Below, piece after piece: positions 1-62,332 of a stretch of DNA of 62,332 bases. The stretch is from Quinella sp. 1Q5. Lineage in GTDB: Bacteria > Bacillota > Negativicutes > Selenomonadales > Selenomonadaceae. A program made the position numbers and the translations under genes. A model generated the notes under the pieces. That model saw nothing but the letters and a program-made list of their open reading frames with translations, did no database searches and was not told the origin of the DNA. Location: contig JACXWG010000001.1 in the NCBI GenBank assembly GCA_014764605.1, positions 1 to 62,332 on the forward strand, read 5' to 3'. Numbering within the stretch: position 1 is the first letter of the stretch; each line of letters begins with the position of its first letter.

Positions 1-89
1 GTTGGAAACGTTTTTGCCCGAAGAAAGAAGATTGCCTAGAGAAAATCCCCGTCAGTTTCGTCGAGGACAAGATTAAATCAATGGGATAA
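1..89 (+). CDS. 3' end of an upstream CDS (partial, product unknown)
   Basis: Frame 3 is open from the window edge to tandem TAA TAA at 87-92, directly before a hairpin terminator. It is too short to identify. Confidence 0.3.
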   Translation, partial: WKRFCPKKEDCLEKIPVSFVEDKIKSMG

Positions 90-90
90 T

Positions 91-128
91 AAAAATCCTC
101 CCGACCGCGAAGGTTGAGAGGATTTTTA
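91..128. terminator. Bidirectional intrinsic terminator
   Basis: AAAAATCCTC...GAGGATTTTT stem with an inner CGACC/GGTTG helix. An A-run and a T-run flank it. It lies between convergent genes. Confidence 0.6.
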
Positions 129-165
129 TTGCTTAGCCGTCCTTGTCCAAAATCTTTTAATCGCT

Positions 166-1404
166 TTAGTCTCGTTTGAAGAGGTCGCGTGTATAAACTT
201 TGTCTTTAACGTCGTCAAGCTCGCTGTCGTAGCGGTTGGCGATAATGCATTTGCTTAGGCGTTTGAACTCGGCGACATCATTGACGACACGGCTACCAAA
301 GAAGGTCGAGCCGTCGGGCAGGGAAGGTTCATAGACTATAACGGTTATGCTCTTTGCCTTAAGACGTTTCATGATGCCTTGGATTGACGATTGGCGGAAG
401 TTGTCGGAGCCGGTCTTCATAGCCAGCCGCCATACGCCAACGATAATTTCGTTCTCGCGTTCGACTTCAAAGGACTCGCCGTCAGCATACGTCCCAGATA
501 TTTCCAAGACACGCGAGGCGATAAAATCTTTGCGGGTGCGATTGCTGTTGACGATTGCCTCAATCAAGTTCTCAGGCACGTCTTGATAGTTGGCAAGCAA
601 CTGCTTAGTGTCTTTGGGCAAACAGTAGCCGCCATAACCGAAGGACGGATTGTTATACTGGTCGCCGATTCGCGGGTCATAGCAGACGCCCTTGATGATG
701 TTTTGCGTGTTTAGGTTCTTGAGTTCGGCGTAAGTGTCAAGCTCGTTGAAGTAAGCGACGCGCAAGGCAAGATAGGTATTTGCGAAGAGCTTAACCGCTT
801 CCGCCTCGGTGGTGCCCATTAAGAGCGTTGGGATGTCTTCCTTATCCGCGCCCGCTTGCAAAAGCTCAGCGAACTCCTTAGCCTTGGCAACTTGTTCGGC
901 GTCCTGCATGTCAAGCCCAACGATTATTCGCGAAGGATACAAGTTGTCATAAAGAGCTTTGGACTCGCGAAGGAATTCGGGACTGAACAAAATCCTTTTC
1001 GTGGAATACTTCTCGCGCATGGACTTAACGAAGCCGACAGGCACAGTGCTTTTGATAATCATGTAAGCCTTTGGGTTGCTTGCTAAGACTTGTTCGATGA
1101 CGGAGCAGACGATTGAGGTATCAAAGAAATTTCGCTTAGGCTCGTAATTGGTTGGCACGGCGATAATCACGAAGTCCGCGAAGGAATAAGCCGACTGAGC
1201 ATCAGTCGTTGCGGCGAGGTCGAGATCACGTTCAGCAAAGAATTTTTCTATGTAGTCGTCGCGGATTGGCGATTGACGATTGTTTACCATGTCAACTCTT
1301 TCTTTGGACACGTCGACGGCGAGCACATGATTTTTCTGCGCCAGCAACGTTGCCATTGAAAGCCCCACATAACCGAGCCCAGCAACTACTATTGTTTTTG
1401 TCAA
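166..1404 (-). CDS. ugd: UDP-glucose 6-dehydrogenase
   Basis: N-terminal Rossmann motif [11 protein letters not shown], about 412 aa, with typical UDP-Glc/GDP-Man dehydrogenase features throughout. TTG start lies 7 nt after AGGAG. The 577-aa track ORF is an upstream read-through antisense to obg. Confidence 0.9.
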
Positions 1405-1470
1405 ATGAATCACTCCTAAACTATTTTGCTTAACGATAACAAAAAATCTTGACGATTGCAACGGGAAAGT

Positions 1471-1499
1471 TTGACACGCCCAAGCTTTTCGTTCATAAT
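1471..1499 (+). promoter_or_regulatory. Sigma-70-like promoter of obg
   Basis: TTGACA, 17-nt spacer, CATAAT, about 20 nt upstream of the obg RBS GGAGGAA. Confidence 0.5.
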
Positions 1500-1519
1500 C
1501 TTTATCGGAGGAATGAGCG

Positions 1520-2797
1520 ATGCAATTTATAGACAGGAGCAAAATAAGCGTGAGGGCAGGCGACGGCGGCAATGGCAAGTCTTCCTTCCGTCGTGAAAAG
1601 TTTGTGCCAAAGGGCGGACCCGACGGCGGCGACGGCGGCAAGGGCGGCGATATTGTCCTTGAGGTCGACGCGAACATCAACACGCTACTTAACTTTAAAT
1701 TCAATCGGAGGTTCACGGCAAGCAATGGTAGAGCCGGCGACGTTAAAAAGCAGTTCGGACGCGGCGCAGAAGATTGCGTTATCAAAGTTCCGCAAGGTAC
1801 ACTCGTTAAGGACGCGACGACTGGCGAAGTCCTTGCCGATTTGACGGAGCTTGGACAACGCGCAATCGTCGCTAGAGGCGGTCGCGGCGGCAGAGGCAAT
1901 GCAAAGTTTAAGTCATCGTCGAGGAGAGCACCGACCTTCGCGGAGTTCGGTGAGCCTGGAGAGAGTCGCGAACTTCTATTGGAGCTGAAACTTCTGGCGG
2001 ACGTCGGCTTAGTTGGTTATCCTAGCGTGGGCAAGTCGAGCTTGATAGCCGCTGTGAGTTCCGCACGACCAGAGATAGCAGACTATCACTTCACGACGCT
2101 TGTACCAGTGCTCGGCGTCGTCAGTCTCGGCTATGAAAAGTCTTTCGTCATGGCGGACATTCCCGGCTTGATTGAGGGCGCGGCTGACGGCGTCGGCTTA
2201 GGTCATGACTTCCTGCGGCACATCGAACGCACGAAACTTATCTTGCACATCGTGGACGCGGCGTCGGTGGACGGACGCAATCCCTTAGACGACTTCAGCA
2301 AGATTAACATTGAGCTTACTCGTTACAGCGAAAAACTTTCTAAGCGTCCTCAAATCCTCATCGCCAATAAGATTGACCTGCCGCAAGCCAAAGAAAACCT
2401 TCCGAGTCTTGAAGCACTCGCCGAGCGTGAAGGTTTGGACTTCTTTGCAATCTCAGCGGCGACACGTGAGAACCTCGACGAGCTGATAAACTTCGTCGGC
2501 AAGAGGCTTGAGGAGATTGTCCCGGAAGAAGAGCCCGTCGATGCCGTGAAAGTTTTCGACGTGGACAAAGAAGACGACCCCGTAATCATCGAACGCAACG
2601 ACGCGGCAGAGTTCATCGTCCGCAACAAGAACCTTGAGAAGATAGTCGCCATGACGAACTTTGACAACTCGGAGGGTCTGCGGCGTTTCCAATTTATCTG
2701 GCGCATGAAGAACCTCGACGCCTTACTTAAAGCCCGTGGCATCAAAGAGGGCATGACAGTGCATATCGGTGGTTTAGAGTTTGAATGGCACGAATAA
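1520..2797 (+). CDS. obg: GTPase Obg/CgtA
   Basis: Glycine-rich Obg fold at the N-terminus ([31 protein letters not shown]). G1 motif [10 protein letters not shown]3 motif [14 protein letters not shown]-terminal OCT-type domain. Confidence 0.95.
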
Positions 2798-2818
2798 CCG
2801 AGCAACAACGTAATAAAA

Positions 2819-2876
2819 GGAGCCGTCATGGACGACGGCTCCCGCCGCGCTTTTACGTGATGTAAAAACCGCGGCG
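2819..2876. terminator. Two consecutive GC-rich hairpins after obg
   Basis: First hairpin is GGAGCCGTC/GACGGCTCC (2819-2842), with an A-run before it, so it reads as a T-run terminator on the minus strand. Second hairpin is about 13 bp, CGCCGCG-CTTTTAC/GTAAAA-CGCGGCG (2843-2876). There is no clean T-run on the plus strand. Confidence 0.5.
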
Positions 2877-2895
2877 AACACCAACTCAAAAATAT

Positions 2896-2981
2896 TTATG
2901 AGCGCGGTAAGGTACCCTTACGCCCCCGCGAGGCACCCTTTTCTTTTGCTATCTTTTCTTTTGGGTGAGCAAAAGAAAAGT
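2896..2981. repeat. Intergenic structured repeat, copy A
   Basis: TTATGA, then a GC hairpin, then CCCTTTTCTTTTG-CTA-T[CTTTTCTTTTG ggtgag CAAAAGAAAAG]T. It aligns with copy B at 26285-26398. The stem differs from copy B by a compensated extra T:A pair. Confidence 0.5.
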
Positions 2982-3050
2982 AGAACACAACTGCAGGAAT
3001 TTCAATCGGCACGTTGAAGTTGACAGGAAAATAGATTGGGAGTGAAAGAC

Positions 3051-3308
3051 ATGGACAAAGAACAACTCGCGCAAATGATAGCAGAGAAAATCGACGCGGC
3101 ACTTAAGGCTAGCGACCACCCGAAGAAGTTTTTTATCACGGCGAACGGACGCGGCGTCACGGACGGCGGCGACCTCTATAATGCAGTGCTTAAGGACGTG
3201 CTCGGCGTCGTGACAGTTGCCTTGACGGACATTTTCCAAACGTTAATGGCACCTGCACCCGCCGCGAAGCCTTCTGAAAAAATCACCAAGAACCAGGCAA
3301 AGAAATAA
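3051..3308 (+). CDS. Hypothetical small protein (85 aa)
   Basis: ATG lies 6 nt after GGGAGTG. Open frame with a terminator hairpin downstream. I recognise no motif. Confidence 0.55.
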   Translation: MDKEQLAQMIAEKIDAALKASDHPKKFFITANGRGVTDGGDLYNAVLKDVLGVVTVALTDIFQTLMAPAPAAKPSEKITKNQAKK

Positions 3309-3332
3309 TCGGCTCGAATTTGAAGACTTTGG

Positions 3333-3367
3333 GCGATTCCGTTCCGGGCGGAGTCGCTTTCCTTTTG
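3333..3367 (+). terminator. Intrinsic terminator just upstream of the lysC RBS
   Basis: 9-bp stem GCGATTCCG/CGGAGTCGC with a 7-nt loop, followed by TTTCCTTTT. Confidence 0.55.
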
Positions 3368-3400
3368 ATTATCTTGAGCTGTACGAAGGAGGATGGACGC

Positions 3401-4636
3401 ATGGCTCTGATTGTAAAGAAATTTGGCGGCTCTTCGGTTGCGACGACTGATAAAATTTTGGCGGTAGCGCAGAGAATCCTTTCCGAAAAGAAATCCGACG
3501 ATAAAATCGTCGTGGTGGTCTCGGCAATGGGCAAGACGACCGACGACTTGATAGCTTTGGCGGGCGGCATCGATACCCAACCTTACAAAGGAAATTATCT
3601 GCGGGAACTCGATATGCTCCTAACCACGGGCGAGCAAGTCTCGATTGCGTTGTTGGCTATGGCTTTTAAAAAGTTGGGGCAACCGGCGATTTCGTTGACG
3701 GGTGCGCAAGTGGGCATGAGGACAAATTCTGTTCACACCAAAGGCAGGATACTTGGAATCAAACCTAAGCGCGTGCATGACGAGCTTAACAAAGGTCAAG
3801 TCGTCGTAGTCGCTGGCTTTCAAGGTGCGGACAGGTTCGGCGACCCCGTGACATTGGGGCGCGGTGGCTCGGATACTTCTGCCGTGGCTTTGGCGGGCGC
3901 GTTGAAGGCTGACGAGTGCGAGATTTTCACTGACGTTGACGGCGTTTACTCGGCTGACCCACGCATTGTTAAGAACGCTCGCAAAATGAAAGAAATTACC
4001 TATGCCGAAATGTTGGAGATGGCTCGCCTCGGCGCGGGAGTTATGCAACCGCGTTCTGTTGAGATGGGGCAATTCTTCAACATGCCAATTCATGTTCGCT
4101 CGACCTTCACCAAGGAGGCGGGCACGATTATCAGGGAGGATTATACTTTGGAGGAAAAAGATTTTGAGATACGCGGCGTGGCTCATGATATGAAGGTTGC
4201 GAAGATTTCAGTTATCGGCGTGCCGAATAGTCCGGGCATTGCCCATACGCTTTTCCAGGCTCTCGCCGAGGCAAATATTTCTGTCGATATGATTGTTCAG
4301 AGCATACGCAACATCGACCGCAATATAAATGACATTGTCTTTACGATTAACCTTGACGACCTGCCCGAAGCAAAAAAGATTATCGGCGTGGCTAGCGAAA
4401 AAATTCATGCGGCGTCGGTTCTCGTCGAAGAGGACATGGCTAAGGTTTCAATCGTTGGGGCGGGCATGTTAGGCAGTCCGGGTTTTGCCGCTAGAATGTT
4501 TGGTGCACTCGCCCGCGCCGACGTGAACATTGACATTATCAGCACATCGGAGATTAGCGTTTCATGCCTCGTCAAAGGTTCGCAGGTGACCGAGGCAGTC
4601 AACAGCATTCATGATGAGTTCTTCCCAGACAGGTGA
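3401..4636 (+). CDS. lysC: Aspartate kinase
   Basis: MALIVKKFGGSSV...VVVSAMGKTTD kinase signature and two C-terminal ACT-like regions. ATG follows GAAGGAGGA. The upstream 27 codons of the track ORF are rejected. Confidence 0.93.
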   Translation: MALIVKKFGGSSVATTDKILAVAQRILSEKKSDDKIVVVVSAMGKTTDDLIALAGGIDTQPYKGNYLRELDMLLTTGEQVSIALLAMAFKKLGQPAISLTGAQVGMRTNSVHTKGRILGIKPKRVHDELNKGQVVVVAGFQGADRFGDPVTLGRGGSDTSAVALAGALKADECEIFTDVDGVYSADPRIVKNARKMKEITYAEMLEMARLGAGVMQPRSVEMGQFFNMPIHVRSTFTKEAGTIIREDYTLEEKDFEIRGVAHDMKVAKISVIGVPNSPGIAHTLFQALAEANISVDMIVQSIRNIDRNINDIVFTINLDDLPEAKKIIGVASEKIHAASVLVEEDMAKVSIVGAGMLGSPGFAARMFGALARADVNIDIISTSEISVSCLVKGSQVTEAVNSIHDEFFPDR

Positions 4637-4642
4637 GCCGCC

Positions 4643-5527
4643 ATGAAGATTTACGACTGCTTTACGTTCTTCAATGAGCTGGAGATTTTGGAACTTAGGT
4701 TGGCTAGCCTTTTTGATGTCGTCGATAGGTTCGTTATCGTCGAGGCGGATAAGACGCACGCCAACGTTCCCAAGCCGTTCAACTTCTACGAACACATTCA
4801 CGACTACGAGCCTTACTTGTCGAAGATTAGCTATCTCATGGATACTTCGGTCGTTGATTATAAGGGCGTGGGCGATTGGGCGATTGAAAACAATCAGCGC
4901 AATAACATTGCAAAAGGCTTGCCTGACGCCGAACCGGACGATTTGATTATGATTAGCGACGTGGATGAGATTCCCGACCCTGCGATAATCCAGACGATTC
5001 GCGAGAGCTTCGCCGACGAGAACAAACGAATTGACTTGGTTGCCTTCTATGACCCTACGCCTTACACACGCGGCACGCTGATTCCGTTTCATTGCGGAAT
5101 TCCTATCGCGAAGTTCTTGGACTTAAGCCCGATAAGTTTTCATCTGCAATCGTACCTTTACTACTTTGACTGGCGGTCGGATTTGCCATGTGAGGGAACG
5201 AGCCTTTGCAAGTTTAAGCATTTGGATTCGCCGCAAGCCCTGCGCGATGCCCGCAAAGGTTTGCCCCGTGTCATAAACGGCGGTTGGCATTTCTCCTATA
5301 TGGGCGGCATCAAGAGGATTACGGAAAAGATGCAAGCGGCAGTCGAGGACGTGGAACTTTTCCACGAGAACAAGAAATATCTAGATAAAGCCTTCGTGGA
5401 AGCGGCAATGGCTAGCGGAAAATATTTCCATACGCCCGCAAAATTCGAGTCCTGCGACGTGAATGAAATCAAGTTGCCTATGCTAAAAGACTTTCTAAAG
5501 AAATATCCGCACTTCGTCAGAGGCTAA
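4643..5527 (+). CDS. Glycosyltransferase family 17-like protein
   Basis: N-terminus MKIYDCFTFFNELEILELRL...RFVIVEADKTH matches the GT17 (GnT-III-like) bacterial pattern as I recall it. Starts 7 nt after the lysC stop. Confidence 0.7.
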   Translation: MKIYDCFTFFNELEILELRLASLFDVVDRFVIVEADKTHANVPKPFNFYEHIHDYEPYLSKISYLMDTSVVDYKGVGDWAIENNQRNNIAKGLPDAEPDDLIMISDVDEIPDPAIIQTIRESFADENKRIDLVAFYDPTPYTRGTLIPFHCGIPIAKFLDLSPISFHLQSYLYYFDWRSDLPCEGTSLCKFKHLDSPQALRDARKGLPRVINGGWHFSYMGGIKRITEKMQAAVEDVELFHENKKYLDKAFVEAAMASGKYFHTPAKFESCDVNEIKLPMLKDFLKKYPHFVRG

Positions 5528-5532
5528 GACAA

Positions 5533-5565
5533 AGCATCGGGGATAAAAGCTCCGGTGCTTTTCTT
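5533..5565 (+). terminator. Intrinsic terminator
   Basis: 10-bp stem AGCATCGGGG/CTCCGGTGCT (with wobbles), 7-nt loop, T-rich tail. Confidence 0.6.
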
Positions 5566-5566
5566 G

Positions 5567-5595
5567 TTGCGTAATTTGACATGCGCCGCTACAAT
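5567..5595 (+). promoter_or_regulatory. Sigma-70-like promoter of sufS-sufU
   Basis: TTGCGT, 17 nt, TACAAT. The predicted transcription start falls downstream of the ATG at 5581, which favours the TTG start at 5626. Confidence 0.45.
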
Positions 5596-5625
5596 GTAGA
5601 AAAAAATTATCGGAGGCTTAATGCT

Positions 5626-6846
5626 TTGAACAAAAACTTTTTGAACGACTTCCCGATATTGCGCAGGCAGATGAATGGACAGCAACTAGCATATTTGGAC
5701 AACAGCGCGACGACTCAAAAGCCTGAAAGCGTCGTGCGTTCGATTTGCGGCTACTATGGCGGTTGCAATGCCAATCCTCATCGCGGCGTTTACGAACTGA
5801 GCGTTAAGGCTACAAAGGTTTACGAGGACGCCCGCTGCAAGGTCGCCGATTTCCTAAACGTCAAGTCGACGCAGGAAATTATCTTCACGAAGAACGCAAC
5901 CGAGTCGCTTAACCTAATTGCATACAGCTACGGCTTAAACAATCTGCACGGCGGCGACGAAATCTTAATCACGATAGCCGAACACCATTCCAACCTTGTG
6001 CCGTGGCAGAGGGTATCTAAGGCGACTGGCGCGACGCTCAATTACATTTACTTGACAGCGGACGGGAACTTATCGGCGGAAGATATTGACAAGAAACTCA
6101 CGCGGCGCACGAAAATTTTAGCCGTCACACAAACTTCAAACGTCCTAGGCATTGTCAACGACGTTAAGTCATTGGCGGCTAAAGCTCACGAAGTCGGGGC
6201 AGTCATCGTGGTTGACGGGTCGCAATCGGTGCCGCATATCCCCGTTGACGTGCAAGACATTGACGCGGACTTTTTAGCGTTCTCTGGACATAAGATGTTG
6301 TCGCCAATGGGTATCGGCGTCCTCTACGGCAAGAAGGAAATCTTAGACGCAATGTCCCCGTTCCTCAGCGGCGGCGATATGATTGAATACGTCGAAGAGC
6401 AAACGACGACTTATGCAGAGCTTCCGCAGAAATTCGAGGCGGGCACACAGAATGTCGGAGGGGCGGCAGGATTGTCGGCGGCGATTAATTACCTGCAAGG
6501 CGTCGGTTTCGAGACGATTGAACGCATTGAGCACGAGCTGACGACTTACGCGATTGACGAGCTTAAGCGGTTGCCCTATGTGGAGCTGTACGGTTGCGAG
6601 GCGGCTAACAAGATTGGTATCGTGTCGTTCAATGTCAAGGACGTGCACCCGCATGACGTGGCGACGATTCTTGACGCGGCGGGCGTGGCGATTCGTGCCG
6701 GTCATCATTGCGCACAGCCGCTGATAAAGTACCTTGGGCAAAACGCGACTTGCCGGGCGAGCTTTTACTTTTACAACACGCGCCGAGACGTTGAACGATT
6801 AATCGAGGCAATTCAAACAGTCAGGGGGACGATGCACCTTGCTTGA
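5626..6846 (+). CDS. sufS: Cysteine desulfurase, SufS-type
   Basis: FPIL...YLDNSATTQKP N-terminus, PLP-lysine context SGHKM, catalytic RAGHHCAQPL. TTG start lies 9 nt after GGAGG. The alternative ATG at 5581 is less likely. Confidence 0.9.
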   Translation: MNKNFLNDFPILRRQMNGQQLAYLDNSATTQKPESVVRSICGYYGGCNANPHRGVYELSVKATKVYEDARCKVADFLNVKSTQEIIFTKNATESLNLIAYSYGLNNLHGGDEILITIAEHHSNLVPWQRVSKATGATLNYIYLTADGNLSAEDIDKKLTRRTKILAVTQTSNVLGIVNDVKSLAAKAHEVGAVIVVDGSQSVPHIPVDVQDIDADFLAFSGHKMLSPMGIGVLYGKKEILDAMSPFLSGGDMIEYVEEQTTTYAELPQKFEAGTQNVGGAAGLSAAINYLQGVGFETIERIEHELTTYAIDELKRLPYVELYGCEAANKIGIVSFNVKDVHPHDVATILDAAGVAIRAGHHCAQPLIKYLGQNATCRASFYFYNTRRDVERLIEAIQTVRGTMHLA

Positions 6847-7282
6847 GGACATTTACACGGAACTGATTGCCGAACACAGCCAAGCCAAAGACAATCGGCG
6901 GCACCTCGAACACGCCACGATAACCGAACGCGGGCACAATCCCAGTTGCGGCGACGAGATAACCCTTGAGCTTGAAGTTGCGGACGGCGTGATTAAAGAT
7001 GCGGCGTTCAGCGGGGCGGGCTGTGCAATCTCCAGGGCGTCAACGGACATGATGATTGAGCTTATGCGCGGCAAGACCATCGACGAGGCGCGGCGGCTTG
7101 CTGAACTTTTTATCGGCATGATTAAAGGCGAAGTCACCGACGACACCGAGCTTGAGGAGCTTGACGAGGCGGCGGCTCTCAAAAATATCTCGACAATGCC
7201 CGCCCGCGTCAAGTGCGCAACTTTGGCTTGGCACACGCTTGATACTGCCGTTAAGACTTTGGACGGTGGCAATCATGCTTGA
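6839..7282 (+). CDS. sufU: Fe-S cluster scaffold / sulfur acceptor SufU (IscU-like)
   Basis: [18 protein letters not shown] and KCATLAW cysteine motifs. Overlaps the sufS stop (TTG start). Confidence 0.9.
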
Positions 7283-8336
7283 CAAACTCCAGAAGGTCGA
7301 AGAACATTTCGCGGAGGTCGAAGCGCGTTTAAGTGACCCGTCAGTAATCGCGAACGTGGAAAAGTTCACGGCACTAACCCGCGAACATGCCGCCCTTGAA
7401 CCGATTGTGAAGACCTTCCGCGAATACAAACGAATCATCGCGCAAATTGACGAGGACAAAGCCTTGCTTGAGACTGCCGACGACGAAGACTTGCGGACAT
7501 TGGCGGCGGAAGAACTCGACGAGCTTAAGAAGTCAAAGGCGGCACTCGACGCGCAGTTGCCGATAATGCTCCTGCCCAAAGACCCCAACGACGATAAGAA
7601 CGTTATCATGGAGATACGCGGCGGCGTCGGCGGCGAGGAGGCAGCACTCTTTGCGGGCGAACTGTTCAGGATGTACACGCGCTACGCCGAGCGGCAAGGT
7701 TGGCACGTCGATATTGTTTACGCGAACCCAACGACAATCGGCGGCTTCAAAGAGATTTCATTCACGGTCGAGGGCGCGGGCGCGTTCAGCAAGCTAAAGT
7801 ACGAGAGCGGCACCCATCGAGTTCAACGCGTCCCCGTCACAGAGAGCGGCGGCAGGATTCATACAAGCGCAGTTACCGTGGCAGTCATGCCCGAAGCCGA
7901 GGAAGTCGACGTTGAGATTAACCCAGCTGACCTTCGGATTGATACTTACTGTGCGAGCGGGGCGGGCGGGCAATACGTCAACCGAACCGAGACGGCGATT
8001 AGGATAACGCACATTCCAACCGGTATCGTCGTTCAATGCCAGGACGAGAAATCACAGCTCAAGAACAAGGAAAAGGCGATGCGTGTCCTGCGTGCCCGCG
8101 TGAATGATTTGGCAGTTCGTGAGCAGGCGGCGAGCATTGCGGCGGACAGGAAGAATCAAGTTGGCTCCGGCGACCGTAGCGAGAAAATCCGCACATACAA
8201 CTTTCCTCAAGGACGCGTGACTGACCACCGAATCAAGCTGACGCTTTATAAGCTAGAAGAAATCTTGAACGGCGACTTAGACGACTTCATCAACGCATTG
8301 ATAACCGCCGACCAAGCAAAGAGATTAGCATCATGA
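7275..8336 (+). CDS. prfA: Peptide chain release factor 1
   Basis: PVT tripeptide (RVPVTES) and GGQ (SGAGGQYVN). MLDKLQ... is a typical RF1 N-terminus. The upstream 41 codons of the track ORF overlap sufU and are rejected. Confidence 0.95.
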
Positions 8337-9424
8337 TTTATATCCACGTGCCCTTCTGCGAACGTAAATGCAACTACTGCGCGTTCAATTCCAAAGTCAG
8401 CGACGCGGCGGAGAGGCAAACTTACGTTGACGCCTTGATTAGGGAAATAAATCTGCGTGCTGATGATTCGTTGGTCGAGACGATTTACTTTGGCGGAGGC
8501 ACGCCCACGACGCTTGAACTTGCCGAGCTTGAGAAAATTCTTTGTGCAGTTCGGAAGGAGTTTAACGTTGACGAGCGGGCGGAGCTTACGATTGAGGCGA
8601 ACCCAGGCACCGTTGACGGAAATTATCTACGCGGGCTGAAGTCATTGGGCTTTAATCGTCTAAGCTTAGGCGTGCAGAGTTTCGACGACGGATTATTAAA
8701 GACTTTGGGAAGGATTCACGATTCGCGGGCGGCGATTGAAACTGTCGAGCACGCGAAGATTTTTTTTGGCAATGTCAGCGTCGATTTGATGTATGGCTTG
8801 CCCAATCAGACGTTGAATCACCTACGCCGCGACCTTGAACGCGTTAAAACTTTGGACGTTCAGCACGTTTCGATTTACGGCTTGGAAGTCGAAGAGGGCA
8901 CGAAATTTTTTGAGCTTAAGAATCAACTGCCCTTGCCCGATGAGGATACTTGCGCCGACATGTACGACTTGATAACGCAGACATTGCCGAGGCTAGGTTA
9001 TCGACGCTACGAGGTAAGCAACTTTGCTAAGGAAGGTTTTGAGAGTCGCCACAACGTCGGCTACTGGACGGGCAAAAAATATTTCGGCTTTGGGGCGGGG
9101 GCGCACAGTTTAGACGGGGCTTTGAGAACTTCAAACGTTCGCGACGTGGCGGCTTACATTAAAGGCGGCGTTCCAATCGTTGAAGAGGTCGTCACACGTC
9201 AGGCGGCAATGGAGGAGTTTTGTTTCCTAGGCTTGCGAATGACCGAAGGCATTTCCGCTAAAACCTTCCGTAAAAAGTTCGGCGTGAATATCTCGGCGGT
9301 GTTCGGCGCAGTCATTGCTAAGAATCGACGACGCGGCTTGCTTGAGGTCGACGGCGACAGAATTTATCTGACGACACGCGGCATGGCTCTTGGCAATGAA
9401 GTCTTCGCGGATTTTTTGTTGTAA
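8333..9424 (+). CDS. hemW: Radical SAM heme chaperone HemW (HemN-like)
   Basis: [16 protein letters not shown] contains the CxxxCxxC radical SAM motif. About 363 aa. ATGA overlap with prfA. Confidence 0.9.
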
Positions 9425-9437
9425 GGAGGTAATCAAG

Positions 9438-10355
9438 TTGAGAATTTTATTTACAGCGGCGGCGTTTACTCTGGCAATAGCGTTTGTGCTGTCGGCAATG
9501 CCAACGGGAAATGCGGCAGTTTATCAGCAAGGTATCGTCTACGTGATTTACGAGGAGGAAGGCGACGCGGCACCCATTGACAATACGGACTTAAATATAA
9601 ACGGCGTGCCCGATGTAGTCGAAGACGTTGCCACGCAGGTTAATGCCGCCCGCGAACTCTTCAAGGACGTTTTTAAATTTCCCGACCCGCTCGAATCCGA
9701 ACGCTTTAAAGATGTCACGTCAATCGAAATCGACATTGAGTCAAAGCAGATTATGGGCAGGTGGAACGGCAATTCAAGTCAGCGGGTGAGAAAGCAATCC
9801 AAGCACGACCCTAACGAACGGGCTTTACATTTCCGAGTTGCCAATACGGTAAATCCTCGTAAGAATTCGACGCCGGCGCACGAATATTTTCATCTATTGC
9901 AATATGGGGTGACATATTTTAGGAATAACTGGTTCAAAGAGGGCACAGCACGTTGGGCGCAAGACTCAGTACGCAAGATAAAATATCCCGACGGTAAGAA
10001 TGTTCCTTCAATGCTGGAGGACAAGATGTTTGAGGAAAAACTCTTTCAAGGTAGCTACGATATGGCGGAGCAATTTTGGTATCCGTTGGTGGTGAACATG
10101 AACGACAAAGCGAAGATACCTGATAGCTTAGTTACGAAATATAGATATGTGAACGGGTCGCCAGTGTTCCAAGACGACACTATTTACGGACCAAATGTCA
10201 TACGCGAAGTAATTCTGGTTATGAAGTCAAAGGAGCCACTTGCGGCGGCAGAGTACGGAACTTTAAAGCAATGGCGGAAGAAAGGTCAACAAGACGAGAG
10301 GAACAATAAATTTATCTTGGCAAGCGTGCGCGAGGTTTATTATGGAAAACTTTAA
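9438..10355 (+). CDS. Secreted protein with HEXXH zinc-metalloprotease motif
   Basis: TTG start after AAGGAGG. Signal peptide LRILFTAAAFTLAIAFVLSAMPTGNA. HEYFH at PAHEYFHLLQYG. Confidence 0.6.
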   Translation: MRILFTAAAFTLAIAFVLSAMPTGNAAVYQQGIVYVIYEEEGDAAPIDNTDLNINGVPDVVEDVATQVNAARELFKDVFKFPDPLESERFKDVTSIEIDIESKQIMGRWNGNSSQRVRKQSKHDPNERALHFRVANTVNPRKNSTPAHEYFHLLQYGVTYFRNNWFKEGTARWAQDSVRKIKYPDGKNVPSMLEDKMFEEKLFQGSYDMAEQFWYPLVVNMNDKAKIPDSLVTKYRYVNGSPVFQDDTIYGPNVIREVILVMKSKEPLAAAEYGTLKQWRKKGQQDERNNKFILASVREVYYGKL

Positions 10356-10983
10356 GACGGTAGCGGACGGTGAAATTTTCAATGCGGCGTATGAAGTCAA
10401 CAAGTCGAAGTTCTTGACGCACGTCAGGCACGTCGAGACAGAGGGGGAGGCGCGAGACTTTGTGCTTTTGATTCGCAAGAAATATTTTGACGCGACGCAT
10501 AATTGCTCGGCGTGGATACTCGGTGAACGCGGCGATAAACAGAAGTCAAACGACGACGGCGAACCCGGCGGCACGGCTGGCAATCCAATCCTTGAGACGA
10601 TTAAGAAGAATGAGCTGACCAACTGCGCAATCGTCGTAACGCGCTACTTTGGCGGGATAAAGCTCGGCGCGGGCGGTTTGATTCGGGCTTACTCACATAG
10701 TGCGGCTTTGGGCATTGCCAATTCAAAGCTCGTGCGCATGACGACCTTTAAGAAGATTTCCTTGACGCTCGAATACAACTTCCTAGCGACGGTGGAAAAT
10801 TATCTACGCAATAAAAAAATCCGCGTCGCCAACACCGATTATGCCGATGTCGTGACGCAGGAGCTTTTTCTTTTGCCGGAGCAAGTCGAACCTTTTCTGC
10901 TAGAGCTGAACGATTTGACTGCCGCGAACTTTCTGTATGAGGAGCTTGGCGAAGTTCTTATCCCCGTCGAAGTGCTTACCTAA
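10342..10983 (+). CDS. yigZ: YigZ/IMPACT family protein
   Basis: KSKF...HNCSAW...DDGEPGGTAG.PIL...VVVTRYFGGIKLG is the pattern of the UPF0029/IMPACT N-domain. Confidence 0.85.
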   Translation: MENFKTVADGEIFNAAYEVNKSKFLTHVRHVETEGEARDFVLLIRKKYFDATHNCSAWILGERGDKQKSNDDGEPGGTAGNPILETIKKNELTNCAIVVTRYFGGIKLGAGGLIRAYSHSAALGIANSKLVRMTTFKKISLTLEYNFLATVENYLRNKKIRVANTDYADVVTQELFLLPEQVEPFLLELNDLTAANFLYEELGEVLIPVEVLT

Positions 10984-12310
10984 GGTTCAAATATTTATCT
11001 AACCAACCGGCGACCGCCTCGCCGATTATTTTTTTGCCTTCGGCGTCGGGGTGCAAGCCGTCAACGCTAAGAGACTCAATCAAGTTGCCCGCCTCGTCGG
11101 TGAGTTTGTCGTTTACGTCGATGAAGTTTTCTTGGTCGCGAATCCAATCGCAGATAAATCGCTGATGTTCTTGCCAATCCTTTGGCGGCAAGTCGATAAA
11201 GCCGAGCTTTTGAATTTGCGCGGGGTTAAGGGGCGTGGGCGTAAGGAACACGGGCTTAATTCCGTTAAGTTCGCACTTGTCACGAAGAGCCGCTAAGTTC
11301 TCAACCGATTCATAGCCGAGAATATTTGCGCGATAATCATTGACGCCCGCCATAATGAAGAGGACTTCGGGGCGGAAGGGCAAGACATCATTATCAAAGC
11401 GAGCGAGAATCTCCGCCGTGGTGTCGCCGCTCCTAGCAAGATTCTTAATGGGAATGGCGCAATAGGTTTCCCAGTTGTACATAACGGTTGAGGGCGGAAC
11501 GGAGATTGAGCCGCCGCCGTGAGTAATGCTATCGCCCAAGGCGCAGAATCGGACTTGATGCTTGACCTCGAAACTGTTTGCCGCGTCCTTAGTCGACCAC
11601 TGCGTAATCGGCTGATTGTCCTGATTGAGCGCACGCACCCGCCAGAAGTATTCGCCCTCATCAAGCACGGGAACCTTATCATATAAGTCGAAATCGTCTT
11701 CCTGCTGTTGCGTCGACGTAAAATACCGGCGAATAATCTTGCCGTCCTTTATAAGTTCAATTTCATAATGGTCTGCGCCGCTCGTCGGAATCCACGAATA
11801 CACGGGGTAAATCGGCGGATAGTTCATCTTATCAAATTCAGTCGTCGTGAGCGGGGCAGGCGGGTTGGTGTCTATCGTGACGATTGGCAACTTGTTCTGG
11901 AGCGTCGTCCCCTCCAACGAGACGGCGTTGACTTGAAACTTTGCGTTGACGTTGTCCACGGGGATTTCAATGCCGTTGGTGTAAGCGAACAGCGAATTGC
12001 CCGCTATGAAGACTTCATACTTGACGGCGTTAGGCACGATGTCCCAGTGAAGCCGCAAGATATTTTGTTCGCTAGGAATGATTTCTTCGGGCATGTCTTG
12101 TGCGGGAGAGTTCGTCGCGTCTTCAAAGGTGTAGACCTCGGCAATCACGGCGGTTTGAGCGTCCTTGTCCTGCGTCAAGTGATTGTGCGGGGCGCGGGCG
12201 TCGGCTACTTTTATCGAATCCTCTTCCGTAATGTGTCCGCCAAGATTGATAAAGCCGAGATTGGAAAAACAAAGAGCAAGGGCAAGGACAATCGGCAAGG
12301 CTCTTAACAT
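10976..12310 (-). CDS. Secreted SGNH/GDSL hydrolase with N-terminal beta-rich domains
   Basis: Signal peptide MLRALPIVLALALCF. GDSITHGGG block I, MAGVNDY block III, DGLHPD block V. ATG follows GGAGGAG. Confidence 0.8.
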   Translation of the reverse strand: MLRALPIVLALALCFSNLGFINLGGHITEEDSIKVADARAPHNHLTQDKDAQTAVIAEVYTFEDATNSPAQDMPEEIIPSEQNILRLHWDIVPNAVKYEVFIAGNSLFAYTNGIEIPVDNVNAKFQVNAVSLEGTTLQNKLPIVTIDTNPPAPLTTTEFDKMNYPPIYPVYSWIPTSGADHYEIELIKDGKIIRRYFTSTQQQEDDFDLYDKVPVLDEGEYFWRVRALNQDNQPITQWSTKDAANSFEVKHQVRFCALGDSITHGGGSISVPPSTVMYNWETYCAIPIKNLARSGDTTAEILARFDNDVLPFRPEVLFIMAGVNDYRANILGYESVENLAALRDKCELNGIKPVFLTPTPLNPAQIQKLGFIDLPPKDWQEHQRFICDWIRDQENFIDVNDKLTDEAGNLIESLSVDGLHPDAEGKKIIGEAVAGWLDKYLNLR

Positions 12311-13944
12311 AGCAACTCCTCCCAACGCAAATAAAGTTCGTCAATCTCCGCGAGCTTATCGACGTGCGCCGTCGCCAATGCCGTCAACTTGTCTGGCTCG
12401 ACTGCTCCGTTTATCTCGTGCTCAATCATCTTTAATTCCATCTCCGCCATTTTTATTTGCGCCTCGACTTTGTTTAGTGCTTGCTCGTTCGGTTTAGGCG
12501 CGGAAGATTTCTTCTTGTCGCCTTTAATCTTGTCGTCCTTTAGTGGTTTAGGCTCTGTTGTCTCGGCGAATTCTATTATTCGCGTCGCCACTTTGTCAAG
12601 CAAGTATCGGTCGTGCGTGACGATTAGGATTGTCCCGTCGAAGTCTTGCAACGCTGATTCGATTGCCTCCCGTGCGGGCAAGTCCAGATGATTGGTCGGC
12701 TCGTCTAGGATTAGGAAGTTTGCCCCCGTCAAGATTAGTTTCGTTAGTGCGACGCGTGTTTTTTCTCCTCCCGATAAATCAGCGATGGGTTTCTCGACAA
12801 CTTGCGCGAACAAATTCAATCTTGCCAGCTCCGAACGTGCTTGACCTTCCGTCAATCCGAATTCGTTGTTAAGTTCCTCAAGCGGCGTTGCGTTCTCGTT
12901 AAGTTCCTTGTGCCCCTGCGACAGGTACCCGACCTTGACGCGATTGCCGATTTTAATTTCGCCGCTGTCAGCTTTAAGCTCGCCGACGATAAGTTTTAGC
13001 AATGTAGATTTGCCGACGCCGTTTCGACCAATTAAGCCGACCTTTTCCCCTTTGAACAGTTCCGCGCTGAAGTCTCGGATTATCTCTTTGAAGTTGACGC
13101 CCTCCAGAATCAAAACGCGATTAGCGGACTCTGAAGCGTCTCCTAGTCTGATTGTCGATTGCTCTGTTGACGGCGGCTTTTCCAGGCGTTGCATACGGTC
13201 AAGCAGTGTTTGTCGCCCGCGAGCCTGCTTAGCCTTGACGCCTGCCTTATTGCGCCTGACGAACTCTTCAAGCTTGCTAATCTCTTCCTGCTGCCGTTCG
13301 TAGGCTTTAAGCTCCGCCGCGTGTCGTTCCCGCTTAAGCTGAACAAACTTTTCGTAGTTGCCGGGGTAAAGCGTCGCCCGCCCGCCTTCCATGTCCAAAA
13401 TCTTTCCGACGCACTGTTGAAGGAAATGTCTATCGTGCGTGACGGCAATGACTGTTCCGCGATAATTCTTGACGAACTCTTCAAGGAACTCAATCGAGTA
13501 AATGTCCAGATGATTTGTCGGCTCGTCTAGGATTAGGATACGCGGTTCGTTGAGGAGTGCCTTAGCCAAAGAAATCTTTGCTGACTCGCCGCCGCTGAAG
13601 TGATTCGGACTCTTTGCAAGCTCTGGTTCAGTGAAACCTAGCCCGAATAAAATTTTCCGCGCTTGGAACTTCTCGACGCCTTCGACCGTCAACATTTCGT
13701 CTAGGAGCGTCGCGGCAGTGAATCGGGGCGTCTGTTCGACAAAGCCAATGTCCTCTGCCCTTAGCCCGCTGATTGTCCCCGCGTCGAAGGGTTCCGCGCC
13801 AATCATAATCTTAACCAACGTGGACTTGCCTGCGCCGTTCTTACCGACGATGCCGACATGTTCCCCGTCAACAATCTTGAAGGTTACGTCGCGGAAGATG
13901 AGCCGCTCGCCGTAATACTTTTTAACGTTATCAAGTTGAATCAT
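12304..13944 (-). CDS. ABC-F family ATPase (two ABC domains, no TM; translation-factor type)
   Basis: Two Walker A motifs (GKNGAGKST, GRNGVGKST), two LSGGE signatures, a charged interdomain linker and a C-terminal coiled coil. Confidence 0.9.
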   Translation of the reverse strand: MIQLDNVKKYYGERLIFRDVTFKIVDGEHVGIVGKNGAGKSTLVKIMIGAEPFDAGTISGLRAEDIGFVEQTPRFTAATLLDEMLTVEGVEKFQARKILFGLGFTEPELAKSPNHFSGGESAKISLAKALLNEPRILILDEPTNHLDIYSIEFLEEFVKNYRGTVIAVTHDRHFLQQCVGKILDMEGGRATLYPGNYEKFVQLKRERHAAELKAYERQQEEISKLEEFVRRNKAGVKAKQARGRQTLLDRMQRLEKPPSTEQSTIRLGDASESANRVLILEGVNFKEIIRDFSAELFKGEKVGLIGRNGVGKSTLLKLIVGELKADSGEIKIGNRVKVGYLSQGHKELNENATPLEELNNEFGLTEGQARSELARLNLFAQVVEKPIADLSGGEKTRVALTKLILTGANFLILDEPTNHLDLPAREAIESALQDFDGTILIVTHDRYLLDKVATRIIEFAETTEPKPLKDDKIKGDKKKSSAPKPNEQALNKVEAQIKMAEMELKMIEHEINGAVEPDKLTALATAHVDKLAEIDELYLRWEELLC

Positions 13945-13986
13945 TGCCTCGCCTCAAAAGTTTTTCTTGCATGATAGCAGAAAAGA

Positions 13987-14015
13987 AACGTCGCCGCAAA
14001 TTTTTATGCTATAAT
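13987..14015 (+). promoter_or_regulatory. Extended -10 promoter
   Basis: TGcTATAAT at 14007-14015. The -35 is weak. Confidence 0.35.
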
Positions 14016-14035
14016 CGGCGCGGAGGTGTTGAGTT

Positions 14036-14668
14036 ATGCGGAAAATATTTTTAATGCTGGTGTTCCTGATGATGTTGATGAGTTCGGCAAGCGCGGCGAC
14101 GATTGAGACGGCTTACTTTAACGGCAACGAGAAATTAGCTTATCCCGTCGTGACCACTGGAGACGAGGCGATTGACCAAAAGATTAACCGCAAGATTAAA
14201 GAAGAGCTTATGGGTTTTATCAAGGGCATTCACTACGACGCCCAATACTATGACCGCAAAGTCCTTGACGCCCGCACAATCTATGAGGTCGGCTCCAATC
14301 AGGCGGGCAACACGGTTATCCTAAGCATCGTCATGACCGAGAGCAAATACATTGAGGGCGCGGCGCACCCTGCGACTTGGAAACGCGTTTTGAACTTCAA
14401 CACGTCGAGTGGTAATCGCATGGGCTTAAATTACCTGACGGAGGTCGGCGAAGGCTTGAGGACAGGTTACCTCCTTGAACGCTTGGAGCAAAAGCTTCGT
14501 GAGAAAGTCAAGCGCGAGGGAATTTATCTTTTTGAAGAGGCCTTGCCGCTTAAGCAGTTGCCGGAGAATTTTTACTGGGACAAAAACTTACACGTGCATT
14601 TTATCTTCCAGCATTACGAGGTTGCACCATACGCGGCGGGGATAATCGACGTGGACATTGACGCCTAA
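14036..14668 (+). CDS. Secreted DUF3298/DUF4163-like protein
   Basis: Signal peptide ending SASA. The C-terminal ...YEVAPYAAGIIDVDI is typical of the DUF3298 fold as I recall it. Confidence 0.6.
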   Translation: MRKIFLMLVFLMMLMSSASAATIETAYFNGNEKLAYPVVTTGDEAIDQKINRKIKEELMGFIKGIHYDAQYYDRKVLDARTIYEVGSNQAGNTVILSIVMTESKYIEGAAHPATWKRVLNFNTSSGNRMGLNYLTEVGEGLRTGYLLERLEQKLREKVKREGIYLFEEALPLKQLPENFYWDKNLHVHFIFQHYEVAPYAAGIIDVDIDA

Positions 14669-14678
14669 GCAAAAGAAA

Positions 14679-14713
14679 AGAGCCGTTCGCGATTGAGCGG
14701 CTCTGATTTTTTT
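14679..14713. terminator. Bidirectional intrinsic terminator
   Basis: AGAGCCGTTC/GAGCGGCTCT stem. A T-run follows on the plus strand, and TTTTCTTTT follows on the minus strand. Confidence 0.7.
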
Positions 14714-14725
14714 GCAAAGCTTTAA

Positions 14726-14806
14726 TCAATAGATGTTGTGCTTAACGCGGTCGTGTTCTTCCGACTTCTTAGCGTCGTTCCAACGGTCTGTCGTGCCGAC
14801 CAGATA
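14726..14806 (-). CDS. Distal coding segment (26 codons) of the NrdD-like glycyl-radical mini-protein
   Basis: Translates to YLVGTTDRWNDAKKSEEHDRVKHNIY*. This continues the RRITG ending of the upstream ORF into the class III RNR glycyl-radical tail pattern G-Y-L-x-G...N-x-x-K-x-x-E...R-V-K-H. Confidence 0.5.
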   Translation of the reverse strand, partial: YLVGTTDRWNDAKKSEEHDRVKHNIY

Positions 14807-15051
14807 CATTTTGTTATCGCCGAGCTTTTTATCTCGACTTCTGCAAGTCGCCCTGCAGTTCAGCATATCTTTTCACGCATTGCCGCAAGCGTGGCGCGGT
14901 CTCGTGGGCAGATTATTTCACTGCCTATGCGTTGCGGCTGGCTTAAAGCCTTCACCTCTGATTATCTCAATGAGACTTCCCAGATTTTTACCGCGCTGAT
15001 AATCCGTCGTCTTCATGCGGCTTGACGGCGGACGGCTATCCTTTATCAGGC
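14807..15051 (-). other. 245-nt structured intervening sequence, candidate group I intron
   Basis: Preceded by U and ends in G. Nt 11-18 (GGAUAGCC) are complementary to the exon junction GGU|UAUCU. AAGAUAU followed by GCUG can pair with CAGC (P7-like). A-rich joiners flank the UCUG/CAGA and GUCUC/GAGAU helices. Several further hairpins are present. It contains no long ORF. Confidence 0.45.
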
Positions 15052-15255
15052 ACCTGTGATGCGGCGGATACGTTCAAACTTCTCGCCGCGTGCCGTGTAG
15101 CTGACATCAACCATACCGTCATCACACAGCTTAACATTAATCGTCTTTACCGGCATTGAGACCCGCCCGCGAACGTAAGCAACGTAATTGGCTGCCTCTT
15201 CGCGGGTGGCGTCGTCTATGCCAGCAAAGTTTACCTTAACGCCGTCAACAATCAT
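15046..15255 (-). CDS. Small protein ending in an NrdD-like RRITG glycyl-radical half-motif (proximal coding segment 15052-15255 plus 2 read-through codons)
   Basis: ATG lies 9 nt after GAGGAAG and immediately after the mscS stop. The ORF ends ...GEKFERIRRITG-A-stop. Confidence 0.7.
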   Translation of the reverse strand: MIVDGVKVNFAGIDDATREEAANYVAYVRGRVSMPVKTINVKLCDDGMVDVSYTARGEKFERIRRITGA

Positions 15256-15261
15256 AAGCAA

Positions 15262-16362
15262 TCACTTCCTCAAGTCAATTTTTGTATCATCAGGCAAATC
15301 AAGCGTGCGAATCGGGAACGGAATGTTAATGCCCTCTTCGCGATAACGCTTGGTAATCGCCTTAATGAATTCGTGCTTAAGAAGATACTGATTAGTAAAG
15401 GTTTGGACGTGCATAACCGCGTTGAAGTCAATCGACGAATCATTGAAAGCTTGATAGCGGACAACGGGCGCAAGTTTGTTCCTGTCGACGCCTTCGGAAT
15501 CAAAACGCGGTTCGTAGCCGTCAATCTTAATCTGAAGTTCGCGGGCAACTTCCACAGTCACGCGCTCCACTTGCTCAAGGTCGCTTTCATAACCGACGCC
15601 GATAGGAACGACAACGACAATATCATCGCGGGGTTGAGAGAAATTCGACGTAACGGCATTAGCGATAACCTTGTTAGGAATGACCACGACGCTACCTTCA
15701 TTAGCGGGCATGACCGTAATAAAACGCCAGTTGATGTCGATAACTTTGCCTTCGTCGCCGGTTGAAAGTTTAATGTAGTCGTTAACGCGCAGTTGCTTAG
15801 AAATGATGAGTTGCAATCCAGAGAAAATATTCTCCAAGGTCTCGCGAACACCGAAGGCAACCGCCATACCGCCGACACCCATTGCCGCCATAATCGGGGC
15901 TATCGAAATGTTGAAGTAATCCAGAATGACTAGCGCACCCGACGCATAAATTGCCACACGGAAAATCGTATCAAGTAGCGTCGATTGAGTCATATCGCTT
16001 GAGCCAGAAAACTTCATGCGGATAAAGCCCGATAACGTCCGCTCACAAACCCGCGTTATAGAAAAGACAATCATCGCGAACAAGACGTAGGAGAAAATCT
16101 TTTCGAGACCGGCGGGCATGTTGGAGGTCGTGACGCTCCAATAAAGCCCAATCACAATGCAAAGGTAAATCGGTACACCCTTCATCGCACGGAAGAAGAT
16201 TTCAAATATCTCCGAGTCGCTCGCCTTAACGCGTCCTTCCATTTTGCTTTGAATAAATCTGTTCAGCATTACGCCGAAACATAACGAGACGAACAATATA
16301 CACGCTGGGACAATGAGCTTTTCTCCCAATGCCAGCCAATCAATATTTTGAAGATAATCCAA
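15262..16362 (-). CDS. mscS: Mechanosensitive ion channel, MscS family
   Basis: TM helices followed by the conserved ...NIFSGLQLIISKQLRVNDYIKL...G.V.DI..R beta-domain. TTG start lies 6 nt after AAGAGGTG. The track's GTG at 16371 overlaps the RBS. Confidence 0.88.
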   Translation of the reverse strand: MDYLQNIDWLALGEKLIVPACILFVSLCFGVMLNRFIQSKMEGRVKASDSEIFEIFFRAMKGVPIYLCIVIGLYWSVTTSNMPAGLEKIFSYVLFAMIVFSITRVCERTLSGFIRMKFSGSSDMTQSTLLDTIFRVAIYASGALVILDYFNISIAPIMAAMGVGGMAVAFGVRETLENIFSGLQLIISKQLRVNDYIKLSTGDEGKVIDINWRFITVMPANEGSVVVIPNKVIANAVTSNFSQPRDDIVVVVPIGVGYESDLEQVERVTVEVARELQIKIDGYEPRFDSEGVDRNKLAPVVRYQAFNDSSIDFNAVMHVQTFTNQYLLKHEFIKAITKRYREEGINIPFPIRTLDLPDDTKIDLRK

Positions 16363-16428
16363 ACAAAACACCTCTTACTTGAAAAAAATTTTTACAGCCG
16401 ATATATTAAACGCAAGGAGTTGATAGAA

Positions 16429-16935
16429 ATGATTCTAATCGAAGGAAAGAGATTGCGTTTAAGGCGTGCGAACGTAACGGACTTAGGGTACATCATGGCG
16501 TTACAATACGCGCCAGAGAACTTGAAATTCATCGTGCCGTTCAGCGAAGAGTATCACCGCGAGATTATCGACTCGGACGGCTTGGAAAAGTTGGACGTGA
16601 TTGTTGAGGAGATTGACACGGGGCAAGCCGTCGGATATTTCATGCTCCGCGAGATGGATTCGCCGTTCATTGAGTTTACCCACGTCATCATTGGGCGCAA
16701 GGGGCTGGGCTACGGGCGCGAGGCTTTGAACCTTCTGCTTGAGTGGACGTTCAAAGTTAGGAATTATCATCGCGTTTGGATTGACTGCAAGGAATACAAT
16801 TCAATCGCCCTGCACCTTTACGAGAGTTTGGGCTTTGTGCGTGAAGGCGTCCTGCGTGAAATCATTTTAACCGATGGCGTCTGGGAAAACTTAATCGTGC
16901 TTGGAATGCTTGACCGCGAATACTTCAGCCATTAA
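16429..16935 (+). CDS. GNAT family N-acetyltransferase (RimJ/RimL-like)
   Basis: LRLRRANVTD...IGRKGLGYGREAL...LGF is an acetyl-CoA binding pattern. ATG follows AAGGAG. Confidence 0.85.
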   Translation: MILIEGKRLRLRRANVTDLGYIMALQYAPENLKFIVPFSEEYHREIIDSDGLEKLDVIVEEIDTGQAVGYFMLREMDSPFIEFTHVIIGRKGLGYGREALNLLLEWTFKVRNYHRVWIDCKEYNSIALHLYESLGFVREGVLREIILTDGVWENLIVLGMLDREYFSH

Positions 16936-16939
16936 CCGA

Positions 16940-16976
16940 AAAAATTATCCCCCGCACTCAGCGAGGGATTTTTATT
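16940..16976. terminator. Bidirectional intrinsic terminator
   Basis: ATCCCCCGC/GCGAGGGAT stem flanked by an A-run and a T-run, between convergent genes. Confidence 0.6.
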
Positions 16977-16989
16977 ACGTTTAAGAAGT

Positions 16990-17418
16990 TTACACAGCCT
17001 TAGCCAAATCCTCGCCGAGTTTGCGGCACTCTTCAAGGACAGTATCATCAGGAGCATTTTCAGCAATCACGGAGCCGACGAATTTCGCGCCCGCCTCTTT
17101 AGTGCGTTCAGACCAATTTTCCATCCAAATGCCGCCGCCCCAGCCATAGGAACCGAACAGCCCGACGGGTACGCCGTTAAGTTTGGTCTCGGCTTCGGCG
17201 AAGAACGGCTCAAAGGAATCCTCTTCCAAAACCTCATCGCCCATTGCCGGGCAACCGAACAGGAAACCGTTATAATCCGCCATGTCAGATGCGTTGAAGT
17301 CGTCTACCTGGAAAATCTCGACATCTGCATCCGCCGCTTTTGCGCCTTCTGCTACGGCGTTTGCCATTTCCTCAGTATTGCCAGTGCCGCTCCAAAACAC
17401 GACCGCGATTTTACTCAT
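16990..17418 (-). CDS. Flavodoxin (short-chain)
   Basis: KIAVVFWSGTGNTEEMA FMN-phosphate loop. About 142 aa. Confidence 0.92.
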   Translation of the reverse strand: MSKIAVVFWSGTGNTEEMANAVAEGAKAADADVEIFQVDDFNASDMADYNGFLFGCPAMGDEVLEEDSFEPFFAEAETKLNGVPVGLFGSYGWGGGIWMENWSERTKEAGAKFVGSVIAENAPDDTVLEECRKLGEDLAKAV

Positions 17419-17458
17419 CAAGAATCGCCTCCAAAAATTTTACTCTACAAACGCGCAC

Positions 17459-17487
17459 ATATTAACACAGCCCCTTTTGCCCGTCAA
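17459..17487 (-). promoter_or_regulatory. Sigma-70-like promoter of the flavodoxin gene
   Basis: TTGACG, 17 nt, TAATAT, with a TG extension (TGtTAATAT) on the minus strand. Confidence 0.5.
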
Positions 17488-17505
17488 TAAATTTGTCAAG
17501 ATAAA

Positions 17506-17534
17506 TTGCCTAAAGCGGCAAAGGGTTGTATAAT
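17506..17534 (+). promoter_or_regulatory. Sigma-70-like promoter of the HD-domain gene and glnS
   Basis: TTGCCT, 17 nt, TATAAT. Confidence 0.55.
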
Positions 17535-17570
17535 CGCGCTAATGTTGTTTTAATCTATGGAGGTGATGTG

Positions 17571-18359
17571 ATGCGGGAATTGCTCAACCGAATGCACGCC
17601 TGGATGGCGGCTTACATGAAAAGCTTTTACTCGGACGATGCGGAAGTTCAGCAGGGCATTCTGATAAAGGAAAAGCATACAGGATACGTTACGGCGAATT
17701 GCATTGAGCTTGCCAAGTTCTTAAAGCTACCTAAGCACGACGCTGAACTTGCGGAGATAATCGGGCTTTTTCACGACGTGGGACGCTTCCGCCAATACAG
17801 CTTATACCAGACGTTCAATGACGCTGACAGCGAAGACCATGCCGACCTTGCACTTAAAGTCATTGACGAGTTGGAATTCTTTAAGGAGCTTGCCGCGTCC
17901 GATTATAAGCTTTTGCAGTTCGCAATTCAGAATCACAACAAGATGACCATTGCGCCGACTGACGACGAACGCAAGCTTCTCTTTGCAAGGATAATCCGCG
18001 ACGCTGATAAGCTTGATATTTATCGTGTACTTGAACCTTTCCTTGCGCAGGAGAACGCTGACAAGTTGCCTAACTTTATCAAAGGCAGGGCACGTCCCGA
18101 CATTAGCCCCGACTTTATAGAAAACTTCGTGACGGGCAAGCAGGCGGACTACAGAAATATTCGCACAAACGGCGACAGGAAAATTGTTCGGCTCATGTGG
18201 ATTTACGACATCAACTTTTCGTGGACGATGCAAAGGATTGTCGAACGCGGCTACATTGAAAAAATCGTCGCTAACCTGCCAATGGACGAACGCATTGCCG
18301 AAGGTGTCCGCCGCTTGCGTCGACGTGTCGAAGAAAAACTTTCTGAGGTGAGTATATGA
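17571..18359 (+). CDS. HD domain phosphohydrolase
   Basis: [11 protein letters not shown] motif. ATG follows GGAGGTGATG. The stop overlaps the glnS start. Confidence 0.8.
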
Positions 18360-20005
18360 TAAATTTTGTGCAGCAGGAGATTGAGAACGATTTAAAGGCG
18401 GGCAAATACACTGAAGGAATCCACACACGCTTTCCACCCGAACCCAACGGTTATTTGCATATCGGGCACGCTAAGTCAGTTTGCTTGAACTTCGGACTTG
18501 CCCTTCACAACGGCGGCTTGTGCAATCTGCGTTTCGACGACACTAACCCCACCAAAGAGGACGTTGAGTTCGTTGATTCGATTCAAGAGGATATTAAGTG
18601 GCTCGGCTTCGATTGGGGCGACAGAAAATTTTTCGCGTCGGATTACTTCGGCAAGTTCTATGATTATGCTGTTGAGCTTATCAAACGCGGCTTGGCTTAT
18701 GTCGACGACCTCAGCGCGGAAGAGATTCGAGCTTATCGCGGCACCTTGACGGAGGCGGGCAAGGAAAGTCCTTGGCGCAATCGTTCTGTCGAAGAGAATT
18801 TGGACTTGTTCACGCGCATGAAGGCGGGCGAGTTCCCTGACGGCTCCAAAGTCCTGCGTGCTAAAATTGACATGGCAAGCCCCAACATAAACATGCGCGA
18901 CCCTGTCATATATCGAATTACGCGGGCGACCCATCATCACACCGGCGACGATTGGTTGATTTATCCCATGTACGATTTCGCGCACCCGCTCGAAGACGCC
19001 ATAGAAGGTATCACGCACTCGGTCTGCACGCTTGAGTTTGAAGACCATCGCCCGTTCTATGACTGGTTGCTTGAGTCTCTGGGCTTTGATGTGAACACCC
19101 GCCCTCGGCAAATTGAGTTCGCCCGCTTAGACTTAACCAACACCATTACAAGCAAACGCAAACTCCGTCAGCTCGTGGAAGAAAATCACGTTCGCGGCTG
19201 GGACGATCCGCGTATGCCGACACTTTGCGGGCTTAGGCGGCGTGGCTTCACTCCTGCGGCGATTAAAGATTTCTGCGAGCGTATCGGCGTGGCTAAGTCT
19301 AACAGCGTCGTTGATATTGCAATGCTTGAACACTGCGTCCGCGAAGACCTCAACGATTCGGCCGATAGGGTTATGGCTGTCCTCGACCCGTTGAAAGTTA
19401 TCCTTACCAATGTTGATGACGGCGTAGAGTACTTGACGGCGGAGAATCACCCCAAGCGCGGCGGCAGTCGATTCGTTCCGTTCACGAGAGAAATTTTTAT
19501 CGACCGCGAAGACTTCATGGAGGACGCCCCGAAGAAATTCTTCCGCCTCAAGCCCGGCGGCGAAGTCCGATTGAAATACGCCTATATCATCAAATGCAAC
19601 GAGGTTATCAAGAACACTGCGGGCGAAGTCGTCGAACTCCATTGCACGATTGACCCAACGTCAAAGAGCGGAGGCGCGACTGCAGGACGCAAGATTAAGG
19701 GCACGATTCATTGGGTTAGCGCGAAGTTCGCCTTGCCCGCCGAAGTCAGGCTGTATGATTACCTTTTGACGACCGACGCTCAAGGCAACCTGCCCGAAGA
19801 TTTTATCGCCGCCCTCAATCCAAATTCGTTAATCGTCAAGCAGGCTTTGATTGAACCTTCCGTTCGCTGGACAAACGCGGGCACGCATTATCAATTCTTG
19901 CGCCTAGGCTACTTCGTCGTCGACCCGGACACCACGCCCGATAAGCTGGTTTTTAATCGCGTCGTCGGCTTGAAGGACACTTGGGCTAAAGTTAAGGACA
20001 GGTGA
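18356..20005 (+). CDS. glnS: Glutamine--tRNA ligase
   Basis: [17 protein letters not shown] (HIGH), ITSKRKL (KMSKS-like). About 549 aa, with GlnRS-type C-terminal beta-barrels. Confidence 0.95.
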
Positions 20006-20011
20006 TTAGCT

Positions 20012-20323
20012 ATGCCGAAGATACCACGCGGCTTGACTGATAAAGACATGGTTAAAAACTATGTCGAGGAGGAGACGATTGAACAGCAACTCTTAACCGC
20101 CGCAAAGAAGGCAGAAAAGCTCCGCATGATTGCCGAGGCAGAAGCTCCGCCCGCCCCGCTCGCTAAAGCCGGATTTACTCCCGAACTAACAGACAAACTA
20201 GGCAGGGAACTCCTAGCACTCAAGATTGAACTATCGAATGCGGGCGTTAAGAGTTACAACTTCAAAATAAAACGCGACGGAGAGAAAATAACCTTAACCG
20301 TCACGGACAAAAAACTTTTCTAA
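20012..20323 (+). CDS. Hypothetical protein (103 aa)
   Basis: ATG follows AGGTGA. Coding-like composition. I recognise no motif. Confidence 0.6.
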   Translation: MPKIPRGLTDKDMVKNYVEEETIEQQLLTAAKKAEKLRMIAEAEAPPAPLAKAGFTPELTDKLGRELLALKIELSNAGVKSYNFKIKRDGEKITLTVTDKKLF

Positions 20324-20335
20324 GGGGATTACTCT

Positions 20336-21619
20336 ATGGAAACAATGACAATAGTAGCGATTGTGATATTTGTAGCTGCCTACGCGCTGATAATTTCCGA
20401 AAAGATTCACCGAACCGTTGTCGGGCTATTCGGCGCAATGCTGATGATTCTGCTTGGTATCATCGACCAGGAAACCGCCGTGCATCACATCGACTTCAAC
20501 ACGATTGGACTTTTAATGGGCATGATGATTGTCGTCAACATCACCAGCGAAACCGGACTCTTTAACTTCTTAGCGATATGGTCAGCTAAAAAAGTCAAGG
20601 CTCAACCTGTGGCGTTGCTCGTGGCGTTGAGCACACTAACTGCCGTTTGCTCCGCGCTCCTAGACAACGTGACGACCGTCCTTTTAACCGTGCCGATAAC
20701 CTTCAATATCGCCGCGCAGTTGAAAGTAGACGTTAAACCGTTCCTCATGGCGCAAATCATCAGTTCCAATATCGGCGGCACCGCAACCCTTATCGGCGAC
20801 CCGCCTAACATCATGATTGGTTCGGCTGTCGGCTTGAGCTTCGGCGACTTCGTCCTGAACATGACGGGCGTATCAATCGTCATCTTTATCACAACGGTTT
20901 TGCTGTTGATGATGATTTACAAGAGCGACTTGCACACTAAACCCGAACTGCAAGATAAAGTCATGCGCCTAGACGAGAAGAGCCAGATAACTGACCCGCT
21001 CCTGCTTAAGAAGTGCTTGTTCGTCTTGGCGATAACGATAAGCCTGTTTGCCTTCCACGGCATGTTAGGTCTTGAATCGGCGACTGCTGCTTTGACGGGC
21101 GCAAGCTTACTGTTGCTGATAACTTATGCACATAACGAAGAAATGATTGCCAAAATGCTTAGCAAGGTCGAATGGCTCGCAATCTTTTTCTTCGGCGGAC
21201 TGTTTATCCTCGTCGGCGCACTGGTCGAGACGGGCGTTATCAAAATGCTCGCACAGGAGGCAATGGAGATTACCAAAGGCGACCTCACCTTCACGGCGAT
21301 AGTTATCATTTGGATGAGTGCGCTTGCCTCGGCGTTCATTGATAATATCCCGTTCGTGGCAACGATGATTCCGCTGATTAAAGATATGGGCGCAATGGGC
21401 TTGACGAACCTTGACCCGCTGTGGTGGAGTTTGGCACTGGGTGCTTGCCTCGGCGGCAATGGAACTTTAATCGGCGCGTCGGCTAATGTCGTCGTTGCGT
21501 CTATGGCGGCTCAACGCGGGCGTGCAATTTCGTTTATCGGCTTCATGAAGGTTGCCTTCCCGCTGATGATTCTTTCGATAATCATTTCAACCGTCTATGT
21601 CTACTTCCGCTACTTGTAA
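20336..21619 (+). CDS. ArsB/NhaD-superfamily (citrate transporter-like) permease
   Basis: About 12 TM segments. The N-terminus ...IFVAAYALIISEKIHRTVVGLFGA... is typical of the YbiR/ArsB-NhaD family. Confidence 0.8.
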   Translation: METMTIVAIVIFVAAYALIISEKIHRTVVGLFGAMLMILLGIIDQETAVHHIDFNTIGLLMGMMIVVNITSETGLFNFLAIWSAKKVKAQPVALLVALSTLTAVCSALLDNVTTVLLTVPITFNIAAQLKVDVKPFLMAQIISSNIGGTATLIGDPPNIMIGSAVGLSFGDFVLNMTGVSIVIFITTVLLLMMIYKSDLHTKPELQDKVMRLDEKSQITDPLLLKKCLFVLAITISLFAFHGMLGLESATAALTGASLLLLITYAHNEEMIAKMLSKVEWLAIFFFGGLFILVGALVETGVIKMLAQEAMEITKGDLTFTAIVIIWMSALASAFIDNIPFVATMIPLIKDMGAMGLTNLDPLWWSLALGACLGGNGTLIGASANVVVASMAAQRGRAISFIGFMKVAFPLMILSIIISTVYVYFRYL

Positions 21620-21628
21620 GAGACTTTC

Positions 21629-21668
21629 GCGGTCGGTGAGCCGTTGACTTATCGACCGCTATTTTTTT
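21629..21668 (+). terminator. Intrinsic terminator
   Basis: GCGGTCG/CGACCGC stem with a 17-nt loop and a TATTTTTTT tail. The next RBS, GGAGG, follows directly. Confidence 0.55.
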
Positions 21669-21680
21669 GGAGGTCAGCCA

Positions 21681-23024
21681 ATGAAACTTTATCCCGATAC
21701 AAAAGTTTATGTCTCATGCCCTGCTAATTTTCAAACGGGCGGTCCAGAGCTTGCCCACCAACTTGCCTCCACGCTCATTTCTTTTGGCGTCAAAGCCGGT
21801 ATGTGTTATTACAAAAGTGCTAAGGAATACAATAAAGAGGATCCTGTTCATGACGTTTATAAAAAATATCATGTGCCCTATACGTTCGAGATGGAAGACA
21901 AACCGCACAATATTTTTGTCGTGCCAGAGGGAGCCACGGAGCTTTTTTACGGCATAAAAAAAATGCGGCGCGTGCTCTGGTGGATGAGCGTTGATAATTA
22001 TCTTTCGCACCTCGTGAATGTGTTTAACGCTTACTTAAAAGATACTCTCGCCAAGCCTCTTGCGAAATTATTTTGCTTCGGAAAAGAAGATAATGACGTT
22101 GAACACTTTGTCCAGTCGGAATACGCTCGGCAGTTTATCAAGCTCAATGGCATTCCCAACAATAAAATTCACATGGTTGAAGATTATCTTAATCAGGCGT
22201 TCCTCACTCGTGCGGCGCAAGTCGACTTGAGCAAGAAAGAAAACATCGTCGCTTACAATCCGAAGAAAGGCTTTGAAGTGGTTAAACTTTTTATCGCCGA
22301 TGCTCCCGACATTGATTGGCGACCAATTAAGGACATGACGCCCGCGCAGGTTCAAGAGCTGTTAGCCTCGGCAAAAGTTTATATCGACTTCGGCAATCAC
22401 CCCGGCAAAGATAGGATTCCACGCGAGGCGGCTGTTTCGGGTTGCGTCGTGTTAGTCGGCAAACGTGGCGCGGCAATCAACGACATTGATATAAATATTC
22501 CCGCTGAATTTAAATTCGATATGGCGGGAAACACGCTACAAGATGTCATTAATAAAATCCACGAGGTCTTTGAAGATTTCCCTGCCGCCCACGAAAAGCA
22601 GACCTCTTATCGTGCACGCATTCACGACGATAAAAACCGTTTTGTCAATGAAGTCGTCGAGGCATTCGAGATAAAGAAGACTAATCGCGGGGCAGTTGCC
22701 TTACCGCAGGGCTTCAACGAAGGGACTTCATTGCTTATCGAGAAACTTCAACGCCAATCGCTTATGCCCGGCTTTATCGTCGATGACTTTATGAGTACCG
22801 CTGAAATGGCTAAGCTTTCGGAAGGGCTGATAATCCGCGACCAGAATCGAAATTATATGCGCCTCGACGATAATTTAATTGAGATTATCACCCGCGACGA
22901 CGCGAAGTTCTTACATATCGAAGGACGGATAAGCAAGCTCGCGCTATCGGAGCCGTCAGAGGCAGAACTTGCCGCGGTAAAAGATTTTTATGAAGCTGAC
23001 GATTCAGCTATTCTGAGATTTTAA
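21681..23024 (+). CDS. Unknown-function protein, tandem paralog 1 (GT-B glycosyltransferase-like pattern plus conserved C-terminal domain)
   Basis: 447 aa. Roughly half its positions are identical to the next gene by eye. GGPE..HQL near the N-terminus. ENIVAYNPKKG...AKVYIDFG.HPGKDRIPREAA..GCVV resembles the GT-B donor-binding half. Confidence 0.75.
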   Translation: MKLYPDTKVYVSCPANFQTGGPELAHQLASTLISFGVKAGMCYYKSAKEYNKEDPVHDVYKKYHVPYTFEMEDKPHNIFVVPEGATELFYGIKKMRRVLWWMSVDNYLSHLVNVFNAYLKDTLAKPLAKLFCFGKEDNDVEHFVQSEYARQFIKLNGIPNNKIHMVEDYLNQAFLTRAAQVDLSKKENIVAYNPKKGFEVVKLFIADAPDIDWRPIKDMTPAQVQELLASAKVYIDFGNHPGKDRIPREAAVSGCVVLVGKRGAAINDIDINIPAEFKFDMAGNTLQDVINKIHEVFEDFPAAHEKQTSYRARIHDDKNRFVNEVVEAFEIKKTNRGAVALPQGFNEGTSLLIEKLQRQSLMPGFIVDDFMSTAEMAKLSEGLIIRDQNRNYMRLDDNLIEIITRDDAKFLHIEGRISKLALSEPSEAELAAVKDFYEADDSAILRF

Positions 23025-23036
23025 GGAGATTAGTCA

Positions 23037-24371
23037 ATGAAAATTTATCCTGACACGAAAATTTATATTCTTGCACCTGGTAATTATAGTTCAGGCGGAC
23101 CAGAGTCTTTGCATCAACTTTGCTCTCAGCTCCTCAATTGCAATGTTAAAGCGTGCATGTATTACGTTCCCAGTATCCCGAAGATATTTAATCCTGATAA
23201 CCCCGTACATGAAAACTTTACAAAGTATCATCTGCCTTACGTCCTTGAAGTGGAGGACGACAAACGAAATATTATTATCATTCCCGAATCTTTGGTTGAA
23301 TATCATTATCGCACAAAAAAGATACGCCGCGTACTTTGGTGGCTAAGCGTCAACATTTACATAAGAACAATCCGTGACTTAATGAATAAACGGTTCTTAG
23401 ACCCTTTGTCAGAGCCAATGCCTAAATTCTTCTACTTCTATAGAAAAGATGAAGGCATTGACCACTGGACACAATCAGAGTATGTCCGACAATTTCTGGA
23501 GTTAAACGGCGTAAAAAATTCTACGGACATAGAAACGCCCATGAGTCATAATTTCTTGAGCCAGGCCGCACATATCGACTTAAGCAAGAAAGAAAATATC
23601 GTCGCATTCAATCCGAAGAAAGACCCCGAGATAGCAAAGAGAATCATCACTGAGGCTTCCGATATTGATTGGCGGCGGATTGAAAACATGACGCCTGAAG
23701 AAGTTCAAACACTTTTGACAAAGGCGAAAGTTTATATGGACTTCGGATATTTTCCTGGCAGAGAACGTCTTCCACGCGAGGCGGCTCTTTTGGGTTGCGT
23801 CGTGATAACGGGAAAGCGCGGTGCTTCAGGCAATGACATTGATGTAAACATTCCCGCCGAGTTTAAATTTGATACGGACACTCTGAACCCTAAGCAAGTG
23901 GTAGAAAAGATTCGTGATGTCTTTGAAAACTTCTCAACGGCTCATGAATCGCAAAAGGCTTTTCGTGATAAAGAAATCAATGCACCAAAAGTTTTTAAAT
24001 CCAAAGTTGTTGAATACTTCGAGATAAAAGAACTTCCTCTGCCGAGTGTTGCCTTTGTTCAGGGCGTCAGCGAAGAAAGTCTTCTGCTTGCCAAAGGACT
24101 TCTCAAGAACAACTTCAAACCGAGCTTTATAATTGATGACGAGATGGCTTTAACGGAATCCGATAAACGCATATTTCGCGAGCAGGGACGAAATTATCTG
24201 CGCCTCGATAATGAATTAATTGAAATTGTCACCCGCGACGATGCGAAGTTTTTATATCTCGAAGGGCGGATAAAGAAATTTGCGTTATTGGAGCCGTCAG
24301 ACGCGGAGCTTGATGCAATGAAAGACTTCTACGGAGCTGATGTTGGTGACCTTCTGATATTCAGCCTGTAA
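23037..24371 (+). CDS. Unknown-function protein, tandem paralog 2
   Basis: 444 aa and colinear with paralog 1 (MKIYPDTKIY..GGPESLHQL...ENIVAFNPKK...PREAALLGCVV...LIEIVTRDDAKFLYLEGRI). Visibly more AT-rich than its surroundings. Confidence 0.75.
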   Translation: MKIYPDTKIYILAPGNYSSGGPESLHQLCSQLLNCNVKACMYYVPSIPKIFNPDNPVHENFTKYHLPYVLEVEDDKRNIIIIPESLVEYHYRTKKIRRVLWWLSVNIYIRTIRDLMNKRFLDPLSEPMPKFFYFYRKDEGIDHWTQSEYVRQFLELNGVKNSTDIETPMSHNFLSQAAHIDLSKKENIVAFNPKKDPEIAKRIITEASDIDWRRIENMTPEEVQTLLTKAKVYMDFGYFPGRERLPREAALLGCVVITGKRGASGNDIDVNIPAEFKFDTDTLNPKQVVEKIRDVFENFSTAHESQKAFRDKEINAPKVFKSKVVEYFEIKELPLPSVAFVQGVSEESLLLAKGLLKNNFKPSFIIDDEMALTESDKRIFREQGRNYLRLDNELIEIVTRDDAKFLYLEGRIKKFALLEPSDAELDAMKDFYGADVGDLLIFSL

Positions 24372-24373
24372 AT

Positions 24374-24413
24374 AAAAAAAATCGCCGAGCCGTTCAAAGC
24401 TTGGCGTTATTTG
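24374..24413. terminator. Bidirectional intrinsic terminator
   Basis: CGCCGAGC/GCTTGGCG stem between an A-run and a T-rich tail. Lies between convergent genes and overlaps the stop of the minus-strand ATPase gene. Confidence 0.55.
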
Positions 24414-25132
24414 TTTGCAAAGACGTTGCACATCTCCTCCGACGAGAAGACCTCTTGCACGCTTCCGAACTTCAGCACACGTTTGTTTAGGAGGATGACC
24501 TTATCGGCAAAACGTTCAATCATATCCAAATCGTGCGAGATTAAAAGTATCGCCATGTCCTCGGCGGCTTTGAGTTCGGCGACGAGTTCATAAAAAATTT
24601 TCATGCCGACCTTGTCGACGCCGCTAATCGGTTCGTCGAGTAAAAGCAGGTCGGGCAATGGGTCGAGGGCAAGGGCTAAGAGGACTCTTTGAAGTTCGCC
24701 GCCAGAGAGCGCACCTAGTCTTCGGTCGATGAGGTGTTCTGCCTTGACGCGCCGGAGATTTTTTATTACGCGTTCGCGAATGAACTTTGAACTGCAAAGC
24801 CAGACTGGTCGCCACGTTAGGCACGCCATAAACAAATCAAGGACGCTTGTCGGGCTTGTGGCGTCGAACTTCAGTGTTTGCGGAACGTAACCGATAATCG
24901 GGCGGAGGTGTTCGCCCTTTGCGTCGAAGTAATGGAGCTTGCCCGCGTGCTTAACTTCGCCGAGGATTGACTTAAGCAACGTAGACTTGCCCGCGCCGTT
25001 CGGACCAATTAAAGCCGTAAGTTCGCCGCAATGAATCATAAAGTTCACGTCTTCAAAAATAGTAAGCTCGCCGACCTTGACGGAAAAATTTTCTATCTGC
25101 GTCGTGCAAAGCTTTGACTGATTGTGTTTCAT
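24407..25132 (-). CDS. ABC transporter ATP-binding protein (ZnuC/metal-type sequence features)
   Basis: Walker A GPNGAGKST, IGYVPQ, LSGGELQRVLLALAL, LLLLDEP, SHDL. Confidence 0.9.
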   Translation of the reverse strand: MKHNQSKLCTTQIENFSVKVGELTIFEDVNFMIHCGELTALIGPNGAGKSTLLKSILGEVKHAGKLHYFDAKGEHLRPIIGYVPQTLKFDATSPTSVLDLFMACLTWRPVWLCSSKFIRERVIKNLRRVKAEHLIDRRLGALSGGELQRVLLALALDPLPDLLLLDEPISGVDKVGMKIFYELVAELKAAEDMAILLISHDLDMIERFADKVILLNKRVLKFGSVQEVFSSEEMCNVFANK

Positions 25133-25854
25133 GCTGATAACCTTCTAAACATCTTGACTGCCAACCACAGCAGAACTATCGCGTAGGCTGACAGAATTAA
25201 GAATGATGATAAGCTGAAGCCTTCCCGCAAAAGGTAGCTCGTGTGCGTGAGAGGCAAGACTTCTATCACGAAGCGGACGACGGGTGGCAACTCCGCTGTG
25301 CTAAAGAACGTCCCACAGAGGAAACTCATCGGCATTAGCAGATACGTGTTGACTTGGGCAAGCTCTTCATAGGTCTGAACCTTCAACGCCGCGCAGAAAC
25401 ATACGCTAGCAAAGATTATCGAGTTCAGCACGACGACGCTAAGGAAGGTTATCGGCTCAAAGTTCAGACCCGCGCCGAAACTCAACGCCACGCCCAAAAT
25501 CAAAGCCGTCGAGATTAACGCACGCACGACCGCCGATAAGACTTTGCCGAGGACAAACGCCGTCGGCTCAATCGGTGCGCTAAGGTACTCTTCCAAACTT
25601 TTGTGATAGACGCGTTCGGCGTGGACGGTTGTTATACTCATGTAGCTAACGTTCATTGTATTAAGGGCGACGATGCCTGGCACGAGGAAATCAAGATACG
25701 TACCCGACGCAATGTTGATGTTCTTGCCTAAGCCCCAACCGAACGCAACCAGATATAAGACGGGCGTCACTAGCCGCGACAAGATAAATTTTTTCAGCCG
25801 CCGCCGCAGGACAATCCAATCACGCCACATGACCGTTGCAATGTCTTGAATCAT
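25129..25854 (-). CDS. ABC-2 type transporter permease
   Basis: Six predicted TM segments. N-terminal WRDWIVLRRRLKKFI... is typical of the ABC-2 (NodJ/DrrB-like) family. ATGA overlaps on both sides. Confidence 0.85.
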   Translation of the reverse strand: MIQDIATVMWRDWIVLRRRLKKFILSRLVTPVLYLVAFGWGLGKNINIASGTYLDFLVPGIVALNTMNVSYMSITTVHAERVYHKSLEEYLSAPIEPTAFVLGKVLSAVVRALISTALILGVALSFGAGLNFEPITFLSVVVLNSIIFASVCFCAALKVQTYEELAQVNTYLLMPMSFLCGTFFSTAELPPVVRFVIEVLPLTHTSYLLREGFSLSSFLILSAYAIVLLWLAVKMFRRLSA

Positions 25855-26210
25855 GCTTTCAGCTGTTCGAGGCGTTCAATTTCTTTTTTGTGATTCTCCA
25901 ATGCGTAGCCAATGCGTATATGCTCTTCCTCTGTGAAGTCGTCGCTTTGATACGCCGCCGAGATTTTTTCAAGCCGAGCTTTGACTTCGGCAATCTCATC
26001 TTCCAAAACGAACTTATCATTTAGCACGAGACCATAGACCGCAAGAATTTGCTCGCGTGTCATTTGATAGTAAGAGTCCTCGCCCGACAGCTCGCCGATT
26101 GCCTTTGCCAACTTCAAGACAATTTCAAGTGGCGGTTTGCCCGCATTAATCGAGTTCGTCAGCATTGTGCGAAGTTCTTGAGCTACACCGTAAAATTTTT
26201 TGTCTGCCAA
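25851..26210 (-). CDS. Hypothetical helical protein (119 aa), first gene of the ABC operon
   Basis: TTG start lies 6 nt after AAGGAGAG. 4-nt overlap with the permease gene. Charged C-terminal coiled-coil-like region. Confidence 0.6.
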   Translation of the reverse strand: MADKKFYGVAQELRTMLTNSINAGKPPLEIVLKLAKAIGELSGEDSYYQMTREQILAVYGLVLNDKFVLEDEIAEVKARLEKISAAYQSDDFTEEEHIRIGYALENHKKEIERLEQLKA

Positions 26211-26284
26211 ATGAATCTCTCCTTAAGATTTTTCCGCTTTGTAATTCGTCAATAGCCCAATTATACCTTCAATCCAATCGAAGC

Positions 26285-26398
26285 TTATGACCGGCTCGCA
26301 TGGACGCGAGCCGCCGCGCGTTTGAAACATGGATGTTTCATAGCGGGGTTAAACGCCCTTTTCTTTTGTAACTTTTCTTTGGACAAGCAAAGAAAAGT
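26285..26398. repeat. Intergenic structured repeat, copy B
   Basis: TTATGA, then the GC hairpin CGGCTCGC/GCGAGCCG, then an extra GAAACAT/ATGTTTC hairpin, then CCCTTTTCTTTTG-TAA-[CTTTTCTTTG gacaag CAAAGAAAAG]T, followed by TTTT. Confidence 0.5.
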
Positions 26399-26400
26399 TT

Positions 26401-26820
26401 TTAAAACGATAGCATAACAACGCCCGCTATACAAAGAATCGCCCCAAAAATTTTTTGAGCTGTTATTTGCTCGTGATAGAAGAAGCCGCCAACGGCAAGC
26501 ATAGCCAATGCAATCAAAATGTTCACGACCAATGCCGCCGTAGACAACTTGCCGCCCGCCCGATAAATCATCACAAACGACACCTCCACGCCAGTTATCG
26601 CCAAACCCATTAAGACGCACGCCCAATTACTCCGCGCCGCCTCGACTAAAATTTTTTCGTGCGGCGTCATGAAGAATAAAATTGCACTTGCAAGCAGAGC
26701 CGTCGCGTAGTTGACGACCAGACCCATAAAGGCGTTTTGCTCGGTGGGGAGGATTGACTTGCTTGCAATATGATAAAGCATGTTGGCGAATACGGCGACC
26801 GTTATCGGCAAAAAAATCAT
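26401..26820 (-). CDS. Small EamA/DMT-superfamily membrane transporter (single EamA domain)
   Basis: 139 aa, 4-5 TM segments, ending ...IFGAILCIAGVVMLSF as is typical of EamA. Confidence 0.75.
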   Translation of the reverse strand: MIFLPITVAVFANMLYHIASKSILPTEQNAFMGLVVNYATALLASAILFFMTPHEKILVEAARSNWACVLMGLAITGVEVSFVMIYRAGGKLSTAALVVNILIALAMLAVGGFFYHEQITAQKIFGAILCIAGVVMLSF

Positions 26821-26833
26821 CTATAGCACCTCC

Positions 26834-26901
26834 AAAAAAATAAGGCATCCCACGAACCTTCCGAGGCTTTTGCCCTTGCCTGCGGTTCGTGTGAATGCCT
26901 T
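26834..26901 (-). terminator. Long hairpin plus U7 terminator directly upstream of the EamA gene RBS
   Basis: On the minus strand: AAGGCAT-TCAC-ACGAACC...GGTTCGT-GGG-ATGCCTT, then TTTTTTT, then GGAGG and ATG. It either terminates the upstream gene or acts as an attenuator. Confidence 0.55.
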
Positions 26902-26944
26902 GTGCGTAATCCGGCGACGACGCACGAAGATTATTTATCGCTAC

Positions 26945-27931
26945 TTACTTTTTAACGACGGTAGTCATCTCGGCGAAAATATCATCAAGCGAGTTATCGT
27001 TTTCGGGAGCGTTCTTTAAGTTCGTTGGCAGATTAATCAGCGAGTCCTTGCGCGGTGAAACGTAAGTCGTATACGTTTTAAGCTCCGCATAATAGCCCAT
27101 AGCGTCAAGGAGGTCTCGTTCTTCGTCAGTTAGGACGACACGCCCCGCCGCCGCCTCATCAAGGACATAACGTGCATAGGCGCGCATGATGTTTGTAAGG
27201 TCAAAGGCGGCAGTAACTGTCGTCCAGCTCGGTTTGTTGACTGTCCAAGCAAAAGTTATGTCGTTCGCCTTGATAGCCTCAAGCCAACGATTAAGTTGTT
27301 CTTTTTGCTCAGTCAAGGCGTCGCCCGAAAGATTTGCAAAGGAGTCTTGAGAGTTCTTTTCTAAAAGTGCTGCGATTTTATTGCCATCGAGTGTGACGTT
27401 CATGATTCGCATATCGGGCGTATCCTTTAGGAGTTCGACCTTCTTAACGGCGTCGAGGTTCTGATTTAGCACGTCGATTTCAGACGCCTTCCAAATGGTG
27501 ACGATACCCGCAGGTAGACCAGGCAGGAGCATCTTACTCCATTTGCCGCGCCGCTGAACGTAAAGCGTCATGTCATTGCCGGCTTGTTCAATGTAAAAGG
27601 GAATGCTGCTGTTCGTCGAGTAATTTTTCTGCAGATTGGTATATGTCCAAGACAAGGTGCCGCTCATCCTCATCACGTTATCGGCGGTGACTTGCCCTTT
27701 AGAGTCAATGTCCAGATGGAAATTCGGAGCAATCAACGTAAGGTCTTGGTCAATCATGCGCGTTGAGGTCAACTGCCCCATATAAGCTTCACGGAAAGCC
27801 GCCATGCCCTCATCCTCACTGGGAGCCGCGTTCACGACAGCATTGCCGCCCAAAAGTAGCGTGCCACTGATTGCCGCAACCGACGCGACCTTTGCTAGGC
27901 GACGGAAATTTAACCTATCCAACAACTTCAT
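26945..27931 (-). CDS. Secreted protein of unknown function (328 aa)
   Basis: ATG follows GGAGG. Signal peptide ...VAAISGTLLLGGNAVVNAAPS. The longer track start lies upstream of the predicted promoter. Confidence 0.7.
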   Translation of the reverse strand: MKLLDRLNFRRLAKVASVAAISGTLLLGGNAVVNAAPSEDEGMAAFREAYMGQLTSTRMIDQDLTLIAPNFHLDIDSKGQVTADNVMRMSGTLSWTYTNLQKNYSTNSSIPFYIEQAGNDMTLYVQRRGKWSKMLLPGLPAGIVTIWKASEIDVLNQNLDAVKKVELLKDTPDMRIMNVTLDGNKIAALLEKNSQDSFANLSGDALTEQKEQLNRWLEAIKANDITFAWTVNKPSWTTVTAAFDLTNIMRAYARYVLDEAAAGRVVLTDEERDLLDAMGYYAELKTYTTYVSPRKDSLINLPTNLKNAPENDNSLDDIFAEMTTVVKK

Positions 27932-27956
27932 TACAATACCTCCAAAATTTTTTGCC

Positions 27957-27985
27957 ATAATAAGCACGGCACTTTTCTTTGTCAA
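27957..27985 (-). promoter_or_regulatory. Sigma-70-like promoter
   Basis: TTGACA, 17 nt, TATTAT on the minus strand. The spacer contains the CAAAGAAAAG motif also seen in the repeats. Confidence 0.5.
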
Positions 27986-28048
27986 GGCAGGAATATAGCA
28001 AGACTCGTTGAAATATCACTGAAAACTTTACGGCGTCGAATATAAACC

Positions 28049-28077
28049 TTGCTAAAGAACAGGCTAACTGTTATCAT
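28049..28077 (+). promoter_or_regulatory. Sigma-70-like promoter of the divIC-like operon
   Basis: TTGCTA, 17 nt, TATCAT. Confidence 0.45.
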
Positions 28078-28102
28078 ATAGAAAAACTGAGGAGGTAGCG
28101 CA

Positions 28103-28381
28103 ATGCGAAAGAGGAAAGGTTTTAACTGGTTTGTGTTGGCGATGTTCGCTATGATTGCTTACTTCTCGACGGTTTTAATTTCTCAGCAGGTGCACCTAGC
28201 GCACGTTAGCGAAAGTCAACGCATAGCCGATAAAAGATTGGAAAAAGCAAAGGCGACGAACGAAAAGTTGCGCAAGGAGCTCGCCGCCCTGCAGGACATC
28301 AACAACATCGAGAAATTGGCGCGTGAGGATTTGGGCTTTACCAAAGAAGGCGAGATGCCCTATCAAGCGGCGCGCCCATAA
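28103..28381 (+). CDS. Septum formation initiator, FtsB/DivIC family
   Basis: 92 aa. N-terminal TM, coiled coil, then the conserved ...IEKLAREDLGF... motif. Confidence 0.85.
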   Translation: MRKRKGFNWFVLAMFAMIAYFSTVLISQQVHLAHVSESQRIADKRLEKAKATNEKLRKELAALQDINNIEKLAREDLGFTKEGEMPYQAARP

Positions 28382-28407
28382 AAAAAATTTTTTGGAGGAC
28401 GGGTATT

Positions 28408-28833
28408 TTGGTAATGGAAGCAGGCAGCATTGTGGAAGGCAAGGTCACTAGAATCACGAACTTTGGAGCATTCGTGGAACTGGAGGAGGGCAAAGTTGGA
28501 CTGATTCATATCTCGGAGGTCGCTGACGTTTATGTTAATGACGTGCACGACTTCCTAAGCGAGGGCGATACGGTTCAAGTCAAAGTCGTAAGCATTGACG
28601 GCAACAAGGTTGCGTTATCCTTGAAGCAGGCAAAGCCCAAGCCGCCCGAAAACGACGGACAGAATTTCAGACAGAATCGGCGCGGAGACTTTCGCAAGCC
28701 ACAAGGCAAAATGTCCGCCTCATTTGAAGATAAGCTGTCGAAGTTCCTTAAAGACAGCGACGAGCGTTTGACGGACTTAAAGCGCAAGACGGATTCTAAG
28801 CGCGGCGGTCGCGGCTCTCGGCGGTCGGATTGA
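28408..28833 (+). CDS. S1 domain RNA-binding protein (YabR-like)
   Basis: GSIVEGKVTRITNFGAFVEL..GLIHISEV is an S1 motif. Basic C-terminal tail. Confidence 0.88.
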   Translation: MVMEAGSIVEGKVTRITNFGAFVELEEGKVGLIHISEVADVYVNDVHDFLSEGDTVQVKVVSIDGNKVALSLKQAKPKPPENDGQNFRQNRRGDFRKPQGKMSASFEDKLSKFLKDSDERLTDLKRKTDSKRGGRGSRRSD

Positions 28834-28834
28834 A

Positions 28835-29800
28835 TTGCTTAAACGGTTCATTGACAATTGCGCGGCAGAAAAAATCTTCGGCGATGTGCACAAAGTTTTA
28901 ATCGCGGTGTCGGGCGGTGCTGATTCGTTGGCATTGGCGGAGCTGATGATTAATTCGCGGCAACGTTTCGGCTTGGAACTGTGCATAGGACACTTTGAAC
29001 ACGGCTTGCGCGGGCAAGAGTCAATCGACGACGCGGCGTTTGTCAAAGCCTTCGCCGAGGAACGCGGGATAAAATTTATTGGCGGACGCGGCGACGTTAA
29101 AGCATACGCGGCGGCAGAAAAAATCTCCGTCGAGACTGCGGCACGAACTCTGCGCTATGAATTCCTAAGCAAGCAAAACTTCGACGCGATTGTATTAGCA
29201 CACCACGCCGACGACCAAGCCGAAACGATACTTATGAGACTGCTACGCGGGGCAACGTCTTCGGGCTTGTCGGCGATGAAGTTTAGGACGTTATCTAAGG
29301 ATTATGGCTTGCTGATTCGTCCGTTGCTTAGGTTCAGGAAAGTGGAGCTTGAAGACTTCTGCCGGGAAAGGAACTTATCGCCCCGCCTCGACGCAACGAA
29401 CTTTGAGCTAGACGCAACCCGCAATCGAATTCGGCTGGAGCTTATCCCGACGTTTGAAAGATTTAATCCCGCACTGGTCGAAACGCTTTGCAGATTAGCG
29501 GAAGTCACAGCGGAGGAGGCAGACTTCATAGACGAGCAAGCAGAAAAAATTTTCCCCGCCGTCGTCAATGACAACTCCATAATCCGAGCAGAGTTCCTAA
29601 AGCTCCACCCCGCACTGCAACGAGCCGTCATAAAAAAATTTATAGCACAAGTCACAGGTTCGGCAAAAGATTTTGGGTTCGTACACTTCGAGGGCGTCCG
29701 AAGAGTTCTAATCAGCGGGCTTAGGGGCGTCGAACTGCCAAGGAACTTGCGAGCGAATTTGACAAAAGGAAAACTTTCCATAACGAATAATTTTTATTGA
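28835..29800 (+). CDS. tilS: tRNA(Ile)-lysidine synthetase
   Basis: PP-loop VLIAVSGGADSLAL. HHADDQAET. TTG start 2 nt after the previous stop. Confidence 0.9.
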   Translation: MLKRFIDNCAAEKIFGDVHKVLIAVSGGADSLALAELMINSRQRFGLELCIGHFEHGLRGQESIDDAAFVKAFAEERGIKFIGGRGDVKAYAAAEKISVETAARTLRYEFLSKQNFDAIVLAHHADDQAETILMRLLRGATSSGLSAMKFRTLSKDYGLLIRPLLRFRKVELEDFCRERNLSPRLDATNFELDATRNRIRLELIPTFERFNPALVETLCRLAEVTAEEADFIDEQAEKIFPAVVNDNSIIRAEFLKLHPALQRAVIKKFIAQVTGSAKDFGFVHFEGVRRVLISGLRGVELPRNLRANLTKGKLSITNNFY

Positions 29801-29814
29801 AAGGAATGATTGCT

Positions 29815-30372
29815 TTGAAGAGTAAGGAAGATTACATCGAACGCGTGCTGTACACCGAGGAGGAAATCGCCGCCCGCGCTAAGGAGCTCAGTGCGCAAAT
29901 CAGCGAAGACTACAAGGACATAGCCAAGCCTCTCTTGACGGTCGGCATTCTCAACGGCGCGGTCATGTTTTATACAGACGTTGTGCGGCGGCTGACCATT
30001 CCCGTCCAGTTCGATTTTCTTATCGCCTCAAGCTACGACGCAAACTCCCACACTAGCGGCAAGGTTAATATCCTCAAAAATCTCGACAACGACCCCAAAG
30101 GACGCGACATCTTGCTTGTAGAAGATATTATCGACTCCGGCACGACGATGAGCTATCTGATCGATTACTTTATGGACAAGAAGGCAAATAGCGTCAAAGT
30201 CTGCACACTTTTGAACAAGCCGAGCCGCCGTAAGGTCGACGTGAAGATTGATTACTGCGGCTTCGATGTGCCCGATGAATTTATTGTCGGCTACGGTCTA
30301 GACTTCGCGCAACATTATCGCAATCTGCCTTACCTAGGCATTCTCAATCGTAGTGTCTACGGAGGCAAGTAA
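29815..30372 (+). CDS. hpt: Hypoxanthine phosphoribosyltransferase
   Basis: PRPP loop LLVEDIIDSGTT, FIVGYGLDF. The start is uncertain. TTG 29815 has the best RBS spacing. TTG 29797 and ATG 29806 are alternatives. Confidence 0.9.
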   Translation: MKSKEDYIERVLYTEEEIAARAKELSAQISEDYKDIAKPLLTVGILNGAVMFYTDVVRRLTIPVQFDFLIASSYDANSHTSGKVNILKNLDNDPKGRDILLVEDIIDSGTTMSYLIDYFMDKKANSVKVCTLLNKPSRRKVDVKIDYCGFDVPDEFIVGYGLDFAQHYRNLPYLGILNRSVYGGK

Positions 30373-30385
30373 GGAGGGCTTATCC

Positions 30386-31012
30386 GTGCTGAAGAAGATT
30401 TTTTCTGTCCTCTGTATGGCGACAATGCTTTTGGTCGTCGTCAATAATTCTGCTTCGGCCGAGGGTGAACCCAAGATTGTTGTCGTATTTGAATCACCGA
30501 CAGGAGCTTTCTCCGAGCCTGAAAAGGTTCATACGTTACTGCAAGACACGCTTGATAAAATTTTAGGCAACATGTCGTGCGAGATTGTTCCTATAAGCGA
30601 GACTGAAAACTACGTGCAGATTTATCGCGAAGAAAATAACCTTATAGCTTCCAATGGCGCGGAGGAAGGCGACGCGACGACTTTTTATCTCAAGAAAGAT
30701 GACCTAAACAAAATCTGTCAGTACTTCGGCGGCGATTACATAATCTACACGCGAATAACCAACACCGCCCCGAAGGTCTCCGTTGGATTCTTCACAGCAA
30801 GCCAAAAGATAAATGTCGTGCTGGACTTCCGCGTTTGGTCGGATAACAAAAAAGATTTTTCCTACATGAAGCGTGCGACGGCGACTGGCAAATCAACTTC
30901 TATCTTGGACGGGATTGGCAGTTCGGAACGCGCACTGGACAAGGGCTTGAGGAAAAACTTGCAGGAAATCGAAAAGGATAAGAACAAAATCCGCGAGGCA
31001 TTGACAGAATGA
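30386..31012 (+). CDS. Secreted protein of unknown function (208 aa)
   Basis: GTG start follows AAGGAGGG. Signal peptide VLKKIFSVLCMATMLLVVVNNSASA. Confidence 0.6.
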   Translation: MLKKIFSVLCMATMLLVVVNNSASAEGEPKIVVVFESPTGAFSEPEKVHTLLQDTLDKILGNMSCEIVPISETENYVQIYREENNLIASNGAEEGDATTFYLKKDDLNKICQYFGGDYIIYTRITNTAPKVSVGFFTASQKINVVLDFRVWSDNKKDFSYMKRATATGKSTSILDGIGSSERALDKGLRKNLQEIEKDKNKIREALTE

Positions 31013-31037
31013 TTTTTAAGGCAAAGGAGCGTTTTGA

Positions 31038-32951
31038 TTGAACAGTTTCTTGCGCAACGTCGGGTTCTATTTGCTGGTGATTTTTATTGCGATAACCGCC
31101 TACGATTACATGTCGGTCAAGCCAAAACCAGTCGAGGAAGTGAGCTATTCCCAGTTCATGCAACTTGTCGAGAAGGGCGAGATAACAAAAGTTGTCGTAG
31201 TAAAGAATTCGATACAAGCCACAAAGAAAGACGGCGGCGAGTTCTCGACGATAGTCCCTGACGAGCCAGTTGACGACGAAGAACTTATCAACAAACTGAG
31301 TGATAAGGGCGTGGAAATATATGCGCAGAACCCCAAAGACCCGCCGTGGTGGATGACGCTCCTGACGTCCCTTTTGCCGATTGCGTTGCTAGTGGGCTTC
31401 TGGTACTTCATGATAAGTCAGACGCAGGGCGGCGGCGGCAAAGTCTTTTCCTTCGGCAAGAGTCGTGCAAAGCTCATGGGCGGCGATAAAGTCAAGGTGA
31501 CGTTCAATGACGTGGCGGGCGCGGACGAGGCTAAAGAAGAACTTGCCGAGGTCGTCGAATTCCTCAAGCACCCGAAGAAGTTTAACGACTTAGGCGCGAG
31601 GATTCCAAAGGGCGTTTTGCTCTTCGGTCCTCCTGGTACAGGCAAGACTTTGTTGGCTAAGGCGGTCGCGGGCGAGGCTGGCGTTGCGTTCTTCTCAATA
31701 AGCGGTTCGGACTTCGTGGAAATGTTCGTGGGCGTGGGTGCGTCGCGTGTTCGTGACTTGTTCGCGCAGGCTAAGAAGAATTCCCCGTGCATAATCTTTA
31801 TCGATGAGATTGACGCAGTAGGTCGCCAACGTGGCGCGGCAGTCGGCGGAGGTCATGACGAACGCGAGCAAACTTTGAATCAGTTGCTTGTAGAAATGGA
31901 CGGGTTCGCGGCTAATGAGGGCATCATCATCATCGCCGCCACGAATCGCCCAGATATTCTCGACAAAGCATTGCTTCGCCCCGGACGTTTCGACCGTCAG
32001 ATTGTCGTTGATAAACCCGACGTGACCGGGCGTGTTGCAATCTTGAAAGTTCACACGAAAGGCAAGCCGATTGCAAAGGACGTAGACTTAGACGTTTTGG
32101 CGCGGCGGACTCCAGGCTTTACGGGGGCTGACTTGGCTAATCTCGTAAATGAGGCGGCGTTGCTTGCGGCTAGACGTAACAAGCACGAAATCAACATGAC
32201 GGAGCTTGAAGAGTCAATCGAACGGGTGATGGCAGGTCCAGAACGCAAATCCAAAGTCATGAGCGAGAACGAGAAAAAGTTGACGGCGTATCACGAGGGC
32301 GGGCACGCGTTGGTTGGCATGATGTTGAAGCACGCCGACCCCGTCCACAAGGTCACGATAATCCCGCGTGGCAGGGCAGGCGGCTACACGCTGATGTTGC
32401 CTAAGGAGGATAGGAGCTATGCTACACGTTCCGAACTCATCGACCGCTTGAAAGTTGCAATGGGCGGACGCGTCGCCGAAGAGATTGTCCTAAACGAAAT
32501 CTCAACGGGAGCCTCCCAAGACATACAGCAGGCAAGCCGAATCGTTCGCGCAATGATTATGCAATACGGTATGAGCAAAGTCTTAGGTCCTGTGGCTTAT
32601 GGCGGCGACCCCGCGCAGCAGTATTACTTCGGACAGCCGCAGAAGAACTATTCGGAGGAAGTCGCCAGCGAGATTGATAAGGAAATCCAAAAGTACATGC
32701 AAGAGGCTTACGAGGCTTGCCGCACGATTATAAACGACAACCGCGACAAGTTGGACGTGATAGCCAAGGCGTTGATTGACAAGGAAACCCTCTCGGCGCG
32801 AGAGCTTAAAGATATTGTCTTCGGCGAGCAGAAAACGGAATTCGAGAAGCCGTTCCTAAAAGAGCCGCCGCCCGTGACAGTTGACCTTGGCAAACCGGAA
32901 GTCGTCGAGCAACCCAAATTCCCTGACGGCTCGGCACCAACGCCCGTTTAA
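31038..32951 (+). CDS. ftsH: ATP-dependent zinc metalloprotease FtsH
   Basis: Two N-terminal TM segments, Walker [37 protein letters not shown] zinc site. Confidence 0.96.
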
Positions 32952-32969
32952 AAATTTTTTGTAGACAAT

Positions 32970-32997
32970 GACCGAGGGCTACTCGGTCTTAATTTTT
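32970..32997 (+). terminator. Intrinsic terminator after ftsH
   Basis: GACCGAG/CTCGGTC stem with a 5-nt loop and a TTAATTTTT tail. Confidence 0.6.
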
Positions 32998-33014
32998 GTA
33001 GGAGGCAACGATTA

Positions 33015-33299
33015 ATGGAAAACGATGCAATGGCGGCGTTCGCAAACTTCATGCCGATAATCTTAATGGTGCTGATTTTTTATTTCCTGCTGTACCGCCC
33101 GCAGAAGAAAGCACGCGAGGCACATGACGCGATGCTTAGCAGTCTGAAGGTCGGGAGCCGCGTCATAACCATTGGCGGCATTTACGGGACGATTGTCAGC
33201 CTCAGCGATGATATTGTCCGCCTGAAGATTGCCGATAACGTCGAGATTGAAGTTGCTCGCGGGTCGATTAACGGCGTGGCGGAGACAAAGAGTGCTTGA
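33015..33299 (+). CDS. yajC: Preprotein translocase subunit YajC
   Basis: ...LIFYFLLYRPQKKA......GSRVITIGGIYG.I is the canonical YajC pattern. Confidence 0.88.
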   Translation: MENDAMAAFANFMPIILMVLIFYFLLYRPQKKAREAHDAMLSSLKVGSRVITIGGIYGTIVSLSDDIVRLKIADNVEIEVARGSINGVAETKSA

Positions 33300-33864
33300 G
33301 AAAAAAATTTTGCGTCGAGAGTTCCTAGGCAAGCGGGCGGCAGTCCCCCGCGACGAACGAGACCGCATAAGCCACGAGCTGATAAAAAAGTTCACGGCGT
33401 CTGAAATCTATCACGCGGCTAAAGTCATCATGGCTTACGCCTCGACGCCCGATGAACTTCAGCTTAAGGAACTGTTCAACGCGTGCTTTGCTGATAAAAA
33501 AGTTTTAGCGATACCGTTCATCATTGGCAAGGGCGAGATGCAAGCCGTAGAAGTTCCGAGCCTCGACGCACTGGAAGTCGGCGCGTTTAACATTCAGACC
33601 GTCAAGCTGGAGCTAAGGAAGTTCATCAAACCCGCGAAGATTGATTGCGTTATCGTGCCTGGCGCGGCATTTGACGTTCACGGCAACCGATTGGGTTTGG
33701 GCGGCGGCTACTATGACAGGTTCTTGCCTCGCGTCGTCAATGCTAAAAAGATTGCCCTTGCTTATGACTTCCAACTTGTCGACAGTTTGCCGACGGAAGC
33801 TCACGACGCTAAAGTTGATATGATTCTAACGATTGAAAGGAGTGTCTATCATGAAGGTTACTAA
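33292..33864 (+). CDS. 5-formyltetrahydrofolate cyclo-ligase
   Basis: LR...L..R......R....I; VIVPGAAFDVHGNRLGLGGGYYDRFL. GTG start lies 7 nt after GGAG and overlaps the yajC end. Confidence 0.88.
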   Translation: MLEKKILRREFLGKRAAVPRDERDRISHELIKKFTASEIYHAAKVIMAYASTPDELQLKELFNACFADKKVLAIPFIIGKGEMQAVEVPSLDALEVGAFNIQTVKLELRKFIKPAKIDCVIVPGAAFDVHGNRLGLGGGYYDRFLPRVVNAKKIALAYDFQLVDSLPTEAHDAKVDMILTIERSVYHEGY

Positions 33865-34558
33865 GATATTAGTCGGCGTATTGCTGGCGTTGATAATGTT
33901 CGTGACACCCGCCGCCGCGCAGAGGTCGCAATCGCCTGATGACCCGTCGGGGTTCGTGGTGCTAGCGGAGGTTGTGCCGGACATTATCCAAGAGATTCGA
34001 TACTACTCGACGTATAACTTTGTCGGCGATAGGATTGACGGCTACTATCAGCCTTGCGCACTCATGACGATTGAGGCGGCGCAGGCTCTTAAAAAAGTTT
34101 CCGATGACGTAATGAAGATGGGCTATCGGCTCAAAGTCTATGATGCGTACCGTCCGCAGATGGCTGTTGATAACTTCGTGCGTTGGGCGGAAGACCTCAA
34201 CGATAAGCGCATGAAGAAATATTTCTATCCCAAAGTCGACAAGACGCGGCTTTTTGCTGACGGTTACATCGACGCAAAATCTGGACACTCTCGCGGCTCG
34301 ACGATTGACCTAACGCTTTTTGACATGAAAACCGGCAAGGAAGTCGACATGGGCGGCACGTTCGATTACTTTGGCGAGCTGTCTCACCCCGACTACACGA
34401 AAATAACTAGGCAACAACTCAAGAACAGAATGATTCTTCGCGACGTGATGATTAAGAACGGATTCAGACCGCTTGCAACCGAATGGTGGCACTTCACGCT
34501 TGAGAACGAACCTTATCCCGATACTTACTTCAAATTTCCCGTAACCTTCTTGAAATAA
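33851..34558 (+). CDS. D-alanyl-D-alanine dipeptidase (VanX/DdpX, peptidase M15D), secreted
   Basis: Signal peptide. YRLKVYDAYRP, SGHSRGSTIDLTL, EWWHF motifs. Confidence 0.88.
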   Translation: MKVTKILVGVLLALIMFVTPAAAQRSQSPDDPSGFVVLAEVVPDIIQEIRYYSTYNFVGDRIDGYYQPCALMTIEAAQALKKVSDDVMKMGYRLKVYDAYRPQMAVDNFVRWAEDLNDKRMKKYFYPKVDKTRLFADGYIDAKSGHSRGSTIDLTLFDMKTGKEVDMGGTFDYFGELSHPDYTKITRQQLKNRMILRDVMIKNGFRPLATEWWHFTLENEPYPDTYFKFPVTFLK

Positions 34559-34598
34559 GGGACAATCAATAAGGAATAGGACAAAACAATAAACTTGC

Positions 34599-34627
34599 TT
34601 GACAATGAAGCCGTCGCGCTGTATAGT
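34599..34627 (+). promoter_or_regulatory. Possible promoter of the 3D-domain gene
   Basis: TTGACA, 17 nt, TATAGT. It overlaps the terminator hairpin of the upstream gene. Confidence 0.35.
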
Positions 34628-34641
34628 TCGCGGCGGTTTTT
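34611..34641 (+). terminator. Intrinsic terminator after the dipeptidase gene
   Basis: CCGTCGCG/CGCGGCGG stem (one wobble), 10-nt loop, TTTTT. Confidence 0.55.
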
Positions 34642-34757
34642 GAGTTATTAACATTTTGGTTTTTAGTTGAAAGGGGGAACAGCTGCTCCGAAGCAAAGAG
34701 GCGGCTAAGGCAGTCGTCCTGCTTGGGACGTGACAAGATGTTGCGTCAGGCGGCGGA

Positions 34758-35387
34758 ATGATGAAGCGAAAAATATTCAAGACACTTGAGACGATTAAAA
34801 GAAAGTGTGCGCTCTGCCTCGTATTGGCGGGCTTGATGATGATTAACACGGGCTTTACCGATAAGCAAGAGGAACCGCCCGAAGTCGAACAAGTACCGGT
34901 CGAGGAGACGCACGCAGAACCTACAGCGATTGCAGTTGGCGAAAACGGAAAATTGCAAGTCAGCGACGACGACGAATTGACGCGAGCCTTTGCCGAGGTC
35001 GTGGAGGCTTCGTTAGGCAAAGACTTAACAGGCGAAGTCGAGGACCCTTTTGAGGAACCGCCCGCGCCTGAAGAAGTCGTCGAGACTCCGCAGGGCTACG
35101 TTCCTTATACGCAGGTACTTGGCATGGAGGCGACAGCTTACTTGCCGACGGACGGTAGCGCAGAGGGCTTGACGGCAATGGGCATTCCCGCGACTTATGG
35201 GATAGTTGCCGTCGACCCGGATATTATCCCGCTCGGCACGCGAGTTTATATCCCCGGCTACGGCGAGGCTTTAGCGGCTGACACGGGCGGCGCAATCTAC
35301 GGTTATCGGATTGATTTATGCATGGAGGACTATTGGCAGGCAATGGACTTCGGACGACGCACCGTTACCGTTTTCGTTTTGAAATAG
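34758..35387 (+). CDS. 3D domain-containing cell-wall protein (RlpA/MltA-like barrel)
   Basis: N-terminal TM or signal, acidic linker, then a C-terminal GMEATAY..TDGS..G.TA.G......G.VAVDP..IPLGTRVYIPGYG...A.DTGGAI.G..IDL 3D domain. Confidence 0.8.
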   Translation: MMKRKIFKTLETIKRKCALCLVLAGLMMINTGFTDKQEEPPEVEQVPVEETHAEPTAIAVGENGKLQVSDDDELTRAFAEVVEASLGKDLTGEVEDPFEEPPAPEEVVETPQGYVPYTQVLGMEATAYLPTDGSAEGLTAMGIPATYGIVAVDPDIIPLGTRVYIPGYGEALAADTGGAIYGYRIDLCMEDYWQAMDFGRRTVTVFVLK

Positions 35388-35391
35388 ACAT

Positions 35392-35430
35392 AAAAAAATC
35401 TCCCGCCGAGTTTGACGGGAGGTTTTTATT
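35392..35430. terminator. Bidirectional intrinsic terminator
   Basis: AAAAAAAT-CTCCCG...CGGGAG-GTTTTTATTT between convergent genes. Confidence 0.7.
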
Positions 35431-35439
35431 TGCAAAGGT

Positions 35440-35778
35440 TTACGCGAAATACTGCTGATAAACGATAAAGACAAACAAGACGATTGCACAACCCATAGAG
35501 ACCATTCCGGCACGTTCTATCCAGATGTCTTGCGTATCCGTGAAGTTGTAATGCCGCCTAGCGTAAGTCGTCGACAACGATATTAGCAGGGCGATATACA
35601 GTCCGCGGTTCAGTGGTGTGAAGTTCGACCAGCCGAGTATAAGAAAGACGATTGTCAACGCGAGGACGGCGATTAGCAGATAATCTTTGCCGACTTTTTC
35701 TTTTGGCTTTTTATCTTCGGACTCAGCCTTTTTCTTGGGCTGAATTTTTTTTGCGATTTTTTTTGACTGCCGCGCCAT
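35440..35778 (-). CDS. Small membrane protein (112 aa), lysine-rich N-terminus
   Basis: ATG follows AAAGGAGAA. Three hydrophobic segments. Confidence 0.6.
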   Translation of the reverse strand: MARQSKKIAKKIQPKKKAESEDKKPKEKVGKDYLLIAVLALTIVFLILGWSNFTPLNRGLYIALLISLSTTYARRHYNFTDTQDIWIERAGMVSMGCAIVLFVFIVYQQYFA

Positions 35779-35840
35779 TTAGGATTCTCCTTTAAAAAAA
35801 TTTTTGTCGAGTTTATCAAAGGTAGTAGCGTTTGTAAAGT

Positions 35841-36365
35841 TCAAGGCGAAGTCGCGAAGATTTTAAAGCTAATCTCGCAAGAAAGAATTCTTCCCACCTT
35901 GTGTTCAACGGAAAATTTTTCAAGGTTCGTCAGTCGTTCGCCGTCTAGTATCGCCCGAAGGACGTTAAGCAACGAGATATAATCCGCCTCAAGTTTGACG
36001 TTGACGACTTGCGCTTGAAGTGTTTCCGAGGTTGCGTCGTCCGTTTGCACAGAAATTATCCGCGCCCTGTGGAAGTCAGCCGCCCGATAAAGTTCGTCAA
36101 TGAATTTATCCTGCTCAAGCGTCGCGGGCAGAAAGTCTCTTGCAGCGTCTAATTCGAGTTCCTTTGCTTCGACGAACGCCGATAAATTTTCGTGACATGC
36201 TTTAAGCTCCATGATTTCCCGTTCGACCTCGCGAAGTCGCCGCGTCTCCAGTTTCATGGCTAAGATTTCTCGTTGCGCCGGCTTGTAGATGAATTGCCAC
36301 CAACAGAACGGCAGGATTATTATCAGAGCAAAGATTATCAGCGGCAGAAAGTTTTTATCGCGCAT
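35841..36365 (-). CDS. PilO-like type IV pilus assembly protein
   Basis: TM, coiled coil, then a C-terminal domain with the PilO-like pattern (LP......F...L...A....ISV......VNVKLEADYISLLNVLRAI...ERL.N...F.V). Start is uncertain (36365 or 36398). Confidence 0.5.
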   Translation of the reverse strand: MRDKNFLPLIIFALIIILPFCWWQFIYKPAQREILAMKLETRRLREVEREIMELKACHENLSAFVEAKELELDAARDFLPATLEQDKFIDELYRAADFHRARIISVQTDDATSETLQAQVVNVKLEADYISLLNVLRAILDGERLTNLEKFSVEHKVGRILSCEISFKIFATSP

Positions 36366-36417
36366 GATTCCGAATCCTAATGAAAAAAGGAGCCTCATGG
36401 ACTCCCCGTGAAAAATT

Positions 36418-36654
36418 TTAGTCTGCGGTGAACGGCAAGAGCGCGATGTTGCGGGCGCGTTTAATGGCGATTGTCACTTGACGCTGATGCTTGGCGCAGT
36501 TGCCCGAAATGCGGCGCGGAAGAATCTTGCCGCGTTCAGTGGTGAAGCGACGAAGCTTAGCCGCGTCTTTGTAATCTATATTCTCAACTTTATCGACGCA
36601 AAAGGCGCAAACTTTCCTGCGCGGGCGTCGACCTCTTTCTCTGCGCATTTTCAA
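36418..36654 (-). CDS. rpsR: 30S ribosomal protein S18
   Basis: ...CAFC......IDYKD...L..F....GKILPRR.SG.CAKHQR....AIKRAR..ALLPF. Confidence 0.96.
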
Positions 36655-36660
36655 TCCTCC

Positions 36661-37110
36661 TTAAAACGGTGTGTCTTCAGGGTCAATGGGTTCGCCGCCG
36701 AAGTCGTCGTTATAATTATTTTTCTTAGGTGGAGCAGGCTGGCGACGTTCTTGATAGCTGTTGTCCGAAGGAGCGGAATTATTATCCTCGCCGCTATTGG
36801 CGCGTCTGCTGTCAGCGAATTCGATATTGTCGACGATTACATCAACGCCCGAACGCTTAGAGCCGTCTTTTCCTTCGTAGTTATAAGTTTGCAAACGCCC
36901 TTCAACGACGACGCGAACTCCTTTATTAAGATAGCGGGCGCAAAATTCGGCAGTCCTCTCCCACGCGATAAGATTAAAGAAGTCCGTGGTTTCTCCGTCT
37001 TTAAGGCGACGATGAACGGCGATACCCATTCTGGTAAAGGCCTTGCCGCTCTGCGTGTAACGAACTTCCGGGGCTTGGGTCAAATTGCCGCTAAGAAAAA
37101 CCTTATTCAT
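36661..37110 (-). CDS. ssb: Single-stranded DNA-binding protein
   Basis: MNKV.L.GNLT..PE.RYT..G OB fold. Gly/Pro/Asn-rich tail ending in the acidic EDTPF. Confidence 0.95.
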   Translation of the reverse strand: MNKVFLSGNLTQAPEVRYTQSGKAFTRMGIAVHRRLKDGETTDFFNLIAWERTAEFCARYLNKGVRVVVEGRLQTYNYEGKDGSKRSGVDVIVDNIEFADSRRANSGEDNNSAPSDNSYQERRQPAPPKKNNYNDDFGGEPIDPEDTPF

Positions 37111-37406
37111 TCTTTAACCTCTTTCTCGTCGGAACGAACGATCATGTGCTTAAGGATTTCGTCCGTGATTTTCATGACGCGATCACATTCGGCAACGCAC
37201 GCAGGCTCGCACGTCACATAGAACAGCACGTAGAAGCCTTCCTCTTGCTTTTTGATTTCGTAGGCAAGGCGACGCTTACCCCAGCGGTCTTCCTTCGTGA
37301 TTGTACCGCCGTTCGCCGCGATGAGCTTTGCAAACTTATCAATGACAGCGTCTGTTGCCTCTTCCTCCATTGAACGGATAATGAAGATAACTTCGTACTT
37401 CCTCAA
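37107..37406 (-). CDS. rpsF: 30S ribosomal protein S6
   Basis: (M)RKYEVIFIIR.....E...W G.R.LAY.I....G.Y. TTG start lies 6 nt after GGGAGGTG. The track's longer start is rejected. Confidence 0.93.
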   Translation of the reverse strand: MRKYEVIFIIRSMEEEATDAVIDKFAKLIAANGGTITKEDRWGKRRLAYEIKKQEEGFYVLFYVTCEPACVAECDRVMKITDEILKHMIVRSDEKEVKE

Positions 37407-37481
37407 CTTTTGCACCTCCCTTTGGTCTTCGGCTCGCTTGCTAACGAGCAGAGAGTTTATTAACATGCTTAACGGGGCGGA

Positions 37482-37510
37482 ATTATATCACCGAAGCTTT
37501 TTTTAAGCAA
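37482..37510 (-). promoter_or_regulatory. Sigma-70-like promoter of rpsF-ssb-rpsR
   Basis: TTGCTT, 17 nt, TATAAT with a TG extension (minus strand). The roughly 70-nt leader contains a GCTCGT/GCGAGC hairpin. Confidence 0.55.
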
Positions 37511-37542
37511 GCCTTGCGGAAAATTTATTGGCGTCTCGCCGC

Positions 37543-37571
37543 TTGTAAATAGAAATGAAGCGTGATAAAAT
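37543..37571 (+). promoter_or_regulatory. Possible promoter of mreB
   Basis: TTGTAA, 17 nt, TAAAAT with a TG extension. Confidence 0.4.
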
Positions 37572-37624
37572 CCTTGCGGTTTTTTAGGATTTTTTTTGCG
37601 CGTTGGCAGAAAGGAGTTTTCAAC

Positions 37625-38617
37625 TTGTTTTTTGGGATGTCAATGAGCGTCGGAATAGATTTGGGCACGGCAAATATTTTAGTCTATGTCAAGGGCAAAG
37701 GAATAGTTTTGCGTGAACCGTCGGTCGTCGCCGTAGACAAGGACACGGATAAAATTTTAGCGATAGGGCAAGAGGCGCGTGATATGATTGGACGCACGCC
37801 GGGCAATATCGTTGCCATTCGCCCGCTACGCGACGGAGTGATTGCCGATTACGAGATGACGGAATCAATGATTCGTCACTTCTTGGAAAAGGTCATAGGA
37901 CGTTCGTTCCTTTTCCGTCCAAAGGTTATGATATGCGTACCAACAGGCGTTAATGACGTGGAGAAACGCGCCGTGCAGGAGGCGGCTGAGCAGGCCGGAG
38001 CTAAACGGACGGAGCTTATCGAAGAACCAATAGCGGCGGCGTTGGGTGCGGGCATAGACATTTCCGAGCCAATGGGTTCGATGGTCGTTGATATAGGCGG
38101 CGGCACGTGCGATGTTGCGGTTATCTCTTTGGGCGGGATTGTCTGCAGCGAAAGTTTGCGTGTGGCGGGCGATAAATTTGACAGCGACATAGAATTTTAT
38201 ATCAAGAAGGAATATAGCCTGATGATTGGTGAGCGCACGGCGGAGAATATCAAAGTTCAAGTCGGTGCGGCGTATCCTAGTGCAAGGAAAGAAACTATGA
38301 GCGTGCGTGGACGTGACGTTATAAGCGGTTTGCCGAAGGTTATAAACGTCGAATCGGACGAGATAGCAGGAGCCTTGCATGATTCGGTTGAAAGTATCGT
38401 AACCTGCGTTAAGAATGTTTTGGAGCGGACGCCGCCTGAACTCGCCGCTGACATTATGGATCATGGAATCGTTCTGACGGGCGGAGGGGCAATGCTTTAC
38501 GGCTTGGCGGATTTGATTCGCAAGGAAACGAATATCCCCGCTATGCTCGCCGATGACCCGCTCTCTTGCGTGGCTATCGGCACGGGCAAAGCTCTTGAAT
38601 ACGGCAAAAAACTTTAA
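37625..38617 (+). CDS. mreB: Rod shape-determining protein MreB/Mbl
   Basis: GIDLGTANILVY, DGVIAD, VVDIGGGT and LTGGGA actin-fold motifs. TTG start lies 8 nt after AAAGGAG. Confidence 0.93.
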   Translation: MFFGMSMSVGIDLGTANILVYVKGKGIVLREPSVVAVDKDTDKILAIGQEARDMIGRTPGNIVAIRPLRDGVIADYEMTESMIRHFLEKVIGRSFLFRPKVMICVPTGVNDVEKRAVQEAAEQAGAKRTELIEEPIAAALGAGIDISEPMGSMVVDIGGGTCDVAVISLGGIVCSESLRVAGDKFDSDIEFYIKKEYSLMIGERTAENIKVQVGAAYPSARKETMSVRGRDVISGLPKVINVESDEIAGALHDSVESIVTCVKNVLERTPPELAADIMDHGIVLTGGGAMLYGLADLIRKETNIPAMLADDPLSCVAIGTGKALEYGKKL

Positions 38618-38630
38618 GGGAGTGAACTAC

Positions 38631-39489
38631 TTGAGAGTAAAAAATTTATTGGCGACCCTCTGCGCGGCGTGTTTGTTGCTAACGGGTTGCGGCGGTGAGC
38701 AACAGGCAAATCACGATAAGCCGAACAACAACTTTTCTTCCGCCGAACTTCAACTCGGAATGGTGACTCGCCTTAACACCGACGAAAAGAACATGAGTAG
38801 CGTCCTCGACCAGTTCGCGGAGAAAATCGGCGTCAAAGGCACAAAGCACTTGCCCAAGTTCTACGATAGCTTCAGTCTTATGCAGTTGGGGCTTGAGGCG
38901 GGCGAGATTGAGGCGATAAGCACTTACAACAGCGTAGCCAAATACGTCGTCGCGAACAATAACAAGCTGGAGATTGTCCCGAACGAGGCATTGAATAAAA
39001 TCACGGACTCCTTCTGCTTTGCCGTTCGCAAGGACGAGACCGAGCTTAGAGACGACCTAGACAAGGTTATCGACGACATGAAGGCTGACGGCGCACTTGA
39101 TAAGCTCATCAACGATTACATTACCAACGTCGACAAGGGGCAAGCTCCGCCGAAAGTCGATATTTCAAAGACTGACGGAGCACAGACGATTAAAGTTGGT
39201 GTGACGGGTGATTTGCCTCCGCTTGATTTGATTCTGCCCGATAACTCGCCTGCAGGATTCAATACCGCTATGCTTGCTGAAGTCGGTAAGCGGCTCGGAA
39301 AGAACGTTGAGATTGTCCAGATAGAGGGCGGCGGCTTTGAACTTCAAATTGATTGACGTTATTTTTTGGGTTATCGTGCCCTTAGGAGATGACCTGCCCA
39401 TTGACCTAGACAAGCCCGAAGGTCTCGAATTGAGCAAGCTTTACTTCAAGGATAATGTTGCCGTTATCAAACTCAAAGCTAATAAATAA
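38631..39489 (+). pseudogene. Amino-acid ABC substrate-binding lipoprotein, paralog 1, frameshifted
   Basis: Lipobox LLLTGC. Colinear with the two downstream paralogs up to about 39327. An 11-nt deletion between GCGGCG direct repeats then shifts the frame, giving a TGA at 39354-39356. The homologous C-terminus (IDVIFWVIVP...LYFKDNVAVIKLKANK*) continues in another frame to 39489. Confidence 0.75.
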
Positions 39490-39506
39490 ATTGGAGGTCT
39501 TAAAAA

Positions 39507-40382
39507 ATGAAACTCAAGAAGATTGCTAAGGTTCTGTTGTCCTGCTTGGTGGCGGGCGCGTTGTTCACGGGTTGCGGCGGCGGAGATAAGCCAGCTAATG
39601 ACAGCGGCGATAAACCGGCGGCTTCCACGGGCAATGTTAAGCTCGGCATGATTTCTCATCTCAACGTTACCGAACAGAAAATGGACGAGATTTTAAAGAT
39701 GGTCGAGGAAGAATCCAAAGTCCCGCTTACCAATTTCACAGTCACTTACTACGACAACTTAAAGCTCATGCAAATGGGTATCGAGTCGGGTAGCGTCGAC
39801 CAGATAAGCCTTTATACCAGCGTTGCAGATTACGTTATCGCCAACAACGACAAATACGAGAAAGTAAGCGACCTGACGCTGAAGAATCTTTCCGATACCT
39901 TCTGCTTCGCCGTGCGCAAAGACGACGCCGCCTTGAAAGCCGACCTCGACAAAGCTCTTGACGAGATGAAGGCTGACGGCTCTCTTGATAAGCTCGCTAA
40001 GGAATACATCACCGACGTTGATAAGGGAACGGCTCCGCCCGCGATTGAAATTCCCATGACCGAAGGCGCACAGACGATTAAAGTTGGTGTGACGGGCGAC
40101 CTTCCGCCGCTTGACTATGTGAGCGCGGACGGTAAAGCTGCTGGGTTCAATACCGCCCTGCTTGCAGAAGTCGCTAAACGTTCGGGCAAGAATATCGAAA
40201 TCGTAGACATTGACAGCGGCGCACGTGCGGCGGCTTTGAGTTCCGGGCAAATCGACGTTATCTTCTGGGTTGTCGTTCCGACCGCAGGTAAGGTTCGCGC
40301 CGACATTGACAAGCCCGAAGGCGTCGAGCTCAGCAATCCTTACTTCAAAGACAATGTTGAGCATCTCAAGCTTAAAAAATAA
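39507..40382 (+). CDS. Amino-acid ABC substrate-binding lipoprotein, paralog 2 (apparently circularly permuted PBP type II)
   Basis: Lipobox LFTGC. Motif order is reversed relative to GlnH-like proteins (see findings). Confidence 0.85.
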   Translation: MKLKKIAKVLLSCLVAGALFTGCGGGDKPANDSGDKPAASTGNVKLGMISHLNVTEQKMDEILKMVEEESKVPLTNFTVTYYDNLKLMQMGIESGSVDQISLYTSVADYVIANNDKYEKVSDLTLKNLSDTFCFAVRKDDAALKADLDKALDEMKADGSLDKLAKEYITDVDKGTAPPAIEIPMTEGAQTIKVGVTGDLPPLDYVSADGKAAGFNTALLAEVAKRSGKNIEIVDIDSGARAAALSSGQIDVIFWVVVPTAGKVRADIDKPEGVELSNPYFKDNVEHLKLKK

Positions 40383-40391
40383 GGTGACACT

Positions 40392-41246
40392 ATGAAAAAA
40401 GTTTTTACGTTACTAATGCTGATAACGCTATTGATGACAGGTTGCGGCGGCTCTCAAGGAAACGACGCTAAGAAAGATTCCGACACAGGCAAGATTAAGA
40501 TTGGTATGATAACTCGTCTGAACGCAAGCGAAGAAAGCTTCGGCGAATTCATGAAGAAGGTTGAGGATACCCTAGACGTCAAGATTTCTTCGCACGTGCC
40601 AGTTTTCTTCGACAACCTAAACGCAATGCAGATGGCATTGCAGACAAAGCAAATCGACGAGATAAGCACTTATCGAAGCGTGGCGCGTTACATGATTGCT
40701 AAGGACAAACGCTACCAGGTGCTAAAGGATCATTCGCTGGAGTTCATTGATTCGTTCTGCTTTGCCTTGCGCGACGACGAGACCGAGCTTAGAGACTCTT
40801 TGAACAAGGTTATTAAGGAAATGCAATCGGATGGTACACTTGACCGCTTGACAAAAGAATACATAACGGACATTAACGCCGAGACTGACCCGCCCGCAGT
40901 GGATTTGCCGCACTTCGACAGCGCACAGACGATTAAAGTTGCCGTGACGGGTGACCTGCCGCCTTTGGACTTCGTGAGCACGGAAGGTAAGCCAGAAGGT
41001 TTTAATACGGCTGTCCTCGCGGAGATTGGCAAACGCATGTTAAAGAATATTGAGCTTGTCAAAATCGACAGCGGCGCACGTGCGGCGGCTTTGACTTCTG
41101 GACAAGTCGACGTTGTTTTTTGGGCGATTGTTCCTGTCAGCGAGATTATCCCGACCGACAGCGACAAGCCTAACGGCGTCATTTTGACGGAGCCTTACTT
41201 CAAGGATAAGATTGTTCACATGACTTTTAAAGACGAAGAGAAATAA
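40392..41246 (+). CDS. Amino-acid ABC substrate-binding lipoprotein, paralog 3
   Basis: Lipobox LMTGC. Colinear with paralog 2. Confidence 0.85.
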   Translation: MKKVFTLLMLITLLMTGCGGSQGNDAKKDSDTGKIKIGMITRLNASEESFGEFMKKVEDTLDVKISSHVPVFFDNLNAMQMALQTKQIDEISTYRSVARYMIAKDKRYQVLKDHSLEFIDSFCFALRDDETELRDSLNKVIKEMQSDGTLDRLTKEYITDINAETDPPAVDLPHFDSAQTIKVAVTGDLPPLDFVSTEGKPEGFNTAVLAEIGKRMLKNIELVKIDSGARAAALTSGQVDVVFWAIVPVSEIIPTDSDKPNGVILTEPYFKDKIVHMTFKDEEK

Positions 41247-41250
41247 TCTA

Positions 41251-41913
41251 ATGGAGTTCGTAGATTTACTTTATAAAATCTTTCTAAAGGACGGCGGCTG
41301 GCTGACAATCCTAAACGGGCTGTGGGTGACGGTGCAAATCTCTACGCTGTCGCTCCTGCTCGGAACGATACTCGGCTCGTTGCTGTGTTTTTTTCGTCTA
41401 GGGAAGATAAAGCCGCTTAAAATCGCCGCACAAGTTTACATCTCGATAATCCGCGGCTCGCCCGTGCTTATGCTACTAATGCTCCTGTTCTATGGCGTGT
41501 TCGCTCGGCAAGGCTTAAGTCCAATCCTCGTGGCGGTGATAACTTTTTCAATGCACACGGCAGCGCACGTCGCGGAGCTTTTGCGTTCAGCGTTAATGGC
41601 TTTGGATAAGGGGCAAGTGGAAGCGGCTCGGACTTTGGGTTTTTCTAAGTGGCAAGCCTTTAAGCTCGTGACCTTCCCGCAACTCGTGCGCATCGCCAAG
41701 CCCGTCTATCAATCGACAATCGTTAATCTAATTCAGTGGACAAGCGTCGTCGGCTACGTCACGATAACTGACCTAACACGCGTCATCAATAACATTGCCT
41801 CGCGCACGATGCAACCTATGATTACGATTATTGGCGGCATGATTATTTATCTCGCGCTCTCGTATCTCGTCTACGGAATCTTCCATTGGACTAACAGGAG
41901 GCGGACGCAATGA
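41251..41913 (+). CDS. Amino-acid ABC transporter permease (HisM/GlnP family)
   Basis: EAA loop [21 protein letters not shown]. Five TM segments. Confidence 0.9.
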
Positions 41914-43019
41914 GCATTATTGAAGTTCGCGGCTTGAAAATTTCCTTCGGGGCTTTGGAAGTCTTGCGCGGCATTGATTTGACTGTCGAGGCGGGCGAAC
42001 GCATTACGATTATAGGCGGCTCTGGTTGCGGCAAAAGTGTCTTTCTGCGTTGCTTGGAACTTCTGGAGACTCCCGATGCTGGGCAAATCTTTATCGACGG
42101 CGAAGAACTCACTGCCCCCAACGTCAACATTGATTTGATTCGTCGCAAGATGGGTATGGTCTGGCAAAGGTTTAATCTCTTTACGCATATGAACGTAATG
42201 GAAAATTTGACTGTCGCCCCGATTAAACTTCTCGGCATGACTAAGGACGAGGCTCGGCAAAAAGCATTAGATTTGCTCGGTCAAGTTGGTTTGACTTCAA
42301 AGGCGGACTCTTATCCCGAATTCCTCTCCGGCGGTCAACAACAGCGTATTGCAATCTGTCGTTGCCTCATGATGAATCCGAAGGTAATTCTCTTCGACGA
42401 ACCAACTAGCGCACTCGACCCGACGATGGTTGGCGAAGTCCTTGCCGTTATCCGTATGCTCGCCAAACGCGATTTGACTATGCTAATCGTAACGCACGAG
42501 ATGAATTTTGCCCGCCAAGTCTCTGACAGGATTTTATTTTTCGCCGACGGTGTGATTTATGAGCAGGGCACGCCTAAAGAAATTTTCGACGCACCTAAAC
42601 TACCAAAGACCGTTGCCTTTATTCACAAGCAAAAATATTTCAGCTACGAAATTGCCGAACGCGACTTTGACTTAATGGAGTTGCAGGGCGGCATTCAATC
42701 GTTCGCGGAAAAGTATGGGCTTTCGGCTCGCCGAACTAATCGTATCCAGCTTTGTTGCGAAGAATTGATTTATGAGATGCTCTCCAATGCTTGCGAAGGC
42801 GACGACGTTAAAATTTCGCTCGACGTGACTTATGCCGAGGTTGATAACAGCGTCGCCATAGAATTTTCTTCTGCGGGCAAGGCGTACAATCCCTTAGATA
42901 AAAATTTCGACGAACTCGACGAAGAACATCTTGGCGCGACTATCTTAAATAACCTCGCGAAAAATTATTCTCACCAATACGACGGCGGCATTAACAAGAT
43001 AAGTTTCAGCTTGGCATAA
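41910..43019 (+). CDS. Amino-acid ABC transporter ATP-binding protein with a roughly 125-aa C-terminal extension
   Basis: [35 protein letters not shown] (GlnQ type), followed by an extra domain after about residue 243. Confidence 0.9.
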
Positions 43020-43021
43020 AG

Positions 43022-43052
43022 AAAACCCCCTCCAAAGCGGAAGGGGTTTTTT
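43022..43052. terminator. Bidirectional intrinsic terminator
   Basis: AAAACCCCCTCC aaagc GGAAGGGGTTTTTT. Confidence 0.7.
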
Positions 43053-43069
43053 GTTGTCGAAAATTATTC

Positions 43070-44614
43070 TTAGAACTCGTACCAGTCAAGCGATTTGATT
43101 ACGAGAGGTTTGCCTTCAAGCGGAATGAAGACGATATTTTGCGATTCTTCCTGCGGATAGACACGAGTCGACATGACTTCCGCACCGTCGTTGATGAAGA
43201 TTTCAATCGCGGACTTGTCGAGGAAGATACGGAACTTGAGAACGTCGCCGAAAGGTTGCAATATAACTTTGCGAATGCCCTTGCCGCCCTCAATCGTCAT
43301 ATCGCGGTTGAGCTCAAGGACAGGTTTGCCGTCTTCGGGATAGTACCTGACAAGAGTCTTTTCTTTGTCGCTACTGAAGAGTTCAAAGTCGAAGTTACCC
43401 GATTCTTTAACGTCAACCTCAAAGAGCAATTCGCCGCAGGTACCTTTAACGCCGGCAAGTTTAGCCGACGAAATTGCTTTATCAAGCGTGAGATCTTTAT
43501 AATGAACGCCTTCGCCGCGCATGGCTTCGAGTTCTTTGGGCGGAACGGTATAAACTTTGCCGTCCCTGAATTGAAGCTCACGCGGAATAGTCAGCATAGT
43601 TGCCCAACCGTCAGCCTGTTCTGGGAAAGGACTTTGCCACGCAGCCATCCACGCAATAATGAAGTAACGCCCTTCGGGATTCTTCATCATGGTTGTTGCG
43701 TAGAAGTCGAAGCCGTGATCGAACGTGAAGAATTCGCCGTGATCGTAAATGCCCGTTTCGTAATTGAGCTTGCCGATCATGTAGCCAGCTTGGTGAATGT
43801 TGTGGAACATGTAGCCTTTAGGCGGAACGTGTTGCGGGGAAATGATCATAACGTATGTATCGCCGAAATGCGCAAAGCCTGGGCATTCCCACATCGTGCC
43901 TTCGGAGTAATCCGGCTTAGAAATGGCAGCGACGGATTTAAATTTCCAGTCAAAGAAGTTTTCGGACTCGTACAAAACTATTTGCGTGCGGGAGCGGTCA
44001 TGTATTCTGTTACCAATCGCGCAGTAGTATTTGCCGTTGTGATCCCAAATCTTTGGATCGCGGAAGTCAACGTTAGCAACAATCGGGTCGCTGTTAGGAA
44101 CGTCAATTACCGGATTTCCTTCATACTTTGTGAAGTTGATACCGTCTTCGGAATAAGCAAAGCACTGACGCTCGGTGACATTGCCGCCGCCCGAACTGCC
44201 CGAAGGATTATGCCCTGAAGGATTCTCTGCGGACGAATTGACGCCGCCCGGCCCGTTGAACCTTTGCGACGTGTACATAAGCCAGAGCTTGCCTTCAAAC
44301 TCATAACCGCAACCGCTGAAGCAACCGTCCCAATCGTACCATTCATGCCCTTCAGAAAATGCGCCGGGCGTAATGGCAATCGGCTGATGTTCCCAGTGGC
44401 AGAGATCCTTACTCGTGGAATGCCCCCAGTGCATGGGTCCCCAGTTCACGGAATACGGATGATACTGATAGAAAATGTGATACTCGCCCTTGTAGTACGA
44501 GAAGCCGTTCGGGTCGTTGAGCCAACCAACCGGCGGTGCGACATGATACTTGGGATACCACTTGGACTCTTGAACTTTTTTTGCTTGTTCGGGGTCTAAT
44601 CTTTTGTCTAACAT
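43070..44614 (-). CDS. Glycoside hydrolase family 32 (sucrose-6-phosphate hydrolase / beta-fructofuranosidase)
   Basis: WLNDPNG nucleophile block, FRDPK, WECP. Confidence 0.92.
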   Translation of the reverse strand: MLDKRLDPEQAKKVQESKWYPKYHVAPPVGWLNDPNGFSYYKGEYHIFYQYHPYSVNWGPMHWGHSTSKDLCHWEHQPIAITPGAFSEGHEWYDWDGCFSGCGYEFEGKLWLMYTSQRFNGPGGVNSSAENPSGHNPSGSSGGGNVTERQCFAYSEDGINFTKYEGNPVIDVPNSDPIVANVDFRDPKIWDHNGKYYCAIGNRIHDRSRTQIVLYESENFFDWKFKSVAAISKPDYSEGTMWECPGFAHFGDTYVMIISPQHVPPKGYMFHNIHQAGYMIGKLNYETGIYDHGEFFTFDHGFDFYATTMMKNPEGRYFIIAWMAAWQSPFPEQADGWATMLTIPRELQFRDGKVYTVPPKELEAMRGEGVHYKDLTLDKAISSAKLAGVKGTCGELLFEVDVKESGNFDFELFSSDKEKTLVRYYPEDGKPVLELNRDMTIEGGKGIRKVILQPFGDVLKFRIFLDKSAIEIFINDGAEVMSTRVYPQEESQNIVFIPLEGKPLVIKSLDWYEF

Positions 44615-44636
44615 TATTTACCCACCTCCGCCGCTG

Positions 44637-44665
44637 ATTTTAAGTTAGAATAGCCTTAAAGTCAA
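44637..44665 (-). promoter_or_regulatory. Possible promoter of the GH32 gene
   Basis: TTGACT, 17 nt, TAAAAT on the minus strand. Confidence 0.45.
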
Positions 44666-44675
44666 CGGAAATCCT

Positions 44676-44704
44676 TTGGCAAATCTAAAAAATTTTGGTA
44701 CAAT
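44676..44704 (+). promoter_or_regulatory. Sigma-70-like promoter of the DUF4127-like gene
   Basis: TTGGCA, 17 nt, TACAAT with a TG extension. Confidence 0.5.
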
Positions 44705-44733
44705 GCGGGAAAAAATTATAGGAGGAGAAAACA

Positions 44734-46311
44734 TTGAGGCGAACACTTTTTTTATTGCTGACGTTGGTGATAATGATGATGACTTCGACGGCATTGGCGC
44801 AAGGCAAAAGGATTCTGTACGTGCCGATAGACGACCGCCCGTGCAATTTATATCAAGTGGTGCAGGTGGCTGAGAAGCTCGGCTACGAACTGTTGACGCC
44901 GCCTACTGAACTTTTAGGACGCAACACCCACACGGGCGACCCCGATAAGCTTTGGGCGTGGCTGGAAGAGACTGCCCCGCAAGCAGACTTCGCCGCAATC
45001 TCGACGGACGCAATGCTTTATGGTAGTCTCGTTGATTCGCGTATGCATGATTATACGGCGGAGGAAATTTTGGAGCGGGCTAAACGATTTAAGACCTTCC
45101 ATGAAAAGTTTCCTTATCTGCCGCTTTACGCGATTGGAACTGTCATGCGCACGCCGCGTTCAGGAAGTCATGCTAGCGCGGAGCCTGAATACTACTACAC
45201 ATATGGCGCGAAGATTTTCCAATACACGGCACTGCTTGATAAAAAAGAGATGGGAAAAACTAAAGGTAACGACGAGCGGACGTTAAAGAAGTTAGCGGCA
45301 GACATTCCCAAAGAGTATCTTGACGATTGGTTTGCTCGCCGAGCGAAGAACTCCGACGCCAATAAATATCTGATTGACTTGACGCGGGAAGGTGTCTTCG
45401 ATTACTTCTTGTTGGGTTGTGACGATAGCGCGATGTTTAGTCAAACGCACAAGGAGAGCCGTTACCTAACCGAACTTGCAAGCGATATGGGCAAAACGGT
45501 TATTCAAGTCAATGGCGGCGTAGATGAAATGGGCATGTTGATGATTTCCCGCGCCATTAATCGTGACCTTGACTATAGACCGTTCGTTAGCATCATGTAC
45601 AACGACGGCAAGGGCGCGGCAACTTTTCCCGCTTACAGCAACGAGCCGATTGGCATTTCGATTGAGGCGGCGATTATCGCGGCGGGCGGCATGAGGATTC
45701 CCGCTCCCGAACGCGCCGATTTGATTTTAGCCGTCAACACTCGTAGCAATGGCAAGACCTTCGAGGCTAATAACGTTAAGAAGAACAAGCTTCGACTCCG
45801 CGACGACGTGAAGACTTTCCTTAAGCCCGTCAAAAGTTTCCTTGAGGCAGGCTACCCCGTGGCAATCGCTGATATATCGTTCAGCAACGGCGCGGACAAT
45901 TCACTTATGAATCAGCTTAAGAAAAACGATTTACAGTATAAGCTTCGGGCTTACGGCGGCTGGAACACCGCGACGAACTCAAGCGGCTTTTTAATCGGTG
46001 CGAGTGTCTTAGCTAAGTTCATGGACGAGCGGGACATTGCCGAGCTTTTGACGACGCGTTACCTTGACGAGTGGGCTTATCAAGCGAATGTCCGCCAAGA
46101 GATTATCGCCGAGTGTTACCGCTTAGGCATTGACCCGTACAAGATTGGCGACTCAACCGCGCAGATGAGTGCTTTGACGACGGAGAAGATTAAAGCCTTC
46201 GCCGCCGCTAACTTGATTCTACCGCGTGGCTTGCGTCTGGAAGATTTAAAAGTTTCTCTGCCGTGGCATCGTGTCTTTGAATGCGACCCGCGCTTTAAAC
46301 TAGTCGATTAA
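44734..46311 (+). CDS. DUF4127-like secreted protein
   Basis: Signal peptide, then ILYVPIDDRPCN..., which is characteristic of DUF4127 as I recall it. TTG start follows GGAGGAG. Confidence 0.65.
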   Translation: MRRTLFLLLTLVIMMMTSTALAQGKRILYVPIDDRPCNLYQVVQVAEKLGYELLTPPTELLGRNTHTGDPDKLWAWLEETAPQADFAAISTDAMLYGSLVDSRMHDYTAEEILERAKRFKTFHEKFPYLPLYAIGTVMRTPRSGSHASAEPEYYYTYGAKIFQYTALLDKKEMGKTKGNDERTLKKLAADIPKEYLDDWFARRAKNSDANKYLIDLTREGVFDYFLLGCDDSAMFSQTHKESRYLTELASDMGKTVIQVNGGVDEMGMLMISRAINRDLDYRPFVSIMYNDGKGAATFPAYSNEPIGISIEAAIIAAGGMRIPAPERADLILAVNTRSNGKTFEANNVKKNKLRLRDDVKTFLKPVKSFLEAGYPVAIADISFSNGADNSLMNQLKKNDLQYKLRAYGGWNTATNSSGFLIGASVLAKFMDERDIAELLTTRYLDEWAYQANVRQEIIAECYRLGIDPYKIGDSTAQMSALTTEKIKAFAAANLILPRGLRLEDLKVSLPWHRVFECDPRFKLVD

Positions 46312-46448
46312 ACCTTCCATAACGATTAATAGAGGTGAGGCAATTCAAGGATTGGACATACGAGCAATAAAGTAGTAGGATATTAGAAAGTTAAATGAAG
46401 CAGTTATCGAACAGTAAGTAAGTTGATAGTCCACTGGAGGTGATTAAA

Positions 46449-48908
46449 ATGTCTGAAAAGCTTAAGCAGTGCTTCAGTATGTTTAGAAGGCGTTTTTTAC
46501 GCCGTGGGCAAGTCGCCGTGTTCTATGCTTTGATGATTCCCGTATTCTTCTTTGTCGGCGGAGTGGGGCTTGACTTGGGCTGGTACTATCTGAACGTGTC
46601 GAGACTCCAGAACGCGGCAGATGCGGCTGTTCTCGTTGGAGCCAATGATTTAGTTGAGCGAGAGAAAATTAATAACGTAGATAATCCTTTGTTTAAGTAT
46701 AAAATCAAGCTTGTCAATAAGTACCCTGCCGATAAATTTGCTACCGACGAGGAAGGCAATCCCCTAATAAATACGTTGCCAAGTGACAAGGTTGCTAGAG
46801 AATATGCAATGAAGAATCTTGCGGCAAGTGATTTGATTTATGCGCCGCCAAAGTTCTTTTCCGTAGCACAGGCGGCAACTGTTGAACCTTTTAAGGACGG
46901 CTACACCAGAGGCAACCCAGAAGTCAAGATGACAACGAGGCTATATCAATACGGAGAAGATTATTATTACGTCCTGCACCTCACGGAAGACATTCACCAT
47001 TTCTTTATCGGCTTCCTCCCTGACATGGAGGCTCCCGTTGTGGCAGTCGCTAAGTTGCAAGGGCAAACGATTATCTTCGATGCAAACGGCGGTTATTTTG
47101 AAAACAAAGACACCACAGAGGAACATTCCCCAATCGACTGGACGAAAGATTTTACTTCGTATGAGAAAGGTAAGCCGTTACACGACCCCAAAAGCGATAA
47201 AGAGAAAGTTCTTTTTAAAGGCTACTGGACAACAAGAGCTGATGTCAATGATTTGCCCGAAGGTACGCAGGTTCCTACTTATAAGGACGGCTTGCCTTTA
47301 ACTGAAATTTTCACTAAAGCGACAGCTAGTAATCAGCATGACGATATACTAATGGACTTTCTTAGGGGCAAAACGGGTTCAATAACTTTTTATGCTATTT
47401 GGCAGGGCACCCCCTTTAACAACAAGACACTTTGGGAGCAAATGCAGTACCTTATCGCCAAGAACGTCTACAACGATTACTGGTACGCCGCAAAAAATAA
47501 ATATGGAGAAAATCCTTATCAAAATTCGTTCACATATCTTGCGAAGTACGACGTTAACGGTGAAGTTGCTTACTACACAGAGAATATTGATTTGTCTACG
47601 AAAGATAAGTGGGATGCTAAACGTAATATTGGAGAGTCGACGCATTACTACATCGACTTTTACCAGTCAGATAGGTCAGAGCTCAAACTTGGAGATGGAG
47701 TAAGTAAAAATGACTACGGAAATATTAGGCGGACGCACTCGCTTTTTAACGTGGATATTGCATATCCTGTCCGAACCGTCAATGGCAAGAAGATATATGG
47801 TGAAGACCCATTATATTGCCGGATTGAAGCGGAGCCTTATGAAAGTGAGAAAACATACATTCGCCAGATGGTCATCAATGTAAACGTGGACAACACAGAT
47901 GACGATAAAAGACCGTTGTTTTTCTTCTATGACGGACCAGACGGCCGCACGGCTCAACAAACAGGTGGCGGAGAACACCAAAGTAACAGAGATTTAAAGC
48001 CAGACATGGCTAAACCCGTTATCTTGAACCTCAACGCGGACTTTAAAGGCGTGCTGTGGATGCCCGATATCCCCGTTGTGATTAACGGCAACGGTCACAA
48101 GTTCGAGGGTTTCATTATCGCCAAAGAATTCCGCTACCTAGACACAACCCAAGGGACGCAAGTCGAATACAGCACCAAAGGTAGAAAAACTCCAAGCGCA
48201 GGAGACCCCAAAAGTAAAATTAGAATCAACCCCGCAACCGGCGATGTTTATAGCAAAGTGGCAGAGAATAACTCCTGGGACACCAATAACCAAACGTCCG
48301 CATACAATCTTCTCAAAAATAATAACCTTATCTCGCAGGAAGATGGTAGCACGGCTGGATTTAACTTGAGTGAGGACTCGTGCTTCAAAACGTTTAAGAT
48401 AGAAGAAAAAGTTAGGTACATGTACGTTGCCTACGATAACAACTGCAAAATGATAGCAGACCCGTTTTATGAGTATGGCTACAGCGCGAAAGACAAAGAA
48501 GACCGAAAATTAATTCCGCTGTTTAAGCTCGACGAAGACGGCAATGAAGTTCGCGTCGATAAGTGGGAAGATGTGAAACTTTTTGGCAAGCCAAGATACA
48601 AAGAAAACGGACAAGAGATACCTGAGAATCAAAGAGAGCCGATTCCAAAGCAACTGACAAACAAGGATAGCAATAGAAATACTGTTCGTCTTACAAAAGA
48701 TAAAAACGGGGATGAGGTTCCGTCACCGCTCTATGACGAGGCAGGCAAAGAAGTACTTTTCTGTGATGATTACGTTACATTGACAGGTAGCTATACGGTA
48801 CTCACACTTGATAGGGTGGCAGACAACTCACGCGACCCGAAAGAATTCTTGTTGACGAAGAAGGCAAATTTAACTGACACGGACGCCGACACGGACGATT
48901 GGAAGTAA
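46449..48908 (+). CDS. Large TadE/TadG-like N-terminal domain protein (819 aa) with an InlB-B/Flg_new-type repeat
   Basis: RRGQVAVFYALMIPVFFFVGGVGLDLGWYY...LQNAADAAVLVGA matches the Flp-pilus TadE/G-like N-terminal pattern. IIFDANGGYF...FKGYWT...FYAIWQ is repeat-like. ATG lies 8 nt after GGAGG. Confidence 0.7.
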   Translation: MSEKLKQCFSMFRRRFLRRGQVAVFYALMIPVFFFVGGVGLDLGWYYLNVSRLQNAADAAVLVGANDLVEREKINNVDNPLFKYKIKLVNKYPADKFATDEEGNPLINTLPSDKVAREYAMKNLAASDLIYAPPKFFSVAQAATVEPFKDGYTRGNPEVKMTTRLYQYGEDYYYVLHLTEDIHHFFIGFLPDMEAPVVAVAKLQGQTIIFDANGGYFENKDTTEEHSPIDWTKDFTSYEKGKPLHDPKSDKEKVLFKGYWTTRADVNDLPEGTQVPTYKDGLPLTEIFTKATASNQHDDILMDFLRGKTGSITFYAIWQGTPFNNKTLWEQMQYLIAKNVYNDYWYAAKNKYGENPYQNSFTYLAKYDVNGEVAYYTENIDLSTKDKWDAKRNIGESTHYYIDFYQSDRSELKLGDGVSKNDYGNIRRTHSLFNVDIAYPVRTVNGKKIYGEDPLYCRIEAEPYESEKTYIRQMVINVNVDNTDDDKRPLFFFYDGPDGRTAQQTGGGEHQSNRDLKPDMAKPVILNLNADFKGVLWMPDIPVVINGNGHKFEGFIIAKEFRYLDTTQGTQVEYSTKGRKTPSAGDPKSKIRINPATGDVYSKVAENNSWDTNNQTSAYNLLKNNNLISQEDGSTAGFNLSEDSCFKTFKIEEKVRYMYVAYDNNCKMIADPFYEYGYSAKDKEDRKLIPLFKLDEDGNEVRVDKWEDVKLFGKPRYKENGQEIPENQREPIPKQLTNKDSNRNTVRLTKDKNGDEVPSPLYDEAGKEVLFCDDYVTLTGSYTVLTLDRVADNSRDPKEFLLTKKANLTDTDADTDDWK

Positions 48909-48921
48909 GATTCGGTTCATG

Positions 48922-48953
48922 CGTCGCAGGGAGAAATCCTTGCGGCGTTTTTT
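48922..48953 (+). terminator. Intrinsic terminator
   Basis: CGTCGCAGGG/CCTTGCGGCG stem with a 6-nt loop and TTTTTT. Confidence 0.65.
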
Positions 48954-49050
48954 ATTGCGTACGAACGCGGGAATCAACCTTGACTGTATTGACGAGTCTG
49001 CCGCGACCACTGGATGCCTCGTTCATGTTGCCGTCTACGTTGCTTTTTAT

Positions 49051-49079
49051 TTGACTGTGAAGTAGCTGTTTGCTACAAT
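49051..49079 (+). promoter_or_regulatory. Sigma-70-like promoter of ybaK
   Basis: TTGACT, 17 nt, TACAAT. Confidence 0.5.
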
Positions 49080-49109
49080 CAACTAAAAATTTTCGCGTGA
49101 GGTAATCAA

Positions 49110-49592
49110 ATGACGAAGAAGATAAAGAAGACGAACGCCGCCCGAATCCTCGACGGGCTGGGCATTGCTTACGAGATAAAAACTTACGCGGTGGACGAGA
49201 ACGACCTATCAGCGGTGCACGTCGCCGAGGTCAGCGGCCTTGATATTGAGATGATTTATAAAACGCTAGTAGCACGCGGCGACAAATCGGGAATCATCAT
49301 GGCGGTTATCGGCGGCGGCGAGGAGCTTGACTTAAAGGCGTTGGCTAGAGCGAGCGGCAACAAGTCCGTGGAGATGATTGCGCTTAAGGAGCTGTTGCCG
49401 TTGACGGGTTATGTTCGCGGAGGGTGTTCGCCGCTGGGAGCAAAGAAAAATTATCCCGTGTACCTCGACGCCCGCGCCTTGACGTTGGAAAAGATTTCAA
49501 TCAGTGCTGGGCAACGCGGAATGCAACTCGTCCTTGCGCCGCAAGATTTAGTTAGGGCAGTAGGGGCGACGGTCGCCGAGCTCGTGCAATGA
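49110..49592 (+). CDS. ybaK: Cys-tRNA(Pro)/Cys-tRNA(Cys) deacylase YbaK
   Basis: KTNAARILD..GI.Y......V.......A......I.KTLV......GGCSPLG is the YbaK/EbsC pattern. Confidence 0.88.
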   Translation: MTKKIKKTNAARILDGLGIAYEIKTYAVDENDLSAVHVAEVSGLDIEMIYKTLVARGDKSGIIMAVIGGGEELDLKALARASGNKSVEMIALKELLPLTGYVRGGCSPLGAKKNYPVYLDARALTLEKISISAGQRGMQLVLAPQDLVRAVGATVAELVQ

Positions 49593-50602
49593 TTGATAAG
49601 CTAAGGAAGTTCTTTCGCGAGGACACAGGCGAGATTATCAGCGCGTACTTCGACGGAGAAAAGATTTTCATCGCACGGCTGACGGAGAAATTTGAAACTA
49701 CGACCCTTGACGCATCTGACGCGACGATTGATGAGCTTGCTGAAAAAATTTCGCTGGTGTGCAAGCAAAAGGGTTGGCGGGCGTCATCGGTGGGCTTTTG
49801 CCTTCGAGAGGGCGACGCCGTGACTTTTCAAACGGAAGTCGGCAACGTCCCAGAGAAAGAACTGCCTGCGATGGTCAAGAGTTGGGCACGGGCGCAGACG
49901 GGCGCGGAGGCTGTCTTTTCGTTCGCTAGAGTCGGCGAGGAACTTTGGATGGAGACTCTGCCGCGTGCTAAGGTCGAAGAAATATGCACGGCGTTCGATA
50001 AGTTCGGAATAAATTTGCGCGGCTTATCAGTCATGCCCGCCGACTTGCTGACTAAATCGCCGTTCGATAGGACAGAATTTATATCAGAAGTCGTTCGCAA
50101 CAAGAAAGACCCGAACCTTTTATCGGCGTGGAGCAGTGTGTGGAATTGGAAAAAGATTTCGGGCGCGGCGGCGGCAATTTTTTTTATTGCATTGGTTATC
50201 GGCTCGGCAAAAGTTTTCGTAGACTACGACGCGGCGGCAACTGAACTCAACGCGGCTAAGGCTTCAATCGATAACATTCGCGAAGACCTAACTTTAAAGG
50301 AAACTCTCGACGCGGACATTGACGAACTACACAGGCTAAACGACCTAGCCGCACAGATTAGCACTAGCAAGAACTTGAATCATCTAATCAATCTCGGAAG
50401 GATTGCAAGCGGTGATGTGCGCCTAACGAAAATTCGCTTGGAAGAAAACTTCATGGAATTTGAAGGCTTGACGGACAAAGCCGACTCCGTGAAAAATTAC
50501 CTTGCCCGCGTGAAAGCTTCTGTTATAAAATCGGCACGGCTTGAAAGTTCAGCGGAACGCGACGACGGCGATATTGTCTTCGTGATTCGTGCGACGCTTT
50601 AA
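49589..50602 (+). CDS. PilM/PilN-like fusion protein (hypothetical pilus or secretion assembly component)
   Basis: The N-terminal roughly 160 aa resemble a truncated PilM actin-like half. A central TM segment (AAAAIFFIALVIGSA) and a coiled coil follow. The C-terminal domain is PilN-like (VRLTKIRLEENFMEFEGLT...). ATGA overlap with ybaK. Confidence 0.45.
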   Translation: MIDKLRKFFREDTGEIISAYFDGEKIFIARLTEKFETTTLDASDATIDELAEKISLVCKQKGWRASSVGFCLREGDAVTFQTEVGNVPEKELPAMVKSWARAQTGAEAVFSFARVGEELWMETLPRAKVEEICTAFDKFGINLRGLSVMPADLLTKSPFDRTEFISEVVRNKKDPNLLSAWSSVWNWKKISGAAAAIFFIALVIGSAKVFVDYDAAATELNAAKASIDNIREDLTLKETLDADIDELHRLNDLAAQISTSKNLNHLINLGRIASGDVRLTKIRLEENFMEFEGLTDKADSVKNYLARVKASVIKSARLESSAERDDGDIVFVIRATL

Positions 50603-50619
50603 AATAAGAGGTGGGGAAT

Positions 50620-53600
50620 ATGGAACCCGAACAAAAAAATCTCATGAAGGAACTTATAATCGGTGCACTAATCGTCGTGGTGATTCTTATCATCGGCACG
50701 TTTTGGATGGGAACCAGCGTAAACGAGGACAACGCCGAGGCAGTCCGCACGGTGAGCATTCTTTATCTTGATGAGCTTGCCGGAAGACGTGAACAAGTCG
50801 TTGCCAGCAAACTAAGCGACTATATCAACGACATGAACATTGCAATGGACATAATGACCAAAGACGACCTAAGCAGCGTCGAGAAGTTACAAGCTTATCA
50901 AGCAAGAATGAAGAGGACTTACGGCTTGGAAAAATTTGCCTTCGTGGACGCGGACGGCTTGATTTACACTTCCCACGGCACCAGAGGCGACATCGGCATA
51001 TACAGCTTTGATTACAAGAACCTAACCGAGACGGAAATTTCAATCAAGAACCTTGAGAGCAACAATAAAAAGATAGTTATCGCAATGCCCGCCGATAATC
51101 TGCCCTTCGTCGGCAAAACGCTCGTGGCTTGCTTCGTGGAGATTGATGTTAATCGCATGTTGGAGGCAATGTCACTTCAGACGACTAACAGCAATACGAC
51201 CTTCTGCAATCTTTACACCAAAGACGGCGTAGCTTTGACGGGTGTCGTTCTTGGCGGGCGTTCGGCGGAAAGGAATTTGTTTTCGGCAATGGGGCGCGCG
51301 AAATTCGAGAAGGGATACCAGCTCGACAAGATGAAGCGGGACTTCGAGAACGGCATTAAAGGTTTCGTCGCCTTTAACTACAACGGCATACGCGAGACGA
51401 TGTACTATATCCCGGTTCACGGAACGAATTGGGTACTGACCTATCTGATTCGCGAAAGCATAATCAGCGAGCAAATCGATTCCATTACAGACGGAATCAT
51501 CACGCGGAGCCTAGTTCACTCTGCCGCAACTGCTTTGGTCTTAGTCGGCATGTTTATCTTGGTGATTACGCAACTAAGGAAGACAGCCAAAGCCCGCCTT
51601 GAGAAGGAGACCGCCGACGCCGAAAACCGCGTTAAACAACAGGAGCTTGAAGAGCAATTAGCACTGCAGGAAGAACTTTTAGCACAGGAACAGGAAAAGG
51701 CTCAACAGGATATCATGATACGCGCCTTGGCAAGTGATTATCGCAGTGTCTATTACGTCAATCTAGCTGATGATTCGGGCATTTGCTATCGCGGCGACAG
51801 TGGGTTAAAGGGTGCACTTACTGAGGGCGAGGGCTTTAAGTTCAGCAGACGATTTACCGAGTATGCAAATCTCTACGTTACGGCTGAATATCGCGACGAC
51901 TTCTTAAAGTTCATTGAGCCTGAAAACATACGCGAAGCCTTAGAAAATGCCGCCGTGATAATGTATCGCTACTTGGCAAATCGCAACGGCAAGGAAAGTT
52001 ACGAGATGATTCGCATGGCAAGCGTTATCGCCGACGACGGCACTAAGATTTCAAATCACGTTATCGGCGTCGGGTTCACTGACATTGATAACGAAATGCG
52101 CGACGCCTTAGCCAAGAGCCAAGCCCTAAGCGACGCCCTAAAGACTGCGGAGGAGGCAAGCAAAGCTAAAACGGCGTTCCTTTCTAGCATGAGCCATGAG
52201 ATTAGAACGCCTATGAACGCGATTATCGGTCTCGACAACTTGGCACTGCACGAACCAGGCATATCAGCTACGACCCGCAGTTACTTAGAGAAAATCGGCA
52301 CCTCGGCACAACACCTGCTAAGCTTGATAAACGATATACTGGACATGAGCCGCATAGAGTCGGGACGCATGACCGTTCGCAATGAAGAATTCGCTTTCCC
52401 TAAGCTGATTGAACAGATTAATACGATTTTTAGCGGACAATGCAAAGAAAAGAAACTCGAATACAACTGTCACGTCAACGGCGAGCTCGACGAATATTAT
52501 ATTGGCGACAGCGTCAAACTTCGGCAGGTGCTGATTAATATCCTCGGCAATGCCGTAAAGTTCACGCCCGAAGGCGGCAAGGTCAATTTAATCGTTGAGA
52601 AGACTGGTAGCTTTGATAAAAAGTCGGCGATTCGTTTCACGATAAAGGATACGGGCATTGGCATGAGCAAAGATTATCTGCCGAAGATTTTTGAAGCCTT
52701 CAGCCAAGAAGACTCGACCGCCACGAATAAATACGGCAGCTCCGGACTGGGCATGGCGATTACTAAAAGTATCGTCGAGATGATGAACGGCAAAATCGAA
52801 GTCGACAGCCAAAAGGGAGTTGGCACAACTTTTACCGTCACTGTTACCTTAATGGATTCGGATAAACACGACGCGGCGAAGGATGATGTTGAGATTCGCC
52901 CGCACGAGATGAACGTTCTTATAATCGACGACGACCCGATTGCTTGCGACCATGCTAAGTTGGTTTTAGAGAAGGCAGGCATTGCCGCTGAAACGGTTTT
53001 AACTGGTAAGGAAGCAATCGAGATGGTCAAGCTCCGCCATGCACGCCGCGAACCTTACAATTTAATTATCGTCGATTGGCATATGCCCGAAATGGACGGA
53101 CTCGAAGTCACTAAACAAATCCGCGACATTATCGGCAACGAGACCGCGATTATAATTCTGACGGCTTACAACTGGGACGACATCATTGACGAGGCAATAG
53201 CCGCCGGTGTTGATAGCTTTATCGCTAAGCCGCTCTTTTCTGGCAATCTGATTGAGGAGTTCAAGAAGGCTCTCAAGAAGAAAAATCTCAGCAATGCCGA
53301 GACAAAGACTAAAGCCGACTTAACGGGCAAAAGAATTCTCTTAGCGGAAGATATGCCCGTAAACGCCGAAATAATGATGATGGTTTTGCAAATGCGCGAG
53401 ATTGAAGCCGACCTTGCCGAAAACGGAAAGATTGCCCTGGATAAGTTCGAGAACTCGCCCGAAGGTTACTACGCCGCAATTTTAATGGATATGCGTATGC
53501 CAGAAATGGACGGCTTGGAGGCGACGCAACGAATCAGAGCCTTAGACCGCAAGGACGCCAAAACTATTCCGATTATCGCGCTTACGGCTAATGCCTTTGA

Positions 53601-53706
53601 TGAAGACGTTCAACGCTCCTTGCAGGCGGGCTTAAATGCTCACCTATCAAAGCCCGTTGAACCTGACGTTCTCTTTGAGACGCTGGAGAATATGATTAAG
53701 CCTTGA
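50620..53706 (+). CDS. Hybrid sensor histidine kinase with two receiver domains
   Basis: TM, Cache-like periplasmic region, TM, coiled coil, PAS-like region. H-box SHEIRTPMN. N/G1/G2 boxes (NAVKFT, DTGIGM, GSSGLGM). Two REC domains (DWHMPEMDG, DMRMPEMDG). Confidence 0.9.
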   Translation: MEPEQKNLMKELIIGALIVVVILIIGTFWMGTSVNEDNAEAVRTVSILYLDELAGRREQVVASKLSDYINDMNIAMDIMTKDDLSSVEKLQAYQARMKRTYGLEKFAFVDADGLIYTSHGTRGDIGIYSFDYKNLTETEISIKNLESNNKKIVIAMPADNLPFVGKTLVACFVEIDVNRMLEAMSLQTTNSNTTFCNLYTKDGVALTGVVLGGRSAERNLFSAMGRAKFEKGYQLDKMKRDFENGIKGFVAFNYNGIRETMYYIPVHGTNWVLTYLIRESIISEQIDSITDGIITRSLVHSAATALVLVGMFILVITQLRKTAKARLEKETADAENRVKQQELEEQLALQEELLAQEQEKAQQDIMIRALASDYRSVYYVNLADDSGICYRGDSGLKGALTEGEGFKFSRRFTEYANLYVTAEYRDDFLKFIEPENIREALENAAVIMYRYLANRNGKESYEMIRMASVIADDGTKISNHVIGVGFTDIDNEMRDALAKSQALSDALKTAEEASKAKTAFLSSMSHEIRTPMNAIIGLDNLALHEPGISATTRSYLEKIGTSAQHLLSLINDILDMSRIESGRMTVRNEEFAFPKLIEQINTIFSGQCKEKKLEYNCHVNGELDEYYIGDSVKLRQVLINILGNAVKFTPEGGKVNLIVEKTGSFDKKSAIRFTIKDTGIGMSKDYLPKIFEAFSQEDSTATNKYGSSGLGMAITKSIVEMMNGKIEVDSQKGVGTTFTVTVTLMDSDKHDAAKDDVEIRPHEMNVLIIDDDPIACDHAKLVLEKAGIAAETVLTGKEAIEMVKLRHARREPYNLIIVDWHMPEMDGLEVTKQIRDIIGNETAIIILTAYNWDDIIDEAIAAGVDSFIAKPLFSGNLIEEFKKALKKKNLSNAETKTKADLTGKRILLAEDMPVNAEIMMMVLQMREIEADLAENGKIALDKFENSPEGYYAAILMDMRMPEMDGLEATQRIRALDRKDAKTIPIIALTANAFDEDVQRSLQAGLNAHLSKPVEPDVLFETLENMIKP

Positions 53707-53731
53707 GACTGTTAGAAATTTAATCTGGAAC

Positions 53732-53768
53732 AAAAAAGCCCTCCGAGCAATTCAGAGGGCAAAATTTA
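53732..53768. terminator. Bidirectional intrinsic terminator
   Basis: AAAAAA-GCCCTC...GAGGGC-AAAATTTATTT between convergent genes. Confidence 0.7.
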
Positions 53769-53783
53769 TTTGCGTAAGAAATT

Positions 53784-55238
53784 TTATCCTTTAGCTTTGA
53801 GTTCCTGGAGTTTCGGACCCATGATGCGCTTGTAGGCTTCAACACCCGGCTGATTGAATGCGTCGACGTTGAGGAGTTCGCCTTCATAAGCAACCGACAT
53901 AGCCAACAGATACATGAGTTCGCCGAGATGATACTCGTTGACTTCGGGGAGCGTGAAGCAGGCGTTGAAGCGATGATTGGACTTGAGAGCGTCCGCGTTC
54001 GACTGACGAGCAACCTCAAGGGCGTCGCCCATCTTTACACCGGAGATGTCAGCGAGTTTCTTGACGTTCGGGAAGACGTTCGGGATTGTCAAATCGTTAG
54101 CCCACTTTGCAACCTTGATGAACTGAACAACCTTATCGAGCGTGCCTTCCTGATGTTGTTGGGTTTGGGAGTGCATATCGGTCGTGCCGACTGCTACAAG
54201 CGGCGTGCGTCCTTCGCAAACTTCGTTGCCTTCTTTATCGAATTGCTTGCCGAGAGACTCTGCCAACAGTTGGATATACCATTCGGACAGCGACTTGAGA
54301 TAATCGCCATAGGGCATCATGACTTCGATATTGCGCCCGTGCTTTTTGTAAGCGGCAACCTTGAGAGCCGCATTGAGCATAGCGGGGTTTTGCCAGATGT
54401 CGTCGTTCTTGCAAGCCTCGTCCATGTCGCGTGCGCCTTCAAGGAATTTTTCAATGTCCATGCCGATAACAGCCGCCGTAGAAAGTCCGACTTCGCAGAA
54501 GACAGTAAAGCGACCGCCGACGCCGTCAGGTACCGCGAAGCATTCCCAGCCGTTTTCGACAGCGATTTGCTTAAGCAGAGTTTTCTTTTCCATGTTCGGG
54601 TCAGTGACTGCGACGCATTCGACTTCGATATTAGCGTCTTTCTTGAGGGCGTCGAGGATAACCATAAAGTTGCTCATGGTGTCGAGAGTTCCGCCGCTCT
54701 TTGACATGCACATTAACATAACTTTGAACTTGCCGCCCTTGTTCGCCGCCATAGCTTTAAGGTGATTGATGATGTCGCCAGTCCTGCGCGGGTCGATGTT
54801 CTGTCCGCTGAAGTAGACTTTGGGCAAGCCGTTGCGTTGTTCAGTCGTCCACGTGTTCCAGAATTCACCGCAGAAGATGTCGAACAGAACTTTATTGCCC
54901 AGGAACGAGCCGCCGATACCGAGCGATACAACTGCGTCGACGTTATTGCGAATGCGTTCCGTGAAGTCGTGGAGGCGTTTGATTGACGCGGGCGAGTTGA
55001 GGTTAAGTTTGCCGTTCTCCTCGGTGATGTAGGGGAGCTTGGAGAAGTAAACTTTTTCGGGTGCGCCGTCTTTGCTGAGGTGAGCTTTGATAAAGCCATC
55101 CTTGCGCATAACCTTCATAGCCTCGTGAGCCGCCTTGAGGGCGTCTTTGTAGCTGTCGAGGTCAGCCTGAGTGACTTTGCCTTCGCCGAACAGATTATCA
55201 TAGTCGAAGCTGAAACCGGACTTAAGAGTTAATGCCAT
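53784..55238 (-). CDS. pgi: Glucose-6-phosphate isomerase
   Basis: SLGIGGSFLG, GGRFTV and other PGI/SIS-domain signatures. 484 aa. Confidence 0.9.
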   Translation of the reverse strand: MALTLKSGFSFDYDNLFGEGKVTQADLDSYKDALKAAHEAMKVMRKDGFIKAHLSKDGAPEKVYFSKLPYITEENGKLNLNSPASIKRLHDFTERIRNNVDAVVSLGIGGSFLGNKVLFDIFCGEFWNTWTTEQRNGLPKVYFSGQNIDPRRTGDIINHLKAMAANKGGKFKVMLMCMSKSGGTLDTMSNFMVILDALKKDANIEVECVAVTDPNMEKKTLLKQIAVENGWECFAVPDGVGGRFTVFCEVGLSTAAVIGMDIEKFLEGARDMDEACKNDDIWQNPAMLNAALKVAAYKKHGRNIEVMMPYGDYLKSLSEWYIQLLAESLGKQFDKEGNEVCEGRTPLVAVGTTDMHSQTQQHQEGTLDKVVQFIKVAKWANDLTIPNVFPNVKKLADISGVKMGDALEVARQSNADALKSNHRFNACFTLPEVNEYHLGELMYLLAMSVAYEGELLNVDAFNQPGVEAYKRIMGPKLQELKAKG

Positions 55239-55257
55239 TGATTAGGTCTCCTTTCAA

Positions 55258-56871
55258 TTACACGACGGAAGCGACGATTTCGCCAGCCTCTTCTTGAATT
55301 TGCTTAAGGTGGTCTGCGCTAACGAAGCTTTCAGCGTAGACTTTGCACATGTCCTCAGTACCGGACGGACGAGCCGCGAACCAGCCCTTATCCGTGACGA
55401 CCTTTAAGCCGCCAATAGACGCGCCGTTGCCCGGAGCCTTCGTGAACTTGCCAGTAATCTTTGCGCCGGCGAGAGTGTCAGCCTTGAGGTTTTCGGGGGC
55501 GAGCTTGCCCAACGCCGCTTTTTGTTCAGGCGTGGCGGGAGTGTCTTTGCGTGCATAGTAGAAGGTACCGAATTTGTCAGTAAGCTCTTTGTGGTGTTCG
55601 GAAGGATTCTTGCCAGTCTTGGCGGTGATTTCCACGGCGAGCAAGTCCATAATGATACCGTCTTTGTCAGTCGTCCAAACGCTAGCATCTTTGCACAGGA
55701 AGGACGCGCCCGCAGACTCTTCGCCGCCGAAGCCCATTGAGCCATCAAACAAACCGTCAACGAACCACTTAAAGCCGACCGGAACTTCACAAAGCTTGCG
55801 ACCAATATCAGCCGCGACCTTATCAATCAGCGAGCTTGAGACTAAGGTTTTGCCGACCATAGCATCTTTGCTCCAGCCGTCGCGGTGCGTGAAGAGGTAC
55901 TTAATCGCCACTGCAAGATAATGATTCGGATTCATCAAGCCTTGCGGGGTAACAATGCCGTGGCGGTCGTAGTCGGTGTCGTTGCCAAAAGCGATGTCGT
56001 ATTTATCCTTCAGCGCGATGAGGTTAGCCATAGCATAGGGCGACGAGCAGTCCATACGAACTTTTCCGTCGTGGTCAAGCGGCATGAATTTGAACGTGTA
56101 ATCGATTTCGGGATTGACGACTTTGATAGGATTCTTAATCTTGTAGACTTCATTAATCAAATCCCAGTAGAAGATACCGGAGCCGCCGAGCGGGTCTGCG
56201 CCGACGTTCAAGCCGCTGTTGATAACGGCGTCCATGTCAATAACTCTGTCCAAAGCCTCGACGTAGGGGCGCATGTAGTCCATAAAGTGAACGTTATCCA
56301 TTTTGATTGCGCGTTCAAAGGGGATACGCTTAACGACTTTATCGACGCCTTGAGCAATGATTTCGTTGGCGCGATTCTGGATAATCTTCGTGGTTTCAGC
56401 AGAGGCAGGACCGCCCGTGGTCGGGTCGTACTTAATGCCGCCGTCAGTCGGAGGATTGTGGCTCGGCGTGATGACGATACCGTCAGCCTTTTTAGCCTCT
56501 TTGCGTTCGTAGTTGTGCGCGAGAATGATACGGCTTACAACGGGAGTCGGGACGGGCTTGAAGTCTTCCTGCAAGATGATGTCGACGCCATTAGCCGCGA
56601 GGACTTCGACGCAGGAGCGCAGAGCCGGTTCGCTGAGGGCGTGAGTATCCGCACCGATATACAACGGACCTTGAATCTTTTCCGCCGTGCGATATTCGTA
56701 GACTGCCTGCGCTATGGCGAGGATATGTTGTTCGTTGAAGCTGTGGAGTTTGGAGCTGCCGCGGTGCCCCGACGTACCAAACGCCACGCCCTGAGTTTTA
56801 TTCTCTGGGTCGGGCGCGAGGGTGTAATAATCGCTTATCAAGGACGGAAGGTTGACAACAGTTTTGCTCAT
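55258..56871 (-). CDS. pgm: Phosphoglucomutase (alpha-D-glucose phosphate-specific)
   Basis: [10 protein letters not shown], active-site [31 protein letters not shown]. Confidence 0.93.
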
Positions 56872-56948
56872 AAAGAGTCCTCCTTTGGTTGAAGAATTTT
56901 TATCACATGCTCAACAATCGAGCGATTTAGGCAAAGTCAATTCTTTTT

Positions 56949-57329
56949 CTAATTCCTAAGCTGTGGATGAGGTATGTATTCATCCCAAATTTTAGAAGCT
57001 ACAACATTACTGTAAACATTATCACTAAATTCTATCGGTGAGCCAAATTTACCGTTTCTATAATCGTGCGAATATCCGCCTTGGTAATGATAAACTTTAT
57101 AGGGAACCTGATTCCATACTTCAAATATATAAAGCAAATCTGTTACGTTATTCCCTTTGATTTTTACAACTTTAGCCGAAGCCCAAGTTCTGCCATCTCT
57201 TGCCGCTTCTCTCAAATAGTATTCATAACCGTTTCTGTCTGTGTAAATCCACTGGTCTGCCGCTTCTGCAAAAGTTGTCGCACTTATAATCCCCATGCAA
57301 ACAATCATCATCAAAATAAATTTTTTCAT
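56949..57329 (-). CDS. Small secreted protein of unknown function (126 aa)
   Basis: Signal peptide MKKFILMMIVCMGIISATTFAEA. AT-rich relative to its neighbours. Confidence 0.6.
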   Translation of the reverse strand: MKKFILMMIVCMGIISATTFAEAADQWIYTDRNGYEYYLREAARDGRTWASAKVVKIKGNNVTDLLYIFEVWNQVPYKVYHYQGGYSHDYRNGKFGSPIEFSDNVYSNVVASKIWDEYIPHPQLRN

Positions 57330-57333
57330 GCCT

Positions 57334-58698
57334 CTATCCTCTGATAATGGAAAGCAGTTCGTCGCGTTTAGTCTCCATTAGTGCTTTGTCGCCGCGGGAT
57401 TCGACATTCAGGCGGATATAAGGTTCGGTCTGGGAGCCGCGCAGATTGAATCGCCAATCGTCAAAGTCAATGCTAAGCCCGTCAATATGATAGACCTTGC
57501 CGCCCGCGCCGTAACGTTCTTCAATCCGCGACATAATCTCTTTGACCTTGTTGACGCCTGAAACTTTAGTGTTAATCTCGCCGCTGACGGGATACTTAGC
57601 AATTCTGTCCGCCATGAGCACTGACAACGGTTTATCGGCTTTGCTTAGGAGTTCCAAGACGAGGAGCCAAGGAATCATGCCGCTATCGCAATAATAAAAG
57701 TCGCGGAAGTAGTGATGAGCCGACATCTCGCCGCCATAAATCGCATTTTCCGCACGCATCATTTCCTTTATATAAACGTGCCCTGAACGGCTCATGACGG
57801 GCTTGCCGCCGAGCCTCTCGACAATGTCAATCGTATTCCAAATGTCGCGGGGGTCGTAGATAATCTTTTCGCCGCTGTTCTTAGCAAGGAAAGCCTCAGC
57901 AAGGAAACCAACCATGTAATAACCTTCGATAAAGCCGCCTGTCTCGTCAAATAAAAAACACCGGTCAAAATCGCCGTCAAACGCAACGCCGCAATCCGCG
58001 CCACTCTCGACGATAGCTTTTGAAGTCTCTTCGCGGGCGTCTTGGAGCAGGGGATTGGGTACGCCGTTCGGGAAGTAGCCGTTAGGGTTGTTATGAACTT
58101 TGACAATCTCGAAGGGCAGGAACTTTTCCAACTCATTGATAATCGGACCTGCCGAGCCGTTGCCAGTGTTTATGACGACCTTAAGAGGCTTGAGGTTTTT
58201 AACGTCGACATATGACAGGAGACACTTAACGTAATCGGGCAAGATGTCAATCCTGCGAACGGTGCCCGTTGCCTTCCTGAATGACCAATCGCGGCTCTCG
58301 TCCTCAACCGCCGCTTTGACGGCAAGCAAACCTGTCTTCGGGGAAATGGGGCGCACGCCCTTACCAACGAATTTCATGCCGTTATATTCTTTGGGATTGT
58401 GAGACGCGGTAATCATAATGCCGCCGTCGAAGTCGTGAAAGCCCGTAGCGAAGTAAATCATTTCCGTGCCGCATTGCCCGATGTCGTAAACGTCGCAGCC
58501 CGCCTCCGTCAAGCCACGAGCCAACGCATCAAAGAGCGTTGAGCCCGAAAGGCGAATGTCATGACCGACGACAACTTTCTTTGCGTCGAGGATTTCCGGA
58601 AAGACCCTGCCGACACGATAGGCGAGTTCCTGATTTATGCTTTCAGGATAAACTCCGCGAATATCATATGCGCCGAAGCCTGAAGTATTTACCGCCAT
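57334..58698 (-). CDS. Phosphomannomutase/phosphoglucomutase
   Basis: ITASHNPKEYNGMKF active-site serine loop, FDGDFDR Mg site, GGEMSAHH. Confidence 0.92.
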   Translation of the reverse strand: MAVNTSGFGAYDIRGVYPESINQELAYRVGRVFPEILDAKKVVVGHDIRLSGSTLFDALARGLTEAGCDVYDIGQCGTEMIYFATGFHDFDGGIMITASHNPKEYNGMKFVGKGVRPISPKTGLLAVKAAVEDESRDWSFRKATGTVRRIDILPDYVKCLLSYVDVKNLKPLKVVINTGNGSAGPIINELEKFLPFEIVKVHNNPNGYFPNGVPNPLLQDAREETSKAIVESGADCGVAFDGDFDRCFLFDETGGFIEGYYMVGFLAEAFLAKNSGEKIIYDPRDIWNTIDIVERLGGKPVMSRSGHVYIKEMMRAENAIYGGEMSAHHYFRDFYYCDSGMIPWLLVLELLSKADKPLSVLMADRIAKYPVSGEINTKVSGVNKVKEIMSRIEERYGAGGKVYHIDGLSIDFDDWRFNLRGSQTEPYIRLNVESRGDKALMETKRDELLSIIRG

Positions 58699-58784
58699 AA
58701 CTCTATACGCTCCTTTGAATCACGTTTTGAAGTTGGTATTCTATTCGCGTGATTTTTTTCCTGTTGAATCGGCAGAAATTTTTT

Positions 58785-58820
58785 GTAAAAAAAATCCCGC
58801 CACGTTGACGGGATTAAAAA
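58785..58820 (-). terminator. Intrinsic terminator after the RTX gene
   Basis: AATCCCG/CGGGATT stem followed by a T7 run on the minus strand. Confidence 0.65.
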
Positions 58821-58834
58821 GTTTTCGAGCGGAT

Positions 58835-60796
58835 TTATCCTTTCTTAACAAACTTATGGGAGCTATTTAACTCGTAAGTATCTTTGTTGATGTGGAAGGT
58901 GGTTGCGGTGTAGTCTTTGAACACCACGGAGCCGTTATCAATCTTAAGAGTGATTGCGCCAGTTTTGGAGCTATAAGAAGAAGTAAAGGTTGTGATATTG
59001 TCGAGGATAAGGGTATCGCCATTTTCAAAACCGAAGATAGAATCTCTGCCGTCGCTGAGCTGATAGATAAACTTATCGTTGCCTGCGCCGCCATAAAGTG
59101 AATCGTTACCGTCGCCTCCCCAAAGGCTATCGTTGCCCGCGCCGCCGTTTAAGCTGTCGTTACCTGCGCCGCCATAAAGTTTATCGTCGCCATTGCCACC
59201 GTCGAGAGTATCTTTACCTTCGCCGCCTGAGAGGGAATCATTATAAGTACCGCCATTTAGTGAATCGTTGCCAGAGCCGCCGGAAAGGGTATCATTGGAA
59301 ACACCGCCAAGGAGAACGTCATTACCGTCGCCGCCGAAGAGTTTATCTTTGCCCGAACCGCCGCTGATATAATCGTTGCCGTCGCCGCCGAGCAAACTGT
59401 CTCTACCTTCGCCGCCAATGATATAGTCGTCGCCTTCTCCGCCCGAAATGGTATCGTAATCGTTGCCGCCAATAAGTGAATCATTGCCCTCGCCGGCGAC
59501 GATTTTATCTTTACCTGCGCCGCCGTTTATCGAAACGTTCAAGCCGTAGCTACGAATGGAATCATCACCAGAGCCGCCTGAGATTGTCACATCGTCGCCG
59601 TTGTTGCGGATTGTATCCTTGCCTGAGTTACCGATGACTCTAGCGCGGTCGCCGTTGTTGCGAATGACATCATTGCCTGTGCCGCCGTCGATTGTCACGC
59701 CGTCGCCGTAGTTATAAATCAAGTCGTTGTCTTTATCGCCTTTAATCGAGGATTCGTCGCCATAGTTTTTAATGGTATCATCGCCCGTGCCTGCGCTGAG
59801 TGTGACTTTGCCACCTTCGTTAGTAATTCTGTCTGCCGCTTTTGTGCCAGTGATGTCAATGCCGCTTATGGTGTTAGTGCCAGAGAAGTTATTGAGTCCC
59901 GACTCTTTAATATAAATAGATTCAGAAGACAAGCTAGCCGCGCCCTGCAAAGTAATCGAAGCATCGCCAACACCTAATACAACGTCATTATCGACTGTCT
60001 CGCGACTGGAGACCTTTCCCGTGATGAAAAGCGTATCATTGCCGCCGAAGCCACGGATTGAATCGTTGCCATCGCCGTGAGTATACTGAATCATCACTGA
60101 GTGATCATAACCGCTAAGAATACTTATCGAGTCATTGCCTCTGCCACCGAGGACTGTGACAGAATTGCCGCCCGCGACACGGATAGTATCGTTGTCGTCG
60201 CCGCCGTTTATCGAACCGTTATCATTTCTCAAAGCGGAAATATAATCTCTGCCCTTGCCGCCGTTTATCGTGACGTTAATTGACTTGTTATAATCGCTGT
60301 AGATGTAATCGTTGCCCATATCGCCATCGATAAAAGCATTGTCACTGTTGCCAGTAATAGTTACGGTGTCGTCGCCATAGCCAGCATTGATTGTCACGTC
60401 TCTACCGTTGTTGATTATGGAGTCTTGCCCCTCGCCGCCTAAGATAGAATTTTCATTGCCATAGGAATTAATAGTATCTTGGTCGTCGCCGCCATTTATC
60501 ATCGAGTTGCGTCCATACATTCGGATATAATCATTGCCCGTGCCGCCGTTCACTTGAACGCCCACGTGGTAATAGTAATAATCGTAACCAGATCTTCCAG
60601 AATAAATGTAATCGTTGCCCGCGTCGCCATTTAATGTAACGTCGCCGCCGCCCGGATAGAATGTATTGCCTCCAGTAACTGTGCTATCTGCCGAATTTGC
60701 CAATGTGTCGTTGCCCTCAAGCCCGTTGACTTGTGAGCCAGAAACCGTGTTGACTAAGAGGTCGTTACCTTTTGTACCGTTAAGAACTTCCGCCAT
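58835..60796 (-). CDS. RTX-type calcium-binding repeat protein (653 aa)
   Basis: Dozens of GGxGxDxL/I nonapeptide repeats (GGAGNDSLNGGAGNDSLWGGDGNDSLYGG...). No N-terminal signal peptide. Confidence 0.88.
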   Translation of the reverse strand: MAEVLNGTKGNDLLVNTVSGSQVNGLEGNDTLANSADSTVTGGNTFYPGGGDVTLNGDAGNDYIYSGRSGYDYYYYHVGVQVNGGTGNDYIRMYGRNSMINGGDDQDTINSYGNENSILGGEGQDSIINNGRDVTINAGYGDDTVTITGNSDNAFIDGDMGNDYIYSDYNKSINVTINGGKGRDYISALRNDNGSINGGDDNDTIRVAGGNSVTVLGGRGNDSISILSGYDHSVMIQYTHGDGNDSIRGFGGNDTLFITGKVSSRETVDNDVVLGVGDASITLQGAASLSSESIYIKESGLNNFSGTNTISGIDITGTKAADRITNEGGKVTLSAGTGDDTIKNYGDESSIKGDKDNDLIYNYGDGVTIDGGTGNDVIRNNGDRARVIGNSGKDTIRNNGDDVTISGGSGDDSIRSYGLNVSINGGAGKDKIVAGEGNDSLIGGNDYDTISGGEGDDYIIGGEGRDSLLGGDGNDYISGGSGKDKLFGGDGNDVLLGGVSNDTLSGGSGNDSLNGGTYNDSLSGGEGKDTLDGGNGDDKLYGGAGNDSLNGGAGNDSLWGGDGNDSLYGGAGNDKFIYQLSDGRDSIFGFENGDTLILDNITTFTSSYSSKTGAITLKIDNGSVVFKDYTATTFHINKDTYELNSSHKFVKKG

Positions 60797-60844
60797 AATC
60801 CCATCTCCTTTTTAATCTAAACCAAACATCATCGAATGTCGCAA

Positions 60845-60873
60845 ATTATAACATAGCGGGAATTTTTTATCAA
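60845..60873 (-). promoter_or_regulatory. Sigma-70-like promoter of the RTX gene
   Basis: TTGATA, 17 nt, TATAAT with a TG extension (minus strand). Confidence 0.55.
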
Positions 60874-60885
60874 GCCTTCTGCACG

Positions 60886-60916
60886 AGGAAAAGCCCCGGA
60901 AGTCTTTCCGAGGCTT
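60886..60916 (-). terminator. Intrinsic terminator after tRNA-Thr
   Basis: AGCCTCGGAA/TTCCGGGGCT stem followed by TTTT (minus strand). Confidence 0.6.
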
Positions 60917-60927
60917 GGGATTTCTTA

Positions 60928-61003
60928 TGGAGCCGGCTAAGGGACTCGAACCTTCGACCTGCGCATTACGAATGCGCTGCTCTACCAACTGAGCTAAGCC
61001 GGC
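60928..61003 (-). tRNA. tRNA-Thr (anticodon CGU)
   Basis: Sequence: GCCGGCT TA GCTC AGTTGGTA GAGC A GCGCA TTCGTAA TGCGC AGGTC GAAGG TTCGAGT CCCTT AGCCGGC T CCA. Perfect cloverleaf with an encoded CCA. Confidence 0.95.
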
Positions 61004-61026
61004 GTGTGAATCAACCAACGCGCTAA

Positions 61027-61055
61027 CTTATACCACAACGCCCGCTACGTGTCAA
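61027..61055 (-). promoter_or_regulatory. Sigma-70-like promoter of tRNA-Thr
   Basis: TTGACA, 17 nt, TATAAG with a TG extension. Lies about 24 nt upstream of the tRNA 5' end. Confidence 0.55.
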
Positions 61056-61065
61056 GGAAAATATT

Positions 61066-62199
61066 TCAGCCAACAAACTCTTCGGGACGAGCCGTCAAGA
61101 ACCCGTGCCGCCATAACAAAGCTTTGACGATTCTTTTAGCCGCGTGCCCGTCGCCATAAGGGCTTCGAGCATCCGACATCTTGCGATACGCCGCCGCGTC
61201 CGTGAGCAAGATTTTCGCCGCACCGTAGACTTTCTCTTGATTGGTGCCGATTAACTTAACCGTGCCCGCGTCGACCGCCTCTGGACGTTCTGTCGTGTCG
61301 CGTAGAACTAAGACCGGCTTGCCCAATGCGGGAGCTTCCTCTTGCACGCCGCCCGAATCCGTCAATATCAGCGTCGCCCGATTCATTAGGTTAGCGAACG
61401 GCTCATAATCCAAAGGGTCAATCAAGCAAACTCTTTCCAGTCCGCCGAGTTCCTCGTTGACGACTTCGCGAACCTTTGGATTCTTATGGACGGGAAAAAT
61501 TATCTCGACGTCTGTGAACTCTTCGACCAGTGCCCGCAACGCCTTGTAGACTTGACGCAACGGCTCGCCTAAGTTCTCGCGGCGGTGCGTCGTCACGAGG
61601 ATAACCCGCTTGCTTGGGTCGACGTGTTTAAGTTCAAAGTCTGCGCGGACAGTCTGATAAAGAGCGTCAATGACTGTGTTGCCCGTCACAAAAATTTTAT
61701 CGGCGTCGACACCTTCACGCAGGAGATTAGCCTTGGCAGTCGTCGTCGGGGCGAAGTGCAAATCGGCAAGCGAGCCGGTCAAGCGTCGGTTCATTTCCTC
61801 TGGATAGGGTGAGAACTTATTTTGTGTGCGTAAGCCCGCTTCCACGTGTCCGATTTCGGTTTGATGATAGTAAGCCGCCAAAGCCCCTGCAAAAGTCGTA
61901 GTGGTGTCGCCGTGAACTAAGACGACATCGGGCTTAGCCTCCGTCAAGACCTTGTCAAGTCCGAGGAGGGCGCGGCTCGTTATGTCAAAGAGCGTCTGTC
62001 CTTCCGACATGATATTGAGGTCGAAGTCTGGACGAATATTAAAGAGCTTCAAAACCTGGTCGAGCATTTCCCGATGCTGAGCCGTTACTGCCACGCAAGA
62101 TTCTATCTGCGGGCACTTGCAAAGCTCCAAGACCACGGGAGCCATCTTTATTGCCTCTGGGCGCGTGCCGAATATCGACATGACTTTTAACTTTTTCAT
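61066..62199 (-). CDS. wecB: UDP-N-acetylglucosamine 2-epimerase (non-hydrolysing)
   Basis: KVMSIFGTRPEAIKMAPV, HGDTTT, DSGGVQEEAP. ATG lies 5 nt after AGGTGA. Confidence 0.93.
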   Translation of the reverse strand: MKKLKVMSIFGTRPEAIKMAPVVLELCKCPQIESCVAVTAQHREMLDQVLKLFNIRPDFDLNIMSEGQTLFDITSRALLGLDKVLTEAKPDVVLVHGDTTTTFAGALAAYYHQTEIGHVEAGLRTQNKFSPYPEEMNRRLTGSLADLHFAPTTTAKANLLREGVDADKIFVTGNTVIDALYQTVRADFELKHVDPSKRVILVTTHRRENLGEPLRQVYKALRALVEEFTDVEIIFPVHKNPKVREVVNEELGGLERVCLIDPLDYEPFANLMNRATLILTDSGGVQEEAPALGKPVLVLRDTTERPEAVDAGTVKLIGTNQEKVYGAAKILLTDAAAYRKMSDARSPYGDGHAAKRIVKALLWRHGFLTARPEEFVG

Positions 62200-62208
62200 G
62201 ATTGTCAC

Positions 62209-62332
62209 CTAATTGACTGGGCGAGCTATGCCCAATTTCCTTACGCCGTAAATTATTGCCACGACGACGACTAACAGAATCAGCACTGCGATTTGATAAC
62301 TGACCGCCGTCAAGGCTATCGCGCTCAAGCCG
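62209..62332 (-). CDS. 3' end of a membrane protein gene (partial, unknown)
   Basis: The open frame running into the window edge encodes a hydrophobic tail ...AVLILLVVVVAIIYGVRKLGIARPVN* with a TAG at 62209-62211. Confidence 0.4.
   Translation of the reverse strand, partial: GLSAIALTAVSYQIAVLILLVVVVAIIYGVRKLGIARPVN

Follow-up and report, generated by a model that had tools for sequence, protein, structure and literature searches.

An ORF-less insert with group I intron architecture splits the glycyl-radical motif of a small NrdD-like gene in Quinella

Analysis of a 62,332-nt stretch of DNA from Quinella sp. 1Q5 (the window) revealed a 245-nt insert on the minus strand, at 15051–14807, which is very probably an ORF-less group I intron of subgroup-IA-like architecture, with its helices in the order P1-P2-P3-P4-P5-P6-P7-P7.1-P3'-P8-P7'-P9-P9.1. 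The insert lies in a small gene, here called mini-nrdD. That a group I intron divides the glycyl-radical motif encoded by this gene had been put forward in an original prediction made from the letters of the window, and the proposal is now borne out by the presence and absence of the insert among relatives, a covarying core, an alternative, HNH-encoding intron that occupies the same junction elsewhere and an RNA contig (L113) from a sister species.

The minus-strand ORF at 15255–15046 has the tail ...GEKFERIRRITG, followed by an alanine and a stop codon, and YLVGTTDRWNDAKKSEEHDRVKHNIY with its stop is encoded 245 nt further on, in a different frame, by 14806–14726. The pieces on either side of the 245-nt insert measure 204 nt (5') and 81 nt (3'), so that the joined reading frame is in phase; the coordinates, frames and Gly|Tyr junction originally given were all correct. 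Exon 1 (15052–15255, minus strand) consists of 68 codons, starts with the ATG at 15255–15253 and ends ...RIRRITG with GGU as the glycine codon. It is supported by uninterrupted, full-length homologues of 95 aa, with up to 94% identity in a protein search. Exon 2 (14726–14806, minus strand) supplies YLVGTTDRWNDAKKSEEHDRVKHNIY and the stop codon; its separate translation from an AUG made by the last intron bases was considered and rejected, as this AUG is not conserved. An MscS-family gene (15262–16371) lies directly upstream of the mini-nrdD ORF, the gene order flavodoxin-GNAT-MscS-mini-nrdD is found again in relatives, and the setting is outside any obvious prophage. The terminator expected downstream was located as a bidirectional hairpin (14679–14704) between mini-nrdD and a convergent DUF3298 gene.

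The joined 94-aa product matches the Pfam family NRDD (PF13597; E = 2e-8, residues 58–91) as well as three NCBIfam NrdD models, at the extreme C termini of these models, whereas exon 1 alone gave no match in the Pfam and NCBIfam domain search; the NRDD match needs the joined product. A profile of the mini-NrdD family aligns, over residues 49–91, with residues 696–738 of a solved 743-aa NrdD (8p23_A; E = 3e-9), the aligned tail of which reads ...RITGYLVGTTDRWN...HDRVTH. Judged by its sequence, the joined tail matches the glycyl-radical motif of class III ribonucleotide reductases (RNR), and the restoration of an NrdD-like motif by joining is as first proposed. Taken together, the in-phase join and the NRDD and NrdD matches rule out a chance juxtaposition and indicate that the split gene is real.

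The mini-NrdD family comprises 425 clusters at 50% identity (E ≤ 1e-10), mostly of 85–125 aa, and in longer search matches the similarity to NRDD is confined to the final 35 residues. The protein search also returned many homologues of 68–78 aa, every one of which ends ...RRITG followed by unrelated residues. An AlphaFold model of the host protein is of moderate quality (pLDDT 66), with the N-terminal 64 residues predicted at moderate confidence to form a β-α-β-β-β domain and the glycyl tail modelled at low confidence. Comparison of this model with folds in the PDB produced no significant match.

The insert (14807–15051, where nt p is window coordinate 15052-p; all intron features are on the minus strand) is preceded by U and has G as its last nucleotide, as had been noticed at the outset, and the 3'-terminal guanosine (omega G, 14807) is a G in 16/16 genome and viral copies and in 6/6 metagenome copies. 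The internal guide sequence GGAUAGCC (nt 11–18, 15034–15041) had been recognized by its complementarity to the ligated junction GGU|UAUCU, which was verified. GCC of the guide pairs with GGU of the exon to form a P1 of 3 bp, with a U-1•G16 wobble at the cleavage site, and GGAUA pairs with UAUCU of exon 2 to form P10, which has 5 bp in the window and 4–7 bp in most copies. The guide covaries with the exon in the second intron class (class B, described below) and in the sister-species locus L021. P2 (nt 20–28/41–49, 15003–15032) carries compensatory changes in five other copies (L030, L014, L091, L093 and L098). Its loop GCCGC (nt 31–35) is complementary to the P8 loop GCGGC (nt 166–170), and this loop-loop complementarity covaries in relatives (CCCAU/AUGGG, GUCGCU/AGCGAC and AUCAUC/GAUGAU).

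P3 is formed from GCGCGG (nt 56–61, 14991–14996) and CCGCGC (nt 153–158, 14894–14899), is fully paired in 21 aligned sequences and shows covariation, with double changes at three pairs. P4 (nt 69–72/91–94) surrounds P5 (nt 76–80/84–88) within 14958–14983, with A-rich J3/4 and J4/5; P4 is likewise 100% paired, its U-A pair being replaced by G-C in eight sequences. P6, with an outer (nt 96–98/114–116) and an inner helix (nt 102–105/109–112) within 14936–14956, also covaries, the outer helix changing from GG/CC in the window clade to CC/GG in phage relatives. The 5' strand of P7, A-[C bulge]-GCAUA (nt 120–126, 14926–14932), pairs with the 3' strand UAUGCU (nt 185–190, 14862–14867) in a geometry like that of the T4 sunY intron, backed on both strands by covariation and by the RF00028 alignment of sunY. 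The helix starts with A120-U190, followed by the bulged C121 and then GCAUA/UAUGC (G122–A126 with U185–C189); A120-U190 becomes G-C in five sequences with zero mispairs, and G122-C189 is presumed to be the guanosine-binding pair. An extra hairpin between P7 and P3', P7.1 (nt 127–131/141–145, 14907–14925), is ~99% paired with double changes at 4/5 pairs, and the place of P7.2 is held by single-stranded CACGAGA. P8 (nt 159–163/174–178, 14874–14893) is 100% paired with double changes at all five pairs. J8/7 (AAAAGA, 14868–14873) is invariant in the 21 sequences and aligns with the RF00028 consensus gAAGAUAUAGUC on sunY, the S-element-like AAGAUAU (nt 181–187) spanning J8/7 into P7. The 3' end contains P9 (nt 194–211, 14841–14858), supported by covariation and by thermodynamic folding, with the GNRA loop GCGA (GAAA or GUAA in relatives), and P9.1 (nt 214–233, 14819–14838), which covaries and has the conserved loop AUAAAAAG.

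Covariation was assessed in an alignment (A2) of 21 sequences, eight of them class A copies, the short intron type to which the window insert belongs, and 13 from phages. With the group I-type structure, 87% of cells were paired compared with 70% in column shuffles (0/500 shuffles reached that value), and sliding the helix partners lowered the paired cells to 32–43%. P3, P4, P7 and P8 were each 100% paired with many compensatory changes. A thermodynamic fold of the window intron recovered P2–P6, P7.1, P8, P9 and P9.1 independently (z = -2.3), and 58 of the 59 modelled pairs are intact in this copy. Collectively, the covariation supports P2–P9.1 and, among them, the P3/P7 pseudoknot; the strands follow one another in canonical order. 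Some of the pairings proposed earlier had to be revised. AAGAUAU at nt 181–187 had been placed correctly, but the P7 built from the GCUG that follows and CAGC at nt 112–115 is wrong, the true partner being nt 120–126; similarly, GCGG at nt 58–61 is indeed a strand of P3, but it pairs as part of 56–61/153–158 and not with CCGC at nt 115–118. Both of those partner strands lie in P6 and do not covary with the positions assigned to them, and they were therefore rejected. The individual hairpins listed earlier all exist, and covariation identifies them as P4, P5, P7.1, P8, P9 and P9.1.

The insert has no match to any Rfam family, which would fit a decayed pseudogene, or a non-intron mobile insertion, in which the 245 nt are filler devoid of RNA function. 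Rfam scans of the window region, 14 related loci and one class B locus gave nothing above chance level, and RF00028 itself returned no match at E ≤ 10 in any of them. A match to RF00028 serves to detect group I introns and is not what defines them. As a positive control, the same model scored the T4 nrdD (sunY) intron at 105 bits, so the miss reflects true divergence of the family and not blindness of the model; the RF00028 scan by which the prediction was to be checked would have wrongly rejected a group I intron. The filler explanation is already contradicted and retains almost no credibility. Across 21 sequences from bacteria and phages the insert shows conservation and RNA covariation, an identical in-phase junction is present in 22 copies, both exons are free of frameshifts and stops, and precise removal is seen in RNA (L113 compared with L021). 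Covariation and intact exons equally contradict the picture of relatives bearing a decayed pseudogene with unrelated filler, which had been named beforehand as an outcome that would refute the intron.

Two conserved class A blocks (CACGAGACC ... AAAGATATGC) were combined into a search pattern, which has a single match in the window against a chance expectation of none and which led to 23 true relatives on phage (IMG/VR) contigs; in one of these, L104, a mini-nrdD carried by a phage is split at the same position. The 3' domain of the class A family was also cast as a covariance model (R1), which matched the window at 14807–14935 with 136 bits and scored the phage relatives at 81–138 bits. Two phages in GenBank likewise contain copies that R1 detects and that are unannotated: in Streptococcus phage phiJH1301-1 the tape-measure gene is split by the copy, and the other phage is the crAss-like cr7_1. 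With blastn, the matches of the intron among GenBank phages were confined to its 3'-terminal 70 nt, in three records and without annotation in any. The short intron type is a member of a widespread, unannotated phage-borne family. The phage relatives (phiJH1301-1, cr7_1 and the 23 IMG/VR contigs) have core sequence and covarying helices in common with the window intron, but they reside in other host genes (tape measure, near terminase and others, as against mini-nrdD), ORFs or enlarged P5/P6 inserts are present in some, the J3/4 sequence is UAUUAA rather than the UAAAAA of the window, and the outer P6 helix is inverted.

R1 recovered neither T4 sunY nor class B. Homology to sunY consequently rests on similarity by eye, and the intron is filed as group I with IA-like architecture, with no subgroup claimed. 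P7.1 is a trait of subgroup IA, and subgroup IA2 has both P7.1 and P7.2 between P7 and P3'. Like the group I intron of the window, the T4 nrdD (sunY) intron, which is of group IA2, has a class III RNR gene as its host. Both introns have the extra P7.1 hairpin after P7, in P7 of both a G-C pair comes after a bulged base (CAACGACUA in sunY and CAACGCAUA in the window), and the J8/7-P7'-P9 regions are nearly the same by eye (UGAAGAUAUAGUCUGAACUGCAUGGUGACAUGCAG in sunY and UGAAAAGAUAUGCUGAACUGCAGGGCGACUUGCAG in the window). However, sunY possesses P7.2 and the ORF of I-TevII (GIY-YIG), whereas the window intron is ORF-less and has single-stranded CACGAGA in the place of P7.2. T4 nrdD had been invoked as a known intron host, and this holds with the 105 bits of sunY in RF00028, but the T4 intron sits near codon 172–181 of 605 and not at Gly580, whereas that of the window is at the radical glycine. 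The glycine position is thus a separate insertion site and a parallel case.

The distribution of the insert was examined in 80 Selenomonadaceae loci, on contigs from one genome per species. The uninterrupted homologues that the original prediction had suggested looking for are plentiful: Gly-Tyr is contiguous in 66/80 loci and is split at exactly GGN|TAT in the other 14. Within the close clade (≥79% protein identity), 14 interrupted loci stand beside ~7 uninterrupted ones. Two kinds of insert occupy the site. Class A inserts, the window copy among them, are 237–249 nt long, and eight copies have mutual identities of 78–97%. Class B inserts are 719–746 nt long and include, in the P6 loop, an ORF of ~200 aa that matches HNH_3 (E = 7e-13 and 5e-14) and, weakly, NUMOD4. 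The class B core covaries (92.6% paired compared with 76.6% in shuffles; 15 pairs with compensatory changes) and contains canonical R/S-like elements (GUAGAGACUG ... AAGGAACAGUCC); it is devoid of P2 and P9, and has an additional hairpin between P3 and P4. A class B core pattern of 16 specified bases matched >120 viral contigs, a number estimated to be no more than chance. Phage group I introns bearing HNH endonucleases, of the I-HmuI/I-TwoI type, exist, and it is class B, which does not occur in the window, that resembles them (HNH_3, at the same site); the window intron has neither an ORF nor a homing endonuclease. This absence and the 3-bp P1 had both been conceded as weak points, and both are confirmed.

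In a metagenome pattern scan, 6/120 matches were true and the rest mostly chance. All six of these class A copies lie inside mini-nrdD, and the presence of two of them in hosts with highly divergent exon 1 indicates horizontal spread. The class A intron probably entered mini-nrdD through homing or recombination. The same in-phase junction is present in 22 interrupted copies, and the spliced products are intact in 15/15 interrupted copies, neither exon having a frameshift or stop. Across the 15 interrupted loci, exon 2 varies in DNA at 19/23 codons with a single amino-acid change. This pattern of substitutions is that of strong purifying selection on exon 2 of the interrupted copies, and variation of so many codons with one residue change implies translation in frame with exon 1.

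Evidence at the RNA level comes from a sister species, Selenomonadales UBA7018, the locus of which (L021) contains a 237-nt class A intron 84% identical to that of the window. The exact spliced L021 product was found in a single contig of the protein collection, Logan SRR873464_83777 (L113), and runs SRR873459–SRR873465 are sheep-rumen metatranscriptomes (Shi et al. 2014, PMC4158751). Over ~1,485 nt (856 nt on the upstream and 630 nt on the downstream side), L113 and L021 are 100.000% identical, save that L113 is missing exactly the 237-nt intron. DNA assemblies from the same study keep the L021 intron at 100% identity (an AUXO01 contig, SRR873609 and a SHIW14 scaffold), the Logan assembly of metagenome run SRR873609 covering both L021 exons, and R1 detects the intron in the DNA contig and none in the RNA contig. 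Intron-less DNA alleles that encode the spliced product of another interrupted locus, L019, have flanks that are only ~96% identical; the perfect flanks of L113 thus point to the same strain and to RNA splicing. These observations, in one contig, show exact exon ligation at the RNA level in the sister species. L113 may alternatively be a transcribed intron-less allele missing from the DNA assemblies. The exact spliced product of the window copy, like those of 12/15 interrupted copies, was not found in the protein collection. Uninterrupted contigs for L011 and L019 were rejected as evidence of splicing, being divergent DNA alleles with flanks of 88–97%.

Since L113 shows the absence of the insert and not the manner of its removal, site-specific excision from the DNA of part of the population, or bypassing of the 245 nt by ribosomes, would also be conceivable, yet both together appear very improbable. 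Neither a recombinase nor direct repeats flank the insert, the same-sample DNA assemblies keep it, and it is the RNA run alone that shows the insert-less form. With bypassing, the RNA would still contain the insert, and the insert has the RNA architecture of a ribozyme.

The pairing at the 5' splice site was compared among the 22 intron copies. A U•G wobble at the group I 5' splice site is near-universal and is usually taken as invariant. U is present at position -1 in 16/22 copies, and six are without it: in L014, L019 and L257 a C pairs with the guide G, in L021 a G is matched by a compensating C in the guide, and in L025 and L027 an A or C is unpaired or mispaired. U at -1 was nonetheless associated with the intron, occurring in 10/15 interrupted versus 13/66 uninterrupted genes (Fisher p = 7e-4), the latter having GGC as the dominant glycine codon at the junction. 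If the L021 RNA evidence holds, Watson-Crick pairing at the cleavage site is no bar to the splicing of this intron. Copies without U•G, one of them apparently spliced in vivo, constitute a natural test of a supposed ribozyme rule.

Loss of the wobble in some relatives also bears on whether the window copy is still active. Together with the P1 of just 3 bp, the lack of a homing endonuclease and the failure to find the spliced product of the window in the protein collection, it could be read as the mark of a group I relic that no longer splices here, which would leave mini-nrdD dead or making only a 69-aa exon 1 product. We regard this as unlikely, although less so than removal by DNA excision or bypassing. 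The window copy retains 58/59 modelled pairs and has the U•G, the omega G and P10 all in place; no damage is seen in exon 2, on which purifying selection acts across the interrupted copies, and a copy 84% identical to it (L021) was spliced in vivo.

For the preferred reading, an intron that splices in the window, both the splicing of this copy and its guanosine-dependent chemistry are what we infer from the above. The mscS/mini-nrdD transcript would fold, and the guide GGAUAGCC would pair on one side with the last three bases of exon 1 (GGU, the U•G lying where cleavage is to occur) and on the other with the five bases that open exon 2. An external guanosine would then attack after GGU, after which G245 would take the guanosine site in P7 and the exons would be ligated as GGU|UAU. 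Ligation would restore ...RRITG-YLVG... and give a 94-aa protein with a class III RNR glycyl-radical tail.

To our knowledge, group I introns in chromosomal protein-coding genes of bacteria are few. They occur in Bacillus recA and nrdE and in the Geobacillus flagellin gene and, like the introns described here, are ORF-less or bear a homing endonuclease gene and interrupt a conserved motif of a bacterial gene. The present case differs from them in its rumen Selenomonadaceae hosts, its host gene, the two alternative introns at one site and the high occupancy of that site. mini-nrdD thereby adds a well-documented example, with natural intron-plus and intron-minus alleles, two introns competing for one site and RNA evidence in vivo. 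A group I intron at a catalytic motif of an RNR-family gene is of a kind already known; what this case contributes is the natural series of alleles, the sharing of a single site by two introns, RNA evidence in vivo, a family that Rfam overlooks, non-canonical pairs at the splice site and a host protein that is uncharacterised. Beyond the Selenomonadaceae, a sizeable phage intron family escapes the standard Rfam model and goes unannotated in GenBank phages, the genes that it interrupts being left as fragments.

The host protein resembles GrcA/YfiD, the spare part of pyruvate formate-lyase (PFL), in being a small stand-alone protein with the C-terminal glycyl-radical motif of a large enzyme. The motif of mini-NrdD is, however, that of NrdD rather than PFL, and its N-terminal 64 residues, in contrast to GrcA/YfiD, form a separate predicted folded domain for which no relative was found. 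Spare-part proteins are stated as known for formate lyases only (2026 review, PMC13450708). By analogy, a spare-part role of mini-NrdD for class III RNR is an attractive reading. The full proposal, that this ~95-aa protein is a glycyl-radical spare part of class III RNR, that its production needs the intron at the radical glycine, and that L021, L014 and L019 splice via a Watson-Crick pair, is tentative and in our estimate rather less likely to be right than wrong. The host family opens the question of whether anaerobic RNR may own a GrcA-like part for the repair of oxygen damage.

The P2 loop of the 245-nt window intron (GCCGC, 15017–15021 on the minus strand) is complementary to its P8 loop (GCGGC, 14882–14886 on the same strand). 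This complementarity covaries across relatives (loci L091, L093, L098, and L104), which suggests that the two loops would form a kissing-loop tertiary contact. At the 5′ splice site, six of the 22 intron copies have no U (L021, L014, L019, L025, L027, and L257). In the copy from the Selenomonadales UBA7018 locus L021 (intron at 3205–3441), this site is a G-C pair, the guide having changed to compensate, and it is this copy for which exact exon ligation was seen in a metatranscriptome. The final three bases of the window intron are AUG (14807–14809, minus strand), in frame with exon 2, which could in principle be translated by itself from this codon to give a 27-residue peptide. The AUG is not conserved, with UUG or AAG found in relatives, and separate translation of exon 2 was consequently rejected.

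Other Selenomonadaceae carry a different intron type of 719–746 nt at exactly the same Gly|Tyr junction of mini-nrdD (L011, L023, L025, L026, L027, L029, and L035; for example, L026 at 3205–3925). These introns are devoid of both P2 and P9, and their P6 loop contains the ORF of an HNH_3 homing endonuclease. Between P3 and P4 they have an unusual hairpin, which covaries.

Members of the window intron's family are also found, without intron annotation, in GenBank phage records. In Streptococcus phage phiJH1301-1 (L247; KX077891.1, ∼30.7–31.0 kb) the member cuts the tape-measure gene into two CDS, and in the crAss-like phage cr7_1 (L248; NC_055895.1, ∼100.0 kb) it lies immediately past the annotated terminase large-subunit CDS. 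Two phage contigs each hold two copies spaced by a few hundred bases (L100, 920–1088 and 1374–1542; L102, 9827–9948 and 10788–10915), presumably as twin introns within one gene or adjacent genes. Elsewhere in the window, a weak match to the intron 3′-domain model (40333–40444, plus strand; 17.6 bits, E = 0.22) is most likely due to chance, and the sole Rfam gathering-level match across the whole window is a tRNA gene (60931–61003, minus strand).

The flavodoxin, GNAT acetyltransferase, and MscS channel genes beside mini-nrdD (15262–17421) precede it in an order conserved in relatives (L120 and L122). In the window, mini-nrdD starts 7 nt after the mscS stop, a spacing that suggests co-transcription. 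The spliced product (14726–15255, minus strand; relatives P0001–P0307) belongs to a widespread, unnamed family of ∼95-residue proteins (425 clusters at 50% identity), in which an N-terminal domain without a significant PDB fold match is followed by the C-terminal ∼43 residues of NrdD, a stretch that contains the radical glycine. A spare-part role is so far on record for formate lyases only (PMC13450708); mini-NrdD may possibly be such a spare part for class III ribonucleotide reductase.

Follow-up and report, generated by a model that had tools for sequence, protein, structure and literature searches.

What does a gene do that encodes the radical-bearing end of an enzyme and little else of it, and what becomes of its product when that gene is interrupted directly after the radical-glycine codon? 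Both questions are raised by the window, i.e., the whole 62,332-nt stretch of DNA from Quinella sp. 1Q5 that was analyzed, in which a short gene (here called the mini gene) lies immediately downstream of mscS and contains a 245-nt insertion (Table 1). An earlier note on this DNA had read the gene as encoding 68 plus 26 residues with an NrdD-type radical tail, and the exon coordinates, together with matches to PF13597, NCBIfam models, and PDB 8p23 (see below), agree with it: exons 1 and 2, when joined, encode a 94-aa mini protein of 10.8 kDa.

The mini gene ATG (15255-15253) follows the mscS stop after a 6-nt spacer (ttgctt), and the Shine-Dalgarno-like arrangement aGGAAGTGAttgcttATG recurs in relatives; the placement of the start codon a few nucleotides beyond mscS, with a ribosome binding site inside the mscS 3' end, was correctly noted before. 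The hairpin downstream of exon 2 is likely to be a bidirectional terminator, serving both the mscS-mini transcript and the convergent gene. No NrdR box (ACACWATATATWGTGT, with up to three mismatches) was found in the window. Neither nrdD nor nrdG was found in the window by tblastn with the NrdD and NrdG proteins of E. coli and Anaerovibrio or by a motif scan, as the note had also stated. The published genome annotation calls only a 69-aa product at this position, ending ...RRITGA*.

Table 1. Coordinates of the mini gene and its surroundings in the window
Feature	Position	Strand	Remarks
mscS (MS_channel family), upstream gene	16371-15262	minus	from ORF list
Shine-Dalgarno-like GAGGAAG	15271-15265	minus	9 nt 5' of ATG; overlaps mscS end
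mscS stop TGA	15264-15262	minus	
Mini gene exon 1	15255-15052	minus	68 codons, MIVDG...GEKFERIRRITG; ends ...ERIRRITG
Radical-glycine (G68) codon GGT	15054-15052	minus	last codon of exon 1
Insertion, candidate ORF-less group I intron, 245 nt	15051-14807	minus	directly after radical-glycine codon
Internal guide sequence GAUAGCC	15034-15040	minus	GCC with exon 1 GGU = P1; GAUA with exon 2 UAUC = P10
Mini gene exon 2	14806-14726	minus	YLVGTTDRWNDAKKSEEHDRVKHNIY and stop; rest of glycyl-radical loop and C-terminal helix region
GC-rich hairpin between T-runs on both strands	14679-14704	unstranded	terminator scan and sequence
Convergent DUF3298/PdaC-like gene	14036-14668		Pfam

The insertion might mean that the gene is dead, being a relic nrdD fragment whose truncated 69-aa product is functionless. 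The annotated product fits this reading, as do the lack of a group I intron match in Rfam (RF00028; none in the window at an E value of ≤1 or in a longer sister intron at an E value of ≤10) and a P1 helix that has only 3 exon base pairs in the window's intron, but the state of the exons does not. Exon 2 is intact, is in frame once the insertion is removed precisely, and is followed by the terminator. The exon junction is confirmed by database homologues, since 98 of the best 120 are uninterrupted ~95-aa proteins that read ...RRITGYLVGT... at this point; uninterrupted alleles are 94% identical. Both exons are under purifying selection, with pN/pS values among intron-bearing alleles of 0.20 for exon 1 and 0.12 for exon 2. 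These alleles are annotated as truncations of 68 to 78 aa.

The structure of the insertion and its recurrence also speak against a dead gene, which we regard as extremely unlikely. The insertion appears to be a group I intron that resembles subgroup IA and has a P7.1 hairpin, an assignment that is based on a hand-built structure model checked by covariation, without Rfam support. In an alignment of 12 homologous introns, a P1-P10 model with a P3/P7 pseudoknot pairs 96.6% of cells, compared with 30 to 39% in controls with slid partners, and 19 pairs are changed on both sides (in P2, P4, P6, P6a, P7.1, and P9.1); none of 500 shuffles reached the observed values. P3, P7, P8, and P9 are invariant in the alignment and hence uninformative for covariation. 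The core order P3-P4-P5-P6-P7-P3'-P8-P7' is present, and a terminal G is found in all 12 sequences. A U.G pair occurs at the 5' splice site in 10 of the 12 introns, with compensated pairs (C-G and G-C) in the other two, and 85% of P10 cells are paired. Guide and exon covary in relatives (GGC/GCC and GGG/CCC) and in longer introns (ACGGGU/GCCCGU, CAGGU/GCCUG, and CCGGU/GCCGG). These longer introns are a second type, which carries an open reading frame for an HNH_3/NUMOD4 homing endonuclease and occupies the same site. In 10 genome loci (the window included) and 12 metagenome loci, an intron occupies precisely this position between two intact exons, and all 12 metagenome copies are confined to this one site. 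The intron is very compact (237 to 249 nt in the core variants), and the core pattern of type A introns had no match in viral contigs.

The joined protein belongs to the NrdD family by its C terminus. The Pfam NRDD model (PF13597) matches it at model positions 531 to 562 of 562 (E = 2e-8; 33.8 bits against a cutoff of 26.2), a profile match of the kind that the note's reading had called for. Three NCBIfam NrdD equivalogs (NF011292, NF005497, and TIGR02487) match through their last ~40 positions, the best with an E value of 4.7e-14, with scores far below the whole-protein cutoffs, as expected for a fragment. Residues 704 to 738 of Prevotella copri NrdD (PDB 8p23) match the tail with an E value of 9e-9, and the tail is identical at 29 of 37 positions (78%) to that of a fused 778-aa NrdD from a selenomonad. 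By these sequence matches, the last ~38 residues correspond to an NrdD glycyl-radical C terminus, and its RxxGY context (RRITG68-Y69) is restored across the exon junction. Across 50 homologues, R64, R65, T67, G68, Y69, and L70 do not vary. The Gly_radical model of PFL and GrcA (PF01228), in contrast, had no match in the Pfam search even at an E value of ≤10.

The remainder of a class III RNR is not on this chain. The mini protein has neither the catalytic 10-stranded barrel nor the finger-loop cysteine; the barrel, with TMGCRTR, is on a separate NrdD, and so is the CGY...CPxC zinc ribbon. The single cysteine of the mini protein (C44) is invariant in the window's clade and missing from operon-linked homologues, and the note was right that there is no barrel and no Cys4 zinc ribbon here. 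Residues 1 to 56 are predicted to form a small beta-alpha-beta-beta domain, for which the structure prediction proposed in the note gave AlphaFold2 pLDDT values of 79 to 86 (residues 1 to 50); the same prediction yielded no confident structure for the tail, which is disordered in isolation. A Foldseek search of the model against the PDB returned nothing at an E value of ≤0.001, and neither Pfam nor Foldseek found recognizable relatives of the N-terminal domain.

The earlier note had considered the gene an oddity, but it belongs to a large family. Selenomonadaceae abound in uninterrupted homologues of ~95 aa, which are also present in part of the Clostridia and on viral contigs by the hundreds; family members were counted at no fewer than 588 genome loci and on at least 428 viral contigs. 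In sister genera, the mini gene lies between a gene for an ~752-aa NrdD and nrdG. Cultured relatives with the order nrdD-mini-nrdG include Anaerovibrio, Pectinatus, and Megamonas; Mitsuokella multacida DSM 20544 and Selenomonas ruminantium have mini-nrdG. Among the 80 best genome loci, nrdG adjoins the mini gene in 38, and it is directly downstream in 36 and within 7 kb in one more; in 17 the ~94-aa gene directly follows an NrdD open reading frame of 757 to 786 aa, in 15 of these with nrdG immediately after. This neighborhood and the NrdD-type tail bear out the proposal of an autonomous radical-domain module for an NrdD-like enzyme. The operon-linked proteins have the same length and fold layout as that of the window and are 45 to 50% identical to it across all 94 residues. 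Database entries for the 94-aa protein ("anaerobic ribonucleoside-triphosphate reductase") and for the ~752-aa NrdD that lacks the radical site are annotated as whole enzymes or as hypothetical proteins.

The NrdD proteins encoded upstream of the mini gene are incomplete in a complementary way. After the zinc ribbon they end in ...VCGYNGIIDNVCPRCGR followed by ~20 aa and a stop, and RxxGY is absent. In a tiling on P. copri NrdD, the C terminus of the large subunit aligns to residues 629 to 705 and the mini protein tail to residues 704 to 738. Of the 120 nearest NrdD clusters, 88 are tail-less and 32 are fused forms of 777 or 778 aa with a tail; no mini gene is adjacent at the fused loci (L102 to L105).

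The genome of the window does contain a class III RNR, as the proposed module would need: in the published Quinella bin, in which the window is NODE_11, the annotation table places nrdD (1,087 aa) on NODE_87. The N-terminal 399 residues of this NrdD were used as a query for the NrdD of the clade, with matches of up to 91% identity, many of which are fragments cut by introns or inteins. Four matches (P0340, P0403, P0386, and P0342) are 85 to 89% identical to the query and have a complete C terminus, ...CPHCHRKEVETGxFxIKRxK, with no radical tail; P0340 aligns to residues 158 to 706 of the 743 of P. copri NrdD and retains TMGCRTR. None of the 120 matches to the query had RxxGY in its last 80 residues. 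From these relatives (85 to 91% identity), we infer that the NrdD of the window's genome is tail-less. Since none of the ~24 metagenome-assembled genomes (MAGs) of the window's clade among the best 80 genome loci shows a second, operon-type mini gene, the mini protein of the window is probably the only radical tail available in its genome. Closely related fused forms exist, and a fused NrdD copy elsewhere in this genome is possible. Neither the window, nor the loci of its clade, nor the part of the genome table examined yielded nrdG.

These findings bear on the suggestion, made in the earlier note by analogy with GrcA, that the mini protein is a spare part, replacing the tail of a complete NrdD after cleavage by oxygen. 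The protein is indeed a short, autonomous polypeptide with the radical motif only, a fused 778-aa NrdD exists among close relatives, two mini genes are found in some genomes (an IJQ82 MAG and Selenomonas ruminantium bin.75, with L048 and L067), and some extra copies are carried by DNA resembling that of phages or plasmids, remote from any nrdD. However, every NrdD found adjoining a mini gene and every complete C terminus from the window's clade is tail-less, which leaves nothing to replace; the fused loci have no adjacent mini gene, and no genome emerged in which a mini gene accompanies a fused NrdD. The analogy is therefore unlikely to hold as proposed, although the genomes with two mini genes lead one to expect that the protein acts as a spare or an isoform in at least some cases.

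A role outside NrdD has also to be weighed, in which the mini protein would be an activase decoy or regulator or would donate its radical to another enzyme, and the linkage to mscS could reflect a membrane or stress function. Within the best 80 genome loci, no locus of the window's clade has nrdD or nrdG beside the mini gene, and at least 18 loci have kept the order mscS-mini with a gap of 4 to 7 nt, at MscS identities of 59 to 87% (Pfam MS_channel domains were found on the syntenic mscS orthologue in L001). The invariance of C44 in this clade, its absence from operon-type mini proteins, and an N-terminal domain without recognizable relatives point the same way. Nevertheless, mscS also precedes nrdD, both in split clusters (L106 to L108, with the gene order MscS, NrdD [752 aa], mini [94 aa], NrdG [168 aa]) and in the fused clusters L102 to L105, whose MscS is 46% identical to that of the window. 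The linkage therefore looks like inherited synteny, left over from an ancestral cluster of the order mscS-nrdD-mini-nrdG, rather than a functional link, so that the coupling pointed out in the note is real while a functional meaning for it is doubtful. The length, fold layout, and sequence identity shared with the operon-linked proteins likewise argue against a separate role, and the tail-less NrdD of the clade needs a radical glycine from some source. We consider a role outside NrdD very unlikely.

The lack of a tail in the partner NrdD proteins makes the mini protein look like the sole source of the radical glycine, i.e., a subunit rather than a spare. We think it likely that it is the obligate trans-acting, radical-bearing small subunit of a class III RNR that is split by nature, a reading for which the tail match, the tiling, the operons of relatives, the tail-less NrdD of the clade, the intron structure, and the purifying selection were each computed. 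Two other ways of making one enzyme from these genes were rejected. Protein trans-splicing by a split intein is contradicted by an extension of only ~20 aa on the large subunit and by the absence of intein C-terminal motifs from the mini protein, and frameshifting or read-through to give one protein is contradicted by the separate ribosome binding site and ATG of the mini gene, its 56-aa domain that is not from NrdD, and its lack of linkage to nrdD in many genomes.

For the split enzyme, we predict the following. (i) mscS and the mini gene would be cotranscribed, and the 245-nt intron would self-splice in vivo, joining GGU to UAU and restoring the glycyl-radical motif RRITG-YLVGT. (ii) The ~56-residue N-terminal domain would presumably dock the 94-aa product on the large subunit, leaving the flexible ~38-residue tail free. 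(iii) G68 would receive its radical from the activase NrdG. (iv) The tail would then enter the barrel of the tail-less NrdD, whose gene lies elsewhere in the genome, generating a thiyl radical on the finger-loop cysteine (TMGCRTR) across the subunit interface; a binding site for the tail on the large subunit is implied because the tail is homologous to that of the fused enzymes.

The split may also be of benefit under oxygen stress. In NrdD, the radical glycine is the site at which oxygen cuts the chain, and in the split enzyme only the small mini protein would thus be destroyed, i.e., a 10.8-kDa protein that would be cheap to replace, which may be the reason that phages carry the gene alone. 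We see an even chance that the wider picture is that of a widespread two-component class III RNR, consisting of a tail-less catalytic subunit and an exchangeable ~94-aa "radical cartridge," with phage-borne cartridges that boost the host and with group I introns of two families homing to the radical-glycine codon. No description of a split class III RNR or of a spare part for NrdD was found in the literature, the search of which extended to papers available without subscription.

In all characterized glycyl radical enzymes known to us, radical glycine and active site are on one chain, with GrcA as the sole exception. The proposed enzyme, if confirmed, would be the first glycyl radical enzyme with its cofactor natively on another polypeptide. 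It would provide a clean system for studying activase access to the glycine loop, and would open entry of the loop into the barrel, its exit, and glycyl-radical transfer across a subunit interface to study. Whether a small, replaceable oxygen-sensitive part helps aerotolerant rumen and oral anaerobes would become testable. Stand-alone mini genes on phages would represent a novel type of auxiliary metabolic gene, with which an infecting phage might rearm or boost the enzyme of its host.

Among the closest known systems is canonical NrdD (T4, 1h78; P. copri, 8p23; and E. coli), whose C terminus shares with the mini protein the RxxGY-type motif and the segment after it (RRITGYLVGTTDRWNDAKKSEEHDRVKH in the window and QRITGYLVGTTDRWNSGKLAELHDRVTH in P. 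copri), and the mini protein tail presumably serves NrdG as a substrate in the same way and inserts into the barrel at the same site. In contrast to canonical NrdD, in which the tail is part of one chain, it is here on a separate polypeptide of 94 aa, to which an N-terminal domain of ~56 residues has been added, while the zinc ribbon remains part of the large subunit, whose chain ends near the position of the glycine.

Class I RNR stores its radical on a separate subunit (R2/NrdB). The likeness would be a functional analogy only, a radical generated and stored on one polypeptide being delivered to the catalytic cysteine of another; there is no homology, and the cofactor is tyrosyl/metal there and would be a glycyl radical here.

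T4 encodes a YfiD homologue. GrcA/YfiD and the mini protein are both small and stand-alone, consist of a glycyl-radical segment without a barrel, act (in the latter case putatively) in trans with a barrel enzyme, and occur in phages. They are nevertheless unrelated in sequence (PF01228 negative), and PFL, the partner of GrcA, has a radical domain of its own, while the NrdD partners of mini proteins in relatives have none. Formate lyases are alone among the classes of glycyl radical enzymes in having known spare-part proteins (June 2026 review, PMC13450708).

The intron also has counterparts in RNR genes. The window's intron shares with those of T4 nrdD/sunY and nrdB and of SPbeta bnrdE and bnrdF the U.G splice site, guide pairing with both exons, a pseudoknotted P3-P9 core, a hairpin between P7 and P3', and the terminal G. 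The RNR gene introns of T4 and SPbeta belong to group I subgroup IA, with P7.1/P7.2. Unlike these, the intron of the window is Rfam negative and very compact and follows the radical-glycine codon of a 94-aa gene.

Split RNRs are known from two other classes, namely, NrdJa/NrdJb of Pseudomonas aeruginosa in class II (PMC4520616) and NrdA-a/NrdA-b of Aeromonas phage Aeh1 in class Ia ("genes in pieces"). In these and in the present system, an RNR polypeptide is encoded as two consecutive open reading frames that tile the full-length enzyme, fused and split relatives coexist, and mobile elements (homing endonucleases) occur in the same genes. The pieces match in the sense of "genes in pieces": the large subunit extends to residue ~705/706 of P. 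copri NrdD, the mini protein covers residues 704 to 738, and a fused 778-aa relative shares the tail. The present split differs in that it would affect another RNR class, would part the radical cofactor from the active site, and has a small piece that may be unlinked or phage borne.

Once its two exons are joined, the small protein encoded behind mscS (the mini protein; see the table) matches the extreme C-terminus of the Pfam NRDD model above the gathering score in a profile search, the final ∼40 positions of three NCBIfam models for NrdD, and residues 704 to 738 of Prevotella copri NrdD, for which a structure has been solved. The Gly_radical model of pyruvate formate-lyase (PFL) and GrcA gave no match to the joined 94-aa sequence, the protein contains a single cysteine, and neither tblastn with Escherichia coli and Anaerovibrio NrdD and NrdG queries nor a motif scan recovered nrdD or nrdG within the window. 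The earlier note's description (gene layout, NrdD-type tail, one cysteine, and no nrdD or nrdG in the window) is therefore right in every particular. In the published Quinella bin (Kumar et al. 2022, PMC9585023, supplementary file 3), the window is contig NODE_11, and its gene 15 is annotated as “ribonucleoside-triphosphate reductase,” a truncated product of 69 aa that ends in RRITGA*.

Features of the mini gene and its surroundings in the window
Feature	Position	Strand	Details
mscS	16371-15262	minus	stop TGA 15264-15262
GAGGAAG upstream of mini ATG	15271-15265	minus	
Mini exon 1	ATG at 15255	minus	6 nt past mscS stop; 68 codons, end ...GEKFERIRRITG
Radical Gly codon GGT	15054-15052	minus	last codon of exon 1
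Insertion in mini gene	15051-14807	minus	245 nt
Mini exon 2	14806-14726	minus	26 codons, YLVGTTDRWNDAKKSEEHDRVKHNIY, plus stop
GC-rich hairpin	14679-14704		T-runs on both strands
Convergent neighbor gene	14036-14668	plus	210-aa secreted or lipoprotein-like protein, PdaC and DUF3298 domains

The hairpin is a likely bidirectional terminator common to the mini gene and its convergent neighbor, which is absent at the syntenic locus L001. The cysteine (Cys44; codon at 15124 to 15126, minus strand) lies in the motif C-D/E-D-G. It is invariant in 50 minis of the window clade (Quinella-like MAGs), and other residues occupy the position in operon-linked minis, i.e., those beside nrdD or nrdG (e.g., ISPAADGE). 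AlphaFold2, given a 50-sequence alignment, predicts a beta-alpha-beta-beta domain for residues 1 to 56 (pLDDT about 80 to 86) and an unstructured tail (pLDDT of <50), as would be expected of a loop that folds only inside a partner. A Foldseek search with this model found no significant relative.

Both the junction and the mini gene are genuine. When the joined sequence was searched against the database, many homologues of 92 to 99 aa read through RRITGYLVGT without interruption, the best of them (94% identity) from rumen Selenomonadaceae MAGs; 20 of the best 120 matches were truncations of 68 to 78 aa ending just past RRITG, from alleles interrupted by an insertion at this position. At a pS of about 0.6 to 0.7, exons 1 and 2 of intron-bearing alleles had pN/pS values of 0.20 and 0.12, respectively, compared to 0.29 and 0.26 in intron-less alleles. 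Intron-bearing exons are thus constrained at least as much as their uninterrupted counterparts, and exon 2 is therefore still under selection as coding sequence.

Sequence features identify the 245-nt insertion as a group I intron, with splicing predicted. Two kinds of insertion occupy exactly one site, directly after the glycine codon: a compact, ORF-less kind of 237 to 249 nt (the window and loci L015, L018, L020, and L025) and a long kind of 560 to 725 nt (L021, L022, L024, L029, and L071; e.g., L022 10205 to 10925). All end in G. A guide sequence ∼15 nt into the intron pairs and covaries with the last bases of exon 1 (ACGGGU/GCCCGU, CAGGU/GCCUG, CCGGU/GCCGG, and, in L020, GGG/CCC); in the window, the guide GAUAGCC pairs with GGU of exon 1 (P1, with a U.G pair) and UAUC of exon 2 (P10). 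A hand-built model of twelve aligned sequences (P1, P10, P2, P3, P4, P5, P6, P6a, P7, P7.1, P8, P9, and P9.1) has 96.6% of cells paired, versus 30 to 39% with partners slid, and double-sided changes in 19 pairs; the observed pairing values were reached in 0 of 500 shuffles. Because P3, P7, P8, and P9 never vary, they are uninformative, and support comes from P1, P2, P4, P6, P6a, P7.1, and P9.1. Rfam detected neither the window insertion nor a long sister intron. The long intron resembles the short one at its 5' end (..GGTAGCCCGTCAAG..) and differs in its 3' core (..GAGACUG..GCCCCACGGGGC..CAGUCC..G); the ORF from the L022 intron, the one examined, matches HNH_3 and, more weakly, NUMOD4. A conserved-core scan of metagenomes yielded 12 further copies, 11 of them at the same site in the mini gene. 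In the twelfth (L098, ∼13700 to 14010), exon 2 is frameshifted (a 1-nt correction restores ...RWNDAKQAEE), exon 1 is not recognizable within 200 nt, and the 5' context differs; this copy may have degenerated, or it may represent a variant carrying an insertion in P1/P2.

Where a mini adjoins nrdD, the NrdD (757 to 786 aa) ends in ...NHPVDRDPVCGYNGIIDNVCPRCGR followed by some 20 residues before the stop codon, with the zinc ribbon present and RxxGY absent. Its C-terminus aligns to residues 629 to 705 of P. copri NrdD and the mini tail to residues 704 to 738, so that the two tile the full-length enzyme. They probably constitute a split class III RNR, of which the mini is likely to be the obligate small subunit. 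The earlier note had proposed an autonomous radical module for an NrdD-like enzyme, by analogy with GrcA/YfiD, the PFL spare-part protein. The NrdD-type tail and the tiling bear this out in substance, but a GrcA-type spare is less well supported than an obligate subunit, as the adjacent NrdD is itself tail-less. Confidence in the subunit reading is fairly high; given the fused relatives and the minis that are duplicated or phage borne, some genomes may nevertheless use a mini as a spare part.

The organism has a probable partner for its mini: the published annotation lists a 3,264-nt nrdD on NODE_87 of the same bin, adjoining neither a mini nor nrdG (PMC9585023, supplementary file 3), so that the lack of any class III RNR, which the earlier note named as refuting its reading, does not apply. 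Searching with the first 399 residues of this NrdD, we found closest relatives of 85 to 91% identity, mainly fragments, because introns and an intein interrupt nrdD in the window clade. Complete C-termini are present in four of these fragments (database proteins P0340, P0403, P0386, and P0342), which end in ...CPHCHRKEVETGxFxIKRxK, without a glycyl-radical tail; P0340 aligns to residues 158 to 706 of the 743 of P. copri NrdD and keeps the finger-loop motif TMGCRTR. RxxGY occurred near the C-terminal end in 0 of 120 matches, and no window-clade MAG among the best 80 genome loci had a second, operon-type mini. To judge from these relatives, the window mini is therefore most likely the sole radical-glycine source for its organism's NrdD.

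At a listed length of 1,087 aa, the nrdD product of the window genome exceeds its 752-aa relatives by ∼335 aa. In L109, a window-clade nrdD has an insertion of ∼260 nt (5701 to 5960) between WIHIH and DKDFSL, preceded by U at its 5' junction and ending in G. The gene is also in pieces in P0290, P0291, P0305, and P0340; other breaks follow ...KRLFP and ...LCHDYLL, and P0305 has a LAGLIDADG intein after NFNTLH.

With each species represented by one genome, at least 588 mini loci were detected. Cultured carriers include Selenomonas, Mitsuokella multacida, Anaerovibrio, Pectinatus, and Megamonas, whose minis are “anaerobic ribonucleoside-triphosphate reductase” (94 aa) in RefSeq and “uncharacterized” in UniProt; MAG carriers include Schwartzia and Quinella, and further carriers occur among some Ruminococcus, Oscillospiraceae, Lachnospiraceae, and Acholeplasmatales. 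All of the best 80 loci encode a small ORF except L086, a tail-only match. Classified by ORF reading and tblastn with the E. coli and Anaerovibrio queries, these 80 comprise 17 with nrdD and then the mini, mostly followed by nrdG, 21 with the mini and then nrdG but no nrdD within 10 kb, and 42 with the mini alone, including the whole window clade.

Among the 120 clusters nearest an Anaerovibrio large subunit, 88 are tail-less (738 to 783 aa) and 32 fused (777 or 778 aa). The fused proteins end in ...CPRCGRKENGRPFERIRRITGYLVGTIDRWNNAKRAEEHDRVKHGLG, and their tail is identical to that of the window mini at 29 of 37 positions. Fused and split catalytic parts share about 77 to 80% identity, and the fission (or re-fusion) is therefore recent. 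Both cluster types lie downstream of mscS: L106 to L108 have the order MscS, NrdD (752 aa), mini (94 aa), and NrdG, and L102 to L105 have MscS (46% identical to the window's), NrdD (778 aa), and NrdG. The mscS coupling reported in the earlier note recurs in at least 18 window-clade loci, with a gap of 4 to 7 nt and MscS identity down to 59%, and is thus best read as a remnant left after nrdD departed from an ancestral mscS-nrdD-mini-nrdG cluster. In one sub-branch of the clade (L005/L016, 8879 to 9979), the mini follows, after 21 nt, a 366-aa protein with weak methyltransferase-domain matches rather than mscS; an IS110-family fragment just upstream suggests rearrangement. Nothing similar to the NrdR box consensus was found in the window. 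Two copies of a 13-nt motif, CCACAATATGTAG, lie between mscS and the fused nrdD of L102 to L105 (7712 to 8000), upstream of nrdD; the motif may be a regulatory (NrdR-like?) box.

Minis are also found on mobile elements. One MAG has its second mini (P0046; L110 5001 to 5288) within a phage replication module (PD-(D/E)XK nuclease, Enc34-type SSB, HU, PolA, ThyX, and VapE-like primase), and ORF inspection placed the second mini of a Selenomonas ruminantium MAG (L067) beside ParA- and ParB-like genes. In IMG/VR, 428 viral contigs encode a mini relative. Among the best 80 (L112 to L191), 73 are small ORFs, about 28 adjoin a tail-less NrdD, often with NrdG, and in about 45 neither NrdD nor NrdG lies within 10 kb, counts that are approximate because such collections contain some host DNA. 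Phage-borne minis may act as auxiliary genes that provide the radical subunit alone.

Searches of the openly accessible literature turned up neither a split class III RNR nor a spare part for NrdD. According to a June 2026 review (PMC13450708), formate lyases are the sole class of glycyl radical enzymes for which spare-part proteins are known. Another paper lists phage nrdD genes that contain introns or inteins, without describing them as a native two-subunit enzyme (PMC3653736). Other RNR classes are already known as split, namely, class II NrdJa/b and the class Ia “genes in pieces.”
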